From: a virus
Direction: 5' to 3' (one strand)
Length of the DNA stretch: 64,000 bases
Virus record (IMG/VR): IMGVR_UViG_3300042988_001121
Coordinates: 32,001 to 96,000 of that record
Under the pieces are notes generated by a model. The model did not search any database, was not told the origin of the DNA, and worked only from the letters and a program-made list of their open reading frames with translations. The position numbers and the translations under genes are program-made. Shown here piece by piece: positions 1 to 64,000 of the stretch; the first letter of the stretch is position 1; every line of letters begins with the position of its first letter.

Positions 1-2
1 AA

Positions 3-86
3 TATACAGGAAATGTATACTGTCTTGTAACAGAGACAGACAATTTTATGGTTGAACAAAACGGAACTGTATTTCTTAGTGGTAAT
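3..86 (+). mobile_element. C-terminal splicing region of an intein (blocks F/G) within gp21
   Basis: YTGNVYCLVTETDNFMVEQNGTVFLSGN|C: block F (VYCL..T..DNF), terminal Asn at 84-86 and +1 Cys at 87-89. Protease homology resumes exactly at the Cys. Confidence 0.85.
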
Positions 87-527
87 TGCAGACTTAACAT
101 TGATTACGAAAGAGCCACACATCTTATCACAGAAATGAAACAGGATGGTAATGTGTGGATCGGTAAAGCTAAAGTTCTCAAGACCCCTATGGGTAAGGTT
201 CTTGAAGGATTGTTGGAATCTGGTGTTGCTGTAGGTGTTTCTACTCGCGGTGCCGGTTCTATCACAGAGTCGAATGGCGCTAAAATGGTAGGAGATGATT
301 TTTTCATGACTTCCGTTGATGTTGTTTCAGACCCATCTGGTCCCGGATGTGTTGTTAATTCTATCATGGAAGGCAGAGAATTCGATCTAGATGGGTTCGG
401 CAATGCAATAGTCGAAGATTTAGCTGCAATCGCAAAAAAAGAATATGACAAAAAGCGATTGACAGAGCAAAGAAAAGTTGAATTGTTTAACCAATTCATT
501 AAAAGTGTCCAAATTGGGCGCAAATAA
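3..527 (+). CDS. gp21: T4 gp21-like prohead core protease, 5'-partial, interrupted by an intein
   Basis: Frame 3 is open from base 3. The C-extein CRLNIDYERATHLI...GKAKVLKTPMG...GVSTRGAGS...VDVVSDPS matches gp21 motifs (GVSSRGxGS with the catalytic Ser). It lies directly upstream of gp22-gp23. Confidence 0.92.
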   Translation, partial: YTGNVYCLVTETDNFMVEQNGTVFLSGNCRLNIDYERATHLITEMKQDGNVWIGKAKVLKTPMGKVLEGLLESGVAVGVSTRGAGSITESNGAKMVGDDFFMTSVDVVSDPSGPGCVVNSIMEGREFDLDGFGNAIVEDLAAIAKKEYDKKRLTEQRKVELFNQFIKSVQIGRK

Positions 528-543
528 TTGATGCAATTCGTGA

Positions 544-551
544 ATTAAATA
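544..551 (+). promoter_or_regulatory. T4-type late promoter-like motif (WTAAATA) upstream of gp22
   Basis: ATTAAATA. Similar TAAATA boxes precede gp23 (1465), the HNH gene (12547), gp32 (18786), 43891, 45598, 51435, 52232, gp17 (54143) and 56946 (minus strand). Confidence 0.6.
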
Positions 552-581
552 AATAATTAAAAACCAATTTTGGAGTTCTAT

Positions 582-1448
582 ATGACATTGGAAGAACGTA
601 TTAAACAGATGCTGGAAGAAGCAAACAAGACTGTGGCAGAAGAAACCACAACCATTGTTGCTGAAACCACTACAACCACAGAAACTGTCGAACAACCTAC
701 AGAGAATATTGTTGAGAACAAAGACAACAAAGTAAGTTCACAGGTTTCTGCTCTGCTTGAAGCAGAAGGGTTGAGCGAAGATTTTAAACTTCAGGCTGTT
801 ACTATTTTTGAAGCCGCTGTTGCTGATCGCACCATGCAAATTCAAGAACAGTTGCAAGAAGAATTTGAAACAAAACTGCAAGAAGCGCAAGCTGAATTGG
901 CAGATCATATTGATGGATATTTGACTGAAATTGCTCAGGAATGGGCAGCTAATAATGAAGTAGCTATTCGTGCTAACTTCAAGACAAAACTGGCAGAAAG
1001 TTTTATTGATGGCTTGCAGGCTCTCCTGTCTGAGCATAACATTGATTTGCCAGAAGATCAAGAAAACGCACTCGAATTGGCGCTGGAGCAAGTTACTGAA
1101 TTGGAAGATGCAGTTGCTGCTGAAAAGGCTAAACAAACTTCTTTGCAAGAAGAAATCAATGCGCTCAAGGCTACTGCTATCATGGAATCCTTCAAGGACA
1201 AAATGGCAGCAACAGAATTTGATCGCTTTAAGCAACTGACAGAATCTGTCAAATTCACTAACGAAACTCAATACGCAAAACAACTGAATATCGTATTGGA
1301 AAACTTTGGTAAGCTGGCAAAAGAATTCACAAAAGAGACAACTCAAATTGTGGAAGACGTTCAAGAAGTCGCAACAACTAAAATTGTGACTGAATCGAAC
1401 GATTCCGTGAATTTTTACGCTGATTTTATCAAATCAAGCCGAATCTAA
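582..1448 (+). CDS. gp22: gp22-like prohead core scaffold protein
   Basis: Acidic coiled-coil protein between gp21 and gp23; LSEDFKLQAVTIFEAAV and LAESFIDGLQALLSEH motifs; GGAG SD before the ATG at 582. Confidence 0.9.
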   Translation: MTLEERIKQMLEEANKTVAEETTTIVAETTTTTETVEQPTENIVENKDNKVSSQVSALLEAEGLSEDFKLQAVTIFEAAVADRTMQIQEQLQEEFETKLQEAQAELADHIDGYLTEIAQEWAANNEVAIRANFKTKLAESFIDGLQALLSEHNIDLPEDQENALELALEQVTELEDAVAAEKAKQTSLQEEINALKATAIMESFKDKMAATEFDRFKQLTESVKFTNETQYAKQLNIVLENFGKLAKEFTKETTQIVEDVQEVATTKIVTESNDSVNFYADFIKSSRI

Positions 1449-1517
1449 ACGAGATTATCATTTCAATAAATAATTTCGTATTACGATAATTTCTCAATAT
1501 CCATTAAGGAATAAAAA

Positions 1518-2819
1518 ATGAAAACTGTACAACAACTCTTGGAAAAATGGGCACCCGTTCTGGATGCAGAAGGCGTTCCTACCATTGCTAACCGTCATCG
1601 TCGCGAAGTGACTGCTGTTCTGTTGGAAAACACAGAAAACGACATGAGCGAGCGTCGTCAACTGAACGAAGCTGCTCCTGTTACTCAAACTCAAGGCTAT
1701 CCTACCGATGGTTCCGGTTTGGCTAAATTCGATCCAGTGTTGATCAGCATGGTTCGCCGTTCTGCTCCACAGATGATTGCTTATGACGTTTGCGGCGTTC
1801 AGCCACTGCGTCAACCTACTGGTCTGGTGTTTGCTCTGCAAGCTCGTTATGGCAACCAATCTGGTGCCGAAGCTCTGTTCGGTGAAGCTAACTCCGGTTT
1901 CGGCGGCACTGGTACTCATGCTGGCACTGATCCTACTGCTGACTTCGTTGACCAAGACGCAGGTACTGCTGGCGACCAATTCGGTACAGTGACAACTGGC
2001 ACCGGTATGTCAACAGCAACTGCTGAAAGTTTGGGCGGTGGTGTTAATGCTTTCGGTGAAATGTCTTTCACTGTTGCTCAGATGACCGTTTCTGCTAAGA
2101 GCCGTGCTCTGCGTGCTGGTTACTCTGTTGAATTCGCTCAGGATATCAAGAACCTGCATGGTCTGGATGCTGATGCTGAGTTGTCTAGCATTCTGTCAAC
2201 AGAATTGCTGGCAGAAGTGAACCGCGAAGTTCTGCGTACAATCTACTCTGGCGCTAAAGTTGGTGCTCAAGACGCTACCAAAGCTGGTGTGTTTGACCTG
2301 TTGACTGACAGCGATGGTCGTTGGTTGGCAGAGCGTCACAAAGGTCTGTTGTTCCAGATCGAGCGTGAAGCTAACCGTATTGCTCAGACAACTCGTTTGG
2401 GTAAAGGTAACATCCTGATTTGTTCTTCTGACGTTGCTTCTGCTTTGGCTCTGGCTGGTGTGTTGGATTATGCTCCTGCTCTGGATGCAGCTAACAGCAT
2501 CAACGTTGATGAGTCTAGCGCAACTTTCGCTGGTGTTCTGAACAAGAAGATCAAAGTATATGTTGACCCATATGCTGGCGCTGCTGGTACACAAAACCAA
2601 TTCTTCTGCGTTGGTTACAAAGGTGACAGCGCATGGAAAGCCGGTTTGTTCTATTGCCCATATGTTCCTCTGCAACTGGTTCGTACAACTGATCCAGCTA
2701 CAATGACCCCAACAATGGCTTACCGGATGCGGTACGGTATCGCCCGTCACCCTCTGTTCCAAGGTGCCGGTCGTACCAATGAGTTCTATCGCATTGCGGC
2801 AGTTCGTAACGTTTTGTAA
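1518..2819 (+). CDS. gp23: Major capsid protein gp23
   Basis: LLEKWAPVL, LENTE, QLNE|A cleavage site, LVRRS-like, VCGVQP, AKSRALRAGYS, AGLFYCPYVPL and RYGI motifs. Confidence 0.98.
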   Translation: MKTVQQLLEKWAPVLDAEGVPTIANRHRREVTAVLLENTENDMSERRQLNEAAPVTQTQGYPTDGSGLAKFDPVLISMVRRSAPQMIAYDVCGVQPLRQPTGLVFALQARYGNQSGAEALFGEANSGFGGTGTHAGTDPTADFVDQDAGTAGDQFGTVTTGTGMSTATAESLGGGVNAFGEMSFTVAQMTVSAKSRALRAGYSVEFAQDIKNLHGLDADAELSSILSTELLAEVNREVLRTIYSGAKVGAQDATKAGVFDLLTDSDGRWLAERHKGLLFQIEREANRIAQTTRLGKGNILICSSDVASALALAGVLDYAPALDAANSINVDESSATFAGVLNKKIKVYVDPYAGAAGTQNQFFCVGYKGDSAWKAGLFYCPYVPLQLVRTTDPATMTPTMAYRMRYGIARHPLFQGAGRTNEFYRIAAVRNVL

Positions 2820-2834
2820 AATACAAAACTTAAC

Positions 2835-2859
2835 AAAAGGGCACTTCGGTGCCCTTTTT
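2835..2859. terminator. Bidirectional intrinsic terminator with a UUCG loop after gp23
   Basis: AAAAGGGCAC-TTCG-GTGCCCTTTTT between convergent genes. Confidence 0.9.
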
Positions 2860-4499
2860 CATTTCTTTATCCCATAAACTTTGTTTCCGAAGTCATAAAT
2901 CTTTGAATACCCCAATTGTACCATAATATCTTCTGTTTTCATTGAAGAAAATTCAGGGTATTTTTCAATAAGTTTCCAGCGCTGAAACGTCATTCTGGAG
3001 TAACGCTTGCCGCCCTTATACCAACTGAACCCTTGCTCTGTTTGTTTTAGTTCAGTGAACCCCATATTTTCATATAGTTTTCCTGTTCCCCACCGAAGAT
3101 CACAATAAGAAATAATAGAGTCTGGTTTAGCGGATGACATAAAATGTTTTAGCAGTTTAGATGCACCGCCGATAACATTCGTATCGTTCAATGAGCAAAA
3201 TCGGAGCAATTCATACTGGTACTCTTTATTGAATCTAGACAAACCAAATGTCATTACAGCAACGAGTTCACCTGAATGTATTAGACCATATCTATGTTTT
3301 GATTGACACCAGCCCTGTATGTGATTTGTTTCAATAAATTCTCTACACTCAGTTTCTGTTAATTCAATGACAGAACATTTTCTTGCATGAATCTTTTTTT
3401 CTGTGATACCAAATATAGAACGAAGTCTTGAATAAACAATGTCTTCATTTTCGTCATCAAAGATTTTAATCAATCTGATACCAATTGAATCGCACATAAC
3501 TTTCTTGTGGTAATCGTCTTTATCTCGATGGAAGTAAAGACCATCATATTCAATCGCAATATTTTTCTCTGGAACAACTATATCCAACTCATATGGAGCA
3601 ATAAGTGTTCTGTCGTTTACCAAACAATTGAAACCGGCGTTCTGTAACATATCAACGATTCTTTTCTGTGGAACCGATCTGATGTTGCATTTAGGACAGA
3701 ATAATTCTTTTTTACTGAGAATGCTAGCCGAAAATTCAGTTGAACAGCAATTACATTTCCAGTTATATTTCTGATATCGAATATCCGATTCAATATACTT
3801 TTCAACTGTATCAAGACATTTTATGTTGCATGTAGTTTCAAGTAATGAAACCTTTTCTTTAAACCAAGGTATCGCAACATTCTGGTTATAGGTATCATTC
3901 AGTTTTCTTGACCCGAGCCTTTGTTGACGAATATTGTCTCTGTATTCTAAATTTGCATCTTTACAATCAACTGAACAGAAATCAGCAATACTTTTACCAT
4001 AAGGAGTTTGACTGACATTGTGAACAGGAATGATATCACCACACTCTTTACATTTCCGAATCAATTCGGAGCCATATTTTTCTATCTGAAGTAATGTCTT
4101 GATATCATTGAAATCGTGTTTCTCTTTAAGAGAGTCAACCGTTGCTTTTGACAGAAACTTATCTACCTTGCTCCATGAAAGATTACCATTCTGATCATAT
4201 AGAATAGAAAAATCTTCCAATATCGGTAAAGAAGAATCTTTTGTAGCAGAATACTCGTATTTACATTTCAATGAACAAGTTGATCCAAAAGACCCTTTCT
4301 TGAAATTGAGTCGGTCGAATACATCACCACATACCTTACATGTAGGAATCTCACCATGAATAACACCGGCTATCAGAGTCATTGCAGATAGCCCCTTGCG
4401 AACACCAAGGTAGGATTCAACCATTTCTCTATCTTCTGAAAAGGAAGATAACACATTGCTATTCAAGCCGCCCTGTTTGTTCAAATACTTTTCTAACAT
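2859..4499 (-). CDS. Free-standing Hef/Vsr-like (PD-(D/E)xK) homing endonuclease with Zn-finger N-terminal repeats
   Basis: CxxC clusters; ELDIVVPEKNIAIEYDGLYFH; C-terminal IHARKC...NHIQG...ELLRFCS...GGASKLL domain typical of this phage family; antisense to flanking late genes. Confidence 0.75.
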   Translation of the reverse strand: MLEKYLNKQGGLNSNVLSSFSEDREMVESYLGVRKGLSAMTLIAGVIHGEIPTCKVCGDVFDRLNFKKGSFGSTCSLKCKYEYSATKDSSLPILEDFSILYDQNGNLSWSKVDKFLSKATVDSLKEKHDFNDIKTLLQIEKYGSELIRKCKECGDIIPVHNVSQTPYGKSIADFCSVDCKDANLEYRDNIRQQRLGSRKLNDTYNQNVAIPWFKEKVSLLETTCNIKCLDTVEKYIESDIRYQKYNWKCNCCSTEFSASILSKKELFCPKCNIRSVPQKRIVDMLQNAGFNCLVNDRTLIAPYELDIVVPEKNIAIEYDGLYFHRDKDDYHKKVMCDSIGIRLIKIFDDENEDIVYSRLRSIFGITEKKIHARKCSVIELTETECREFIETNHIQGWCQSKHRYGLIHSGELVAVMTFGLSRFNKEYQYELLRFCSLNDTNVIGGASKLLKHFMSSAKPDSIISYCDLRWGTGKLYENMGFTELKQTEQGFSWYKGGKRYSRMTFQRWKLIEKYPEFSSMKTEDIMVQLGYSKIYDFGNKVYGIKK

Positions 4500-4727
4500 A
4501 AATACCCCAACAAAATAATTCATAGTATATCATGGAATCAAGAACACATCAATTGGATAACACAAAACTCTCGGGTAACATCTTTGAAAGCATTCTAGCT
4601 GCTTCTCATGATTGCTATATGAGTCGAAGAAGGGAAAACAGAAACATAGAACTCGGGGCAGATGCACCAAGAGGAAAAGAATCTGCTTTCATTGGTGGCT
4701 GTGTAACGAGTCTTCTGAAGGTACAAA

Positions 4728-5210
4728 ATGGCTGATGCTGGTTTTAACCATCTACAGACAAATGCATTCACGTTTACTTTACAGAGGATGCAAGCAACTA
4801 CCTTTAGAATAACTTCAGCCGAGGTGCCATCAATTACTGTTCCTCCACCAAGTACAGGAACACAGGGAGCAACACAATATCATCCCGGTAGTTTCACTGA
4901 GTTTGATGAATTGTCTCTGAGATTTATTGTTGATGAAGACCTTCAGAATTACGAAGAAATATATCATTGGATAACACAACAGAGATATGCTATTGGCACT
5001 GCATATCAGCCAAAGTCAGATGCAGAGAAATTATTAGTGAGTGATGGGTTTCTAACGACTCTGACTAATAAGAGCAATCCAAATAGAACAATCTATTTTA
5101 AGGATATGTTTCCTATTGCATTAGGTAGTCTTGCATTCAATGTTCAAGAGACACCAGAACCATTGACATGTTGGGTAACATTTAGATTCAGTTACTTTGA
5201 GTTGAGGTGA
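4728..5210 (+). CDS. gp3: gp3-like tail completion/tube terminator protein
   Basis: HPGSFTEFDELSLRFIVDEDLQNYEEIYHWI matches gp3 (RPG..F.Y..L..RFIVDEEL..W...Y.W). Confidence 0.85.
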   Translation: MADAGFNHLQTNAFTFTLQRMQATTFRITSAEVPSITVPPPSTGTQGATQYHPGSFTEFDELSLRFIVDEDLQNYEEIYHWITQQRYAIGTAYQPKSDAEKLLVSDGFLTTLTNKSNPNRTIYFKDMFPIALGSLAFNVQETPEPLTCWVTFRFSYFELR

Positions 5211-5249
5211 TCATCATTACAGGTACTCTGTACTCATAAGGATTCATTA

Positions 5250-5885
5250 GACTCTGTTTGGGTAAACCAAACCATAGTGTGCTCCGCACATCGCTACGCG
5301 ATCATCCTTTATTTTTCTTTTTTCTTTTCGCGACTCCCTCCGGTCATACAGCGGTTGAGAAAAACAAAGTTACCCCGTTTCCGGGGGTAAGACGATGTTT
5401 CTCCCAACCACCGTATGATTTAAATCAGCATAGCTGATCATACATCGGCGTCGAATGAACTTAGTTTGATTTACAACCCCATTCCTATCTCAGAATGTTT
5501 AGGTAGCGCGGTGATTAAACGCTTTACGTAGTTACCTCTATCACTGTGGGTACTGACAAGAAATCAAACGTCTTCCGGGTTACTCAGTGTTCTACAGAAC
5601 AAAATTCACTCCGGTTGTCAATACCGTGGCACGCCCGCAGGTGCCTCTGCCCACCCTATTTCAGATCATAGTGAGCTTACCCTACTCTTTCTTTCACCAC
5701 CCGTTATCTACGATAAACTGAATTCGTGTTTTTCGGGAGGAACCATATCCTCTTGTGGTCTACTCGATTAGATGTAGTCAATCCATTTAGCTATGTGGTC
5801 AACCCATAGCCTAAGTCATCAATGCTTCGTTACGCTGCCATTGACACCAGCTACAGACAGTTTAAGGAGTAGATTGCGGCTCCAT
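5250..5885 (-). ncRNA. Candidate large structured non-coding RNA (or origin-associated structured region)
   Basis: No ORF of 60 aa or more; dense local hairpins including a GAAA tetraloop on the minus strand (5370-5390); long-range complement GTTTGATTT 5465-5473 / AAATCAAAC 5561-5569. Confidence 0.45.
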
Positions 5886-5888
5886 CAA

Positions 5889-6055
5889 CAGAACAGTAGT
5901 TTTAAGTGGTACTCGTCACTGATAAATAAAATGCAGTTTAGTGAGTATGCGGCTCAACAGATGGTACAGCAGAACAGTAGTTTTAAGTGGTACTCGTCAC
6001 TAACTTGGATATTTATGTTTTCGATGAACTGGTATTTTAACGTGGTACTCGGCAC
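5889..6055. repeat. Direct repeats: two identical 32-mers plus one degenerate copy
   Basis: CAGAACAGTAGTTTTAAGTGGTACTCGTCACT at 5889-5920 and 5970-6001; degenerate GAACTGGTATTTTAACGTGGTACTCGGCAC at 6026-6055. Confidence 0.9.
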
Positions 6056-6139
6056 GAACAGATGCTATTTATCAACACTATAACACAGAAAACGTTTGAG
6101 TCAACACATTGGTTGACACATTTTGAAAATAAATTATTT

Positions 6140-6580
6140 ATGCTTGATCATGAACAGCTTTTGACCGAATGGGAAACCGATTGTAAGGTTCCCTCTGATG
6201 CTCTGTTAGAGCGCATGTACAGACACCCCATCCTTCATAGCAAGTATCTTGGCTACCTACAGTCTTATAAGATCAGTAGTCGTAAGGTCACACTTCGCTA
6301 TCAGAAACTCCGGCTCCTGAAGACCCGTTACTATAACGGAGAACTGTCAGAAGAAGAACTAATTGAGAACAATCTTAAACAGTACCTGTATAAGCGACCT
6401 TTGAAGTCGGAAATGGAATCTCTACTGGATGCCGATGCTGATCTTCAGAAACTTCAGGAACAGATTCTGTATATCGAGACTTTGATTCAGAGTACCGAGG
6501 CTATCATGAAAGAGTTGACTAACCAACACTATCTGTTCAAAAATATCATTGAACAGACCAAATATCTTACAGGGAATTGA
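6140..6580 (+). CDS. uvsY: UvsY recombination mediator
   Basis: W..D...D......HP.LHSKYL, YYNGEL and LLDAD.DL motifs; sits before uvsW. Confidence 0.85.
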   Translation: MLDHEQLLTEWETDCKVPSDALLERMYRHPILHSKYLGYLQSYKISSRKVTLRYQKLRLLKTRYYNGELSEEELIENNLKQYLYKRPLKSEMESLLDADADLQKLQEQILYIETLIQSTEAIMKELTNQHYLFKNIIEQTKYLTGN

Positions 6581-6581
6581 A

Positions 6582-6854
6582 ATGTTTAGAGGCGCAGTAA
6601 CACTTGACAAAAATACTGTTATCAATTTTTTGAACTCACATGGAGTCGATCTTGTTCAATGGGTAGCGGATAAACTGGATAACCCAAAGATCGTTTACAT
6701 GCACAGTAACATTTTTGTGGTCGGCGAATCAACAGAATTTTCTGTTGCCAAATCTAGTATGGAATCTTACCCTCTTTACTCACTGAGATTTTTTGGTGTT
6801 GATTTACTTGACTACGCTTTTGAGGAACTGAGATTTCAATCAGTGGTTCTATGA
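6582..6854 (+). CDS. Hypothetical protein
   Basis: ORF tightly packed between uvsY and uvsW (ATGA overlap with uvsW). Confidence 0.6.
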   Translation: MFRGAVTLDKNTVINFLNSHGVDLVQWVADKLDNPKIVYMHSNIFVVGESTEFSVAKSSMESYPLYSLRFFGVDLLDYAFEELRFQSVVL

Positions 6855-8335
6855 CAGACATTATTATTCGTAAGGTCAATGAGACATATCTTGAAGTCGT
6901 ATCTGACATGGATACGGCTTTCGTTATCTCTGATAGTTATAGTTTCAGACCAGATGGGTATCGATTCATGCCAGAGTATAAGGCAGGTCGATGGGATGGG
7001 TATATCAGAATGTTCAATATGGGAACCCGCAGAATGTTATTGGGTCTGAAAAATGATCTGATTCAATTCTGTGAACAAAGAAATTACTCATATTCCCTTG
7101 AAAACTTCGACGATCAGTCACTGAATCTCTCTGACAGTGATGTAGATGCCTTTATTTCGCGTTTAAACGCCTTTGGAGGCGATAAACCGTTACAGGTAAG
7201 GGGATACCAGCGGTATGCCATTAAAACGGCTCTAAACGCCTCTAGATCGATTTTAAAGGCAACTACTGGCGCAGGTAAATCTTTTATTCAATACGCGCTA
7301 TCAAGATACCTTTCCGAAGAACTTGGACTAAAGGTTCTGATTCTTGTTCCAACAGTGGCGCTTACTACTCAGATGAAGAATGATTTTGCTGATTATTCTT
7401 CTCGGTCTGATTGGTCTGCCGAAAAGAATGTTCATACAATCAGTGCTGGTCTTGATAAAGACACAGATAAACCAATTGTGGTCAGCACATTCCAATCTAT
7501 CTATAAGATGCCAGTGGAATGGTATGAGCAGTTTGGGGCAATTATTGGCGATGAAGGTCATAAGATAAAGTCTTCTACAATATCTTCGATCTTCATGAAT
7601 TCAACTAAATGTAGATTCAAGATCGCCTGCACAGGCACATTGCACGATATGAAGTGTCACCTGAAGCAGATGATTGGGTTGACAGGCGATGTAGTTGAAG
7701 TTGCTGATGCAAAGGATTTGATTGCCGAGGGTCAGTTGGTTCCATTGAAAGTATCTGGAATTATATTGACCTATGACAAAGAAGTTGCAAAAGCAATGAA
7801 AAAAGCTGACTATGAAACGGAGATAAAATACATTGTCACGAACACCAAGCGGAACAAGTTCATTGCGAATCTGGCGCTGAAATGTAAGGGAACTACTTTA
7901 CTTCTATATAGGTTCATTGATCTTCAGGGTGATCCGCTGTATAAGATGTTATGTGAAAGAACAGATAGAACTGTTCACTTCATTGATGCCGATGTTGATA
8001 GAGAGACAAGAGAAGAAATCCGTCAGAGCGCAAATAAATCTGATGACGATATTATTGTTGGTAGCTACGGATGTATGAGCACTGGCATCAATCTTCCTGC
8101 GATTGAAAACATCATTTTCTGTCATCCAGTGAAGTCCAAGATCACGGTTCTTCAGAGCATTGGTAGGGGTCTGCGGCTGAAGGAAGGTAAGACACACTGT
8201 AATCTCTATGACATTACCGATAATATGACGTATAATAGAAAGCAGAACACAACTTTCTCGCACTTCAGTGAGCGTGTTGGTATGTACGGCTCAGAAGGGC
8301 ACTCTGTTAAACTTATTACGATTCCATTTGAATGA
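6851..8335 (+). CDS. uvsW: UvsW SF2 helicase
   Basis: YKAGRWDGYIR, RGYQ, ATTGAGKS, DEGH, TGT, STGIN and QSIGRGLR motifs. Confidence 0.95.
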   Translation: MTDIIIRKVNETYLEVVSDMDTAFVISDSYSFRPDGYRFMPEYKAGRWDGYIRMFNMGTRRMLLGLKNDLIQFCEQRNYSYSLENFDDQSLNLSDSDVDAFISRLNAFGGDKPLQVRGYQRYAIKTALNASRSILKATTGAGKSFIQYALSRYLSEELGLKVLILVPTVALTTQMKNDFADYSSRSDWSAEKNVHTISAGLDKDTDKPIVVSTFQSIYKMPVEWYEQFGAIIGDEGHKIKSSTISSIFMNSTKCRFKIACTGTLHDMKCHLKQMIGLTGDVVEVADAKDLIAEGQLVPLKVSGIILTYDKEVAKAMKKADYETEIKYIVTNTKRNKFIANLALKCKGTTLLLYRFIDLQGDPLYKMLCERTDRTVHFIDADVDRETREEIRQSANKSDDDIIVGSYGCMSTGINLPAIENIIFCHPVKSKITVLQSIGRGLRLKEGKTHCNLYDITDNMTYNRKQNTTFSHFSERVGMYGSEGHSVKLITIPFE

Positions 8336-8751
8336 AACCAACATTACTGTCACTACTCACTGTCAATAGTGAGCAAATTCTTGGCGACTATCTTTTCGAG
8401 GAAACAGAACTGGATAAGGACACAGGCGAAAGTCTTGGCTATATCTATCTTCTGTTTCCGATTCGGATCATGCAACAGAGCATGGTTCATCAGTCTTCAA
8501 AGGTGTCAACAATATTTGTTCCGCAACTGATGTTACCGTTCGGTAAGTCGAATGTTCATAAGTTCCGTAAAGACTTCTTTGTTCACATGACCATTTGTAG
8601 CGATTATGACCGCCGCTACTATAATAGCATCCTTGAGGAAATCCTTGCTGTTGAGACAAAGCGAAAATTGTTGTCTAGTTCTTACTTTGATCAGGTAGAA
8701 TACGCATACAAGAAATTTGATATGCACCACGGAACCACAACAATTCAATGA
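8332..8751 (+). CDS. Hypothetical protein (possibly Sm-like fold)
   Basis: Coupled ORF between uvsW and the primase. Confidence 0.6.
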   Translation: MKPTLLSLLTVNSEQILGDYLFEETELDKDTGESLGYIYLLFPIRIMQQSMVHQSSKVSTIFVPQLMLPFGKSNVHKFRKDFFVHMTICSDYDRRYYNSILEEILAVETKRKLLSSSYFDQVEYAYKKFDMHHGTTTIQ

Positions 8752-9761
8752 CAGCACTTTATATAGAAATCTCCTACTCAAAACAAGTAGGGGCTGCTCT
8801 TGAGCGTTTTCGTGTAAAACGTGAATCTCCTTTTCTGGCAGCGGCTCGATGCCCAATCTGTGGCGACTCAGCTAAAAGTAAGTCAAAGACTCGTTTCATC
8901 TTCTATGAGCGAGAAAGTCATATCAATGTGATGTGTCATAATTGTGGCTACAGTAGCTCTGTTGTCACATTTCTGAAGAATCATTACAACAGTCTCTATA
9001 ACGAATATATCATTGAGAAATATAGAGTAACCGGAAATGATAGAGAAAAAGAAACATTTAAAATACCTGTCTCTGCGCCTGTCATTAAACCAAATTCATT
9101 AGATTTACCTCTGGTTAAAAATCTTCCGGTAACTCATATTGCGAGACAATATGTTGATTCAAGAAACTTGCCTGAATATGGGTTTCAATTTGCAGAAGAC
9201 TTTTATGGGTTCTGTCAGCAATATAATAGTTCTATACCCGAGACTAAAAACAAAGAACCTAGACTCATAATTCCTTTCTTTGATCGGAAAGGAAACGTAT
9301 TTGCATTTCAGGGGCGCGATCTAACAGGAAAGAGCAAGCAAAAATATATTACCATCACGATTGATGACAAGACACCAAAAATATTTGGTATAGATCGTCT
9401 TGATGTTAAGCAGCCTGTTATCATTGTCGAGGGTCCAATTGATTCGTTGTTTCTTCCGAATTGCATTGCATCCGTGAATGCTTCTTTGGTTGCCACTGCC
9501 AAAAAGTTGACCGGAGTAATAAATAAAACCTCCACCACACTAGTCTATGATAATGAACCGAGAAATAAAATTATCGTAGAGCAGTATCAGAAGGCTATTG
9601 ATGCCGGATATCCAATAGTCATATGGAGTAAAGAGTGCGAGGGGCTTAAAGATGTTAATGACATGATTCTTGCTGGAATCGATGTTAAGAAGGTGATCAA
9701 AAAGAACACTTTTAGTGGTATAATGGCGAAGATAAAATTTTTGGAGTGGAAAAAGGTATGA
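8748..9761 (+). CDS. gp61: DNA primase gp61
   Basis: RCPICGDS...CHNCG zinc ribbon; RLIIPF, FQGR, VEGPIDSLF and YDNEPRN TOPRIM motifs. Confidence 0.96.
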   Translation: MTALYIEISYSKQVGAALERFRVKRESPFLAAARCPICGDSAKSKSKTRFIFYERESHINVMCHNCGYSSSVVTFLKNHYNSLYNEYIIEKYRVTGNDREKETFKIPVSAPVIKPNSLDLPLVKNLPVTHIARQYVDSRNLPEYGFQFAEDFYGFCQQYNSSIPETKNKEPRLIIPFFDRKGNVFAFQGRDLTGKSKQKYITITIDDKTPKIFGIDRLDVKQPVIIVEGPIDSLFLPNCIASVNASLVATAKKLTGVINKTSTTLVYDNEPRNKIIVEQYQKAIDAGYPIVIWSKECEGLKDVNDMILAGIDVKKVIKKNTFSGIMAKIKFLEWKKV

Positions 9762-12538
9762 CAGATATTGTGATCGACACATCACGTGATGAATTGTTTG
9801 ATGAAATTTCCTTGGCGCGACTCAAGGACTCGTATATGATCGAAGGAGAAACAACTCCGCAAGAGCGTTATGCGTTTGTTTCAAAACAGTTTGGGTCAAA
9901 CCCAGAGCACGCACAGCGATTATATGACTATGCGTCAAAACATTGGTTTGGATATTCAACCCCTATTCTTTCGTTTGGTCGAAATAAAGGTGGTTTACCC
10001 ATCAGTTGTTTCTTGGTATCTGTTCCTGATACTAAAGCTGGATTAGTTGATTCTTTGTCCGAAACAAATTGGCTTTCGATGCTCGGTGGCGGCGTTGGTG
10101 TTTATTTTGCGACTCGTGGCGCAGACGAAAAATCTGTTGGGGTGATTCCTCATTTGAAAGTATATGATGATTCTTGCCTTGCGTTCAAACAGGGTTCGAC
10201 CCGCCGTGGTTCATATGCTGCATATCTTGATATCAGTCATCCAGATATTATGGATTTTCTTGATATGCGCAAAGAAACCGGTGATCAGCGCCGCCGTTGT
10301 TTGAATCTCCACAATGCAGTGAATATTCCTGATTCTTTCATGAAATTGGTTGAGGGTCGAATGCTTGATCCTAAATTTGATGATACATGGGAATTGAAAG
10401 ACCCTGTGTCCGGTAAAGTACACGAAAAGGTCAGTGCTTCGGAATTGTGGATTAAACTGCTTGATCTTCGTGCAGGAGTCGGTCGTGGTGAGCCTTATAT
10501 TCTTTTCACTGACAATGTTAATAATCAGGTGAAACCTGTTTTGCGTGAACGTGGATATAAAGTCAATCAATCAAATCTTTGTGTTGCGCCAGAAACTCAA
10601 ATTTTGACAGAAAACGGATATGAAACAATATCTGATCTGGAAAACGAAACTGTATCTGTGTGGAATGGACAGGAATTTTCTAATGTTATTGTTCGCAAGA
10701 CCGGAGAAAATCAGAAACTGATCCGTGTTATCACAGATTCTGGGTTTGAACTTGAATGCACCCCATATCATAAGTTTTATGTCCATCAATATGTCAATGG
10801 CAAGAAAACTACTGTTGAAAAACGCGCTGGCGAATTGCTTCCCGGCGACAAGTTGATCAAGAGCGATTACCCTGTCATTGAGGGAACAGAGACTCTGGAA
10901 TATGCCTATGACAACGGTTTTTATACAGCCGATGGTTGTCTTGAGGCTAGAGGTCAGCGCGTTTATCTCTATGGCGAGAAACAAAAATTGAAACCATTCT
11001 TGTCGGATATCTATGGGAATTGGTGTGAGTCAAGTAACTGTGATCGTATAACTGCTACTACCAGAAAACTGAAGGACAAATATTTTGTTCCTAATGGAGA
11101 TTATACGATTAAATCTAAATTAGATTGGTTTGCTGGTTTGTGTGATGGTGATGGCACGGTTTGTCGGAACGGAGAATCTCAATCTATTCAAGTTTGTTCT
11201 GTTCGTAAAGAATTCTTACAACAGGTTCAATTGATGCTGCAAACACTTGGTGTGTATTCAAAGGTAACAAAATCAGTTGATGCAGGCTTTCGCCAGCTTC
11301 CAAAGAATGACGGTTCAGGAGAAAAAGGTGACTATTTCTGTCAGACAACGTATCGTCTGATGATTGGTCAACGTTATATTGAAAAACTCATTTCTCTTGG
11401 TTTTAAGACACATCGATTGGTTCTGACCAATCATACTGGCAATCGTGAGTGTACCCATTTCATTAAGGTTGAAGCCATCATCGATGATGGTCGTTATGAT
11501 GATACATATTGTTTCACCGAGCCAAAGCGACATATGGGCATGTTCAATGGTATGTTGACAGGTCAGTGCAACGAAATCATGTTGCATACCGATGCACAGA
11601 ATACCGCTGTTTGCTGTTTGTCTTCGATCAACTTGGATCGTTGGGATGAATACAAAGACAATTATCAGTTTTTCCTTGATCTGATGGAAATGCTTGACAA
11701 TGTGTTACAATACTTCATTGACAACGCACCTGACACAATTTCTCGGGCAAAATATTCTGCGATTCGAGAGCGTTCTGTCGGTCTTGGTGTGATGGGTTAT
11801 CATTCATACTTGCAACAAAAAGGCGTTGCATTTGACAGTGCAGTTGCAAAGGCATATAACAAAAAGATTTTCAAAACATTCAAGGAAATGCTTGATCGTG
11901 CTAACATTGATCTTGGTTCTTCTCGCGGTTCTCCTGCTCTTTTAGAAGGAACTGGATTGAGATTCGCGCATTGTAGTGCATTGGCACCAACAGCATCGAA
12001 TGCATTGATTTGCGGTAATGTGTCGCCTTCTATTGAGCCTTGGCATGCGAATGCTTTCCGTCAAGATACTTTGTCAGGTACTTTCATTCAGAAGAATAAG
12101 TATCTGAACCAGATTATCATTGAACTGGAAGCCGCAGGAAAATGTGATGCAGATGATGTGTGGAAGCAGATTGTTGCCGCAGATGGTTCTATTCAAAATA
12201 TTGATGTATTTGATGATCATACGAAGGAAGTCTTTAAGACAGCACCGGAGATTGAACAATTGATGTTAGTTGAACAGTTGACAGATCGACAGCCATATAT
12301 TGATCAAGGACAGTCTTTTAACATTTTTATTCGTCCAGACATTTCTATTCCTAAACTCCATGCGATACACTTCAACGTATGGAAAAAAGGTGGAAAGGGA
12401 ATGTATTATGTAAGGTCAGAGAAATTGGCTAATGCAGAGAAAGTGAATGCAAAGGTAGTTCGAGTAAAATTGGAAGATGAAATAGATATGAAGGCAGTTG
12501 CCAATGGTGATTTGGAATGTTTGGTGTGTAGTGGATAG
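9758..12538 (+). CDS. nrdA: Class Ia ribonucleotide reductase large subunit, intein-containing
   Basis: LPISCF, GGGVG, RRGSYAAYL, SNL|C...CNEI, VCCLSSINL, APTASN and C-terminal C..C motifs. Confidence 0.96.
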   Translation: MTDIVIDTSRDELFDEISLARLKDSYMIEGETTPQERYAFVSKQFGSNPEHAQRLYDYASKHWFGYSTPILSFGRNKGGLPISCFLVSVPDTKAGLVDSLSETNWLSMLGGGVGVYFATRGADEKSVGVIPHLKVYDDSCLAFKQGSTRRGSYAAYLDISHPDIMDFLDMRKETGDQRRRCLNLHNAVNIPDSFMKLVEGRMLDPKFDDTWELKDPVSGKVHEKVSASELWIKLLDLRAGVGRGEPYILFTDNVNNQVKPVLRERGYKVNQSNLCVAPETQILTENGYETISDLENETVSVWNGQEFSNVIVRKTGENQKLIRVITDSGFELECTPYHKFYVHQYVNGKKTTVEKRAGELLPGDKLIKSDYPVIEGTETLEYAYDNGFYTADGCLEARGQRVYLYGEKQKLKPFLSDIYGNWCESSNCDRITATTRKLKDKYFVPNGDYTIKSKLDWFAGLCDGDGTVCRNGESQSIQVCSVRKEFLQQVQLMLQTLGVYSKVTKSVDAGFRQLPKNDGSGEKGDYFCQTTYRLMIGQRYIEKLISLGFKTHRLVLTNHTGNRECTHFIKVEAIIDDGRYDDTYCFTEPKRHMGMFNGMLTGQCNEIMLHTDAQNTAVCCLSSINLDRWDEYKDNYQFFLDLMEMLDNVLQYFIDNAPDTISRAKYSAIRERSVGLGVMGYHSYLQQKGVAFDSAVAKAYNKKIFKTFKEMLDRANIDLGSSRGSPALLEGTGLRFAHCSALAPTASNALICGNVSPSIEPWHANAFRQDTLSGTFIQKNKYLNQIIIELEAAGKCDADDVWKQIVAADGSIQNIDVFDDHTKEVFKTAPEIEQLMLVEQLTDRQPYIDQGQSFNIFIRPDISIPKLHAIHFNVWKKGGKGMYYVRSEKLANAEKVNAKVVRVKLEDEIDMKAVANGDLECLVCSG
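10580..11566 (+). mobile_element. Intein (329 aa) with a LAGLIDADG homing endonuclease, Gln-terminated
   Basis: N-terminus CVAPETQILTENG; block B ECTPYHKF; LAGLIDADG-like GFYTADG and FAGLCDGDG; C-terminus TYCFTEP...GMLTGQ|C at the NrdA SNL-C active-site position. Confidence 0.95.
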
Positions 12539-12573
12539 CTGTTAAGGTTAAATAGTTCATGAAAGAGAAATTC

Positions 12574-13330
12574 ATGAACTATTTAAAACTGTATACACAA
12601 CTTGTTACAACTCGTAAACAAACTAGGAATGTCAAGAAAGAAGTAAATTATGAGGTACATCACATAATACCACGTTGTCTTGGTGGTAGTGATTGTGCTG
12701 AAAATCTTGTGAAGCTGACATATCGAGAACATTTTTTTATGTCATAGATTGCTGGCGAAGTTATATCCATCAAATTCAAAAATACAATATGCATTTTTGT
12801 GTATGTTGCGTGATCCGCATAACAAGCGCAACCTATCACCTCGAATGTATTCAACGATAAAAACATATTTTTCAAAGTTTAAGAAACAGCAGAGTATAGA
12901 AATGAACCCCGGAAAACATCAAAATTCTAGGAATGCTGCCAGATCACGTATGTTATCAGCGGAAAACCCCTCAAAAAAGAATCCGCACAAAATTCATTCT
13001 GTGAAATCATGTTATATTGTAACTAACGATGGTATTATTGTGAGATTCCGTATGAAAAAAGATATGATTTCTTATTTTATGGAAATAACTGGACTATCAC
13101 ATGGTTCTATTAAAACTTATATACTGGATCGTAGGCTTGATAAGTTGAATGTAGTTGATATTGTCGTAGAAGAAAAAGAAAATAACTCAGATACAGCGTC
13201 AATTGGTAGAAGATGGTACACAAATGGTTCAGAAAATCAATTTGTGTTTCCAGGAAACGAATCTTTTGGTTTTATACCTGGGTTGCATAAAAAATCTCAC
13301 AGACGAAAGAAAGGCATTCCTGTGATATGA
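12574..13330 (+). pseudogene. MobE-like HNH homing endonuclease split by a 1-nt frameshift
   Basis: EVHHIIPRCLGGSDCAENLVKLTYREH is followed by a T7 run (12732-12738). Removing one T gives EHFLCHRLLAKLYP and joins the two ORFs. Located between nrdA and nrdB. Confidence 0.8.
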
Positions 13331-13362
13331 TACCCACTCATCCCAATTAAAAAGGAAAATAA

Positions 13363-14367
13363 ATGAACACACACCCCAGAAAACAAAAAACTAAACTGAC
13401 AGATAAACGTAACACGTTTAAGCCATTTGCTTATCCTAAGTGTTATGACATTTGGCTCCAGCATGAACAAATTCATTGGCTACATTCGGTGGTCAATATG
13501 CAGCAAGATGTTACTGATTTTAAAAAGCGTCTTACTCCGAGCCAGAAAAACTTTTTGACTCAGATTCTACGCCTTTTTACTCAGGGTGATATTGATGTTG
13601 CCTCTGGTTATGTCAATAATTATCTGCCAGTTTTTTCTCAACCAGAAGTGCGAATGATGCTTCTTGGATTCGCTTCGCGAGAGGCTGTTCATATTGCGGC
13701 ATATAGTCATTTACTTGAAACTCTTGGGTTTCCTGACACCACATATAACGAGTTCTTGAACTACAAAGAAATGGTGGATAAACATGAGTTTATTGAACAG
13801 TTGACCTCTAATACCGATTCAAATCATATTGTCCAACAGATGTGTGCTATTAGTGCATTTACAGAAGGGATGCAACTTTTTAGTTCTTTTGTGATGCTGT
13901 TGAACTACGGTCGTAACAACCTGATGCCGGGTACAACGAAAATTGTGACTTGGAGTATTATTGACGAAACAAAACATTGTGAAGGAATGACATATCTTTT
14001 CCGAGAGTTTATCAAGGAAAACAAGGATATCTGGAATGATGAGTTGAAGTCGCAACTCTATGCAATTGCAACGAAAATGGTTGAATTAGAAGATGCCTTC
14101 ATCGATTTGGCTTATAAAGAAATGGATGGTTCTGAATTCCAACAGCCTCTGTTAAAAGAAGATATGCATACATATATTAGATATATCGCAGATCGTAGAT
14201 TGATTGGGTTGGGGTTAAAGGGCATCTTCAAACAGAAGAAAAATCCTTTGCCTTGGGTAGATGAAATGACTTCTTTACCATCACATTCAAACTTCTTTGA
14301 ACAAGAGGAATCTTCTTACTCTAAGGGGGCTTTGACAGGAGACTGGTCGATGGTATTCCCTCAATAA
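13363..14367 (+). CDS. nrdB: Ribonucleotide reductase small subunit
   Basis: FTQGD, REAVH..AY, FTEG..LFSSF, DETKH and FFEQ motifs. Confidence 0.96.
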   Translation: MNTHPRKQKTKLTDKRNTFKPFAYPKCYDIWLQHEQIHWLHSVVNMQQDVTDFKKRLTPSQKNFLTQILRLFTQGDIDVASGYVNNYLPVFSQPEVRMMLLGFASREAVHIAAYSHLLETLGFPDTTYNEFLNYKEMVDKHEFIEQLTSNTDSNHIVQQMCAISAFTEGMQLFSSFVMLLNYGRNNLMPGTTKIVTWSIIDETKHCEGMTYLFREFIKENKDIWNDELKSQLYAIATKMVELEDAFIDLAYKEMDGSEFQQPLLKEDMHTYIRYIADRRLIGLGLKGIFKQKKNPLPWVDEMTSLPSHSNFFEQEESSYSKGALTGDWSMVFPQ

Positions 14368-14406
14368 ATCTACACATATTTTTCTCTGTGATACAATAAC
14401 TCCATC
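14367..14406 (+). promoter_or_regulatory. Repeated early promoter cassette, copy 1
   Basis: AATCTACACATA-N-TGTGATACAATAACTCCATC: CTACAC, 17-nt spacer, TACAAT with extended TG. Confidence 0.85.
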
Positions 14407-14431
14407 GCAACAAACTTAAAGAGGTTTACAA

Positions 14432-14695
14432 ATGACAGCATCACGTACACTCGCAACAATGATTGATAGTTCCAACGGTAAAATCGTTTCCGTTGTATTC
14501 ATCAAAAAAGATGGTAGCCAACGTAATCTGGTTGGTCGTCTTGGTGTAACAAAGGCTCTCAAAGGTGGAGTAAAACAAGTGGATGAAAATAAATTCATCA
14601 CTATCTTTGATATGCAGAAAAATGATTATCGCAACATCAACCGCGACACAATCATTTCAATTAAAATGAATGGAATCGAAGCCATTGCTGCCTAA
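14432..14695 (+). CDS. Conserved small phage protein (SH3-like beta barrel)
   Basis: VVFIKKDGSQRNLVGRLGV...FDMQKNDYRNIN; GAGG SD after the early promoter. Confidence 0.7.
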   Translation: MTASRTLATMIDSSNGKIVSVVFIKKDGSQRNLVGRLGVTKALKGGVKQVDENKFITIFDMQKNDYRNINRDTIISIKMNGIEAIAA

Positions 14696-15200
14696 ATTCT
14701 ATGCAGGTATAGGAAGTAGAAGAACTCCTGATAATGTTCTGAGGATAATGGAGCATTTTGGGAGTTCTTTGTCATCTGCTTATGTACTTCGTAGTGGCGG
14801 AGCAGATGGCGCAGACAGTGCATTTGAAAGAGGTTGTGATTCCGAGTCTGGCGTAAAAGAAATTTATCTGCCTTGGTATAATTTCAATTACAAGACAGGC
14901 ATCGTGGTGCATAATAAATCTGTTCTTGATAAGGCAGATCAGATAGTTCAACGGTTGCACCCAAAGTACCGATCTTTATCAATCGGAGCCAGAAAATTAC
15001 ACATCAGAAACTGTTTCCAGATTCTGGGTGCTGATCTAAAGACTCCTGTTGATTTTGTTCTGTGTTGGTATCCAGACTCTTTTCCTAGCGGCGGAACAGC
15101 AACTGCTGTGAATCTTGCTCATAGACTCAAGATTCCTGTCTATGTTCTGAAGACAGAGGCGGATGTTGAATTGGTTAGAAATAATCTACACATACTCTGA
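14670..15200 (+). CDS. SLOG/DprA-like nucleotide-binding Rossmann protein
   Basis: YAGIGSRRTP, LRSGGADGADSAFE and GGTATAV motifs. Confidence 0.75.
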   Translation: MESKPLLPKFYAGIGSRRTPDNVLRIMEHFGSSLSSAYVLRSGGADGADSAFERGCDSESGVKEIYLPWYNFNYKTGIVVHNKSVLDKADQIVQRLHPKYRSLSIGARKLHIRNCFQILGADLKTPVDFVLCWYPDSFPSGGTATAVNLAHRLKIPVYVLKTEADVELVRNNLHIL

Positions 15201-15223
15201 GTTTCTGTTACAATAACTCCATC
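15183..15223 (+). promoter_or_regulatory. Repeated early promoter cassette, copy 2
   Basis: AATCTACACATA...TGTTACAATAACTCCATC. Confidence 0.85.
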
Positions 15224-15245
15224 GACAACGAACCGGAGATTCAAA

Positions 15246-15437
15246 ATGACACTTACTCAAGCGCAGACCCGTTATGTTGAACGTGTTAACAATTGCCATC
15301 CCGGTCACTTTAACCGTGTTCGTGCATCAGCCGCAAAAGAATTGAAATTATGGGCAGCTAAACACGGTTACGATGCATCGGTTGTGTGGAAGGATGCGCG
15401 TGATATCGCGGAACTTGAGCGTAATTCAGAAGATTGA
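15246..15437 (+). CDS. Hypothetical early protein
   Basis: GGAG SD directly after the promoter cassette. Confidence 0.7.
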   Translation: MTLTQAQTRYVERVNNCHPGHFNRVRASAAKELKLWAAKHGYDASVVWKDARDIAELERNSED

Positions 15438-15452
15438 TTGGAAAGGATAATA

Positions 15453-15644
15453 ATGTACATAACAAAGAAAAATGTAATAGACATTCTTGATGCAATGGAA
15501 GACTTCGAGGATGCCACCAGCTTTAAATTGGTAAACGATAACTCAAGTGGCATTGGTGGAATTTTGAGTCTTATTGTGACTACCGTGGTTAAGAATCGTC
15601 CTGTTGAGATCAAGATTGAAATCTCGGGCGTCGAAAATTGGTAA
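15453..15644 (+). CDS. Hypothetical protein
   Basis: AGGA SD; packed within the early operon. Confidence 0.6.
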   Translation: MYITKKNVIDILDAMEDFEDATSFKLVNDNSSGIGGILSLIVTTVVKNRPVEIKIEISGVENW

Positions 15645-15650
15645 TAACTT

Positions 15651-15923
15651 ATGTCACTGTCCTATAAAAAGAAACTGGAAATCTCGGTCGTCTGCTATGC
15701 CAATGTGTCGGGTTCTTTTGCACATTTCAGCAACCAAAAGAACCGAGTTAAAGATTTTACTTTGGATTGGGACGGATGGATTCGACATTGTGTGGATGAA
15801 GCCGATCTTTGGATGACGATTCATCTTGTTCGTGGAAACAAGAAACTTATTAACGAAACCGCGAGGGAATTTACAAGAGAAATTGCGGAAACTCTGGTAG
15901 AGCGCTATGAATGCGAGAATTAA
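15651..15923 (+). CDS. Hypothetical protein
   Basis: Packed ORF in the early operon. Confidence 0.55.
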   Translation: MSLSYKKKLEISVVCYANVSGSFAHFSNQKNRVKDFTLDWDGWIRHCVDEADLWMTIHLVRGNKKLINETAREFTREIAETLVERYECEN

Positions 15924-16100
15924 AGAACTTTATGAGGTCTACCAATGAAGGGACCTCGTGAAATGAAACATTACGTGGCAAAGTGGCGTAAGCAGCTTAA
16001 CAAAATGCATTGGGACGATTTGATGATTTTCAAATGGGAGAAATGTAAGAAATGGTTTAAGCGAGATAAAAAGGTGGATTGGAAAGAATGGGAGTAAAAT

Positions 16101-16136
16101 AATCTACACATAAAGTTTCTTTATGATACAATAACT
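16101..16136 (+). promoter_or_regulatory. Repeated early promoter cassette, copy 3
   Basis: AATCTACACATA...ATGATACAATAAC. Confidence 0.85.
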
Positions 16137-16157
16137 GCAACAGAAAAGGAAACTAAA

Positions 16158-17255
16158 ATGACATTCCTCGGACACACCTCGTTACAGTCGCTGCTCGATG
16201 CAGCAAAAGAGAAGAACATCTCAATTAAGGACTACGAAAACTTCGTACTCCTGAAGTATGATCAGATTTTCAGTCCCGCGACCGATCCATTGGTCATGCA
16301 GTGTCGTGGTATCATCATTGACAAAGCGACTGGTCATATCATTGGTCGCGCATACCCTCGATTCTTCAATTATGGTCAGTATCCTGACATAACCGAAAAA
16401 TTTGAATTTGATGGCTCAACTATCTATGAAAAACTCGATGGATCGGTCATTAAGATTTGGTTCAATTGCTATTCTGATCGTTGGGAAATTGCAACCAACG
16501 GAACTGCATTAGGTGAATCCGAACAAGCCTTCTTCCCATCTTTCCGTGAGGCTGTTTTGCGCGATGGATTCGGTCTAACAGAAGACGAGTTTCAGTCCCG
16601 TTTCGCGAACATGGATCGTGCTTATTCACATGTGTTCGAGTATTGCAGTAACTATAACCAGATCGTTACATTTTACGAATCTGGTCGTATGTACTACATC
16701 ACCAGTTTCAATAACGAGACTGGCGCAGAATCTTACTTCAATAAAGTTTTTGATTCGGTGAAAGCATTACCATGCCCTGTCTATAACTTCAATTCAAAGC
16801 AAGACATGCTTAACATGGCAGAGGCGCTGACTGACCTGAAAGAAGGGTTTGTTACGCAGGATGTGAATGGTCTTCGTATCAAGATCAAATCCAGTGCTTA
16901 TGTTCGTGCTCACCATATGCGAGGTGAAGGAGCGCTGAATCAAAAACGAATTGCCGAGTGTGTCGTTCAGAATGAACAGGATGAATTCCTGACCTATTTC
17001 CCGAACTCAAAAGAAATGTTCGAACCAGTGATCGATGAAGTGGGTTCTCTGTTGACTGAAATGAGTCAACTTTATGATCGCGTGAAATTCATTGAGGATC
17101 AGAAGGAATTTGCTATGTCGATTCGGAATTGTTCTTTCAGCGGTGTCTTGTTCGAGGCGCGTAAAAAGAAGATTGATGTTCTGCACGCATGGGGCGAATC
17201 GAAATTAGAGTTCAAAGTCAAGATTGTGTTGGGGCGGCTTTCGTCAACCACCTAA
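16158..17255 (+). CDS. rnlA: RNA ligase 1 (T4 RnlA-like)
   Basis: CRGIII, YPRFFNYG, motif I EKLDGS, FEYC, motif IV EGFV and KIKSSAY. Confidence 0.88.
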   Translation: MTFLGHTSLQSLLDAAKEKNISIKDYENFVLLKYDQIFSPATDPLVMQCRGIIIDKATGHIIGRAYPRFFNYGQYPDITEKFEFDGSTIYEKLDGSVIKIWFNCYSDRWEIATNGTALGESEQAFFPSFREAVLRDGFGLTEDEFQSRFANMDRAYSHVFEYCSNYNQIVTFYESGRMYYITSFNNETGAESYFNKVFDSVKALPCPVYNFNSKQDMLNMAEALTDLKEGFVTQDVNGLRIKIKSSAYVRAHHMRGEGALNQKRIAECVVQNEQDEFLTYFPNSKEMFEPVIDEVGSLLTEMSQLYDRVKFIEDQKEFAMSIRNCSFSGVLFEARKKKIDVLHAWGESKLEFKVKIVLGRLSSTT

Positions 17256-17334
17256 CAGCTAAAGACAGTTAGGCTTGCTTGCTCCCCATTACAACGGAAT
17301 CACGAAAGAAGAATTCGAGTCCGTAGTAATTGAC
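17243..17334 (+). mobile_element. Possible IS200/IS605-end-derived ~92-bp remnant
   Basis: GTCAACCACC-TAACAGCTAAAGACAGTTAG-GCTTG resembles the GTCAAC.ACC...CTAAAG...GCTTG end hairpin; the segment ends in GTAATTGAC. Confidence 0.4.
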
Positions 17335-17343
17335 TGACAAAAT

Positions 17344-17384
17344 AATCTACACATAAAATTTAGTTGTGATACAATAACTCCATC
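17344..17384 (+). promoter_or_regulatory. Repeated early promoter cassette, copy 4
   Basis: AATCTACACATAAAATTTAGTTGTGATACAATAACTCCATC. Confidence 0.88.
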
Positions 17385-17406
17385 GCAGCAAACTTAGGAG
17401 TCCAAA

Positions 17407-17667
17407 ATGGCTAAAACTTTCAAATTCTATTCTGATGCAGGTCACGGTTGGTTGGCAGTGAAACGAGAATTTCTCGTTAACCTTGGTGTTCAAGATAAAA
17501 TTTCTTCTTACAGCTACCAGAGAGGTAAAACTGTTTATCTTGAAGAAGATTGTGATTGTTCTGTTTTAATCTCTGCCTTGCGTCAATCTGGCGTAGAATT
17601 TTCGATCAAAGAAGGAAAATTTGCTGAACGTTCTCCAATTCGTTCTTATGAAAGTTACCATGCGTAA
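17407..17667 (+). CDS. Hypothetical protein (conserved phage family, D.GHGWL motif)
   Basis: FYSDAGHGWLAV...YLEEDCD; GGAG SD. Confidence 0.7.
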   Translation: MAKTFKFYSDAGHGWLAVKREFLVNLGVQDKISSYSYQRGKTVYLEEDCDCSVLISALRQSGVEFSIKEGKFAERSPIRSYESYHA

Positions 17668-18115
17668 ACTTATTATTCTCGTTGGACTCCCATGTACAGG
17701 GAAGTCTACCTATGCAAGAAACCTGACAAAAGATGGTGGTGTAGTCATTTCAACTGATGATTACATCGAAAGAGTAGCAAAAGAACAAGGTAAGACTTAT
17801 TCCGATGTTTTCATGGACACAATCGGTTTCGCTATCGATGACATGGAAACTAAAATAAAACTTAATCAGGAAACTGATCTTGTTGTCATCGATCAAACAA
17901 ATCTGTCGCGTAAGAAGCGAATGAAATTGATTGGGCAATTCCCTAATCACGAGCCTTGCATTGTTGTGTTCGGTAGTAGATTGTCTCTGTTCGCTTGGCT
18001 CCTTAATGTTTCAAGTCGTCCAGAGAAAGTCATTTCACTCAACATTGTTACTAAGATGTTTTCTTCTTATGAGGAACCTTCTTTCGACGAAGGCGCGAAA
18101 ATAATCTACACATAA
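17660..18115 (+). CDS. P-loop (AAA_33/Pnk-like) kinase
   Basis: ILVGLPCTGKSTY, ISTDDY and VIDQTNL..K.R motifs. Confidence 0.8.
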   Translation: MRKLIILVGLPCTGKSTYARNLTKDGGVVISTDDYIERVAKEQGKTYSDVFMDTIGFAIDDMETKIKLNQETDLVVIDQTNLSRKKRMKLIGQFPNHEPCIVVFGSRLSLFAWLLNVSSRPEKVISLNIVTKMFSSYEEPSFDEGAKIIYT

Positions 18116-18143
18116 AAATTAGTTGTGATACAATAACTCCATC
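18103..18143 (+). promoter_or_regulatory. Repeated early promoter cassette, copy 5
   Basis: AATCTACACATAAAAATTAGTTGTGATACAATAACTCCATC. Confidence 0.88.
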
Positions 18144-18170
18144 GACAACGAAATGTGAATGGAGTTCAAA

Positions 18171-18599
18171 ATGACTGGTTACATCAAACCAACGTCTTTC
18201 GGTCAATCTCGTGCAGGTGAGTGCAATGATTGTACAGTTCGTGCCCTCGCAAATACAGGAGTGATGAGTTACGATGCTGCGTTTACTCACATGAAAGACT
18301 TCGGTCGTTCAAACAATCGCGGAGCAAACCAATCCACTTTGTTTTCTGCTTATGAAGCTGCTGGCTATAAAGCAAAAATTTTTGGTACAACACGCACCGC
18401 TAAAGCATTCGCAAGAACCACTGGCTTAACAAAAGAAAAAGGAATGACAGTAAAAACTATGTTACAATCACCTGAATACAAAGGCAAGACCTTTATTGCT
18501 GTTATTAAGGGTCATGCTTTTGCTGTCGTCAATGGCGGCATTGTTGATACATCTTATATCAAAGAAAACAGTCGTGTAACATCAATCTTCATGAAATGA
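18171..18599 (+). CDS. Hypothetical protein (DCxVRA...GH family)
   Basis: ECNDCTVRALA...IKGHAFAVVNG..VDT; GGAG SD. Confidence 0.7.
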   Translation: MTGYIKPTSFGQSRAGECNDCTVRALANTGVMSYDAAFTHMKDFGRSNNRGANQSTLFSAYEAAGYKAKIFGTTRTAKAFARTTGLTKEKGMTVKTMLQSPEYKGKTFIAVIKGHAFAVVNGGIVDTSYIKENSRVTSIFMK

Positions 18600-18790
18600 A
18601 ATCTTTCATCTACAAAGTAACTTTACCGGAAGGCAAGACTATTCAGGGAAACCTGAATGTCTTTACTATCAGCGTAATTGCTGTCAACTCTACTACTGCA
18701 AAGGAATGGGTGAACCAAACCTTTGCTGGCGCAACAATGAACTACGTTGGTTCAACTGACCATGTACATCAGATTCCCAACCATGCATAA
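18596..18790 (+). CDS. Hypothetical protein
   Basis: ATGA-coupled to the upstream ORF. Confidence 0.55.
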   Translation: MKSFIYKVTLPEGKTIQGNLNVFTISVIAVNSTTAKEWVNQTFAGATMNYVGSTDHVHQIPNHA

Positions 18791-18802
18791 ATAAATGCAT
18801 GA

Positions 18803-18835
18803 GTCAGAAGCCATCGCTGACAATAACCAGATGGC
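18803..18835 (+). promoter_or_regulatory. H-type pseudoknot in the gp32 leader (autogenous translational operator-like)
   Basis: GTCAG-aa-GCCATC-g-CTGAC-aataacca-GATGGC: interleaved stems GTCAG/CTGAC and GCCATC/GATGGC. Confidence 0.75.
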
Positions 18836-18852
18836 ATTTTTAAAGGTGTAAA

Positions 18853-19719
18853 ATGAAAATTGATTTTAGTAAACTTCTCAAAGAAATTGATCCAGCGAAT
18901 CAAAAGAAAACTTTTGAGCGCGATGACGCACATTTCTGGCGTCTTAAGACCGATGAATCTGGTAATGGTAGTGCCGTGATTCGATTCCTTCCTGATGCCG
19001 AACCAACAAACATCCCATACTTCAAATTCTTTAAGTATGCATTCAAGAATCCAAAGACAGGTCGTTGGTACATCGAAAACAGTCCCACCACAATTAGCAA
19101 CAGTACACCTGACCCTGTTTATGAAGCAAATGGTAAGCTGACTGATTCTGCGGCGGATGTTGCTATCAAGAAACTGCGTAAGCGGAAAGTTTACTATCTC
19201 AGCAACATTCTGGTTGTCAAAGACCCTGCTAATCCAGAAAATAATGGTAAGGTTTTTCCATTCCAGTATGGGCAGAAAATCTATGATAAAATCATGGCAG
19301 CAATCTATCCAGACGAAGCATTGGGCGAAGAATCGTTCATTCCATTTGATCCTGTTGGTGGCGCTGATTTCCTTCTGAAGCAGACCGTTGTTGGGGATTT
19401 CCCGAATTTCGATCAATCCAAGTTCAGTCGTATTAAGCCTATCACTGATGATGAAGATCGGTTGGCTGAGATTCTGTCTCAGTGTTATTCTCTGAAAGAT
19501 CAGATCAAGATTAAGCCATATGACATTCTGAAGAAAAATTTTGATCGAGTCAATGGTGTTGCTGATACACCAGCGAAACCCGCTGATGACGAAGATGAAT
19601 TCGATACATTAGCAGAGTTGGCAAAGCCAGCCGCGAAACCCGCTGTCGAAAAGAAAGCGCCGACCGTCACTGCCGAAGATGACGATGAAGCATTCTTTAA
19701 ATCTCTTTTGAACGACTAA
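18853..19719 (+). CDS. gp32: Single-stranded DNA-binding protein gp32
   Basis: D..FWRL..D..GNGSAVIRFLP, WYIEN, NILVVKDPA.PENNGKVF, G.KI.DKI motifs and an acidic tail. Confidence 0.95.
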   Translation: MKIDFSKLLKEIDPANQKKTFERDDAHFWRLKTDESGNGSAVIRFLPDAEPTNIPYFKFFKYAFKNPKTGRWYIENSPTTISNSTPDPVYEANGKLTDSAADVAIKKLRKRKVYYLSNILVVKDPANPENNGKVFPFQYGQKIYDKIMAAIYPDEALGEESFIPFDPVGGADFLLKQTVVGDFPNFDQSKFSRIKPITDDEDRLAEILSQCYSLKDQIKIKPYDILKKNFDRVNGVADTPAKPADDEDEFDTLAELAKPAAKPAVEKKAPTVTAEDDDEAFFKSLLND

Positions 19720-19744
19720 GAAAATAGGGGGCATATGCCCCCAA

Positions 19745-20686
19745 TTGATTATGAAAAATAAAAAATATGAAGGTAAGAACGGAATCTGGTGTAGAATCAT
19801 TGCAGATTCGATTTCTCTTGGTGGTCATCGTATAACTACATTCGAAACTAATTTCCCTCGGTGGATTTTGGCGGAAGTTAATACGCACCGTGAACTGTCT
19901 AAGAATGCTGCGTCTTCTCGCGCTGTTCCTGTTGGTAGTTCTATTGACATGATTCTTGAGAATCCGGCTGTTCCTGTTCACTTTGGTGCAAACAATCCCG
20001 GAATGGTTTCCAATGTTGCCCTTGAAGGAATTCAGTTAGAGGGCGCAAAGGGGATGTGGGATTCAGCAATGCGATCTGCTGTCAATTTTGCTCGGGTCAT
20101 GTCCGATAAGGCAGGCATCAATGGTCATAAGCAGTGGGTAAATCGTGTTATTGAAAATTACACATTTACCCGACAGGTCATTACTGGAACCAAGTGGAAT
20201 AATTTTTTCTGGCTCCGCGATCACCCTGATGCACAACCAGAGTTTCGAGAATTAGCTCATTGTATGCATACGGCATATAAAGAGACTACTCCGAGTGTAT
20301 TGGAAGCTGGTCAATGGCACCTTCCATATGTTGACTTTGATGGTTCTAACTATCTTGTTGGTGATGAAGTCTATGATCTTGATACCGCAATCAAAATCTC
20401 TGCGTCATGCTGTGCTCAGGTAAGTTATCGTAAACTGGATATGTCAATTGACAAGGTGACTTCTATCTACGATAAATTGAATATCGGGTCTACTGATAAG
20501 CCGCAACATGTTTCACCAACAGAACACCAAGCAACGCCGATTCCATTGAATGTTAAACCTTTTGAAACAAATACTTGGGTTGATGGTATCACTCATGTTC
20601 GTCGTGATGGTATACTGTGCTCTGGTAATTTGACTGGCTGGATTCAGTATCGTCAACTGATCCCCGGACATACTAGAATGGGTTAA
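19745..20686 (+). CDS. thyX: Flavin-dependent thymidylate synthase (ThyX-like)
   Basis: TTFE..FPRWILAEVNTHRELSKNAASSRAVP, HKQW.NR..E, AQPEF and H.SPTEHQA motifs. Confidence 0.85.
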   Translation: MIMKNKKYEGKNGIWCRIIADSISLGGHRITTFETNFPRWILAEVNTHRELSKNAASSRAVPVGSSIDMILENPAVPVHFGANNPGMVSNVALEGIQLEGAKGMWDSAMRSAVNFARVMSDKAGINGHKQWVNRVIENYTFTRQVITGTKWNNFFWLRDHPDAQPEFRELAHCMHTAYKETTPSVLEAGQWHLPYVDFDGSNYLVGDEVYDLDTAIKISASCCAQVSYRKLDMSIDKVTSIYDKLNIGSTDKPQHVSPTEHQATPIPLNVKPFETNTWVDGITHVRRDGILCSGNLTGWIQYRQLIPGHTRMG

Positions 20687-20687
20687 C

Positions 20688-21011
20688 ATGAAAAAACTTA
20701 TTGCAATTGCTCTACTGGCATCATCTTCTGCTTCTTTTGCTCTAACGGATGGGCAGGCTGCATTGATTGGTATTATTGTTGGTAGTCAGATTAACAAAAC
20801 GACTGCATACCAATATCAACCGCAATCGTTTGACTCACTGAAATATTATCGAAATGTACCTTCTCCAATTATTAGTTCTGCAACGGATGTTTGCTCAGGT
20901 ATTTCTGACTCCATTGAGTTGGCTTATTGCCGGGGAGCAGCGCAAAGAGCAGAAATTGAACGCCGCCGAGCAGAGCAAGAGGCATACAATCGAGGATTGA
21001 ATGGTCGGTAA
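20688..21011 (+). CDS. Secreted/membrane hypothetical protein
   Basis: Signal-peptide-like MKKLIAIALLASSSASFA. Confidence 0.65.
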   Translation: MKKLIAIALLASSSASFALTDGQAALIGIIVGSQINKTTAYQYQPQSFDSLKYYRNVPSPIISSATDVCSGISDSIELAYCRGAAQRAEIERRRAEQEAYNRGLNGR

Positions 21012-21204
21012 AATTTTTCACTGGATATCTCATAAGACCGGAAATTATTCCGGTCGAGTAATCTCTTGGAGAGACGATAAATACATTTTTATTGGTTTCC
21101 AGTGCGACAAGTGTGGTGAAGTCGATAAAAAAACCATCAACGTTATTGAAAGTGTGATTGAAAATTATGAGCGAACAGACGATTCTTGTTATGAAACTGA
21201 TTAG
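21001..21204 (+). CDS. Hypothetical protein (CxxC)
   Basis: Overlapping coupled ORF. Confidence 0.5.
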   Translation: MVGKIFHWISHKTGNYSGRVISWRDDKYIFIGFQCDKCGEVDKKTINVIESVIENYERTDDSCYETD

Positions 21205-21469
21205 TGGCGAAGAACTGATTGCCACTGTGACCGAAGATTCTGGTCAATACATTGCAACTGATGTATTGCAGATCATGAGTGTTCCTGATGAACAGACCTC
21301 TACTATGCGAATGGGGTTGGTTGACTTCATGCCATACTCCAACGGAAAAGGTATTGCTATCCCTGCTGCGATGTGCATCGTTTCCTTTCCTTCCGAAGAT
21401 TTCCTGAATCATTACAAACAGAAATTTGGGCGAATTATTACTCCATCAAGTAAGATTCAGTTGTCTTGA
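21167..21469 (+). CDS. Sm-like domain phage protein
   Basis: MKLISGEELIA...MPYS motif of a common T4-like small protein. Confidence 0.65.
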   Translation: MSEQTILVMKLISGEELIATVTEDSGQYIATDVLQIMSVPDEQTSTMRMGLVDFMPYSNGKGIAIPAAMCIVSFPSEDFLNHYKQKFGRIITPSSKIQLS

Positions 21470-21687
21470 AATACATCAAGAGAAGCTCCGTTGAGTCTCA
21501 GCGGCTTTCCATAAAAGATCATCTTGCGGTGATCTTTTATAGTCTTTTTTTGATTCCTATTGTGATGGTGACATTTTGCTTTCAGAGTCTATATCAATTG
21601 ATTCTGATACCACATACAGTGATAAGCGATGTTTTCCTTGCAAGGCAATTCAAAATATTTTTGAGGGATAATGATGCCGACATATGA
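21466..21687 (+). CDS. Small membrane protein
   Basis: Hydrophobic stretch LAVIFYSLFLIPIVMVTFCF. Confidence 0.5.
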   Translation: MKYIKRSSVESQRLSIKDHLAVIFYSLFLIPIVMVTFCFQSLYQLILIPHTVISDVFLARQFKIFLRDNDADI

Positions 21688-21940
21688 ATATAAGTGTCAG
21701 GAGTGCGGAAACGTCAGGGACATGATCAAGTCTATCTCCACAAGGGATGAAACTGAGTCTGATGTTTGTCAAGAATGTGGATCGGTCGGTAAATACTCAA
21801 GACAAGTAGGGGCAGCAATGGTTGCTTATACTGTCACAGTAAACGGTTCTGGTAAGCCCCCATCTGGTTTTCGTGAAGTGTTAAAAAATATTCAAAAGCG
21901 TTCTCCGGGAGCTAACCCGAACATGAGTAGCCACATCTAG
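21671..21940 (+). CDS. FmdB-family zinc-ribbon protein
   Basis: MPTYEYKCQECG...CQECGS. Confidence 0.8.
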   Translation: MMPTYEYKCQECGNVRDMIKSISTRDETESDVCQECGSVGKYSRQVGAAMVAYTVTVNGSGKPPSGFREVLKNIQKRSPGANPNMSSHI

Positions 21941-21953
21941 AACGGATATTATT

Positions 21954-22775
21954 TTGACACGAAGCATTCGCACACCAAGAAAATCTATCACAAACTCGTC
22001 TGCACAGAATGAGCGCACTGCAAAGAGACTGGCAAGGCAACAAAAGCGCCTTGAAAGAGAATTGTTGTGTGATATGGGGCAGATGACACAGGCTCAGGTC
22101 AAACCAATCAGAATCGATAATCTTAAGAACATCGATCCACTGACAGATACACAAACCGATTTTTTTGAGTGTTATGAGTCGAATCAGGCAGATGCTTTTG
22201 TTCTGTATGGTTCTGCTGGCACAGGTAAAAGTTATCTTGCAATGTATCATGCCCTTCAGGATGTTCTGTCAGGTGAGACAAGACAAAATCGTATTGTCAT
22301 CGTAAGAACGACTGTTAGTGCAAGGGATATGGGAGCATTACCGGGAGTTGAGTCAGAAAAACTTGCTCCATATGAAGCGCCCTATATCGACATTTGCCGT
22401 GACTTGCTTGGTCGAAAAGATGCATACGAAAAACTCAAAGATATGGGTGTTGTTGAATTCTATTCAACTGCATTCATTCGCGGAGTGACATTCGATAATG
22501 CGATTGTGATTTTTGATGAAGTTCAAAACAGCACATTCCAAGAAACATCAAGTGTCGTAACACGTACTGGTAGAGACACAAAATTGATTATCTGTGGTGA
22601 CGGTAAGCAAGATGACCTGCATTACAAAAAGACTGATGTATCTGGTTTCCGTGACTTTCTGGCTGTGTCCAAAAATATGCCAGAATTCAGACACTTTAGA
22701 TTCGGTCCCGAAGATATCGTAAGGTCAGGAATCGTTAAATCTTGGATTCTTGCTTCAGAGAAACTAGGATTGTAA
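21954..22775 (+). CDS. phoH: PhoH-like ATPase
   Basis: GSAGTGKS, GALPG..SEK, RGVTF, DEVQN, GDGKQ.DL and DIVRSG motifs. Confidence 0.93.
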   Translation: MTRSIRTPRKSITNSSAQNERTAKRLARQQKRLERELLCDMGQMTQAQVKPIRIDNLKNIDPLTDTQTDFFECYESNQADAFVLYGSAGTGKSYLAMYHALQDVLSGETRQNRIVIVRTTVSARDMGALPGVESEKLAPYEAPYIDICRDLLGRKDAYEKLKDMGVVEFYSTAFIRGVTFDNAIVIFDEVQNSTFQETSSVVTRTGRDTKLIICGDGKQDDLHYKKTDVSGFRDFLAVSKNMPEFRHFRFGPEDIVRSGIVKSWILASEKLGL

Positions 22776-22880
22776 TCAGGAATAGCCCTAGAACGCATTT
22801 AAACGGCTTTTGGGGCGTTTTTTCAATAAACTAAGGGGTAGATAACTCTTTACCCCATTTCTTCCTCTAAGGGCTTTATA

Positions 22881-24434
22881 ATGATAAGTTGTAATGAGTG
22901 TGGTTCAACCAATTTGATCAAGAAGGGTACGTACACAACGGCATCCGGTGATTTCAAACAAAGATATAAATGCAATAACTGCGGCAGTCCTTTACGAGTG
23001 TCCAGCGAAAAGTTTTCAGAAGAAACAGAGATTGCGGTCGATTCGATCTACGATGAACCTACAAATGCAGGAATCAAGCGATATGTGATTACCTCGGTTC
23101 AGAATAACTCTGATATCAATGAAGATTTTCTTTCTAGCCTTGATACATACTGCTCTTATAATGAGGCACAGTTGATGATCGTTCCGTTTGTCTATAACGG
23201 AGAGGGAACCATTGTTGAATATAATGTGAGTCCAAGGCACCGAGAATGCTTCGTCAATTCTCGCGTCAAACTACATGATGAACTGTTTGTGATGGGGCAT
23301 TTCAATTTCTCGCCTACCACAGTCAACCCATTTGCTGGAATGGAGCCAATTTCAAAGGGAAATTCTCTGATCATTCCATCACCTCAGTTGCGAATGAAGT
23401 CTCTGGCAATGTCATCGAATCAACATCCAGCAATCTTGATTACAACAGGTGCAATCAGCGTCCCTAACTATTTGCCATCAAAGACAGGTGAACGCGCCTC
23501 GTTTAATCATTCATTCTCTGCGGTTGTGGTTGAAATTGATTCTGATAACGATTATCATATTCGTGTTCTGAATGCCGATATCACTGGCGGGTTCTATGAT
23601 CTAGATGCATACTATACCCCCTATGGTGAAGTTTCAACCAATAATAACATCACATGTCTTGTTACGGGCGATGAACATGCTATCTTTGCTTGTCCTGATG
23701 TTGAGAGCGCAACATATACTGCCGCAGACTCGATTGTTAATATTTTGAATCCAAAGGTTGTTGTTCGTCATGATCTATTGGACTGCTATTCTGTGAGCCA
23801 TCATCACCGGAAAGATTCTATTCTCTCTGTTGGTAAGTACCTATATGGAAATAACAGCATTCAAAGTGAATTGGATGCTACAATAGATTATCTTGAGCGC
23901 ACGACAGGAGATTTTGATAACGTTATCGTTTCATCGAATCACAACGATCATTTGACCAAGTGGCTCAAGGAAGTTGACATTAAATCAGAGCCTTGGAATG
24001 CATTGTTGTATCATCAACTGATGTACCTTACTCTTGCGAGTATTGAGAAGACCGATGTTGGTATCAGCTATGCAAACCCATTTGAAACATATTTCCGCGA
24101 TTCAGAGGTATCAAATACAACGAATGTCAAGTTTCTTGGTAGAGACGAGTCATTCACCGTACATGGGATTGAACTGAATGCGCATGGTGATGTTGGTGTG
24201 AATGGTTCTCGTAGTAGCCTTGCTCAGTATTCCAATCTGGCTCAGAAATATGTGATTGGTCATTCGCATACACCGGGAATTATTTGGGGTGCATATCAAG
24301 TAGGAACCAGTTCTCGCTTGAAATTAGAGTATAATCGGGGACCGTCTAGCTGGATGAATACGCACTGTATCATTCACGAAAACGGAAAACGTCAGCTTAT
24401 TAACATTATTAACGGAAAGTGGAGAGCTAAATGA
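22881..24434 (+). CDS. Metallophosphoesterase with an N-terminal Zn ribbon (T5 A1-like family)
   Basis: CNECGS...RYKCNNCG; RYVITSVQNN; GDEH, HD, SNH.DH, HGD and GHSHTP metal-binding motifs. Confidence 0.7.
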   Translation: MISCNECGSTNLIKKGTYTTASGDFKQRYKCNNCGSPLRVSSEKFSEETEIAVDSIYDEPTNAGIKRYVITSVQNNSDINEDFLSSLDTYCSYNEAQLMIVPFVYNGEGTIVEYNVSPRHRECFVNSRVKLHDELFVMGHFNFSPTTVNPFAGMEPISKGNSLIIPSPQLRMKSLAMSSNQHPAILITTGAISVPNYLPSKTGERASFNHSFSAVVVEIDSDNDYHIRVLNADITGGFYDLDAYYTPYGEVSTNNNITCLVTGDEHAIFACPDVESATYTAADSIVNILNPKVVVRHDLLDCYSVSHHHRKDSILSVGKYLYGNNSIQSELDATIDYLERTTGDFDNVIVSSNHNDHLTKWLKEVDIKSEPWNALLYHQLMYLTLASIEKTDVGISYANPFETYFRDSEVSNTTNVKFLGRDESFTVHGIELNAHGDVGVNGSRSSLAQYSNLAQKYVIGHSHTPGIIWGAYQVGTSSRLKLEYNRGPSSWMNTHCIIHENGKRQLINIINGKWRAK

Positions 24435-24631
24435 AAGTCGAAACCAATCAGCGATTCGTTTCAAAGAAAACCGGAAACAACATTCTGGTCAAGAAAGTTT
24501 TCCGAACCGGAACTAATCGCAAACATGATATTGTGGTTGTGGTTGATGTTCAGCGAGGTGTCGGGAAAATTGAGACTGCCCGTATTATGGAGTCTGATAG
24601 TATTCGTCGTCGTTACCGTGAAATTTTGTGA
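24431..24631 (+). CDS. Hypothetical protein
   Basis: Coupled ORF. Confidence 0.55.
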   Translation: MKVETNQRFVSKKTGNNILVKKVFRTGTNRKHDIVVVVDVQRGVGKIETARIMESDSIRRRYREIL

Positions 24632-24640
24632 AGGAAAATA

Positions 24641-25270
24641 ATGAAAGCAGATGCAGAAGAAGTTGAAATCGTTGAAATTCTGAATCAGGCGCAACAAAGC
24701 GGGATGATTCGAGTCAATAAACAGGTCATTACTCAATATAACGTTTTTCTGGATCGACAGATCGGAGCACCTTCTGAGTATCGTGATCTGATCAATGCTC
24801 TATATAACGCAGGGGAAGGCGATATTTTCAATATCGTTATTAATTCTCCGGGCGGTTATCTGAGTTCAGCAATGGCGATTATTGAGGCAATCAATAACAC
24901 AGAAGCATTGGTTCGTGCTATCATGGTCGGGGAGTGTCACTCTGCTGCCAGTCTGATTGCCCTGAAGTGTCATGAAATTGTTTTGGGTCAATACTCTCAT
25001 ATGATGTGTCATACCGCTGATTATGTCAGTGGCGGAAACACACATAATGTTCAGGCTCATGCAAACTTTAGTACATCATATATCAATCGAATCATTGATG
25101 ATGTTTATAAAGACTTCCTGACAGAGACTGAGTTGAGTGATTTGCGTAAGGGAGCCGAAGTTTGGCTAGATTATGATGAACTAGAAAAGCGAATGCTGAA
25201 ACGACAGGAACTGTTAGTGAAGGCAGCAAAAGAAGAAGCCAAAATACCGAACAAAGGTAAAAAGGCTTAA
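24641..25270 (+). CDS. ClpP/crotonase-fold serine protease
   Basis: INSPGG, ECHSAAS (nucleophile Ser), MMCH and E.WL motifs. Confidence 0.8.
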   Translation: MKADAEEVEIVEILNQAQQSGMIRVNKQVITQYNVFLDRQIGAPSEYRDLINALYNAGEGDIFNIVINSPGGYLSSAMAIIEAINNTEALVRAIMVGECHSAASLIALKCHEIVLGQYSHMMCHTADYVSGGNTHNVQAHANFSTSYINRIIDDVYKDFLTETELSDLRKGAEVWLDYDELEKRMLKRQELLVKAAKEEAKIPNKGKKA

Positions 25271-25274
25271 AAAG

Positions 25275-25300
25275 AATGGCAAGTGACCCTTGCCATTTTT
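25275..25300 (+). terminator. Intrinsic terminator
   Basis: AATGGCAAG-tgacc-CTTGCCATT followed by a T-run. Confidence 0.75.
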
Positions 25301-25321
25301 ATTTTGTGATATAATTTTGTT

Positions 25322-27028
25322 ATGACAAAAATTCTACGTGAACAACATATCATTGATGCATACAATTTTCTTGGATTCTCTCCCCGAGATTCTCAGATGA
25401 AGATTGTTGATAACATCGTTCATTCCTTTCTTGATAAGAAGAAAAGGAATGTTATTCTATCTGCGCCAACAGGATCAGGTAAATCTATTATCGCGGCAGT
25501 GGTCGCAAGAGTTCTGGATACCATAACTAATGGTAATGGTCAGTCTGCTATTTTCATGTCCAGTACCAACGCGCTTGTAAACCAATACGCGGATACATTC
25601 AATCATCACAACGAATCTGAGTTCTTCCGTATCAAGGGAGCCTCAAATTATCCTTGCAACTATTTCATTAGTAAGGGCAATACGACTGCAACAGGAGAAG
25701 AATGCGCCAAGAATGATCTTGATGTTATGGAGCAGACTCATTTCTGTAATAAATGCTCATATGACAAGGCAAAGGGGCTTGCAAAGACAACGAACAACCT
25801 GATCACAAATTATGCGTTGTTCATGACTTCTGCGACCACGAATCGAACCCATTGCTCTCGTAATCTTCAGGTGTTTGATGAAGCGCATTTGATCAATGAT
25901 GTTTATTGTGAGTTTGTTGCTGTTACCATTGATGTGACGAATTTGGATGCTATCATCAAAATTTTGAACAATCTGGCATCAAAATTTTCTTCTCATGTTG
26001 ATGCCATTCAAGGTATTCGCGCAGAGATACAAAACCAGATGGTTACGGATAGTAACTATATCAAATTCTTTGATCGAGCAAGAAGTATATTTACAGAAAC
26101 TGCAAAGGAAGCCGCAAGACTTGCTGATCTACATACGGATGTAAGAGAGAAAGCCAGATATTTGAAAATCTCTAAGCGAGTCGCAAACATCGCTCACAAA
26201 ATCAAAGAGTTTCTTAAAAACGATTACGAACATGTTTTTGATAACTCTACTGTTGGTATAGTAAGTGTTAAACCGATTTTCGTTTCAGAAATGATGGAAG
26301 CCTTGTTAGGTAAATACAACCTGTTTATGTCAGCAACACTTTCAGTTGATTTTGCTGCAACGACAATGAATCTCGATCCAGACGAAACGGATTATATTGA
26401 TGTTGGGGTAGTATTTCCGCCAGAGAATCTTCCGCTGTTCTTTGTTGGTACAACTGCCCTGAATTATCATCAGATGCAGATGCCCGAGACTTTCGTGAAC
26501 CTTGGTAAATTGTGTGCCAATATCATTGCTTCACATGGAAACGACAAAGGAATCATTTTGACGCCTTCCTTTGCTGTTACGAAGAAGATTGTTGACAACC
26601 TCGGTCGGTTTAAGAGCATATATTCGAAAAACTCCGATGTTAAGATATTCGAACATCAGTCAGGTAAGCAGGCATCAGAGATAGTCACTGAATTCAAAGA
26701 ATATGAGGGCGCAGCGGTTCTGTTGTCGCCTTCTATCTTTGAGGGAATTGATTTTGCTGATGATCATAGTCGGTATCAGATCATCCTAAAAACACCTTTC
26801 GCGAGCCTTGGTGACAAGAGAATGTCAAAGATCGCAAAAGATTACCCTGAAATATATCGTTCAATTGGTCTACTTAAAATTATTCAGGGCATCGGTAGAA
26901 GTGTTCGCAGTAGCACAGATACCGCCGCTACATATTTCACTGACAAGAGCAGTGAAACATTGTATAATTCTAAACTGAACATCTGGAAAAATCGATTTAG
27001 TGTCCAGTACAGTAGTTCAACTCGTTAA
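25322..27028 (+). CDS. DinG/XPD-like SF2 helicase
   Basis: RDSQ, SAPTGSGKS, Cys cluster (YPC...C...C..C), VFDEAH, EGIDF and QGIGRSVR motifs. Confidence 0.85.
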   Translation: MTKILREQHIIDAYNFLGFSPRDSQMKIVDNIVHSFLDKKKRNVILSAPTGSGKSIIAAVVARVLDTITNGNGQSAIFMSSTNALVNQYADTFNHHNESEFFRIKGASNYPCNYFISKGNTTATGEECAKNDLDVMEQTHFCNKCSYDKAKGLAKTTNNLITNYALFMTSATTNRTHCSRNLQVFDEAHLINDVYCEFVAVTIDVTNLDAIIKILNNLASKFSSHVDAIQGIRAEIQNQMVTDSNYIKFFDRARSIFTETAKEAARLADLHTDVREKARYLKISKRVANIAHKIKEFLKNDYEHVFDNSTVGIVSVKPIFVSEMMEALLGKYNLFMSATLSVDFAATTMNLDPDETDYIDVGVVFPPENLPLFFVGTTALNYHQMQMPETFVNLGKLCANIIASHGNDKGIILTPSFAVTKKIVDNLGRFKSIYSKNSDVKIFEHQSGKQASEIVTEFKEYEGAAVLLSPSIFEGIDFADDHSRYQIILKTPFASLGDKRMSKIAKDYPEIYRSIGLLKIIQGIGRSVRSSTDTAATYFTDKSSETLYNSKLNIWKNRFSVQYSSSTR

Positions 27029-27037
27029 AGGAAAAAC

Positions 27038-27415
27038 ATGACAAATGAAAAATTCGTATACCAAACTGATACGACAGGAGTGGTTTACTCTACACCAACG
27101 ACTGGAATCAATTACGGTATTCCGAAACCCGTTATCACAGCCCCGGTTATCAACACAAAAATAGAATTGCGAACCGAGGCGCGTAAACACAATCATTATT
27201 TCAAAGATGTGTCGAAGCTACAAACAATTGATGTTTATCGTGTATTGTCTCTATTCAATGTGACCGATCCGTGTATTCAACATGCAGTAAAGAAATTGCT
27301 TGTTGCTGGCGGTCGCGGCGCAGGAAAAGATATCAAGCGCGATATCAAAGAGGCAATCGATACATTGAGCCGTTGGGTAGAAATGCAGGGCGAAAATGAA
27401 TCACGTAATGGTTGA
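27038..27415 (+). CDS. Conserved phage protein (DUF3310-like)
   Basis: HYF...IDVY...AVKKLL..G.RG.KD...DI.EA motif. Confidence 0.6.
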   Translation: MTNEKFVYQTDTTGVVYSTPTTGINYGIPKPVITAPVINTKIELRTEARKHNHYFKDVSKLQTIDVYRVLSLFNVTDPCIQHAVKKLLVAGGRGAGKDIKRDIKEAIDTLSRWVEMQGENESRNG

Positions 27416-27917
27416 TATCGAAACAATGGACGTAGTACCAACTGCTGCCATTGTCTCAATCGGTGCTGTCAAATTTGACACTAATACAGGTGAGTTAGGT
27501 GAAACTTTTAAAGTCAACCTAGATATCACGGAACAAAAGAAACTTGGGTTATCTTTCAGTAACTCTACTGTTGAATGGTGGAAAGAACAGCCGCCAGAAG
27601 TATGGAAGGGAATTCGTGAGAATTCCGTTTCGATCACAGAAGGTATGGAACGTTTCAAAAATTTCTGTGGAAAATCTGAGTTCTATTGGGGTAATGGCGC
27701 TGGTTTCGACATGCCAATTATTCGTAATGCGTGTCATGTTATTGGTATGGAACCTTGGTGGAAATACTATAATCTTATGTGTTATCGAACCCTAATCAAT
27801 CTTCATGGGTTGGATAACAAAAAACTCTCGGCAGGTCGAGAAGGATACCACGACTCTGTTTCTGATGCTATTTTTCAGGCAGAGACTTTATTGAAAATTA
27901 TGAAAGGTGAACTGTAA
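27396..27917 (+). CDS. DEDDh 3'-5' exonuclease (DexA/ExoVIII-C-like)
   Basis: MVDIET, WGNGAGFD and H.S..DA..QA motifs. Confidence 0.85.
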   Translation: MNHVMVDIETMDVVPTAAIVSIGAVKFDTNTGELGETFKVNLDITEQKKLGLSFSNSTVEWWKEQPPEVWKGIRENSVSITEGMERFKNFCGKSEFYWGNGAGFDMPIIRNACHVIGMEPWWKYYNLMCYRTLINLHGLDNKKLSAGREGYHDSVSDAIFQAETLLKIMKGEL

Positions 27918-28366
27918 TGACAAATTTTGATCGCGTATCTAGTTGGTTGGAAACCGCTGGTAAAGAGCGCAACCAAACAAACTTCTCTGTTCAATGTGGT
28001 GTTCACATCGAAGAATTCTGTGAATTCCTAACTGAGATTGATGTTCAGGATACTGTATCTAACGATCAATTGGTTACAGCAATTGCTGTTCTTTCTACGG
28101 TTGCGAATCGTTTGAAGAAAGAAGGCGCACAGGTTGATATTAGAAATCGTCTGAATCTGTTAGATGCCCTTTGTGACACTGATGTTACTGGTAATGGCGT
28201 TGCATATTTCGCTGGTTTCAATAAGAACGGCGCGGATAAGGAAGTGCTAGATTCCAATGACAGTAAATTTGAAGATGGTAAGGCTGTCATTCTTCCGGGC
28301 GGTAAAATCGGCAAGGGGAAAAATTATAAAGCGCCTGACCTAACAAATTTTGTTTGGTTGGAATGA
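27917..28366 (+). CDS. All-alpha NTP pyrophosphohydrolase (MazG-like)
   Basis: EE..E, LDALCD..V..G, SN.SK and GK..K...Y..PDL motifs. Confidence 0.75.
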   Translation: MTNFDRVSSWLETAGKERNQTNFSVQCGVHIEEFCEFLTEIDVQDTVSNDQLVTAIAVLSTVANRLKKEGAQVDIRNRLNLLDALCDTDVTGNGVAYFAGFNKNGADKEVLDSNDSKFEDGKAVILPGGKIGKGKNYKAPDLTNFVWLE

Positions 28367-28386
28367 TTCTGTGATATAATTCATTC

Positions 28387-28614
28387 ATGGAAAAAATTCT
28401 CTCACAAATTCTGTATCTTCACGATCCTTGCAACATTGCTTATGCCGAGGATGAATATGATGTTATTGCGAGGATGACTCTTTGTGTGATGTTCAAACGT
28501 CGCATTAAATTGTCTGCCGCGTTCAAGAACGTGGTGAGAAAATATGTCTATAAAGGCATAGAAGTTAAAAACATGGATAAAGTAGATGCAGAGTTTTATT
28601 CAATTTGTAAATGA
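28387..28614 (+). CDS. Hypothetical protein
   Basis: ORF preceded by a TGTGATATAAT -10-like box. Confidence 0.5.
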   Translation: MEKILSQILYLHDPCNIAYAEDEYDVIARMTLCVMFKRRIKLSAAFKNVVRKYVYKGIEVKNMDKVDAEFYSICK

Positions 28615-28951
28615 AGCCAACCTCAATAAACTGTATATCAATGGATGGACAGTTTATTCTTATGGTCACTCAAAGGATCGCTCAAATGAGCGTAGAAATG
28701 AATTTGAATACCCTGAATGGAAACATTTACATAACAAGGCAACTGAATACATCAACAAAAATAAACTTGATGACGGTGAACATCTTTTCTATTCTAGGCT
28801 GAAGCGGCAGGGGTATGTCGCTCGACTTGCGAACAAGAATAGGCAGTTACATTTGATTACTGTCTTACCTGAAGGTAGTTCAAGAGCAAAAGAAGGGACG
28901 CAAAAACACATCATTGAGTCCAAAGAGTATGATATAATCATCGTTGATTAA
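28586..28951 (+). CDS. Putative internal head protein
   Basis: N-terminus MQSFIQFVNE resembles the T4 capsid-targeting sequence MKTYQEFIAE. Confidence 0.55.
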   Translation: MQSFIQFVNEANLNKLYINGWTVYSYGHSKDRSNERRNEFEYPEWKHLHNKATEYINKNKLDDGEHLFYSRLKRQGYVARLANKNRQLHLITVLPEGSSRAKEGTQKHIIESKEYDIIIVD

Positions 28952-28956
28952 CAAAT

Positions 28957-29033
28957 GCGCCTGTAGCTCAGTTGGACAGAGCAACAGCCTTCTAAGCTGT
29001 GGGTCAGAGGTTCGAATCCTCTCAGGCGCACCA
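28957..29033 (+). tRNA. tRNA-Arg (anticodon TCT)
   Basis: GCGCCTG/CAGGCGC acceptor stem, ACAGC-CTTCTAA-GCTGT anticodon arm, GGTTCGAATCC T-arm and encoded CCA. Confidence 0.96.
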
Positions 29034-29059
29034 ATTTTAGTAATGAAAGTGAGTGAAAT

Positions 29060-29719
29060 ATGCAATTGAGCAAACAAACCATTGAAGTCCTTAAAAACTT
29101 CGCCTCTATTAACCAGAACATTCTGATCCGTGCTGGCAACAAACTGACAACTCGGACAGTTGCTAAGAATATCTATGTAGAGGCAACTGTTCCTGATACA
29201 TTTGAACAGGAATTTGGTATCTATAATCTGAGCGAGTTTCTTGGTATCACTACTCTGTTTAGTGAGCCTGTATTTGAGTTGTCAGATTCCTGTGTCTATA
29301 TCTCTCAGGGAAAGAATCGAGTTCAATACATGTTCGCTTCACCAGAAGTTTTGGACTATCCCGATAAACCGATTCCTACTCTGGAAACCGATGCCCAATT
29401 CTTGATGAATGAGGATGTTCTTAAGAGTCTGTTGAAGGCAGGCGCAGTTTTATCTAGTACAGACCTGCGTATTACTGGTGCAGATGGTATTATCACTTGT
29501 ACTGTTCTTGATCCAAAGAATCCTAGTAGTAATACATTCAGTGTCGAAGTCGGTACAACTGATCGAACATTTGACGTTTATATTAAACTGTCGAACCTGA
29601 AAATGCCAGCGGGTTCATATGATGTTCTTTTGACAAGCAAGCGGGTTGCCAATTTCAAGAACACTGCAATGGATTATTCTATCTTCATTGCAAACGAGAA
29701 AAATACTAGCTGGTCTTGA
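29060..29719 (+). CDS. gp45: Sliding clamp gp45
   Basis: MQLSKQTIEVLKNFASINQNI and FGIYNLSEFLG motifs. Confidence 0.95.
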   Translation: MQLSKQTIEVLKNFASINQNILIRAGNKLTTRTVAKNIYVEATVPDTFEQEFGIYNLSEFLGITTLFSEPVFELSDSCVYISQGKNRVQYMFASPEVLDYPDKPIPTLETDAQFLMNEDVLKSLLKAGAVLSSTDLRITGADGIITCTVLDPKNPSSNTFSVEVGTTDRTFDVYIKLSNLKMPAGSYDVLLTSKRVANFKNTAMDYSIFIANEKNTSWS

Positions 29720-29724
29720 TTCTC

Positions 29725-29799
29725 TCGGGGATAGCTCAATGGTAGAGCAGGGAACTCATAATTCCTTGGTTGTCGGTTCGAGTCCGGCTCCCCGAACCA
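29725..29799 (+). tRNA. tRNA with a CAT anticodon (Met or lysidine-modified Ile2)
   Basis: TCGGGGA/TCCCCGA acceptor stem, GGGAA-CTCATAA-TTCCT anticodon arm, GGTTCGAGTCC T-arm and encoded CCA. Confidence 0.93.
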
Positions 29800-29812
29800 A
29801 TAAGGTTTAATT

Positions 29813-30748
29813 ATGTTAGAAAATTTAGTTTGGGAACAAAAGTACCGTCCCAAAAAAATTGATGATGTTATTCTTCCGGCAACTACAAAGAAGATGATTA
29901 AGGATTCCATTACTTCTGGTAAGGTTCCTAATTTTTTATTTGCTGGTTCTGCTGGAACAGGGAAGACGACAACTGCATATGCGATTGCAAATGAGTTGGG
30001 CGCAGACATTCTGTTCATCAATGCTAGTCTTGAGGGAAACATGGATACTTTGCGAACAAAGATTTCGCAGTTTGTTAGTACAGTTTCTTTCACGGACTCC
30101 AAGAAGGTTGTGTTATTGGACGAGTGTGATTATCTGTCAACCTCTGGTGTGATGCCAGCTTTGCGCGGATTTCTTGATACATTTAGTGACAACGCTATTT
30201 TCATCTTTACTTGTAACTATCCGAATCGTCTGATTGACCCTCTGTTGTCTCGCTTGACTCGCGTAGATTTCAAATTCAGTAAAGAAGAAACTCAACCTGC
30301 CTGTGTTGGTATGTTGCGCCGTATTTGTCAGATTCTGGAAACAGAATCAGTTGAATATGACAAGAAAGCTGTTGCTTCTTTGGTAACAAGAAACTTTCCT
30401 GATTTTCGCCGTACTCTTGTTGATCTTCAGCGTTATTCAGCCGGTGGTGTGATTGATAGTGGGATTCTTGCTACAATCGATGAAACCGGAATAGATACAC
30501 TTGTGGATCACTTGCGTAACAAGAAATTCACTGAAGTGCGCCAGTGGATCGCAAATAACACAATGGATGCACAACACTTTTATCGGCTGTTCTATGATAA
30601 GGTTTCACCATATCTGGTTCCGATGAGTGTTCCTCAGATGATTTTGTTGATCGCTGATTCTGAATTCAAGGCTTCTCATAGTGTTGACCCCGAGATTAAC
30701 CAAGTTGCTTTCTGTATTCAGTTCATGCAAAGCTGTGCATTCAAATGA
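29813..30748 (+). CDS. gp44: Clamp loader large subunit gp44
   Basis: WEQKYRPK, GSAGTGKTT, INAS, LDECD and FPDFRR motifs. Confidence 0.96.
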   Translation: MLENLVWEQKYRPKKIDDVILPATTKKMIKDSITSGKVPNFLFAGSAGTGKTTTAYAIANELGADILFINASLEGNMDTLRTKISQFVSTVSFTDSKKVVLLDECDYLSTSGVMPALRGFLDTFSDNAIFIFTCNYPNRLIDPLLSRLTRVDFKFSKEETQPACVGMLRRICQILETESVEYDKKAVASLVTRNFPDFRRTLVDLQRYSAGGVIDSGILATIDETGIDTLVDHLRNKKFTEVRQWIANNTMDAQHFYRLFYDKVSPYLVPMSVPQMILLIADSEFKASHSVDPEINQVAFCIQFMQSCAFK

Positions 30749-31158
30749 GTAGCCCATTTGACTATATCAAGTCAGTGACTCAGACAAAGGAAGACCTGTT
30801 CACGAATGACGAGATATTCAAGAAAGAATATAACGCATTTATTGTGAACCGAGGTCTTTCTAATTCAGAGACAACTGCTCTATTTGCTGATGCAATGAAT
30901 CAACATCCTAATCTTGATCCATATCTTCAATATAAATTCTATTTGACCGGAATACCTAAAAGTAGAAATTATTCAAAATGGATTAAAAAAGAAGCGATAA
31001 ATAAAGATGAAAATGAATTACAATTTATCGCAGAACAATTAAATGTATCCATAAAAAGGGCTTTAATTCTCCATGACCTAATTGGGTCAGAAAAGATTAA
31101 AGAATTGATTGACCTGCGAGGTGGCAAGGCAATCAATAATGGAAAACAAAAAATTTGA
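30745..31158 (+). CDS. gp62: Clamp loader small subunit gp62
   Basis: SPFDYIKS, YNAFIVNRGLS and MNQ...QY.FY motifs. Confidence 0.92.
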   Translation: MSSPFDYIKSVTQTKEDLFTNDEIFKKEYNAFIVNRGLSNSETTALFADAMNQHPNLDPYLQYKFYLTGIPKSRNYSKWIKKEAINKDENELQFIAEQLNVSIKRALILHDLIGSEKIKELIDLRGGKAINNGKQKI

Positions 31159-31546
31159 AGATATCGGAGTACCTGTTAAACTTGGTAAGCCAGATGATTT
31201 TAATATTCTGATCGAAACGCTGTCTCGTATCGGTATCGCATCAAAGAAGACAAAGACTCTTTATCAGAGTTGTCATCTTCTGCATAAGAGGGGTGAATAT
31301 AGAATCGTTCACTTCCTTGAAATGTTTGCTCTTGATGGAAAACCGACTTCTCTGACAGAAGATGATATTAAAAGAAGAAACACTATTGCCAAACTGATTG
31401 ATCAATGGAAATTGGCAACTGTATTGGACAAGACGCTGATTGAAACTGCGCCAGTTACTGATATCAAGATCGTTCCGTTCAAAGAGAAAAAAGAATGGAC
31501 ACTGATCAGTAAATACACATTGGGTACAAAGAAACGTACTCACTAG
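31139..31546 (+). CDS. regA: RegA translational repressor
   Basis: ETLSRIGIAS...LYQSCHLLHKRG.Y.IVHFLEMFALDG and RRNTIA motifs. Confidence 0.96.
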   Translation: MENKKFEDIGVPVKLGKPDDFNILIETLSRIGIASKKTKTLYQSCHLLHKRGEYRIVHFLEMFALDGKPTSLTEDDIKRRNTIAKLIDQWKLATVLDKTLIETAPVTDIKIVPFKEKKEWTLISKYTLGTKKRTH

Positions 31547-31625
31547 AATTTGCTGCAATTGTGTAGCAAATACGATGATGCTTCGGGTCATCGGTTAATT
31601 TTAAACTTGCTTTATGGAGTTAAAA

Positions 31626-32060
31626 ATGTCAAAAATCAATTTCGCCACAGTTTTCCCTGATTATGTTGGTGGGCAACGCCTACTGGACAAGATCAATGAA
31701 TTCTATGATGATGCAAAGAAAGCCACTTCCTTTCCGCCATATAACATCATTGAATCCGATGATGGTATGAAGTACACAGTTGAATTGGCTGTTGCTGGCT
31801 ATAACAAGGATGAGTTACAGGTGAAGTATCAGGACAACAGTCTGATCATCACTGGTAACAAGGTGCAAACAACACTGTCGGTAACTGATACCGAAACTTA
31901 TTTGCATCGTGGTATCGCTTCACGCGACTTTACTCGAAAATTCTTGTTGGGCGATGATATCGTCATCGACTCGGTTAAGGTTGATAACGGGATTCTTACT
32001 GCAAAGATGACAAGAATCGTACCGGATGCTAAAAAACCACGTATAATCGATATCGCTTAA
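31626..32060 (+). CDS. Small heat-shock protein Hsp20
   Basis: SFPPYNI, ELAVAG, YLHRGIASRDF and DNGIL motifs. Confidence 0.93.
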   Translation: MSKINFATVFPDYVGGQRLLDKINEFYDDAKKATSFPPYNIIESDDGMKYTVELAVAGYNKDELQVKYQDNSLIITGNKVQTTLSVTDTETYLHRGIASRDFTRKFLLGDDIVIDSVKVDNGILTAKMTRIVPDAKKPRIIDIA

Positions 32061-32094
32061 CTGAATATCCCAAATAAATAAAGATTTGGGGTTC

Positions 32095-32319
32095 ATGATG
32101 GCTAAGAAACAAGACAACCTTGCTGATTTTTTGACTTCACATCCAACTGAGTTGATTAACAACAGGTTTCTTGTGAAAGCGTCTGTACTCAATACGGGCG
32201 CTTTCAAACCGACCATAATGCTAGTGATTTATGATCTTATTGAACGTAACTTCAAACTTACGTACTATAATGATGTTGATCTTGCTAGCAACATGATCAA
32301 ACTTTTGAAACAAACCTGA
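32095..32319 (+). CDS. Hypothetical protein
   Basis: Packed ORF after a TAAATA box. Confidence 0.55.
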   Translation: MMAKKQDNLADFLTSHPTELINNRFLVKASVLNTGAFKPTIMLVIYDLIERNFKLTYYNDVDLASNMIKLLKQT

Positions 32320-32332
32320 AAGAACCTTTATT

Positions 32333-32617
32333 ATGATGATCGAAACTTCTCAAGTAGTTATCCCTAGTGATCCAGCAACACAAAAACGCATTCGCGATGC
32401 ATGTGCCGAATTCTCTGCTTCCGCTACTCGTGTTGAGGGCGAGAAAGACTTTCAGAAAGAACTGATCAGTTCTCTGGCAGAAGACACCGATCTTCCTAAG
32501 AAATACCTTCGTAAGCTCTGTGCTGTGTATCACAAACAGAATCTGGCAGAGGTCGAGGGCGATGCAGAAACAATTTCTGAGATTTACAACAAAGTCTTTG
32601 GTGACGATGCCTCTTAA
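32333..32617 (+). CDS. dsbA: DsbA-like dsDNA-binding protein
   Basis: Pattern K.L..L...YHKQN...E......IY..VF resembles T4 DsbA. Confidence 0.7.
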   Translation: MMIETSQVVIPSDPATQKRIRDACAEFSASATRVEGEKDFQKELISSLAEDTDLPKKYLRKLCAVYHKQNLAEVEGDAETISEIYNKVFGDDAS

Positions 32618-32714
32618 ACGCATTTAAACCAGTTTTGTGCCGTTTTCTGGACAAGTTGATACCAACACATAGGTAACAGCTAAAAACGGCTCTAATCGCT
32701 TTATAATCAATTCG

Positions 32715-32737
32715 CTGTGCTTCAACTATCAGCACGG
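32715..32737 (+). promoter_or_regulatory. Hairpin upstream of gp43 (candidate autogenous translational operator)
   Basis: CTGTGCT-tcaactatc-AGCACGG, 13 nt before the ATG; T4 gene 43 has an operator hairpin at this position. Confidence 0.55.
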
Positions 32738-32750
32738 AAATGCGGAATCA

Positions 32751-35219
32751 ATGACCAATCTCTGTTATACCTTCGTTGGAAGGAAATCCAACAAAATACT
32801 TTTCCGTGGCTACAAAGACGGAAAACGAATCCAATCCGGCGAAATCGCATACAAACCTTCGCTATACACGCCACTTGAATCTGGCGCTCAATCGGATTAT
32901 CAGACCATCTATGGTGAACCTCTGAAGAAGATCGAGTTTTCTTCTATTCGTGATGCCAACAACTTTATCCGTGACTATAAAGATGTTTTCCGTATTCATG
33001 GCAACACTCAATTTGAATATGATTTTCTTCATTCCAATTTTCCTGATACGATCAATGCATCAATTGAGGATATCAATGTAGTCTCTGTTGACATAGAAAC
33101 GAAGGTCACTGACGGAGAGTTTCCGAATCCAGAATTGGCAAAAGAAGAAATCACTGTCATCACCATCATTGACCGTAAGACAAAGAAAGTTACCGCCCTC
33201 GGCACACTTGCTGCTAGCCACGATGGGTACACTAGGTACGCTACTGAATCTGAAATGCTTTTGGCATTCATTGACCACATTCGTGTCTCTGACCCAGATA
33301 TCATTACTGGCTGGAACGTAGATTACTTTGACTTCGCTTATCTCTGTACTCGAATCAATAATGTTCTTGGTGAGTCTGCAATGGAAAGACTTTCCCCATT
33401 CGGTGAGGTCAGAAAAAAAATTGATGTGATCAATGAACGTGAACAGATGCGGTTTGAGATTGTTGGTCGAACTATCTTGGATATGATGGACTTGTATAAG
33501 AAGTTTCGTCTTATCACCCGCGCCTCATATAAATTGGATTACATTGCTGAGATTGAATTGGGTGAGAATAAAGTCTCGAACCCATATGGCTCTTTCCGTG
33601 AGTTCTATGAGAAAGACCCTCAATTGTTTCTTCAGTACAACATTCATGATGCAATGCTTGTTGATCGACTGGAAACAAAACTTGGGTTCGTTTATCTGTC
33701 CGTGGTTCTTGCTTACTTGACCAAATGTAATTTTGCTGATGTTTTCTCGCCGGTTAAGATGTGGGAAAACTACATCACTTCTATTCTGAAGAATGAGAAT
33801 ACATTTGTTGCACGTAAATCCATGAGCAATTCCGGGTTTACTCCAATTGAGGGCGGCTATGTTAAGCAGCCTGTTCCCGGTATATATGAGTGGTTGGTTT
33901 CTCTTGACTTTGGTAGCCTTTACCCAAGTATCATTATGGCGCTCAATATGTCGCCAGAGACATTGATTGATTATGATCCTGAATTTACGGTTGATGAATT
34001 TCTTGCCGGGAAATATGTCGCCGACTCGGATAAATGTCTTGCTGTCAATGGAACGACATATCGAAAAGATAAATTGGGTGTTGTGCCTCGCCTCACGAAA
34101 GTCGTGTTCGATCTTCGTAAGAGCGCCAAGAAAGAAATGCTTTCTAATAAAAGGATGTATGAAGAAACTCACGACATAAAATATAAAGCAGAAGCTGATC
34201 GTTTAAATGTTTTGCAGCAATCTGCAAAAGTTTTGGGCAACGCATTATATGGTTCGCTTTCCAACGAGTATTTTATGTTCTTTGATACTCGAATCGCGGA
34301 AGGTGTTACGAAGACAGGGCAATATCTGATTCGCAAATCAGGTAAAGAATTGTCTGATTATGTCAATAAACTTGTTGGAACAGATAGCGTTGACTATAAT
34401 GTTTACTCTGATACCGACTCGTGTTACATTGTCTGTAATTCTCTGGTGGAAAAATACCTTTCCAGTATTACGGATGAACAAAAGATTGTCGATGCACTAG
34501 ATAAGATCGTTAAGAATAAACTTCAGGTCTGTGTTGATGCTGCTATTGAAGATGCAGCCAAGACAATGAATGTTTATGAAAATGTTCTGACAATCAAACG
34601 AGAAGCCATTTCATCATCTGCTGTATGGGTTGCCAAGAAAAGATATGCGCAGCGTGTGCTTGACAATGAAGACGTGCGATATTCTGAGCCTGAATATAAG
34701 GTTACTGGTATTGAAACTAATCGCAGTAGTACGCCTGACTTGGTACGAGGTTGGTTGATGGATGCAATCAAGATCATGCTAGACACCAATGATGTTGAAC
34801 AGGTGAAGTCTTTTGTTGATAAATGTCGCACTGAGTTCACGAAAAAGCGAGTAGAGGAAATATCTTTCCCTCGTGGAGTCAATAATCTCGCTAAGTGGCA
34901 AGGATATCCTAGTGGAACCCCTATTGCGGTTCGTGCTGCTATGCTGCACAATGATATGGTCAAAAAGAAAAATCTTACTGGTAAGGTAAGAGAGATTTCT
35001 GAGGGCGATAAGATCAAGTACACTTATCTGATCGAACCGAATCCATTGAGGGCAAATGTTATTGGTTTTGTTGACGAGTTGCCACAGGAGTTTGGTCTGC
35101 ATCGTTATGTGGATTACGACAAGCAGTTCGACAAAGCGTTCTTTGGTCCATTGAAGAACATTACCGACGCGGCGTCTTGGAAATTGGTTGAGGAAGCTGT
35201 GTTAGAAGGATTTTTTTAA
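32751..35219 (+). CDS. gp43: Family B DNA polymerase gp43
   Basis: DIET, TGWNVDYFD, YNIHD, DFGSLYPS, K..GN.LYG, YSDTDS and KKRYA motifs; no intein. Confidence 0.98.
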   Translation: MTNLCYTFVGRKSNKILFRGYKDGKRIQSGEIAYKPSLYTPLESGAQSDYQTIYGEPLKKIEFSSIRDANNFIRDYKDVFRIHGNTQFEYDFLHSNFPDTINASIEDINVVSVDIETKVTDGEFPNPELAKEEITVITIIDRKTKKVTALGTLAASHDGYTRYATESEMLLAFIDHIRVSDPDIITGWNVDYFDFAYLCTRINNVLGESAMERLSPFGEVRKKIDVINEREQMRFEIVGRTILDMMDLYKKFRLITRASYKLDYIAEIELGENKVSNPYGSFREFYEKDPQLFLQYNIHDAMLVDRLETKLGFVYLSVVLAYLTKCNFADVFSPVKMWENYITSILKNENTFVARKSMSNSGFTPIEGGYVKQPVPGIYEWLVSLDFGSLYPSIIMALNMSPETLIDYDPEFTVDEFLAGKYVADSDKCLAVNGTTYRKDKLGVVPRLTKVVFDLRKSAKKEMLSNKRMYEETHDIKYKAEADRLNVLQQSAKVLGNALYGSLSNEYFMFFDTRIAEGVTKTGQYLIRKSGKELSDYVNKLVGTDSVDYNVYSDTDSCYIVCNSLVEKYLSSITDEQKIVDALDKIVKNKLQVCVDAAIEDAAKTMNVYENVLTIKREAISSSAVWVAKKRYAQRVLDNEDVRYSEPEYKVTGIETNRSSTPDLVRGWLMDAIKIMLDTNDVEQVKSFVDKCRTEFTKKRVEEISFPRGVNNLAKWQGYPSGTPIAVRAAMLHNDMVKKKNLTGKVREISEGDKIKYTYLIEPNPLRANVIGFVDELPQEFGLHRYVDYDKQFDKAFFGPLKNITDAASWKLVEEAVLEGFF

Positions 35220-35229
35220 AAGGAAACTT

Positions 35230-36276
35230 ATGAGTAAATTATTGGATAAAATTTTGAAGGCATCATCTGTTAAGAATACATCTATTCTATCAGAATCAAT
35301 TCTTTTCACTGATCGTGATGTAATCACAACAGAGATTCCTATTATCAATGTTGCATATTCTGGTGAGTTGAATGGTGGTATTCCGGCGGGTGTTAATTTG
35401 TGGGCAGGACCATCGAAGTCATATAAAACACTTGGTACATTGATGTGTGTAAAGGCATATCTGAACAAATATGAAGATGGTGTTTGTATTTTATATGATT
35501 CCGAAGGTGGAGTTACTCCTGACTACCTGAAGAACATTGGTATTGACCCGGCTCGTGTTGTACACATCCCAATTGAACATATCGAAATGCTGAAGTTTGA
35601 TATGGTCAAACAGCTTAAAGAATTAGACCGCGACGACAAAGTTATCATGGTCATTGATTCCATTGGTAACACAGCATCGCTCAAGGAATTGGAAGACGCA
35701 CAGAACGAAAAGACTGTTGCTGATATGCAACGAGCAAAGAGCATCAAAGCTCTGTTTCGTATGATCACCCCTTCTCTGGTCGCAAAAGATATTCCTTGTA
35801 TGGTGGTGGCTCATACTTATGCTGAAATGACCTTGTATCCTCGACAGATCATTTCTGGTGGAACCGGATTGATCTATAGTGCTAACTCGGCTTTCATTCT
35901 GTCTAAGTCACAGGAAAAGGACGGTGATGAAATCGTTGGCTGGAATTTCACCATTAACATCGAGAAATCAAGATTCGTCAAAGAGAAATCTAAACTTATC
36001 TTCACAGTGAAGTATGATGGTGGTATTGATAAGTATTCAGGTATTCTTGATCTTGCAATGGAATTTGGTTTTGTGGTTAAACCGAAAAATGGTTGGTATC
36101 AGTTAGTTGATATGGATACCGGAGAGATGGTTGGTAAGATGTATCGCGCCGCCGAAACGGGGTGCGATGAATTCTTGGGTAAAGTGCTCACACACCCCAA
36201 ATTCGCACAGGAAGTGAAGAAGAAATATTCTCTTGCTGCACCAAAACCTGTTACAATCGAAGATTCAGACGAATAA
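35230..36276 (+). CDS. uvsX: UvsX RecA-like recombinase
   Basis: AGPSKSYKT, YDSEGG, IDSIGN.AS, SGG.G..YSA and NIEKSR motifs. Confidence 0.96.
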   Translation: MSKLLDKILKASSVKNTSILSESILFTDRDVITTEIPIINVAYSGELNGGIPAGVNLWAGPSKSYKTLGTLMCVKAYLNKYEDGVCILYDSEGGVTPDYLKNIGIDPARVVHIPIEHIEMLKFDMVKQLKELDRDDKVIMVIDSIGNTASLKELEDAQNEKTVADMQRAKSIKALFRMITPSLVAKDIPCMVVAHTYAEMTLYPRQIISGGTGLIYSANSAFILSKSQEKDGDEIVGWNFTINIEKSRFVKEKSKLIFTVKYDGGIDKYSGILDLAMEFGFVVKPKNGWYQLVDMDTGEMVGKMYRAAETGCDEFLGKVLTHPKFAQEVKKKYSLAAPKPVTIEDSDE

Positions 36277-36316
36277 ACAAACTAGATCGCTAAAACGCGA
36301 CAACAACTAAAACACG

Positions 36317-37708
36317 ATGCGAACAGAATCCCTTATCTTCAGTCAACTACTCAGCAATGAAACCTATACCAGAAAAGTTACACCGCATCTGAAAGAAGAC
36401 TACTTCCAGACACAGGAAGATAAGGTTTTCTATAAAATCTTTCATCGTTTCTTTACGAAACACAATGCCATTCCTAGTAAACAGGCGATGGCAGTTGAGA
36501 TAGACAATCTTCGTAGCAACGCTGATCTTCATAAAAGTATTTTAAACGTACTGAATGAAACCAGTGAATTCACGGAGTCAATGGAATATCTCGTTGATAC
36601 AACAGAAAAGTATTGCAAAGAACGGGCGCTCTTTAATGCACTAAAAGAATCTGTGATGATCGTTGATGGTCAGAGTAAAATGACACCAGAAGCGATACCA
36701 ACAATTCTTCAACAGGCTCTCTCGGTTTGCTTTAATACAGAAATCGGTCACGATTACATTGATGATGCTGAGTCTCGGTATGATTATTATCATTCATCTG
36801 AATTTAGAATCCCGATGGGGTTGAAAACTTTTGATGATGCGACTAAGGGTGGTATACCAAGAAAGACGCTGAATGTATTGCTGGCTCCGCCTCATGGTGG
36901 TAAGTCTCTTGTTATGGTAAACATGGCAGCAGGTGCATTGGCAGCAGGATTCAATGTTCTGTATATCACGATGGAAATGGCAGAAGAAGAAATCGGCAAG
37001 CGGTTCGATGTGAATCGTTTTAATGTTGATTTTGATACCCTCGAAACTTTACCAAAACAATTGTTCATGAACAAGATCACGGGTATCATGAATTCTAGTC
37101 AAGGTAAGTTGAAGATTCAAGAATACCCAACTGGCGGGGCGCATGCAGGACATTTTAAAAGTCTTATTCAGGAATTAAAACAGAAACAAAACTGGACACC
37201 TGATCTGATTGTTGTTGATTACATGGGTATCTGTTCAAGTGAGCGTTATAAGGCTTCCTCTGGCGCAAATTCTTATACAATCATGAAATCTGTTGGAGAA
37301 GAATTAAGGTCACTTGCAATTGAAACCAATACAGCGATCATTACTGCGGTACAAACAAATCGTAGCGGTGTTGGTAACAGTGATGTTGATATGACTTCAA
37401 CAAGTGAATCTTTGGGTATCCCTGCGATTGCTGACTTGTTTTGGGCTATCATCAATACAGATGAATTGAAAGACCTTCGACAACTCATGTTTAAGCAGTT
37501 GAAGAATCGATATAAAAGTCTCGATGATCCAGAAAGATTTGTGGTTGGTGTGGATACATCAAGAATGAAGTTACATGATCTTGAAAACGCTGTTGCACAA
37601 AAGCCAGCAAAGAAAGGTTCTAAATTAAATACTAACGAAAATCTTAATGTGGATATGTTACACACAATTCCACAATCAAAGGCATCGTTTGACGAATTTA
37701 ATTTTTAA
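36317..37708 (+). CDS. gp41: Replicative helicase gp41
   Basis: APPHGGKS, YITMEM, IVVDY, TAVQTNR, SES.G and LKNRY motifs. Confidence 0.96.
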   Translation: MRTESLIFSQLLSNETYTRKVTPHLKEDYFQTQEDKVFYKIFHRFFTKHNAIPSKQAMAVEIDNLRSNADLHKSILNVLNETSEFTESMEYLVDTTEKYCKERALFNALKESVMIVDGQSKMTPEAIPTILQQALSVCFNTEIGHDYIDDAESRYDYYHSSEFRIPMGLKTFDDATKGGIPRKTLNVLLAPPHGGKSLVMVNMAAGALAAGFNVLYITMEMAEEEIGKRFDVNRFNVDFDTLETLPKQLFMNKITGIMNSSQGKLKIQEYPTGGAHAGHFKSLIQELKQKQNWTPDLIVVDYMGICSSERYKASSGANSYTIMKSVGEELRSLAIETNTAIITAVQTNRSGVGNSDVDMTSTSESLGIPAIADLFWAIINTDELKDLRQLMFKQLKNRYKSLDDPERFVVGVDTSRMKLHDLENAVAQKPAKKGSKLNTNENLNVDMLHTIPQSKASFDEFNF

Positions 37709-37710
37709 TC

Positions 37711-38130
37711 ATGCAAATTGCATTTTATAAAGCCAATCGTGGGAATCTTCTGGATAAGCTGATTGGCGTCTTCACGTTTGGAAAATATTCTCACTGTGAA
37801 TTGATACTTGACGATGGTCTATGGGCAACCAGTTCTCCGCGTGACGGTGGCGTAGTGATGCGGTATTTAGAACCATCTGATAAATGGGACATATTTGATC
37901 TATATGTACCTTATGATGTTAATACCGATCTGGTTAAAAAGTGGTTTGATGCGAATGATGGCGATGCGTATGATTATCTTGGTGCATTTGGGAGTGCATT
38001 TGGTCTTGATCTAGTTTCTACTCAGAAAAAATATTGTAGTCAGACATGCGCAATTATTCTTGGAATAGATTCGACCATATCGCCGTCATCACTTTACAGA
38101 AAACTTAAAAAGATCGGATATATCAGGTGA
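37711..38130 (+). CDS. Permuted papain-like (NlpC/P60-related) peptidase
   Basis: YSHCEL (His), YDYLG and YCSQ (Cys) in permuted order. Confidence 0.7.
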   Translation: MQIAFYKANRGNLLDKLIGVFTFGKYSHCELILDDGLWATSSPRDGGVVMRYLEPSDKWDIFDLYVPYDVNTDLVKKWFDANDGDAYDYLGAFGSAFGLDLVSTQKKYCSQTCAIILGIDSTISPSSLYRKLKKIGYIR

Positions 38131-38939
38131 CTGGATTAAACGACTTCGCTGAACTGATTCGCAAGGCGAACGAAGAAAAAAGACTCAGAGAAGCGGCTGA
38201 GATAGAAAGAAAGAAGACAGAGGTTGCTCCACTTCTGTCAGAACTTTTCGGTGCAGTTGCGAAAGCAAAGGAAGAAAAACAAGAGATTGCTCTGACAGAG
38301 GCTCCTTTATTGGATGAACTCCGAACTGCTCTTGCTGATCCAGAGTCGATTAAGCTAAAGAAGGAAGAAACTAAACAGCAGATTGTTGCGCTGGTTCAGC
38401 AAGTCGAAGAAAAGGCTAACTCAATTTCAGAGATTGATATTGACAAAAAGCTGTCTGAACTCGATGAAAAGTTTCTTTCTCTGTATAAGAAGCTATCCAA
38501 TGAGTTTGAAGTGCTCAAGAAGGTGCTTAATAGCGTTTCTAAGCCGACTTCTACAACCCCGATGTGGGGTAGTACCTCTGGTAGCGGAGAAGTCCGTATA
38601 ACGCGAATGGATGACTTTCAGAACGAGAATCTTGTTAATGGCGCTGCATTGGTGTGGGACTCGGTTCTCAAGAAATTTAAACCTGTTGTGTTAAATACGA
38701 CAGGACAAACACAACAAATTACAGACGAAGAAATGCCATTCTCGAAACGAGTAGACTTTATTACTGATGACGTTCTTTATCGCGGAGAGGCAGTTGTTGG
38801 TGCATCGGAATCTGCGCCTTTGTGGAGAATACGACAGATCACCATTGGTGCCGACAATGACGTAACAGAACTGTGGGCATCTGGTAGTTCTGACTACAAT
38901 AAAGTGTGGGCAAATCGAGCGAATTATACTTACTCATAA
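38127..38939 (+). CDS. Coiled-coil virion-associated protein
   Basis: N-terminal coiled coil; GSGEV...DD and L.WD....KF trimerisation-like motif; C-terminal Y.G.A......WRI...W..RA..Y. Confidence 0.6.
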   Translation: MTGLNDFAELIRKANEEKRLREAAEIERKKTEVAPLLSELFGAVAKAKEEKQEIALTEAPLLDELRTALADPESIKLKKEETKQQIVALVQQVEEKANSISEIDIDKKLSELDEKFLSLYKKLSNEFEVLKKVLNSVSKPTSTTPMWGSTSGSGEVRITRMDDFQNENLVNGAALVWDSVLKKFKPVVLNTTGQTQQITDEEMPFSKRVDFITDDVLYRGEAVVGASESAPLWRIRQITIGADNDVTELWASGSSDYNKVWANRANYTYS

Positions 38940-38940
38940 A

Positions 38941-39231
38941 ATGATCAAATTAGATTCAAACGTCATCATTTTTCACAAGAAGGGTATTCTTTTTGAGAAA
39001 TGGGAATTGACACCACAAACTTGCATAGAACTGGAGTCTCTGTTTAAGCAAATGAACAGTCGCAAAAGACCTGCCGGAGAATATACAATTTTCAACGGTG
39101 AAACAAAAATCATCTTTAACTCGATCACAAAGGCAGTTAATGTCTATATCTCGGGTCAACCAACTATTATGTTGAACAAAGCAGACACAGCAACTATTCG
39201 ACGCCTCATGAAAGAAATTAAAAATGTCTAA
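38941..39231 (+). CDS. Hypothetical protein
   Basis: Packed ORF. Confidence 0.55.
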   Translation: MIKLDSNVIIFHKKGILFEKWELTPQTCIELESLFKQMNSRKRPAGEYTIFNGETKIIFNSITKAVNVYISGQPTIMLNKADTATIRRLMKEIKNV

Positions 39232-39763
39232 TCTTACTTACTACGCTCTGTTTGAAAATGGTTCTCCTGTTTCGTTGACAGTCATTGTTGCGGGTCAAGC
39301 TGCTCCCATTGGTTATACCGAAATTTCATATGCTGATTACGAGAATTATCAAAATGACATGGGCAATCTTGATGCCCTTCGTCTTTCTTGTCTAGATCAG
39401 ATTGATGCGCATGCAGGCGATGTTCGTATGGATTTCATAACCTCGGTTCCGGGACAAGAGTCTACCTATCTGATGAAGGCACAGGAAGCACGAGAAGTTA
39501 AGGCAGCGGGTTATGTTGCTGATATGCTGCTATATCCGTTGATTGCAGCAGAGATTGCGGCGCAGAATAACGCTTCTATTCAAGCGGTTGTTGATGACAT
39601 TTTGACTACCGAGAATCAATGGCGTCAACTTGCGGCGATCATTGAAAAGGAACGCAGGTTGGGTAAAATTGCAGTTAAAACATCTACCACAACGGTTGAC
39701 ATTCTTTTAGCAAAAAATGCTGCTCTTGGTGCATTGGAATCTATTCGCGCTACTTACAAATAA
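39224..39763 (+). CDS. Tail-fibre assembly/chaperone-like protein
   Basis: QID..AG..R..F...PGQ..TY..K..EA helical motif common next to fibre genes. Confidence 0.6.
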   Translation: MSNLTYYALFENGSPVSLTVIVAGQAAPIGYTEISYADYENYQNDMGNLDALRLSCLDQIDAHAGDVRMDFITSVPGQESTYLMKAQEAREVKAAGYVADMLLYPLIAAEIAAQNNASIQAVVDDILTTENQWRQLAAIIEKERRLGKIAVKTSTTTVDILLAKNAALGALESIRATYK

Positions 39764-39772
39764 GGCAATTAA

Positions 39773-42700
39773 ATGGCAGCAATTACCGTTGACTCAAATG
39801 CTAACTACGATCTTTGCTCTGGTCAAACGACTGGCGCAACGATGGATACTATTACAGTTAACAACGGTCAATTGTTGGTTAACACTGATACCAAATTTTG
39901 TGCTGGTCATACTACAACAGCCACAGCTTCTAATGGTTCGCTTGATAACGTCACCGTTGCGGCAACCGCAATTGGCGGAGAACTGAAACTTGACGGAACA
40001 AACGTCAAGATTATTCCCTATAATGGAGGATCAGGAACTGCTCCGACACAGATAGCTACTGCACTTGTTCCTACTGCCGCAACATGGTCAGCGGGTCTGG
40101 TGACATTAACATTCGCGGCAGCACATGGTTATCTTGCGGGTGATAGAATCGGTGTCGGTTCGATTAAAGGGCTTGATGAACTGAACGGTTACTGTGGTGT
40201 TTTCACGATCAACACAGTACCAACAACGACCACGCTTACCTATGCCGTTGCCGAGAACCCCGGCACATCAACAATTACTAACGGTAAGGTCATCAAGTAT
40301 TTTACATGTAGTCAGGTACACACATATAACGTAACTGCTGCATCTTGGTCAACTAACACCATAACCTTTACTACAACCGATACTACCTACCTCGCTGTTG
40401 GCAATAGTGTTGTGATTGCTGGTGCTGCACCTACCGGTTATAACGGTACTTATACGATTACTTCAGTTCCTACTTCGACCACATTTACTGTTGCTCAGGT
40501 AACGAATCCGGGTCCATGGACTTCTGGTGGAACAATTACTAAAACAGTTGTTGGAACTTATCTCGGCGCATGGAGTTCGTTTACCGCTGGTCCAACAACA
40601 GCGACTATTGGTGCATCCGGGTATATCAAAGTCAAGGATGTTGTCAACGGTCCATATAAACCCGGCGCATTGACTATTCAGGGCGGAACAACGCCCGTTG
40701 CAAAAGCGATCACCAAAGAAACCACTGGATGGATTGAGGTTGTTGGGGCAGAACTCTCAACGACCCCTGCTACATATAGTATCCCTCGATTGGGTAAATT
40801 TACGGTTACAGGTGAATGGTTCTATCCATTATCATTGCCATTTACTCTGACCACTGGCACAGCATGGGCAGCTAACGTCACCACATACACCACGACCGCT
40901 GCTCATGGTCTTGCTGTTGGGTCAACTGTACAGATTGATGGCGCAACACCAACAGGTTATAATGGTACTTATACCATTGTCAGCGTACCTACTACGACCA
41001 CATTTACTGTTGCTCAGACTGTCAACCCCGGTACATGGACTTCTGGTGGTGCTGGTTATGCACAGATGAAAACTAACGGTGTTGCTCAACAGACAATTCA
41101 GCTTCCTGCCTCGGGCGGTACAACTGTTGGTACAACCCCATATGCAGGGGTTTGGGTGGAAACTTCTCCGGGGTCAGGTACTTACGAATTCTATGCCAAT
41201 GCCTCGAACATGACTGCAACGGCATCACTTTTCGCAACAGATCAATATAGAGGAAAAGTGTGCTACATGGGTGCTGCTGGTCTGTTGAGATTCGGTGGCG
41301 ACGGTACTAACGCATGGGGATATTTGCCTCCTGCCGGTTGTGCAATTCGTTTTGGTAATGTCATTACTGTGCATGCAACAAAAGTTGTTACTAACGGAGT
41401 ATCAACACAAACTGTTCCGAACGCAACACTGACTAATAGACCAAAATTCGTCACAACATCGGCTGGTGTTGTGAATATCGATAAATGGATGACTGCATGG
41501 TATCCGATATTTCAACAGGCTTTCTCGGTCAACATTACCAACACTGGTATTTGTGACAACTTGACGATATCAGAGTGTGCGTCACCTTTTGTTCTTAATA
41601 ACATCGGAACAGGTATATCGGTTATCGCGTCTTCTGCGCAATCGACTGTTCTGAACATATCCGTTTGTTTTGCTGGCGGAACAATCAGTAACTGTTACTG
41701 GAATAAGTTTCATAACGGAACGTCTGGGCAATATAATCAGATTTTATCTGATATTCAGAACCTAACTGTCACAAATGATTTCGGACGTGTGATGACAATT
41801 ACAACTGGCGGTGGCGGTACAGCAAGGAACGCCACCTCTGGTGTAATTTCTCTGACTCGCGTTGCCAATTCTACATGGAATAATTCTACCTTCATTGGCG
41901 GTAGATGTATCACGTTTACTTGTTCTAATCTGACATTCACGAATACTCATTACGCAGACTCAACTGCCGTTGCAACGACTACCACAACTGGTATGTATGC
42001 ATACTCAGTTGAATCTAACTCATCCAACATCAAAATTGATGGGATTGATTTTAATGGATTGTTGAACGTACATCCATATGCCGGATTAGTTGCTGTTCTG
42101 AGTGCGTCATATAATGTTAAAATACGAAATATCGGATCAGTTCTGGCTCCACTTAACTTAGGATCAGCTAACGCATCCGGTGTCGTTATATCGGGTGCAG
42201 CGGGTGGTTCTTGCACCAATATTGAAGTGAAGCGAGTTTATTGTACTAACGCGAGAACAGGTGTTATTGCATCGGCAGATAACAGTTATTCGGGTGTTGT
42301 ACTTGAAAACGTGTGGGCAGGCGCTGCCTTAGCGAACACAAACATCACATTGAATACCTACTTCAAGAATATCGGCGGAACAAACTCGACTACCGGACAG
42401 ACTTCTGTTTATGGTCACACTTGGCAGGATTTCTTTACTCCTGTTGGTGCAACATTGACCACAGGAACTGCATGGTCAGCAGGAACCACTACATATACCA
42501 CGACAGCGGCTCATGGTTTGCTGGCAGGGGATACTGTTACTATATCAGGAGTTGTTGCAACACCGTTTAATGTCTCTGGCGGGTTTAATGGCACATATAC
42601 AGTTGCCACAGTTCCTACCTCAACGACATTCACGGTTGCAATGGCATCGACTCCCGGTACATGGACTTCTGGTGGAACTACCAATCCGTTGAATGGTAAG

Positions 42701-43891
42701 ATCGTTCTTCAGATGAACGAAAAGACTGCTGCAACTGATTCTCTGTACACACTCGGAAATAATGCCGATGGTTCTGGATTTACTTCGGTTGGCACATTAT
42801 TGTTGCTTAACGTTGGTGATAATATTACATGGTCAACCCCTTATAAGATTCTTGGTCATAAAGGATTCACAACAGGAACCGCGTCTGCGCTACCAACTTT
42901 CACGTCAACTAACCCAAACAACCATGACTTCTTCTATAAAATAGACAAAGGCGCTGGTTATGGTAGTACATGGAAGAATCTGAAATACACAAAGACTTCT
43001 GCATCAATAACTGCTGCATCAAAAAACATTACCATTACTACTACCGCTGCATCAGTCACAGGATCAATTGCAGGGGATGTTCTTACTGTCACGGGAGTTA
43101 CATCAGGTTCATTGTATGAAGGTATGGTATTATCGGGGACAGGTATTACTGCTAACACGGTAATTCTTGCTCAGACTTCTCAGACAGCCAGTTCAACTGG
43201 TCGAACCGGTACTTATACCGTTGGTATCATGAACTTCGCTGGTGGAACCTATACTATATCGGCTTCTAGTCAGACAGTTGCATCGACCGCTATCAGTGCC
43301 ATTCAATCAACTTATGGAATTAACATCGGTGACACTGTTTTTGATGTAACGACTCCTGCCAACATGACTCTTGGAACAAAGGTCGCTTCCATTACATCAG
43401 CAACAGTTTTTGTTACTGATACCAATACGGTCACAACGGCGACTGCGCAGGTATTAGCATTTTCTGCTATACACTCGGAGACAGGAATTGCTGCTGCAAC
43501 TGGATTGTCGTTACAAATAAAGGCAGTATGCGGTGTTGCTGCAACTACCAACAGGCTTACTACTATTGCGATACCAACTAAAACGGATTCGATATACCAA
43601 CAGGCGCAGTATCCTTTGGAAGTTGTTACTCTGACATTGACAGGATTACAGGCAGGATCGACTGTGTATGCATTTCAGGGAACTGACCCTACGACAGCGA
43701 TAACTTTGGGGTCAACCGACAATAGCGGTACTTCTTTTGCATTCACTCATAGTAGTGGTGGTCAGTCTGGATATATTCAGATTCTGGCGCTCGGTTATCA
43801 GGATATTACTTTACCGATTACTTATTCTTCTTCTGATCAGTCAATACCGATTCAGCAACAGAAGGATAGACAATACTACAACCCGAATTAA
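39773..43891 (+). CDS. Large Thr-rich virion fibre/receptor-binding protein with four FCCH-like beta repeats and a beta-helix region
   Basis: Four ~65-aa repeats (AAHG...G...NGTYT...VPT.TTFTV...PG.WTSGG); Asn/Thr-rich parallel beta-helix-like middle region. Confidence 0.7.
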   Translation: MAAITVDSNANYDLCSGQTTGATMDTITVNNGQLLVNTDTKFCAGHTTTATASNGSLDNVTVAATAIGGELKLDGTNVKIIPYNGGSGTAPTQIATALVPTAATWSAGLVTLTFAAAHGYLAGDRIGVGSIKGLDELNGYCGVFTINTVPTTTTLTYAVAENPGTSTITNGKVIKYFTCSQVHTYNVTAASWSTNTITFTTTDTTYLAVGNSVVIAGAAPTGYNGTYTITSVPTSTTFTVAQVTNPGPWTSGGTITKTVVGTYLGAWSSFTAGPTTATIGASGYIKVKDVVNGPYKPGALTIQGGTTPVAKAITKETTGWIEVVGAELSTTPATYSIPRLGKFTVTGEWFYPLSLPFTLTTGTAWAANVTTYTTTAAHGLAVGSTVQIDGATPTGYNGTYTIVSVPTTTTFTVAQTVNPGTWTSGGAGYAQMKTNGVAQQTIQLPASGGTTVGTTPYAGVWVETSPGSGTYEFYANASNMTATASLFATDQYRGKVCYMGAAGLLRFGGDGTNAWGYLPPAGCAIRFGNVITVHATKVVTNGVSTQTVPNATLTNRPKFVTTSAGVVNIDKWMTAWYPIFQQAFSVNITNTGICDNLTISECASPFVLNNIGTGISVIASSAQSTVLNISVCFAGGTISNCYWNKFHNGTSGQYNQILSDIQNLTVTNDFGRVMTITTGGGGTARNATSGVISLTRVANSTWNNSTFIGGRCITFTCSNLTFTNTHYADSTAVATTTTTGMYAYSVESNSSNIKIDGIDFNGLLNVHPYAGLVAVLSASYNVKIRNIGSVLAPLNLGSANASGVVISGAAGGSCTNIEVKRVYCTNARTGVIASADNSYSGVVLENVWAGAALANTNITLNTYFKNIGGTNSTTGQTSVYGHTWQDFFTPVGATLTTGTAWSAGTTTYTTTAAHGLLAGDTVTISGVVATPFNVSGGFNGTYTVATVPTSTTFTVAMASTPGTWTSGGTTNPLNGKIVLQMNEKTAATDSLYTLGNNADGSGFTSVGTLLLLNVGDNITWSTPYKILGHKGFTTGTASALPTFTSTNPNNHDFFYKIDKGAGYGSTWKNLKYTKTSASITAASKNITITTTAASVTGSIAGDVLTVTGVTSGSLYEGMVLSGTGITANTVILAQTSQTASSTGRTGTYTVGIMNFAGGTYTISASSQTVASTAISAIQSTYGINIGDTVFDVTTPANMTLGTKVASITSATVFVTDTNTVTTATAQVLAFSAIHSETGIAAATGLSLQIKAVCGVAATTNRLTTIAIPTKTDSIYQQAQYPLEVVTLTLTGLQAGSTVYAFQGTDPTTAITLGSTDNSGTSFAFTHSSGGQSGYIQILALGYQDITLPITYSSSDQSIPIQQQKDRQYYNPN

Positions 43892-43926
43892 TTAAATAAT
43901 AATAAACCCAACATAAGGAAACACAA

Positions 43927-45552
43927 ATGGCTTTTTATGGCTCCAGTCCAATAGTCGATCCCGACTTTTTGACATATTCGGTTGATGTTGCATTCGCATC
44001 CGCAACAACCGAATTGGTCATCACCACATCAACAAAAACAATTGCACTTAAGGTTACAGGCAACCTGACAACCGATGGTGTTACAATTAAATGTGTCTAC
44101 TCAAAGCTGAAAGAAATTTGGCGTACCGATTCGACTCTGATTAAGTTCCCATTTCCTGCCACTCCACTGACAGACGAAAGTATGGAACTTTCCAACGGAT
44201 GGAATTTCGACAAAACCAATACTTCCGGTGCTTCTGCTGCCAAAACTCCTGAACTGGTTCGTACAGGCGGTTGGGCTGTTGTTAGTCCATCCACTGGTCT
44301 TCCTACAGAAATGTGGGCAAGTATTATTACGTTGGGTACTTTTGCTGCCAATACCGATCAGGCTTATTTCCAGCAAGTTGCAGGCGGCGCGGCTACTAAC
44401 GTCCTTCTGACAAACAACGTTAACCAAGCGGTTCAAATCTATTCTGATCCTAACGGTGATGGTAGTACAGTTGATGGTTACGATTATCGTTCGTACTTCA
44501 AGATTTTCGTTCGCGAGTATGGTAAACTATATTCTCAGTCTTCTCTGGCAGACATTGGTGTGTCGCAACTGACTTATCAGGCATATCGTTTCCCATTGGC
44601 AAACGCTACTGATCTGGCGATTACCAACAACGATTCAACAGTTTCTACCACAACACCTTACACCAACGTTAATATCACCTATCTGCGCGATTCGAGTGAT
44701 GTACGTTACACAGTGAAAGGTAACTTTGCATCGGCAACTACTTACGTCGCTGCTGATGTGGTTAAAGATACCGGTAACAATCGTTGGTACAAGTGTATTT
44801 TGGGTTATACTTCGACCGCAACCCTACCTTCTGCTGATGCAACCCATTGGGCTGCATATGAAGGTGAACGTCTGATTGGTTCTACCTATTATCCATTTAC
44901 GGTCATCATTGATGCCGATACAACTGTTGCGACTTATAGCAATGGGGCTGCGACTCGTTATCAGGTCTATGAAAAGGTTCAATACCTGCTGCGTCAGAAC
45001 ACCGATATTGATGCTGATGCGACCGCATCGATCATTGGTAAGACCGCTGACAGTCTGTTGTCATTCGTTGGTTCTACTCTGGTGACTGCGGCAGGCGTTT
45101 ATATCGATTCTTTTGCGGCTGCTGATACCAACGACATTGAATTCTATGATGCACAGAATACAAAGCGTACTTTCCCATATGTCGCGGCATTGACCATCAA
45201 CTTCGGCGATAACCTGAAGAACGATGCTAATGCTAAATATTGGGCATTCTTCACCACACTTCCCGGTGCCGGTAATGACTTCGGCGAAACAGGTGCTGTT
45301 ATTGTTCAGGACAACGTGGGGACCGATATCACAGGTAATGTCGGGGGCGCTTCTAGCGTTGCATGGACATTCAACTATGACGGTAACGTACAAGGTGGTC
45401 GTACTGCTTCTACTGATGCCGGTATCACGGTGGTTGCGTTGGGATTGTCAACTGGTCAGTATGTGAAGGCAACAGGCACGATTGCTAAGTCAAAGGCGAA
45501 CAGTGTTTCCTTGATTTCCAGTTTGGAACGAAACTTCGCAAATCCTGTTTAA
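43927..45552 (+). CDS. Putative structural protein with a CBM5/12-like insert
   Basis: YVAADVVKD...WYKC...HW carbohydrate-binding-like motif; late TAAATA box upstream. Confidence 0.6.
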   Translation: MAFYGSSPIVDPDFLTYSVDVAFASATTELVITTSTKTIALKVTGNLTTDGVTIKCVYSKLKEIWRTDSTLIKFPFPATPLTDESMELSNGWNFDKTNTSGASAAKTPELVRTGGWAVVSPSTGLPTEMWASIITLGTFAANTDQAYFQQVAGGAATNVLLTNNVNQAVQIYSDPNGDGSTVDGYDYRSYFKIFVREYGKLYSQSSLADIGVSQLTYQAYRFPLANATDLAITNNDSTVSTTTPYTNVNITYLRDSSDVRYTVKGNFASATTYVAADVVKDTGNNRWYKCILGYTSTATLPSADATHWAAYEGERLIGSTYYPFTVIIDADTTVATYSNGAATRYQVYEKVQYLLRQNTDIDADATASIIGKTADSLLSFVGSTLVTAAGVYIDSFAAADTNDIEFYDAQNTKRTFPYVAALTINFGDNLKNDANAKYWAFFTTLPGAGNDFGETGAVIVQDNVGTDITGNVGGASSVAWTFNYDGNVQGGRTASTDAGITVVALGLSTGQYVKATGTIAKSKANSVSLISSLERNFANPV

Positions 45553-45571
45553 TCGATAACAGATTGATCAT

Positions 45572-45591
45572 AGCCCCTTCGGGGGCTTTTT
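45572..45591 (+). terminator. UUCG-loop intrinsic terminator
   Basis: AGCCCC-TTCG-GGGGCTTTTT. Confidence 0.88.
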
Positions 45592-45629
45592 AATGTCCTT
45601 AAATAATTGAAACTAATCCTATTCTTATA

Positions 45630-45881
45630 ATGAAACTCTCACAAATTCGTTACTCTCTGCAACGTTGCAAAAATGGCTCCACTGAAGCGGAACATACTAA
45701 TGTTCTTGCCATGTATTCCGATTTACTTGCTGAATATGAGTTGACAATCGATAGTTTTGGTGTAGAATGGGATGTTGACAAAAAAGACAACACAAAAATA
45801 GCTACCGGTAAAGTAGTTGAAAAATACAATAAAAACCTGTTAACATCCCTTTTTCACCCTGATGGCATTCTGAAAGACTAA
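45630..45881 (+). CDS. Hypothetical protein
   Basis: ORF after a TAAATA box. Confidence 0.55.
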   Translation: MKLSQIRYSLQRCKNGSTEAEHTNVLAMYSDLLAEYELTIDSFGVEWDVDKKDNTKIATGKVVEKYNKNLLTSLFHPDGILKD

Positions 45882-45884
45882 CAC

Positions 45885-47246
45885 ATGAGCTACGTACAGG
45901 TTCCTCCAGACTCAACTGGTAAAAAAGTACACACATATCAAAACACACTTGGCGCTGATATTGTTCAGACACAAGCGGTTCATGTGGTTGGGCGTGATAA
46001 TGCTGACTATCGATTGAACGTCGATGTACGTGGTAGTGCAAGTGTGCGCTTTGCTGAAGGTCAACCAATTATGTCTGGCTTCGGTCAACTGAAGACTCAG
46101 CATGATCGTGCTCTCGGTGTTTACGAGACTTCACTTGACACATATGACGATCTGTTTAGCGTTCAACTTTCCAGTGGTGGTGTATCTGAATATCAACCAA
46201 CTGCTAGTAGTAATGTTCTAAGAACAACCGGCGCATTAGGTAGTTCAGTTGTTCGAACAACAAACCGATATCACTATTATCTTCCCGGTACTGCCAATTA
46301 CGTCAAGATGACGCTTGCAACAGGAGATTCTGGTAAGACAGGTAATACTCGTAGGTGGGGCGCATTTGATGCCAATGATGGTGTATTCTTTGAATTACAA
46401 GATACTACCCTGAATGTAGTATTACGTAGCACAACCACAGGAACACTTGTTGAAACTAGAGTCCCACAATCTTCTTGGAATAAAGATAAGGCAGATGGAA
46501 CAGGCAATTCAGGGTTTCATATTGATCTAACTAAGGTCAATATTTTCTGGATTGATTATCAATGGCTCGGTGCAGGTCGTGTTCGTTTTGGTATCGTTGA
46601 ACCTTCTGGCAATCGTTTGGTGTGTCATGAATTTGAAAATGCTGGTGCCAATGCATTGCCTTATATGCGCACAGGAACATTACCACTGCGAACCGAGAAC
46701 TTCAATACATCTGCTGTTGGTAGTTCAAGTGAATTACGCGAGGTGTGTCTTGCTATCTACTGTGAAGGCACATATGAGGATTACACATTCTGGCGTGCCG
46801 CTGATGTCGATGCATCCGTGACCGTAAGCGATGCTGTTAGTACACCTATCGTAAATCTTCGCTCTGTTACAACAATAAACGGAAAACATAATTCGGTTGT
46901 AGCATATCCAGAAAAGGTTAACGTGATGGTTGAAGGCGGGTCTATTTCACTGACTCTCTTTCAGAATACATCGGTTGCAGGTGGTACTTGGACAGGGCTT
47001 GATTCTAGTCTAGAAATTAGTAGCGGCGGAACAGTGACCACAACAAATGCACGAAAATTCAACACTGTTTTCCTTGGCGCAGGTGTACATTCATTGGACT
47101 TCACAAAATTGTTTGAATTGAATGATGAAGGTATTCAAATGAATGCTGATGGTACACCTAATGTCTGGAGTTTCTTTGTTAAGCGCATTTCTTCGACCGG
47201 GACAGTCAGTGTTGTTCTGAACATGTGTTATCGGGAACTGTGGTAA
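45885..47246 (+). CDS. Putative structural protein with a lectin/concanavalin-like beta sandwich
   Basis: Beta-rich; Y.PG, R.G.FD..DG.FF and IDYQWLGAGRVRFG motifs typical of phage virion proteins. Confidence 0.6.
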   Translation: MSYVQVPPDSTGKKVHTYQNTLGADIVQTQAVHVVGRDNADYRLNVDVRGSASVRFAEGQPIMSGFGQLKTQHDRALGVYETSLDTYDDLFSVQLSSGGVSEYQPTASSNVLRTTGALGSSVVRTTNRYHYYLPGTANYVKMTLATGDSGKTGNTRRWGAFDANDGVFFELQDTTLNVVLRSTTTGTLVETRVPQSSWNKDKADGTGNSGFHIDLTKVNIFWIDYQWLGAGRVRFGIVEPSGNRLVCHEFENAGANALPYMRTGTLPLRTENFNTSAVGSSSELREVCLAIYCEGTYEDYTFWRAADVDASVTVSDAVSTPIVNLRSVTTINGKHNSVVAYPEKVNVMVEGGSISLTLFQNTSVAGGTWTGLDSSLEISSGGTVTTTNARKFNTVFLGAGVHSLDFTKLFELNDEGIQMNADGTPNVWSFFVKRISSTGTVSVVLNMCYRELW

Positions 47247-47249
47247 GAA

Positions 47250-48773
47250 ATGTTACTGAGTCTCTGGACAGGATGGGGCGAAGATTGGAGCCTTCAGCAT
47301 AAAGTGACTTTTGATGGTGAGAATAAACTCATCATCATTGCTGATAGTGCGACTTCGCTCAATGTGAAAGCGGATATCTATTCTTCCTGGAAAGAATGGG
47401 TTCTTCTGCGTGATAACGGTAAATTCCTTCCTGCATTACGGGTCACGGGTGGCGATCCAATTGGGGTCGGGGCATATACCGGGGATGTTTACTTCTTGAT
47501 CAATGGCTGGCGAATCAAAATAAGTCATTCATGTGCAATTGATGGTGTGGTATACTCGGATGATTACCAAACGCCATTTGTTCAGACAGAAGGTACACAG
47601 ATCGTTACTAATAAAGTTTCTTCTCTGGTTTCGGTTGTTGCTCCTGTTGTGTCAGTAGATGGCTTGGTTGTTCCGACTGCTGCCGAGAATGCCGCTGCCG
47701 CTGCTTCAATGGTATGGAATTCTCCTGATAGAACTCTTACTGCCTATAATGGACCAACGGCGGCGCAGATTCGTTCTGAGATTGATGCATCATCGGTTAA
47801 ACTACAACAGATAAAATCTCTGATCGATTCGCTGGTTGTTCCTAGTGCAGTTGATATTAGAAACGAGATTGACACTAATTCAACTAAACTGAATACCGTT
47901 GTTGCGAACCAGACAACTATTTTGAATGCAATTCAAAACGTATCGGTGTCATCGGCTTCTATCAATACTCCTGCAATTTCATTTGAATTGATTCATGGTG
48001 TCGTAACCTCGGGTACAATTGATTCAACGAGAAACATCAACGGTAGTTCACATGTGATCACTGACTCGGCGCTTGCGTTCGATATCAATTACACATTTGA
48101 TATTGGATTGAATTCGATACCATCTGAGGTTGTTTTTGTTGGGCAGGTTCAAGATAAACATGAAGTCATTCAAGTTGCAGCATGGAACTATCAAACTAAC
48201 GCATGGAATCAGATCGGGACTATTTCTGGCTCCAACACAGTAACTACAAACAAATTTATTCTGTATCAACAATACACAGGAACTCAGGCAGGTCAGATCG
48301 GCGATGTTAGAATTCGTTTCTATTCTACCGCAATATCAGATATCATTCTATCGGTAGATCAGCTTTATGTTTCTTACGCGACCGTAGAAAGACCGACCGG
48401 ATATTCTGGTCACGCAGTCACCGCAACAGCGACCTCGATTCAATTGGGAGCAGATGCAGTTACTCTTGATAACTACTACGTACCCGCATTGTTATACGTT
48501 AATCATGGTACTGGCGCTCAACAATATGCCAAGGTTATCGGATATAACGGGGCAACACGAACACTGCAACTAGAATTACCGATGGTGGTTACGTTGGACA
48601 CAACAAGTCATATCACATTGTCACCTTGGGCAAATGGTGCCACTGTTGATACCAATGCGATTGCTAATGCTGTCTGGACTGCTCCTGTATCTTCAATGAC
48701 AGATAAGACAACAATTGGCGGCTGGATCACCAAAATGATTTTGACCATTCCTAAGTATATAGGGTTAAAGTAA
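47250..48773 (+). CDS. Putative structural protein
   Basis: FDGENKLI...DIYS.WKEW N-terminus, related in style to the 43927 protein; beta-rich C-terminus. Confidence 0.6.
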   Translation: MLLSLWTGWGEDWSLQHKVTFDGENKLIIIADSATSLNVKADIYSSWKEWVLLRDNGKFLPALRVTGGDPIGVGAYTGDVYFLINGWRIKISHSCAIDGVVYSDDYQTPFVQTEGTQIVTNKVSSLVSVVAPVVSVDGLVVPTAAENAAAAASMVWNSPDRTLTAYNGPTAAQIRSEIDASSVKLQQIKSLIDSLVVPSAVDIRNEIDTNSTKLNTVVANQTTILNAIQNVSVSSASINTPAISFELIHGVVTSGTIDSTRNINGSSHVITDSALAFDINYTFDIGLNSIPSEVVFVGQVQDKHEVIQVAAWNYQTNAWNQIGTISGSNTVTTNKFILYQQYTGTQAGQIGDVRIRFYSTAISDIILSVDQLYVSYATVERPTGYSGHAVTATATSIQLGADAVTLDNYYVPALLYVNHGTGAQQYAKVIGYNGATRTLQLELPMVVTLDTTSHITLSPWANGATVDTNAIANAVWTAPVSSMTDKTTIGGWITKMILTIPKYIGLK

Positions 48774-49498
48774 TGAGTCTCCCCGACCTTTCTGGAATAA
48801 AATCTATCATCAATAGCGGCAACGCATTTAGTAACCCCATTTCTGGTAAGGTTAATTCTGCCTTACAGGGGTTTACTCCACCATCTGTTGCTGAGTTGAT
48901 GGGGATTGCTGAAGTTCAATTCGCTGCAAAAAATCTTCCTGTTCCCGATTACAACGAAATTGCTGCGGCTCAGAACAGTGTTGTTAATGCGTATAACAAG
49001 ATTCAGGATATGTTGCACCACACCAATAAACTATCTGGTGTAAACATGTCGGGCAATGGAACACTCGCAACAATCGCAAAAACCATGTCTAGCGCCAGAA
49101 ATGCATCTGGAGCAAAATCTTGTGATAAAGTATTGGCAGCATTCGGATCAATCAGGGATGCAGCTAATACAATAAATGATTGTGTGACAACAATTGACCT
49201 AGCAAAAAGAATGCTAAAAGATTTACCGGGTCACATCAAGACAATTCCAAAGCAACTGGACTCTCAGGCAGATAAAATTGTTAAGAAGATTCTTCATGAA
49301 ACCGCTGCTATTGCCAATGCTCAAATAGAAAACGCAAAACATGCACTGAGCATGCAAATGGCAGAAATGTTTCAGGATGAATGTGTTGGGCAGGTTCTTG
49401 GTGCCGTGATGACAAAGGACATGAATCTTCAGGTCAAAAAAGTTACCGATGAAATCGCAAAGAAACGTGTTAGTATGTTTCAGAAAATCATGAAATGA
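48773..49498 (+). CDS. Hypothetical helical protein (possibly baseplate-associated)
   Basis: Coupled ORF in the late block. Confidence 0.5.
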   Translation: MSLPDLSGIKSIINSGNAFSNPISGKVNSALQGFTPPSVAELMGIAEVQFAAKNLPVPDYNEIAAAQNSVVNAYNKIQDMLHHTNKLSGVNMSGNGTLATIAKTMSSARNASGAKSCDKVLAAFGSIRDAANTINDCVTTIDLAKRMLKDLPGHIKTIPKQLDSQADKIVKKILHETAAIANAQIENAKHALSMQMAEMFQDECVGQVLGAVMTKDMNLQVKKVTDEIAKKRVSMFQKIMK

Positions 49499-49674
49499 CA
49501 GACAAATTTAAATCAAGAAAATTCATCGTTGCTCTGTTGTCAATCATGTCTTGCACCGGATTGATGTACATGAGTAAAATTTCGGACGGAGTTTATTCTA
49601 CCATCATGGTAGCAACAATTGGCGCTTATTTGGCAGCAAACGTTTTACAGAAAGAGAAACAAAATGCAAATTGA
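49495..49674 (+). CDS. Small two-TM holin-like membrane protein (59 aa, not in the ORF track)
   Basis: MTDKFKSRKFIVALLSIMSCTGLMYMSKISDGVYSTIMVATIGAYLAANVLQKEKQNAN; ATGA-coupled; SRKF plus two hydrophobic helices. Confidence 0.6.
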   Translation: MTDKFKSRKFIVALLSIMSCTGLMYMSKISDGVYSTIMVATIGAYLAANVLQKEKQNAN

Positions 49675-50515
49675 TAGCATTGCTCAGGCTTACATCAACA
49701 TCATTACAGAAGAATTGCATCCTGAATTACAGAATGTGATTGATACTCATGATAACCCAAAGACTAAACTATTGGCAGTCACTGCACACATTCGCGGAAT
49801 GATCAAAGCCGGTCGCGATACCGGTCTTGAGGATTCTAAGCCAAAGAAAGGTTCTAGTCGCGCCGTATTCTTTCCAAAGGAAAAGAAACAATTCACCTTA
49901 GATGGTAAGCCTGCTGAAAGCCATACCGCTGTTAAGATTGCTTTCCCCGGTAAACTTGACAAGTATCACGGAGAAGACACTTTACTTGGTGAAGATCAGA
50001 ATCGTAAAGAAGCTGATTGGTTTGTTAATGGGCATCATGGTGTTATTCATCACACCGATCAAGGAATGAAAACGAACCATGAAGGCGTTCTTGCGCCTGT
50101 GTTTGATTCGCATCCCGAGCACCATCATCTTGAAATGGGTAGGGTCGAAAAATTCAATGCAAAAGACTTGGCAAACCACACCAAGAACAGAGATTTCCCG
50201 AAGGGTCTGAATCTAGATCAGATTAAGAACGCAATGCTGCATGAACATGCTCTTGCTCATGGTGGTCGTTCTTATCAGTCTTCTACTGACGAAAATCAAC
50301 ATCAAAAATTGGTAGAGCACCCATATGTCAGTAACATGATTGATATGATGCACAATTCTGACATGCACCCCGGCGACATTAGCCCTCGTAACATGGGGAT
50401 TTATGTTCACCCACACTCAGGACACCGTTATCCTGTTATGACTGATTGGGGGTTTGGTAATGATATTGCGAAAAAATACGCCAAAGCAAGAAAGAAAATG
50501 AATATTGGTTACTAA
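49664..50515 (+). CDS. Protein-kinase-like fold protein, putatively capsid-packaged
   Basis: GSSRAVF (G-loop), AVKIA, QNRKE, HPGDISPRN (catalytic loop) and TDWGF (DFG-like); the N-terminus ends in IITEE. Confidence 0.7.
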   Translation: MQIDSIAQAYINIITEELHPELQNVIDTHDNPKTKLLAVTAHIRGMIKAGRDTGLEDSKPKKGSSRAVFFPKEKKQFTLDGKPAESHTAVKIAFPGKLDKYHGEDTLLGEDQNRKEADWFVNGHHGVIHHTDQGMKTNHEGVLAPVFDSHPEHHHLEMGRVEKFNAKDLANHTKNRDFPKGLNLDQIKNAMLHEHALAHGGRSYQSSTDENQHQKLVEHPYVSNMIDMMHNSDMHPGDISPRNMGIYVHPHSGHRYPVMTDWGFGNDIAKKYAKARKKMNIGY

Positions 50516-50518
50516 AAT

Positions 50519-50539
50519 GGGCGCTTCGGCGCTCTTTTT
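50519..50539 (+). terminator. UUCG-loop intrinsic terminator
   Basis: GGGCGC-TTCG-GCGCTC-TTTTT. Confidence 0.85.
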
Positions 50540-50553
50540 ATTTTGTTTGCTGA

Positions 50554-50829
50554 ATGAATAATTTATCAAAACCTTTATTAGACCTGAGAAGTCTTGATTA
50601 TCTGATTCCACCAAAAAATGTAGCCCCATTCATAGAAGCATATGAGAATACGGTAACAGACGATCCTTTGTTTTGTGGAACAGTGAAACACAAAAACATA
50701 GTTTTGTTTTACTTTTTTAATGAGCCTCACGAGGCTTTCATGTTAAAAGGAAATAAAATTGTTGATGGTTACACGTACCTATCCAGAGGTGTTATGTATG
50801 ACGGAAAATGGCTCCATGAATTGTTATGA
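50554..50829 (+). CDS. Hypothetical protein
   Basis: ORF coupled to the downstream nuclease gene. Confidence 0.5.
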   Translation: MNNLSKPLLDLRSLDYLIPPKNVAPFIEAYENTVTDDPLFCGTVKHKNIVLFYFFNEPHEAFMLKGNKIVDGYTYLSRGVMYDGKWLHELL

Positions 50830-51443
50830 AAAAACTTTTAATAATTACACTATTCTTATTTTGCCTCAATTTGCATGCTGCCTGCAATAACCTATATCCA
50901 AACAATAAAAAGATTGTTTTGAAAAATACGATTGAACTATGCAACACACATTATGTTGCATTACATTCTTCAATCGACAAAAGAGTTATACTGGTTTCAG
51001 AAAGAATTGAACCCAATTCAAAATTCGATATTGTTAGGGATAATAATTTCAGACCAGACACAAGAATACCCAATCGTATTCGATCAACGCTGAAAGATTA
51101 TACAAACAGTGGGTATGATCGAGGTCACATGGCTCCTGCTGATGATGCGGTGACAATTGAGCAGATGAATGATACATTTTTACTCAGTAACATGACACCA
51201 CAGGAACCGACATTGAATAGAGGCGCATGGAAGGCTCTAGAAGGCTCTATACGCGATCAAATCAATGTAAGCAATACCCTGACATGGGTAGTGACGAAAG
51301 CGGCTTATAAAGGCTCTAAAACGATTGGTGACGGTTTGATGGTTCCGACCGTCTACTACAAGATGATGTACATCAAAGGTAAGCCAGTTGAATCTTGGCA
51401 AGCAGAAAATATTGTCAACGGAAAAGTAGTTAAAATTAAATAA
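50826..51443 (+). CDS. Secreted DNA/RNA non-specific endonuclease (NucA/EndA family)
   Basis: Signal peptide; YDRGHMAP, SNMTPQ...LNRG.W..LE and VP..YYK motifs. Confidence 0.9.
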   Translation: MKKLLIITLFLFCLNLHAACNNLYPNNKKIVLKNTIELCNTHYVALHSSIDKRVILVSERIEPNSKFDIVRDNNFRPDTRIPNRIRSTLKDYTNSGYDRGHMAPADDAVTIEQMNDTFLLSNMTPQEPTLNRGAWKALEGSIRDQINVSNTLTWVVTKAAYKGSKTIGDGLMVPTVYYKMMYIKGKPVESWQAENIVNGKVVKIK

Positions 51444-51463
51444 AAAAAACCAAGGAATCCACC

Positions 51464-52231
51464 ATGCACTTTTTAATTGAAACTCAAATCGCTTATGTAA
51501 TGATGAATGAATCTATTCTTCTTGAAGATCGGATTCAATATCTGAAAGACAACATAGGTAAAATCACAACCGATCACGATCCTGATGCAGAGCACAAATC
51601 TACACCAGAAATTGTTGATCATTTTGCTAACAATGCTGATCCAACCAAGAATAAGGCGCATACACAGTATCTGCTTAATTTGTATAAATCCGGTAAGATT
51701 CAACAGAAAGATGCTGAAAAGATCAAATCAACTTTGTCTGATTTTGAAAAATACAAGGGAAAACTTTCTCCTGAAGACAAGCAACTGACAAAGAAAGTAT
51801 ATCCAGATATTGAGTCTATCTCCAAGAAGATTGAACCACATTTGGGTACAATGACTTCAAAGAAGCAAGCAGAAAAAACTTTGGATCAGCCGGGGCACAA
51901 AAAAGTTTTTGAGGATGATAATATCGCTGTCTATCATCTGACAGACAAAGATGCGTCACAACATCTTTATGGTGGTGGATCAGAAAGAGGCGGCACAGGA
52001 ACTAACTGGTGTACAGCGGCACGGTCAAATCAAAATCAGTTTGATCACTATCATGGCGAGGGTAATATCCATGTTGTTCATCGTAAAAAAGATGGTAAAG
52101 TCTTTCAGATGCATCCTGCATCCGGTCAGTTTATGAATAGCAAGAACGAGCAAATTGAACCGGAAGAATTTGAATCTATTAAATCTTCTGTTCATAAAGC
52201 AATGGACGCTGTTCCGAAAATTCTCGACTAA
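51464..52231 (+). CDS. Conserved large-phage protein (GTxWCTA motif)
   Basis: ILLEDRI N-terminal processing-like motif, DPT.NK..TQY and GTNWCTAA; TAAATA box upstream. Confidence 0.6.
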   Translation: MHFLIETQIAYVMMNESILLEDRIQYLKDNIGKITTDHDPDAEHKSTPEIVDHFANNADPTKNKAHTQYLLNLYKSGKIQQKDAEKIKSTLSDFEKYKGKLSPEDKQLTKKVYPDIESISKKIEPHLGTMTSKKQAEKTLDQPGHKKVFEDDNIAVYHLTDKDASQHLYGGGSERGGTGTNWCTAARSNQNQFDHYHGEGNIHVVHRKKDGKVFQMHPASGQFMNSKNEQIEPEEFESIKSSVHKAMDAVPKILD

Positions 52232-52300
52232 ACTAAATAGAAATTGAAATATTGTCAGTAGAATAAAGGTTCCACTGACATTTTTATTTGAAAGAACAAA

Positions 52301-52852
52301 ATGAGTAAATTAGATTTTATAACAAAATATGGTAGCCCGAATGCAGTTAAATCTATCCCATCCAGAATAGATAAGATATTGGATTCTGGTAGTTCGGATG
52401 AAAAAAGGGACGTTATTCGTCATCCAAATGCATCGTCGGAAAATATTTCGAAGGCATTGAATGATGAAGACTATTGGGTTAGACATTTCGCTATCAAACA
52501 TCCAAACGCAACCAAAGAACATATTTCGAAGGCTTTGGGTGATGAAGAATATCGATTTAGAAGGGCTGCTATTGAAAATCCAAATGCAACCAAAGAACAC
52601 ATTACAAAAGCATTGAATGACAAAGACTGGCATGTTAGACAATCTGCTATTCAACACCGAAATGCAACACCAGAGCACATATCGAAGGCTTTGGGTGATG
52701 AAGAATGGTTTGTTAGAAGGGATGCTATCCGGCATCCAAATGCAACCAAAGAACACATATCGAAGGCTCTAGATGACAAAGACAGTACGGTTAGACGTGC
52801 TGCTATCAACCATATATCAGACGAGGATCTTTTAAATGCGTTGAATAGTTGA
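52301..52852 (+). CDS. HEAT/LRV-like tandem repeat protein (about five 24-aa repeats)
   Basis: Repeats of AIxHPNATKEHISKALxDxxxxVRxx with a 72-nt DNA period. Confidence 0.85.
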   Translation: MSKLDFITKYGSPNAVKSIPSRIDKILDSGSSDEKRDVIRHPNASSENISKALNDEDYWVRHFAIKHPNATKEHISKALGDEEYRFRRAAIENPNATKEHITKALNDKDWHVRQSAIQHRNATPEHISKALGDEEWFVRRDAIRHPNATKEHISKALDDKDSTVRRAAINHISDEDLLNALNS

Positions 52853-52886
52853 ATGCTATTCGACTAAAACTTTTCTAACTTAAAAT

Positions 52887-52905
52887 AAGACGCTTCGGCG
52901 TCTTT
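52887..52905 (+). terminator. UUCG-loop hairpin terminator
   Basis: AAGACGC-TTCG-GCGTCTTT. Confidence 0.75.
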
Positions 52906-52921
52906 AACTTTACCTATTATT

Positions 52922-54157
52922 ATGTTTAAATTTGAATTTGAAAACGATTATCTTTTGAGTTATCTACGGCTATGCGATTCCTGTTTATCAAGGGATGAAG
53001 TAGAAATTGGTGAATGTCATCATGTGTTCCCTCGCGCTATCTTCGGCAATAACGACTACACCGTTAAAATGACTTATCAGGAGCATTTTAAGGCGCACTG
53101 GTATCTCTGCAAGGCTTATGAAGAAGCGGGGCTTAAAAGACCATTTATGCAGATGGCAAAGGCATTATTCAGCTTCGTTGGTATTGCTGATTATCGGCGT
53201 TCAATCATTGACAATTTTACCGAAGAAGAAATTGATGAACTGGCTCCGCTGATTGCAGAGGCTCGCGAATACAACAGAATCAGTTCTATCGGTGAATTGA
53301 ATGGATTCTATGGAAAGACTCATAGTCCAGAGAGTGCTGCTAAGATGAGTTCGGCTCGCAAAGGAAAAGTTTTGTCGGAGGAAACGAGGGGTAAAATTTC
53401 TCGATATATGAGTACAAGAGATAAGAATTTTGTCAGATATTACCCGCATCACGATATAACAACAAAAGAGAATTTCTATTTTTCGATGAATGATATAAAA
53501 ATGGGGTTGGTCCCGGAAAATTTCGTTCGAGGTAGATACATTACTGAAAAAGAGAGACTCAAAAGAAGTCTTGCTATGAAACAGGCGTCCGATAATTTCG
53601 ATTATCATTGGGTTAAACGAGGTAAGGATAGTGAACTATACGAAAGTAAACACGCCTACAATCCAATGACAGGAGATCGTATTAGAATTCTTTTGGGACA
53701 AGAAATTCCAGAAGGTTGGGTATACGGAATGGTACAGGACGATGAGTGGAAACAAAAAAGAATTGCCGCATCAAGGGCTAAAATAAAGGGAGTGAAAAAT
53801 GATTATACTGCCAATGTTATAAACAAAGACCCGGAAAAGATCAGAAAAACTGCCGAGAAACATCGAGGGATGAAAAGAAGTGATGCCGCACGCAAAAACA
53901 TAAGCGAAGCTATTAAAAAGGCTTACCAAGAAAAAGGAAGCAAAAGAAACGGAGCTAAAAAGTATTTTGATTTAATTAACAGAAAGGTAATTTTTCTTCA
54001 TCCCGAACAATATGAAATGCGACCAGACAAAGAAAATCTAACAGATGAACAAATGATTCGCATAAGAAACATAGAAACAGGTAGCATAACTTATAAAACA
54101 ATGAAAGAAGAAATGCCGGTTGGGTATGAAATAGTTAATAAAAATAAATACTGTTAA
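52922..54157 (+). CDS. HNH homing endonuclease with NUMOD3 repeats
   Basis: ECHHVFPR...NND..V.MT..EHF.AH; FYGKTHSPESAAKMS..RKGK.LSEETRGKIS; lies directly upstream of gp17. Confidence 0.85.
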   Translation: MFKFEFENDYLLSYLRLCDSCLSRDEVEIGECHHVFPRAIFGNNDYTVKMTYQEHFKAHWYLCKAYEEAGLKRPFMQMAKALFSFVGIADYRRSIIDNFTEEEIDELAPLIAEAREYNRISSIGELNGFYGKTHSPESAAKMSSARKGKVLSEETRGKISRYMSTRDKNFVRYYPHHDITTKENFYFSMNDIKMGLVPENFVRGRYITEKERLKRSLAMKQASDNFDYHWVKRGKDSELYESKHAYNPMTGDRIRILLGQEIPEGWVYGMVQDDEWKQKRIAASRAKIKGVKNDYTANVINKDPEKIRKTAEKHRGMKRSDAARKNISEAIKKAYQEKGSKRNGAKKYFDLINRKVIFLHPEQYEMRPDKENLTDEQMIRIRNIETGSITYKTMKEEMPVGYEIVNKNKYC

Positions 54158-54178
54158 TTTTAAAACTATTTCGTATCA

Positions 54179-55795
54179 ATGAATAAAAAATATTATCAGA
54201 ACAACGAATCTCTAAAGGCGGCTGGCGCACCTGTAAACTTTACTTTACAACAGGTTGAAGAATATAGGAAATGCGCAGCCGACCCGATTTATTTTCTTCG
54301 TAATTATGCCAAGATCGTTTCTCTTGATAAAGGTATAATCAATTTTGATCTGTTTTCTTATCAGGAAAGAATGATCAATGCGATGCATGAGAATAGATAT
54401 ATCATTTCCATGCTGCCGAGACAGATGGGGAAATCTACTGTCGTTGCTGGTTATGTCGCGTGGTACGTCACATTCAATGACAATAAAAATGCGGTTATTC
54501 TTGCAAATAAACAATTGATTGCGCAAGAGATTTTTGGGCGCGTAAAGATGATCATTGAGAATCTACCATATTGGATGCAATCTGGTATTTCCAAATGGGA
54601 CGAATTATCATTTAAGCTCGAAAACGGGTCTAAATGCTCATGCGCAGCAACAAGTCCCGCGTCCGTGCGTGGAAATTCGATAAATATGCTAATTTTGGAT
54701 GAATTTTCCCATCTAAAACCAAAATTAGCTGACGAATTTATCGCTTCTGTGTTTCCTACTATTTCTTCGGCGAAAAGCTCTAAAATGATTATTGTTTCTA
54801 CCCCAAAGGGAATGAACCATTTTCATAAATTGTGGAGCGATGCACAGGAAGGAAAAAATGATTTTGTTGCAATTGAAGCTAAATGGAACGAGAACCCGAA
54901 TAGGGATCAGGAGTGGGCTGATAAAGAATTGAAGACGTTGGGACCAGTAAGATTCGCACAGGAAGTTGAGTGCTCGTTTGCTGGCTCCAGTCGTACATTG
55001 GTTGACGGAACATTTCTATCAAACCTCGCGTCAATAGCCCCTGTATTCGAACAAAATAATCTAAAAATATATAAGCACCCTGAAAAAGAACATCGATACA
55101 CAACGATTGTTGACACATCTAGAGGTCAGCATCTAGATTACTCTGCGTTCGCCATCATTGATATTACGAAGATGCCATATGAGGTTGTTGCTACGTACAA
55201 AGACAACACCATATCAACATCAGCATATCCGTTTTTAATTACACAGACAGCGAAGAAATATAACGACGCATATATTCTGATTGAAGTCAATGATGCTGGC
55301 GGAGAAATTGCCAATACAATCTGGTATGAGTTTGAATACGAGAATCTTTATTTCACTCACAAAGATACCATTGCAGAGGGGCTAGGATACCCCGGTATCA
55401 GGACAACGAAAAAAGTTAAGGCAGTTGGTTGCTCTACGCTCAAAGAATTGATCGAAACCGATCAATTGATCTTGAACAGCTATGACATGATTCAAGAACT
55501 CTCTGTGTTCACTCAGAAGGGCGCTTCCTATGCAGCAGAGGATACCATGATCAACGACGACCTAACAACGTGCCTCTGGTTATTTGCATATCTTACTAAA
55601 CAGCAGATATTCTCTGATCTGACTTCAACAAATATTCGTGCCATTCTTGCGAAACAGCAAGAGGAATACATGCAGGATAACATGATTCCATTTGGTATCA
55701 TTGATGATGGTACAGAGACAGAGGAAGTTCCTCTGGCAAGTTATGTCATCGACAATGGAAGAAGCCCTCTTGAGAACTGGATGCTAGGTGTCTAG
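54179..55795 (+). CDS. gp17: Terminase large subunit gp17
   Basis: CAADP.YF, FSYQ, PRQMGKST, LDEF, VSTPKG, QEVEC, D.SRG..DYSA and DDL motifs. Confidence 0.97.
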   Translation: MNKKYYQNNESLKAAGAPVNFTLQQVEEYRKCAADPIYFLRNYAKIVSLDKGIINFDLFSYQERMINAMHENRYIISMLPRQMGKSTVVAGYVAWYVTFNDNKNAVILANKQLIAQEIFGRVKMIIENLPYWMQSGISKWDELSFKLENGSKCSCAATSPASVRGNSINMLILDEFSHLKPKLADEFIASVFPTISSAKSSKMIIVSTPKGMNHFHKLWSDAQEGKNDFVAIEAKWNENPNRDQEWADKELKTLGPVRFAQEVECSFAGSSRTLVDGTFLSNLASIAPVFEQNNLKIYKHPEKEHRYTTIVDTSRGQHLDYSAFAIIDITKMPYEVVATYKDNTISTSAYPFLITQTAKKYNDAYILIEVNDAGGEIANTIWYEFEYENLYFTHKDTIAEGLGYPGIRTTKKVKAVGCSTLKELIETDQLILNSYDMIQELSVFTQKGASYAAEDTMINDDLTTCLWLFAYLTKQQIFSDLTSTNIRAILAKQQEEYMQDNMIPFGIIDDGTETEEVPLASYVIDNGRSPLENWMLGV

Positions 55796-55953
55796 AAACA
55801 TCTTCCGTTAATGATGTTAAAACAAGGCTCTGTCCTGTAATCTCTCTTATAAGCAGGTTTCGGTATCGGAATGTGATTCTGTTTTACCGGAACCTTTGTT
55901 GGCGTCAAAGCAAATGAGTTTGATGCCAGAAGAATGATTAGAAAGAATCTCAT
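55792..55953 (-). CDS. Small secreted peptide (53 aa, not in the ORF track)
   Basis: MRFFLIILLASNSFALTPTKVPVKQNHIPIPKPAYKRDYRTEPCFNIINGRCF; coupled to the upstream ORF. Confidence 0.45.
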   Translation of the reverse strand: MRFFLIILLASNSFALTPTKVPVKQNHIPIPKPAYKRDYRTEPCFNIINGRCF

Positions 55954-56279
55954 TCGTAGACAATGATAGTTTTCTCTTTTGGAGACACTTCAAACATTCC
56001 TGTGAATGTCTCTCCGTCATAAGAGGCGTAATAGCCATCGAATTTGATGTAAGTCACTTCATAACCGAAAGTGAATTTGAAGACTGTCCAGTTCTCTGAA
56101 ACGTCTTCGCTACCTTCGCACCGCGTAACGTACTCACACTTGATTTCACCCAACTTATTGAATTTTTCTACTGCTACGTCTAAATTATAAAAGAAACCAA
56201 GGGTAAGATCGGTTTCTTTGATCAGTTTTGTTACATCATTAAAAAGTGGTGTCATAATAACCTCAGAGGTAGTAAACAT
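55950..56279 (-). CDS. Hypothetical early protein
   Basis: GGAG SD after the early promoter cassette. Confidence 0.7.
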   Translation of the reverse strand: MFTTSEVIMTPLFNDVTKLIKETDLTLGFFYNLDVAVEKFNKLGEIKCEYVTRCEGSEDVSENWTVFKFTFGYEVTYIKFDGYYASYDGETFTGMFEVSPKEKTIIVYE

Positions 56280-56292
56280 TTTAGCTCCTGTT

Positions 56293-56332
56293 GATGTATT
56301 TATTATAACACAACAGAAGCAATGTGTAGATT
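56293..56332 (-). promoter_or_regulatory. Repeated early promoter cassette, minus-strand copy
   Basis: rc: AATCTACACATT...TGTGTTATAATAAATACATC. Confidence 0.8.
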
Positions 56333-56927
56333 ATTTGATTTGTTTACCTGTTGTTCCAAGAAGAACTTTTGTGTGCCACTCGTCACCAATTTTACGAGAA
56401 TAGAGATTATTGTGTAACTCCGGGTGAGCCAACATTTCAGGATCAGTTGGATGTGGTCTACGAATTTCTTCGCCCTTGCTGGTATGATAATCATGTGCTT
56501 CATCGTAGGTCTTGGCAAACTCTCCGACGTTCATGTGTCTCTTACTGAAAGCAAGAGATTTTCCTGAAATTTCGACATGAGAACGATTTCTCTTAAGATC
56601 GTCCTTCATTATCGATGATAGAGCGTTCTTTCCTTCAGGTGAGCCATCTGTTGCAACGGCGACTCGTTTTCTTCCGTTCGAATCCTTGTACATCGCAACG
56701 GCATTGATTTTACCGTCCTTGCGACTTATTTTCCACATGGGAATCTTATTCACCATTTCCTCTGGTGAAGCGAATCCGCTGCCTTTTAATCCGCCCTGTG
56801 ATTCATAGGCTCGATGCAGCATCCCGTGGATTTCTTCGGCATGCCTTCTTTTTTCTTCCTCATGTTTAGGCAAGAAGTTTTTGAATGATTCGACTAAATG
56901 TAGGTACTGTGAAAATGTTTTCATCAT
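56331..56927 (-). CDS. Putative internal head protein
   Basis: N-terminus MKTFSQYLHLVES resembles the T4 capsid-targeting sequence; ATTAAATA late box upstream (56946-56953 rc). Confidence 0.65.
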   Translation of the reverse strand: MMKTFSQYLHLVESFKNFLPKHEEEKRRHAEEIHGMLHRAYESQGGLKGSGFASPEEMVNKIPMWKISRKDGKINAVAMYKDSNGRKRVAVATDGSPEGKNALSSIMKDDLKRNRSHVEISGKSLAFSKRHMNVGEFAKTYDEAHDYHTSKGEEIRRPHPTDPEMLAHPELHNNLYSRKIGDEWHTKVLLGTTGKQIK

Positions 56928-57460
56928 GACAACTGGTTATTGTCGTATTTAATTACATTAACAAGAATGTCAGCATTTTCTTCTGTCATCCTGTGACCAC
57001 CAGTTGAATAGACGATCTTACCAAGCCCGTTATAAATCTTGGCAGCGAATTGGCATGGAACTACATTGTCATCTGTGTTCAGGACAATAACTCTTGGTGT
57101 TGTTAGATTGATCCCTTTGATGCAGCACTTTTTGTATTGTTCAAGCACTTCATCTGTTACGCCGTATTTTTTTAATGATGTTGCTGGTAGCAGACTAGGA
57201 TTGCATAGATACAATGAAGAAGGAATGATGTTGGCTATCTGTTCTGCATACCATCCACCAAGAGAAGACGCAACGATCATCGGATACTGACCATTAGCGT
57301 TGATCTGTTCGACCATTCTTGCAACAGATTCTTTTGGGTTATTTGAATCGTACTCCAATGCAATGAATTCAATTTCTCTGCCAAGTTTCTCTTTGATCAT
57401 TGCACCGGTTGATGACTTCTTATTGGAACCAAAGCCATGAATGTAATAAACTGTGTTCAT
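56924..57460 (-). CDS. YqiA/UPF0227-like alpha/beta hydrolase
   Basis: YIHGFGS, ASSLGG nucleophile elbow, NP, D..V and GGH motifs. Confidence 0.85.
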   Translation of the reverse strand: MNTVYYIHGFGSNKKSSTGAMIKEKLGREIEFIALEYDSNNPKESVARMVEQINANGQYPMIVASSLGGWYAEQIANIIPSSLYLCNPSLLPATSLKKYGVTDEVLEQYKKCCIKGINLTTPRVIVLNTDDNVVPCQFAAKIYNGLGKIVYSTGGHRMTEENADILVNVIKYDNNQLS

Positions 57461-57492
57461 TTAATTCTCCTGTTGGTTCTATTGTAACACAC

Positions 57493-57675
57493 TTATTTTG
57501 ATTTGAATGCATCAGCTAACTGAACATCCGTAAGAGAGTCAAAGAAGGCGATTGTTTTCTCTTGGCTGTTGTGATTAGCCAGAAAATAATTCACCTTCTT
57601 CCCTGTCTTGGTGTCCGTGAACGAGAATGTGTTTCCTTGGTGGCTGAATTGATAACGATCAGAATAGTTTTTCAT
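57493..57675 (-). CDS. Hypothetical protein
   Basis: Packed ORF. Confidence 0.55.
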   Translation of the reverse strand: MKNYSDRYQFSHQGNTFSFTDTKTGKKVNYFLANHNSQEKTIAFFDSLTDVQLADAFKSK

Positions 57676-58651
57676 TATAAAAATCCTCAATAAGTTCTTC
57701 TAGTTCCTCTTGTGGCATGAGAATTATAACAGCCGGATCGAACCTAGAATCCCTTTTTATCATGCTCATAAAGATTCCTAATTCCTTGCCATCAAGACCA
57801 GTAATGATTCGGACTAGCTCTCCGTTCAGTTTGATTCGATATTCTTGTTTGAATAACATTTCCTTGATGACAGTCTCATATCGATCTTTAAGCCCCGGAA
57901 ACTTATCAAAGACAGCATTGAGTCGAGTCATATCTTTTTTCTTGGGAACACCAATCGCCTCGGGATGGTCGTCCAAGTATTTCAAGAACGCAATGTACTG
58001 TGGTCGTTTCTTGTCACGAGTTCTTGCGACTGCATTAAGATTCTCGAATGAATAAGATTCGCGACGGAATACAGGGCTGGTGGTGACATAGTGATACATG
58101 TCTTCTAATGTATCAAACCCTTTATTGAAGGTATCGGTATCAAGCCCCACCAATTCAAGAAACTCGTCATGATCCAATGTTACCAATAGTTCGGTATAAA
58201 GGTGATCCTTATCGCGAACCGGTAGAAGAAGTCCAGTATGACCGTGTTTCAGCCCATAATGCTTCGCCAGATTTCCTAGTAGGTTTCCGAGGTCGCCATT
58301 ATTGAAATACGCCTTAGCATAGTCGAAAGACGAAGAAGGAACAGTAATAAAATCTATTTGCAACTCACGATAATCGAAACTTGCAACGCTTCCGTTAATG
58401 AAAATGTCTTTAGGAGCGAATCCGATACCGTTGAGAACATTCTCGTTAATCGGGAAACTTACCAAAACATCCATGTCGCCGAAGGATTCTTTTTCGCCGA
58501 CATTCTCAAGGACATGGTAACGTAGATTGAATGAAGGATGAAATTTTGAAATGTAAGAATCAAGAAGTTTACTTACTTCCGAGACACGCTCAAGATAATC
58601 GTCTTTACTCATTCTACGGGTCGTAGTATTCTTTAATGCATTGCCGCCCAT
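57659..58651 (-). CDS. Pol-beta superfamily nucleotidyltransferase
   Basis: MGGNAL, K.SFGDMDVL and QIDF motifs. Confidence 0.75.
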   Translation of the reverse strand: MGGNALKNTTTRRMSKDDYLERVSEVSKLLDSYISKFHPSFNLRYHVLENVGEKESFGDMDVLVSFPINENVLNGIGFAPKDIFINGSVASFDYRELQIDFITVPSSSFDYAKAYFNNGDLGNLLGNLAKHYGLKHGHTGLLLPVRDKDHLYTELLVTLDHDEFLELVGLDTDTFNKGFDTLEDMYHYVTTSPVFRRESYSFENLNAVARTRDKKRPQYIAFLKYLDDHPEAIGVPKKKDMTRLNAVFDKFPGLKDRYETVIKEMLFKQEYRIKLNGELVRIITGLDGKELGIFMSMIKRDSRFDPAVIILMPQEELEELIEDFYNEKLF

Positions 58652-58660
58652 GATTACCCC

Positions 58661-58945
58661 TTACTGAACTTGTGCGTCAATGAAACGGATCAGGTCTTCA
58701 GCAAAGACGCCCTCAGAAGAAGCATCTTTTTTGATGACACCCGCACGAATGCGAATGAACTCAATGTCATAGAGGTCAGTTGCTTCGTTATAACGAATCA
58801 CAACATTGCCTTTCCACTTTGCCATTCCGCTTGAACGAAACTGCAACCCATTTCCAATATTAACCAAGTCCTTTGCTCCCCAAGCAAACAGAGCCATTGG
58901 GTCAAGAGTTTTGATCTGTGTCAGGATTGTTTTTGCGATTGTCAT
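58661..58945 (-). CDS. Hypothetical early protein
   Basis: MTIAKTILTQI...DLYDIEF; first gene after the promoter cassette. Confidence 0.65.
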   Translation of the reverse strand: MTIAKTILTQIKTLDPMALFAWGAKDLVNIGNGLQFRSSGMAKWKGNVVIRYNEATDLYDIEFIRIRAGVIKKDASSEGVFAEDLIRFIDAQVQ

Positions 58946-58970
58946 TTTGGACTTTCTGTGTTTCGTTGTT

Positions 58971-59011
58971 GATGTAGTTATTGTATCACATAAAACTTTT
59001 ATGTGTAGATT
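58971..59011 (-). promoter_or_regulatory. Repeated early promoter cassette, minus-strand copy
   Basis: rc: AATCTACACATAAAAGTTTTATGTGATACAATAACTACATC. Confidence 0.88.
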
Positions 59012-59351
59012 ATTGAATCGATCCTTTTCTGAATGTTGGAGTTTCTTTACCAACACACGAACCACGAACGCCGCTACCATTGACCAGCATTTCAACTAAA
59101 CATTCTTCTTCATCTGACACAAATCTCCAGACAGACCATCCAATCTGTCTGACTCCATCTGGTTTCAATGAAGCAACTACCAGATGGTAATCTTTGACTC
59201 CAATGCTTTTCATTGCATCAGCAGCTTGTCCAGAGTGAATGCTCAGAAAAATCTCGTTCCTGACTTTTGGTCGGTTGGTCAGAGTTTTAACCACCTTATC
59301 GTAGAGCGACATTGAATGTGTTCCCATTGAAGTTGACATAGTGGGTTTCAT
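59010..59351 (-). CDS. Hypothetical protein
   Basis: ATGA-coupled to the ADP-ribosylglycohydrolase gene. Confidence 0.55.
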   Translation of the reverse strand: MKPTMSTSMGTHSMSLYDKVVKTLTNRPKVRNEIFLSIHSGQAADAMKSIGVKDYHLVVASLKPDGVRQIGWSVWRFVSDEEECLVEMLVNGSGVRGSCVGKETPTFRKGSIQ

Positions 59352-60142
59352 TTGATGAATTCCTTGCATTTACTCAGTGCAGCCTGACAGTTTAATCTTG
59401 TAATGTACTCAGGTGGATTATAACATAATCCGTATATCATTCCTGCAACTGCGGCAACTGAATCTGAATCACCGGAATGATGGATAGACAATTCTAGGAG
59501 TCTATCAAAATCAGCGCCAGCGTTGATAAAAGAATAGATTGCCATGTCAACACATTCTGTTGCTACCCACCCTTGCCCGAGTTCACTGATATTCAATGCT
59601 GACTCGATCCGATAAGGAAGTTTATTATAGTAGAGATAATCCACCAACGTATCGATTGCAACTCGATTATTTTGGTGATGGTGCGTAATCTCGGCTGATT
59701 CGTACATGGATTTTCTGACAATCTCGGGATCATCAGAAACTGTAAGAAAAGGAAGCAACCGCATCACAGAACCGCAACCGTAACTATTATTGCGGTTGAC
59801 CATTCCGTTATGCAGTCTATAGAGAGAACTCAGACAAGTGTTTCCCGGCGCAGCAACTCTTGCCATCGCTGGATCAGAAGAAAACACGGAATCGGATTCT
59901 ATTCCTACCTGACCTTTCCACCAATTGATGTATGCATGTTTTACATCGCCGTTATGCAAGCCCTCGAATCCAAAAACTGTCATCTGAGTATCGTCTGTCT
60001 CTGATAGAACAGAATATTTTGCGTAATCAAGAATTTGCTTCTTAGTGAAGTCTTCTTTGTCCTTGAATTCAAATGGCTCCCCTACTGCATCAGCAACAGC
60101 AAGACACAGCAGGGAATCGTGAATTTTACTTGGTGAGAACAT
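59348..60142 (-). CDS. ADP-ribosylglycohydrolase (ARH/DraG family)
   Basis: AVADAVG..FE, TDDTQMT, N.YGCGSVMR, ITH and GDSDSVAAVAG motifs. Confidence 0.92.
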   Translation of the reverse strand: MFSPSKIHDSLLCLAVADAVGEPFEFKDKEDFTKKQILDYAKYSVLSETDDTQMTVFGFEGLHNGDVKHAYINWWKGQVGIESDSVFSSDPAMARVAAPGNTCLSSLYRLHNGMVNRNNSYGCGSVMRLLPFLTVSDDPEIVRKSMYESAEITHHHQNNRVAIDTLVDYLYYNKLPYRIESALNISELGQGWVATECVDMAIYSFINAGADFDRLLELSIHHSGDSDSVAAVAGMIYGLCYNPPEYITRLNCQAALSKCKEFIK

Positions 60143-60473
60143 AATTTTTGTCGTAGGAACCGATTACGATTCGATTGTACCACGAAACATCAAAATAATC
60201 TGTCATCACATCAGAATTATCGTGATAACCTTCTTTCATGATAGACAGTGCTGCATTCAGATAATCCTTAGCAGCACCGCTGAAGTTTTTGTCGATCCAA
60301 TAATGGTTTACATCGCAATAGTCGTGACCGAAGTCAATTGAGCCTTGCGTGATTCTCAGTGTCAACTCAGAACTGTTTGAGCCTGAGAAACGTGCCTTGA
60401 CTCCAAATTTTTTATTCAACTCTTTCAGAGCAACAGATTTAGTAGCAACTTCGGTTTTAGTGATGTAAGCCAT
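60126..60473 (-). CDS. Conserved hypothetical early protein
   Basis: DVNHYWID...Y.D.SD.MTDYF..SWY motif; GGAG SD after the promoter. Confidence 0.7.
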   Translation of the reverse strand: MAYITKTEVATKSVALKELNKKFGVKARFSGSNSSELTLRITQGSIDFGHDYCDVNHYWIDKNFSGAAKDYLNAALSIMKEGYHDNSDVMTDYFDVSWYNRIVIGSYDKNYVLTK

Positions 60474-60497
60474 TTTGAACTCCATTTACGTTTCGTT

Positions 60498-60538
60498 GAT
60501 GGAGTTATTGTATCACAACTAAATTTTATGTGTAGATT
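60498..60538 (-). promoter_or_regulatory. Repeated early promoter cassette, minus-strand copy
   Basis: rc: AATCTACACATAAAATTTAGTTGTGATACAATAACTCCATC, identical to copy 4. Confidence 0.9.
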
Positions 60539-60707
60539 ATTTTGATGATTTAATTTGATTATTCGGATGCAACAGCCATTTTTCGCCTAACTTCTGTTTT
60601 GCTTCCTCAAGCCGAATCTCATTACGCTGGCGCAGAGCAATCAAATCTGCCTCTGATACAAATACGGATGGTTTCTTGACTTCAAAGAATTTTTTAAAGA
60701 TGTTCAT
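60537..60707 (-). CDS. Small hypothetical protein (56 aa, not in the ORF track)
   Basis: MNIFKKFFEVKKPSVFVSEADLIALRQRNEIRLEEAKQKLGEKWLLHPNNQIKSSK. Confidence 0.5.
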   Translation of the reverse strand: MNIFKKFFEVKKPSVFVSEADLIALRQRNEIRLEEAKQKLGEKWLLHPNNQIKSSK

Positions 60708-60713
60708 GATCAA

Positions 60714-60810
60714 TTTAAACGAGTTTTGAGAGGTTTAAAGGGGTTGTGGCTATGTTGGTATCAACTTTGGTTTAAAACGGCTGTAATCGTGTTTAAATGC
60801 GTTCTAGAGG
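60714..60810 (-). repeat. Dispersed conserved cis-element (other copies at ~32614-32706 and ~22787-22882)
   Basis: Shares AACGCATTTAAAC-N9-GCCGTTTT-N6-AAGTTGATACCAACA with 32617-32667, and the 17-mer CTAGAACGCATTTAAAC with 22788-22804. Confidence 0.8.
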
Positions 60811-60816
60811 GGTTCC

Positions 60817-61377
60817 TTATTTTGCTGCTACGTAAAAGATGTGTTGACCGACCTTTTCGACCTTCTTATTGGGGTCTACCCATTTGGGAGTCTTGATGTA
60901 GTCGGTGTGATAGAACTTTGCATCCTTCAATTCAGGGATTCTTCCGCCTTGTTTGAATTCAGCAACAGCCTTCTTGCTTTCTACCCATAACTTTCCTTTT
61001 GGTGTCACGGTTTTCTTTTTCTTTTCGAGTGTCCAGCTAAATTGAGACTTAGCAAAAACAACTTTACAAATGTCGGACCCCCATCGACCTGTCTTCAATC
61101 TGTTGTAAGTTACCTGAGCAACAGCAATCTTACCTTCAAATGGTTCTACTCCTGCTTCGTGCATTACATTTTTTGTAAGACACTCTGTTTCCTTATTTGA
61201 CAGGTTCACGACTTCAGAAGTCTTGATAACCTGTATCTCTTTTCTTAGACTCGCTACCTCTGACTTGATTTCACGAATCTCTGTTCCGATTGATGATACC
61301 GTTTGCTGAGTTGTATAAGAAGAATACAGAACAGCAGAGGTGATGATGATGGATAACCCGGTTACAATTTTAGGCAT
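60817..61377 (-). CDS. Cell wall hydrolase SleB-like (Hydrolase_2), membrane-anchored
   Basis: CLTKNVMHEAGVE..EGKIAVAQV..NR, QFSW, FYH, P.W and HIFY motifs. Confidence 0.9.
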   Translation of the reverse strand: MPKIVTGLSIIITSAVLYSSYTTQQTVSSIGTEIREIKSEVASLRKEIQVIKTSEVVNLSNKETECLTKNVMHEAGVEPFEGKIAVAQVTYNRLKTGRWGSDICKVVFAKSQFSWTLEKKKKTVTPKGKLWVESKKAVAEFKQGGRIPELKDAKFYHTDYIKTPKWVDPNKKVEKVGQHIFYVAAK

Positions 61378-61395
61378 TTCGTTTTCTCCTGCCTC

Positions 61396-61426
61396 TATTG
61401 TACCGGGTTTCTTTTTATGTGTAGTT
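61396..61426 (-). promoter_or_regulatory. Variant early promoter cassette
   Basis: rc: AAACTACACATAAAAAGAAACCCGGTACAATA. Confidence 0.6.
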
Positions 61427-62334
61427 TATTTCTTACTGGTCAGATCGTAATAAGACCACTTGCCTGTATCACCGACCTTGACAGCTTGCCACTTAGGATG
61501 CTTACCAGTTGTCTCGGACAAAACATCTACGTTCTTATTGATACATGCACGAAGGTTTGTCAGCCCTTTTACAAAAGTATCGGTCTTATATTGACGAGTT
61601 ACGAACAGTGCATTGGTCGCAACAGTGGAAACCCCGGTCGAACTCATCTTCGAGTAATTCAGTTTAGCGGGTACATACACGTTCTTCAGTTTCGCAACAG
61701 TTGCCTCAGGAATCTCTAACAGCTTATATGTATTTGTCAGGGGCGCAAGAATAGGCAATGGGCTACCACCAACCAATACCGCTGCATGAGCCTGACCTGT
61801 TGTGATCATCTTAATTGCGTCATCGTTAGTCTTTGCTTCAACGATATTAAAGTTAATCTCGGTTTGAAGACGAATGACCTGTGCTGTGATGTAGCTGCCA
61901 CCACTTGCAACAACTGTTCGACCAACTAGATCATTGATGGAGTTGAATTGTACTTGTTTAGCACCGAACCCCATTGTTCCACCTTCTTTGATGTTAGGTG
62001 TCGTGAGTGTAACGAAGTGTACTTCTTCTGGATGCAAAGTCACCAGAGTTTTAACATTAGATAAATCTTCGGTTCGACTCCGATAGAAAAGAACATCAGT
62101 CTGAACAAATGCACCGTTAACAGTGTTACCCGTGAGCATATCAATATTATCCATTGAGCCGTTGCTATTCTGCTCGGACAGCATAATGGTGTCTTTACAA
62201 GTCTCCTGAAGTTCTTTGAACATCTTGCTATAGGTTCCGCTACTACTTCCTGTTGCGACCTTAAGATTTTGACTGAATGTCACTGATGTGAACATCATCA
62301 GAGCGAAGACGAAAATTGTTTTGAGTTTAGTCAT
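61426..62334 (-). CDS. TAXI-family (TRAP) periplasmic solute-binding protein
   Basis: Signal peptide; VATGSSSGTY, S.GS.DN..L, AFVQTD, LHPEEVH and GGS motifs. Confidence 0.8.
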   Translation of the reverse strand: MTKLKTIFVFALMMFTSVTFSQNLKVATGSSSGTYSKMFKELQETCKDTIMLSEQNSNGSMDNIDMLTGNTVNGAFVQTDVLFYRSRTEDLSNVKTLVTLHPEEVHFVTLTTPNIKEGGTMGFGAKQVQFNSINDLVGRTVVASGGSYITAQVIRLQTEINFNIVEAKTNDDAIKMITTGQAHAAVLVGGSPLPILAPLTNTYKLLEIPEATVAKLKNVYVPAKLNYSKMSSTGVSTVATNALFVTRQYKTDTFVKGLTNLRACINKNVDVLSETTGKHPKWQAVKVGDTGKWSYYDLTSKK

Positions 62335-62342
62335 GATTTTCC

Positions 62343-62483
62343 TTAGTTAATAGAAAGACTTTTCAGGGCATTATTGCCGGTTGGCGCTGTTGGTGTTGGA
62401 GTCTGATCATTTGGTTGCGTGATAACCAGAAGAACAAAGACCACCAGAAGAACAAGAAGGGTTCCGATTAGTCGGGCAAACAT
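62343..62483 (-). CDS. Single-TM small membrane peptide (46 aa, not in the ORF track)
   Basis: MFARLIGTLLVLLVVFVLLVITQPNDQTPTPTAPTGNNALKSLSIN; TAATG overlap with the upstream gene. Confidence 0.6.
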   Translation of the reverse strand: MFARLIGTLLVLLVVFVLLVITQPNDQTPTPTAPTGNNALKSLSIN

Positions 62484-63220
62484 TATGCAGTCACCTTTAC
62501 TTTCGAGTTAATAGTAGTTGCAGGAATAATAGTGTAACCGGGATTGTTTTCAATAGCAAGGGTTGAGGCAGGTTCCAATGATGCAGCAACCTCAATCTCA
62601 GCAAATGCAGTGCTCATGCTATTGATAACCGAATCAAGCGCAGTGTCTGCTTTCAGCTTCTCATAAAGATCGCCTGTATCCATCTTCGCTGCCTTATTTG
62701 CTTCCTGTGCGGCTTGGCTCATTTCCCAGTATGCTCGCGCCTCTACTAGCTTATCTTCCCCGGCTTCAATTGCACGTCTTGCTTGTTCTAGCGCTGCCTT
62801 TTTCTGCTCAACCAACTTAGTCATTGCTGCTAGTTGATTCTCGAACTCAGCGGCACGGGCAGGGTATTTTGTCGAGAACTCTCGACACTTGACCGCAAAA
62901 TTATTCCTTGCCGCAACAGCTTCAGTAACATTTGTGACAAAGGTATCGTAGGCGTTGCGTTTCTCGATCAAAAGATTCTGTAGAGTCTCAATCGGATTCT
63001 TTGCTGCCTCGGCAGTAATTGCTCCGACTTTCCAGTTTGCTAGTTTCATTGAAACCACCGGCGCAGCGTTCACGACAACCAATCCAATTGATGCCGCAAT
63101 AACTGCGCCAACGATTCCTTGAACTACCATGAAAATGATAGGGCTAATGATCAATGCCCCAAGAGCGATTAGCCCTACTTTAAAAATCTTATTCCACTTT
63201 TCAAATTTTTGATTCATCAT
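62483..63220 (-). CDS. Membrane-anchored PspA/IM30-like coiled-coil protein
   Basis: Two N-terminal TM helices followed by NPIETL and a long Ala/Glu-rich coiled coil. Confidence 0.6.
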   Translation of the reverse strand: MMNQKFEKWNKIFKVGLIALGALIISPIIFMVVQGIVGAVIAASIGLVVVNAAPVVSMKLANWKVGAITAEAAKNPIETLQNLLIEKRNAYDTFVTNVTEAVAARNNFAVKCREFSTKYPARAAEFENQLAAMTKLVEQKKAALEQARRAIEAGEDKLVEARAYWEMSQAAQEANKAAKMDTGDLYEKLKADTALDSVINSMSTAFAEIEVAASLEPASTLAIENNPGYTIIPATTINSKVKVTA

Positions 63221-63642
63221 TTCACCTCATTGTAAGTTAAACCTAAAACATCCATCAACATTGTTTTGACCATCAAATTCGGAATTCGGTTTCTTTTTCC
63301 GGCTACTTCGAATCCCATCATTGTAGCAACCTCAACGATAGCTCCACTTCGACAAATTCCTGCATGGCAGTGAACAATGACGTTCATTTCTTCTGTCAGA
63401 GCAAATTCTAACAGAGATTTGATCATTTTTGCTTGCAAGTATGTGAATTTGGATTCCTCGGGAAACCCGCTATCCTTTTCACAGTCCAAAAATTCAAATT
63501 GATGAACTGATGAAAAGTTATAAGCAGGCACAGGGAACCCATACGCAGGATCAGCGATCTGAATTAACATTGACCGAGGACCGGGGTCAGTGTGATGCCC
63601 GTGTATCACATCGATCCTCGGGCAATTTTCAATAAAACTCAT
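63217..63642 (-). CDS. PTP/dual-specificity phosphatase-like protein
   Basis: VHCHAGICRSGA (CX5R) and F.D loop. Confidence 0.85.
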   Translation of the reverse strand: MSFIENCPRIDVIHGHHTDPGPRSMLIQIADPAYGFPVPAYNFSSVHQFEFLDCEKDSGFPEESKFTYLQAKMIKSLLEFALTEEMNVIVHCHAGICRSGAIVEVATMMGFEVAGKRNRIPNLMVKTMLMDVLGLTYNEVK

Positions 63643-63992
63643 AGTGTCACCTCTGCGTAACCCGGTGCTTCACGGTATCCGATTTTCTCGAAAACGAAAA
63701 CCTCGAACCAATCCTTTACTTCTTGAGGAAGTGATGCGTAACTTACATCTTCTGGATTTTCATAATCCGTGTCAGATGAAGCAAACTTTACCCAACAATC
63801 TTCGTGTCCCTGAAGACGAAGATCATCCACATCATCAGCATCGAGCAACCATTCTGGCATCTTCACTGTGCAATCAAATGTATATTCAAACCCATTGAAT
63901 TCAATAACACCCCAAAATGTATTGGATACCATTGTTTCTTCTACATCATCGAAGCAGAGGGAGAATTTTGAAGCCATTTTTAACTTTCGCAT
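63639..63992 (-). CDS. Hypothetical acidic protein
   Basis: Coupled ORF at the window edge. Confidence 0.55.
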   Translation of the reverse strand: MRKLKMASKFSLCFDDVEETMVSNTFWGVIEFNGFEYTFDCTVKMPEWLLDADDVDDLRLQGHEDCWVKFASSDTDYENPEDVSYASLPQEVKDWFEVFVFEKIGYREAPGYAEVTL

Positions 63993-64000
63993 TTCGTTGT

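Follow-up and report, generated by a model that had tools for sequence, protein, structure and literature searches.

We asked what lies in the gap of 0.93 kb that separates gp3 from uvsY in the genome of a T4-like myovirus. An earlier first-pass annotation had proposed a large, densely paired RNA as a candidate there, and we wanted to know what the stretch encodes, in which direction it might be read and whether related phages share it.

The gap between gp3 and uvsY is non-coding

The virus is known from freshwater metagenomes. Its IMG/VR record of 178,209 bp has direct terminal repeats and a GC content of 40%. Positions are those of the window, that is, the whole stretch of 64,000 nt that was analysed (G000:C1:32001-96000 of the record), except where the prefix G000:C1 or the text marks them as positions of the whole genome. 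The surroundings of the gap are as follows.

2859-4523, minus strand: homing endonuclease gene, 554 aa (phrog_3339, HNH type, Mom-like region)
4728-5210, plus strand: complete gene of the gp3/tail-tube family, left flank of the gap (phrog_45 tail tube, E 1.3e-27)
6140-6580, plus strand: uvsY, right flank of the gap (phrog_231, E 7e-25; PF11056)
6851-8335, plus strand: UvsW-like helicase gene

The C-terminus of gp3 can be aligned with the full-length proteins of relatives. The homing endonuclease gene, just upstream of gp3, has a low GC content (0.30-0.40) and an orientation opposed to that of its neighbours. Just upstream of gp3, the relatives L026 (1836-2504, 3250-3456) and L037 (721-921) have a protein with a PF03496 ADP-ribosyltransferase domain and a small PF01192 protein similar to RNA-polymerase omega/Rpb6.

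The gap is one of only four gaps of at least 250 nt in the 178-kb genome. The first-pass annotation had found no credible gene in 5211-6139, and reading frames, family searches and a dicodon score all bear this out. The longest stop-to-stop frame on the minus strand has 40 aa; frames of 50-101 aa are open on the plus strand because that strand is pyrimidine-rich. A search of Pfam and PHROG with ten stop-to-stop frames of the gap returned no match at E<=0.05. A dicodon model, trained on 87 long ORFs from the same genome, scored below 0 in all six frames of 5211-6074, compared with +0.2 to +0.5 for gp3 and uvsY. One ORF of 96 aa (5793-6083), which spans the direct repeats described below, found no homologue in our search, and none of the short ORFs in the gap has a plausible start context or a usable ribosome-binding site. 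A tblastn search of the gap with the proteins that relatives carry at this junction gave nothing significant. The annotation had also allowed for a decayed protein gene; no frame holds a residual coding signal. An unrecognised protein-coding gene or a recent pseudogene is thus extremely improbable, and this reading is largely refuted, since the open plus-strand frames that would favour it are explained by composition and since the negative dicodon score, the empty family searches, the lack of a homologue of the 96-aa ORF and the lack of ribosome-binding sites all speak against it.

The composition of the gap differs from that of the genome. Its GC content is raised (0.42-0.475 vs 0.40), and, within a run of genes on the plus strand, its minus strand is rich in purines. 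Towards uvsY there is an AT-rich stretch at 5900-6199 (GC 0.355-0.37).

Predicted promoter, repeats and a terminator-like hairpin

The features that we find in the gap are listed from right to left.

6064-6104, minus strand: predicted sigma-70-like promoter, TTGACT (6104-6099), 16 nt, TG-extended TATAGT (6082-6077), then GATAAATA (6073-6066)
5886-6056, unstranded: three 35-nt direct repeats (5886, 5967, 6022; 97% and 66% identity), unique in the genome
5446-5867, minus strand: putative transcript body, ORF-free, purine-rich on this strand, without above-chance structure or homologue
5423-5439, minus strand: 7-bp hairpin just upstream of the 32-bp hairpin
5344-5418, minus strand: 32-bp hairpin (14 GC, 14 AU and 4 GU pairs), predicted leftward, possibly bidirectional, intrinsic terminator and 3'-end stabiliser
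5257-5329, plus strand: three short hairpins (5257-5271, 5278-5290, 5290-5302) and a T-rich run (5308-5329), a terminator-like site

The leftward promoter matches the consensus at 10 of 12 positions, with the TG present, and has its predicted start near 6070. The phage has a promoter family of its own, which consists of ATAATCTACACATAA, about 8 nt and TGTG(A/T)TA(C/T)AAT and occurs in more than 25 copies oriented with local transcription (for example at window positions 14387, 17365 and 18124 on the plus strand, and 56312, 58990 and 60517 on the minus strand). The promoter in the gap has the extended -10 box of this family but a canonical -35 box. The combination of TTGAC with TGTGTTA is found in only one other promoter of the genome, on the minus strand at 149873->149843 of the record. 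The two promoters can be aligned over about 45 nt with a score of 16.5 (random genomic 100-mers: 6.4 +/- 2.5, with 1 of 2000 as good), and their similarity ends downstream of GATAAATA. We also see a palindrome, GTCAAC-ACATTG-GTTGAC, at 6100-6117 just upstream of uvsY, in which two divergent -35-like boxes stand back to back, TTGACT leftward and TTGACA rightward.

ATAAATA, which resembles the core of late promoters, is rarer than expected in the genome (31 occurrences vs about 78 by a rough composition-based estimate). As expected for a late-promoter core, 13 of the 31 occur in the 80 nt that precede an ORF start. Four are clustered in 5922-6141, one on the plus strand (5922) and three on the minus strand (6016, 6072 and 6141). 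Each of the 35-nt repeats carries an NGTG-N8-CACN dyad. In the degenerate third repeat both ends of the dyad change together, from AGTG/CACT to CGTG/CACG, a paired change that points to a dimeric binding site or else to a small hairpin.

The other end of the gap is dominated by the 32-bp hairpin. At its apex a GAAA loop caps a GC stem (5370-5390), which is directly followed by a U run from 5369 to 5358; a consensus scan of the minus strand found here the elements of an intrinsic terminator, a GC-rich stem-loop (5390-5370) and a CUUUGUUUUU run. The first-pass annotation had described 5370-5390 as a GNRA hairpin. The GAAA loop is indeed real on the minus strand, but it is only the tip of the much longer terminator-like hairpin. 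On the minus strand 5340-5446 folds with -52.4 kcal/mol (z = -8.3 against shuffles), on the plus strand with -38.9 kcal/mol (z = -5.0). In a genome-wide scan, no other 110-nt window is as stable as the one with this hairpin (-49.2, with a mean of -23.0 and an sd of 4.8). A perfect hairpin of about 24 bp, a palindrome at G000:C1:102560-102615, outside the window and in a minus-strand block, also ranks with the genome's most stable local folds.

The four G.U pairs of the minus strand become A.C mismatches on the plus strand, which makes the plus-strand hairpin 13.5-16 kcal/mol weaker. This asymmetry argues for selection on a minus-strand RNA. The hairpin resembles the bidirectional rho-independent terminators of phages in its GC-rich stem, tetraloop, 3' U run and 5' A run, and, like those between convergent units, it is sited where a plus-strand operon ends and faces a minus-strand unit. 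On the other hand, it is far longer than usual (32 bp), its U run is drawn into the lower stem, and its strand bias is strong owing to the four G.U pairs. GTATGA (5414-5419), which flanks the 7-bp hairpin, has two alternative pairing partners, 5438-5443 and 5345-5350. The plus-strand site at 5257-5329 is a candidate rightward terminator of the gp3 late operon (5211-5340 folds with z = -2.05 on this strand).

Taken together, the promoter, the terminator, the strand-biased hairpin and the purine-rich composition mark out an ORF-free unit of about 0.7 kb in leftward orientation. We tentatively propose, giving it slightly less than an even chance, that the gap is an orphan leftward non-coding transcription unit of this size, located at a module boundary and ending in a terminator hairpin. 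The minus strand, which the first-pass annotation had already chosen, is supported by the leftward promoter, the G.U pairs of the hairpin and the purine bias. For this proposal we can further cite that the gap has no coding signal, that its -10 box is shared with more than 25 phage promoters, that its promoter resembles that of the verified RNA gene described in the next section, that four of the 31 ATAAATA motifs cluster within 5922-6141, three of them on the minus strand, that the genome has no stronger hairpin than this one, which favours the minus strand, and that GC is raised and the minus strand purine-rich within plus-strand genes.

The proposed unit would work as follows. The gap marks the place where the late tail module (gp3) meets the early recombination module (uvsY-uvsW). 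The host sigma-70 RNA polymerase would initiate on the minus strand around position 6070, and the ATAAATA motifs at 6072, 6016 and 6141 may serve as further starts for the late polymerase. Transcription would cross the three repeats and then the purine-rich body of about 420 nt, and would end at the GC stem and U run within the 32-bp hairpin (5418-5344), which would also cap the 3' end of the RNA. The same hairpin, together with the small hairpins and the T run at 5257-5329, would block convergent read-through from gp3. The product would be an orphan ncRNA, homologous neither to the junction RNA of the relatives nor to any Rfam family.

Related junctions and a structured RNA family

The first-pass annotation had brought up GOLLD and ROOL, with which, as with other large ornate RNAs, the gap shares that it is large, ORF-free and phage-borne. 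It differs from them in having neither a cmscan match nor evidence of ornate structure. In the Rfam search with permissive filters no match at E<=10 could be credited, and the best E in 5000-6300 was 6.8; GOLLD, ROOL, HEARO, OLE, group I/II introns and ribozymes were all rejected as candidates by this search. At the gathering threshold Rfam finds nothing in the whole window but two tRNAs. The tRNA genes of the window are Arg(TCT) at 28957-29033 and Met(CAT) at 29725-29799.

A comparison of the gp3-uvsY interval with that of relatives, which the annotation had suggested, produced no homologue of the gap. With blastn against GenBank phages, about 60 related loci and ten whole related virus records we obtained only chance matches, plus a double hairpin of 43 nt in the relative L023. 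Pattern scans of IMG/VR (the hairpin with a free loop, an 18-mer of the body, the repeat core) gave chance matches or none, and two 23-24-mers of the gap had no match among GTDB genomes, so that there is no sign of captured host DNA. A scan of JGI metagenome loci with a UvsY alignment yielded 12 loci and no homologue of the gap. This lack of homologues counts against the leftward unit. In Logan contigs from two other freshwater/aquatic studies, on the other hand, we found pieces of 151 and 193 nt that are 100% identical to the gap, which shows that its sequence is present elsewhere, without variation, and speaks for the unit.

We surveyed the junction at about 40 loci collected through UvsY homologues (34-73% identical). 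In most relatives gp3 and uvsY are only 1-126 nt apart. Others carry inserts: an ORF of 180 aa and an HNH endonuclease in L004, a minus-strand ORF of 501 aa in L002, and minus-strand ORFs of 367, 199 and 75 aa followed by three long repeats in L023, the closest relative (UvsY 72% identical). None of the surveyed loci resembles the gap, except for the 43-nt double hairpin in L023 (3902-3942), which is inverted and 84% identical to that of the 5257-5329 region. Since different relatives carry unrelated cargo, the gp3/uvsY junction is an insertion hotspot. L023 also has a perfect 19-bp bidirectional terminator hairpin directly after gp3, which faces a convergent minus-strand unit; with the minus-strand cargo and the repeats that come next before uvsY, this is the same layout as in the gap and counts for the leftward unit. 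The repeats of L023 (3440-3900) are three direct repeats of about 90-125 nt with palindromes of the GTTCTA.AGAAC type, located immediately upstream of uvsY.

In L036 (UvsY 73% identical) there is an ORF-free gap of 570 nt before uvsY. It is homologous not to the gp3-uvsY gap, but to the second large ORF-free gap of our genome, 149,258-149,869 of the record and outside the window, which sits between an ORF of 203 aa and a gp55-like gene. Further members of what proved to be an RNA family (L008/L055, L009, the L040 group, L042, L043, L053 and the L059 group) were collected with nhmmer, a pattern scan for one conserved block and one further scan. The family comprises the following stretches.

G000:C1:149258-149869, the same stretch as L034:459-1070: the member in this genome
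L036:1713-2102, L009:126-550, L008:3349-3813 and L040:9607-10034: members in relatives
L042:2904-3314, L043:1-419, L053:910-1324 and L059:95-236: members in relatives

The members are about 400 nt long, with pairwise identities of 45-59%. RNAalifold, applied to seven sequences on the strand with the GNRA loop, predicts 10 helices with 50 pairs in all, 35 of which show compensatory double changes. Paired cells make up 89.8%, vs 71.5% in shuffles (0 of 500 shuffles come up to 89.8%) and 35-40% when the partners are slid; for covariation the score is 0.591 vs 0.236. A search of Rfam with the family gave no match. By this covariation the 149-kb gap is confirmed as a structured RNA of an undescribed family of T4-like freshwater phages, and this family is a stronger discovery than the gp3-uvsY gap itself. 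The family is found in either orientation and carries a GNRA hairpin. In the L040 group it lies between gp3 and uvsY; in L036, L008, L009 and L053 it is on the strand opposite to uvsY and directly upstream of that gene; in our genome and in L042 it is upstream of gp55. In L045, the stretch between the RNA gene and uvsY (2216-2612) contains decayed partial copies of the RNA: its 3' end is directly duplicated (88% identity), and two 100-nt repeats are inverted, internally deleted copies of its central domain.

Does the gp3-uvsY gap belong to this family? Its location fits, since it is ORF-free, lies at the gp3/uvsY junction and has ATAAATA upstream of its 5' end. The gap also shares with the family the GNRA-capped hairpin and a similar size, and with the member in our own genome a closely similar type of promoter. 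In contrast to the family members, it has no match in sequence or structure, and the transcribed parts cannot be aligned. Three covariance models, run with filters off on 4500-7000 of the window, gave 3.9 bits (R1, central; E 1.5, tetraloop only), 6.1 bits (R2, 5'; E 1.1) and 5.7 bits (R3, 3'; E 2.6), while true members score 41-131 bits, among them four lineages outside the training set with 41-71 bits. The models found no match in the whole window, an nhmmer search of the gap with the family gave nothing, and outside the promoter the local alignment and k-mer sharing of the two gaps are at chance level. As far as can be measured, membership is ruled out. That a covariation-supported RNA gene occupies the same junction in relatives nevertheless counts for the leftward unit. 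It is conceivable, and in our view fairly unlikely, that the gap is a second, lineage-specific large ncRNA which, under the same unusual type of promoter, has replaced the gp3/uvsY RNA of the relatives without detectable homology and might act in uvsY-linked replication or recombination, for example as an oriF-like R-loop primer.

Potentially, the gap could also be inert debris, a decayed or rearranged remnant of former cargo or of an RNA gene at a hotspot of insertion or recombination, in which only the terminators and perhaps the promoters still matter for the neighbouring genes. Most relatives do with 1-126 nt at this place and others have unrelated inserts, the L045 junction illustrates such decay, with parts of the RNA gene repeated there in direct and in inverted form, and the body of the gap shows no signal of structure and no homologue. 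Because the junction is an insertion hotspot, the promoter and terminator may likewise be leftovers of a lost cargo gene, which is a point against the leftward unit. A match to a promoter or terminator consensus also does not prove that the element works. Nevertheless, we consider debris somewhat unlikely. No frame retains a coding signal, the gap is not similar to the cargo proteins of relatives, it shares no more k-mers with the RNA gene of this genome than chance gives, and its GC content is above the genome mean, whereas that of the neighbouring homing endonuclease gene is 0.30-0.40. Inert DNA is usually lost fast from phage genomes, and the promoter, which belongs to a specific type, is intact.

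Folding of the body, the question of an origin, and meaning

The first-pass annotation had listed numerous helices, all of which are present, and had concluded that about 650 nt are densely base-paired. We find that the excess over chance is confined to 5340-5446. The whole 690 nt do fold better than shuffles (z = -3.4 on the minus and -3.9 on the plus strand), but this is due to 5340-5446 alone: among tiled 300-nt windows the signal lies at 5150-5650, and from 5450 onward the minus-strand z is between -1.0 and +0.6. For the 440 nt of 5446-5885, z is +0.07 on the minus strand (51 of 100 shuffles are at least as stable) and -1.96 on the plus strand. Both values fall inside the genome's own background of 300-nt windows (mean z -0.87, sd 1.27, minimum -3.3). 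The helices outside the one region are what is expected by chance, and a body energy equal to that of shuffles counts against the leftward unit. A folding energy no better than that of dinucleotide-shuffled controls was one of the outcomes that the annotation had named as a refutation, and the body shows this outcome.

How much weight does this carry? The energy test is a weak criterion, because members of the covariation-supported family themselves have MFE z-scores of only -1.77, -1.28 and +0.16, and with such unremarkable values in a proven family it is unable to exclude a folded RNA in 5446-5885. The special case of the leftward unit that the annotation had in mind, an ncRNA of a new class with a compact, multi-domain fold, draws on all features of the unit, and also on a stable 90-nt domain at about 5540-5626 (an 11-bp closing helix around a stack of three helices), which appears in both the MFE and the centroid fold, and on the low z-scores of the real structured RNAs of this phage group. 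We hold it to be distinctly unlikely, given the body z of +0.07, the lack of any Rfam match at E<6, the at most 6.1 bits from the three covariance models of the only related family, and the fact that not one homologue was found; the dense multi-domain structure as first described is not upheld.

Another possibility is that the gap is a replication origin, where a leftward G-rich transcript primes through an R-loop as at T4 oriF, or where the three repeats serve as iterons. UvsW is an R-loop helicase in T4. T4 oriF, which is about 100 bp long and lies inside uvsY, comprises a promoter and an A+T-rich unwinding element and requires a MotA middle promoter; iterons are found at T4 oriE (PMC3016281). 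With these origins the gap shares the adjacency to uvsY, a promoter with an AT-rich stretch (5900-6199), direct repeats, here three with dyads, and a nearby uvsW, just downstream of uvsY in our genome; divergent promoters and a G-rich transcript are predicted, and L023 also has three long repeats before uvsY. Unlike oriF, the unit lies upstream of uvsY, is divergent from it and ends in a terminator; oriF has no such strong terminator 700 nt downstream. Cumulative GC skew tracks gene orientation and has no feature at the gap, the repeats are entirely different between phages, and no initiator protein was identified. We regard an origin as quite improbable.

On its own, the gap is an orphan, a probable non-coding transcription unit that extends from a promoter to an exceptional terminator hairpin and occupies a module boundary which serves phages as an insertion hotspot. 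Its importance comes mainly from its context: an RNA of about 400 nt, supported by covariation and absent from Rfam, is found at the same junction in relatives and in the second gap of this genome, and the two gaps share a type of promoter that is present nowhere else in the genome. If the gap does make a functional RNA, there would be a small set of large ncRNAs tied to uvsY, uvsW and gp55, and this would offer a direct handle on the use of origins or on the switch from early to late expression in T4-like phages outside the E. coli model.
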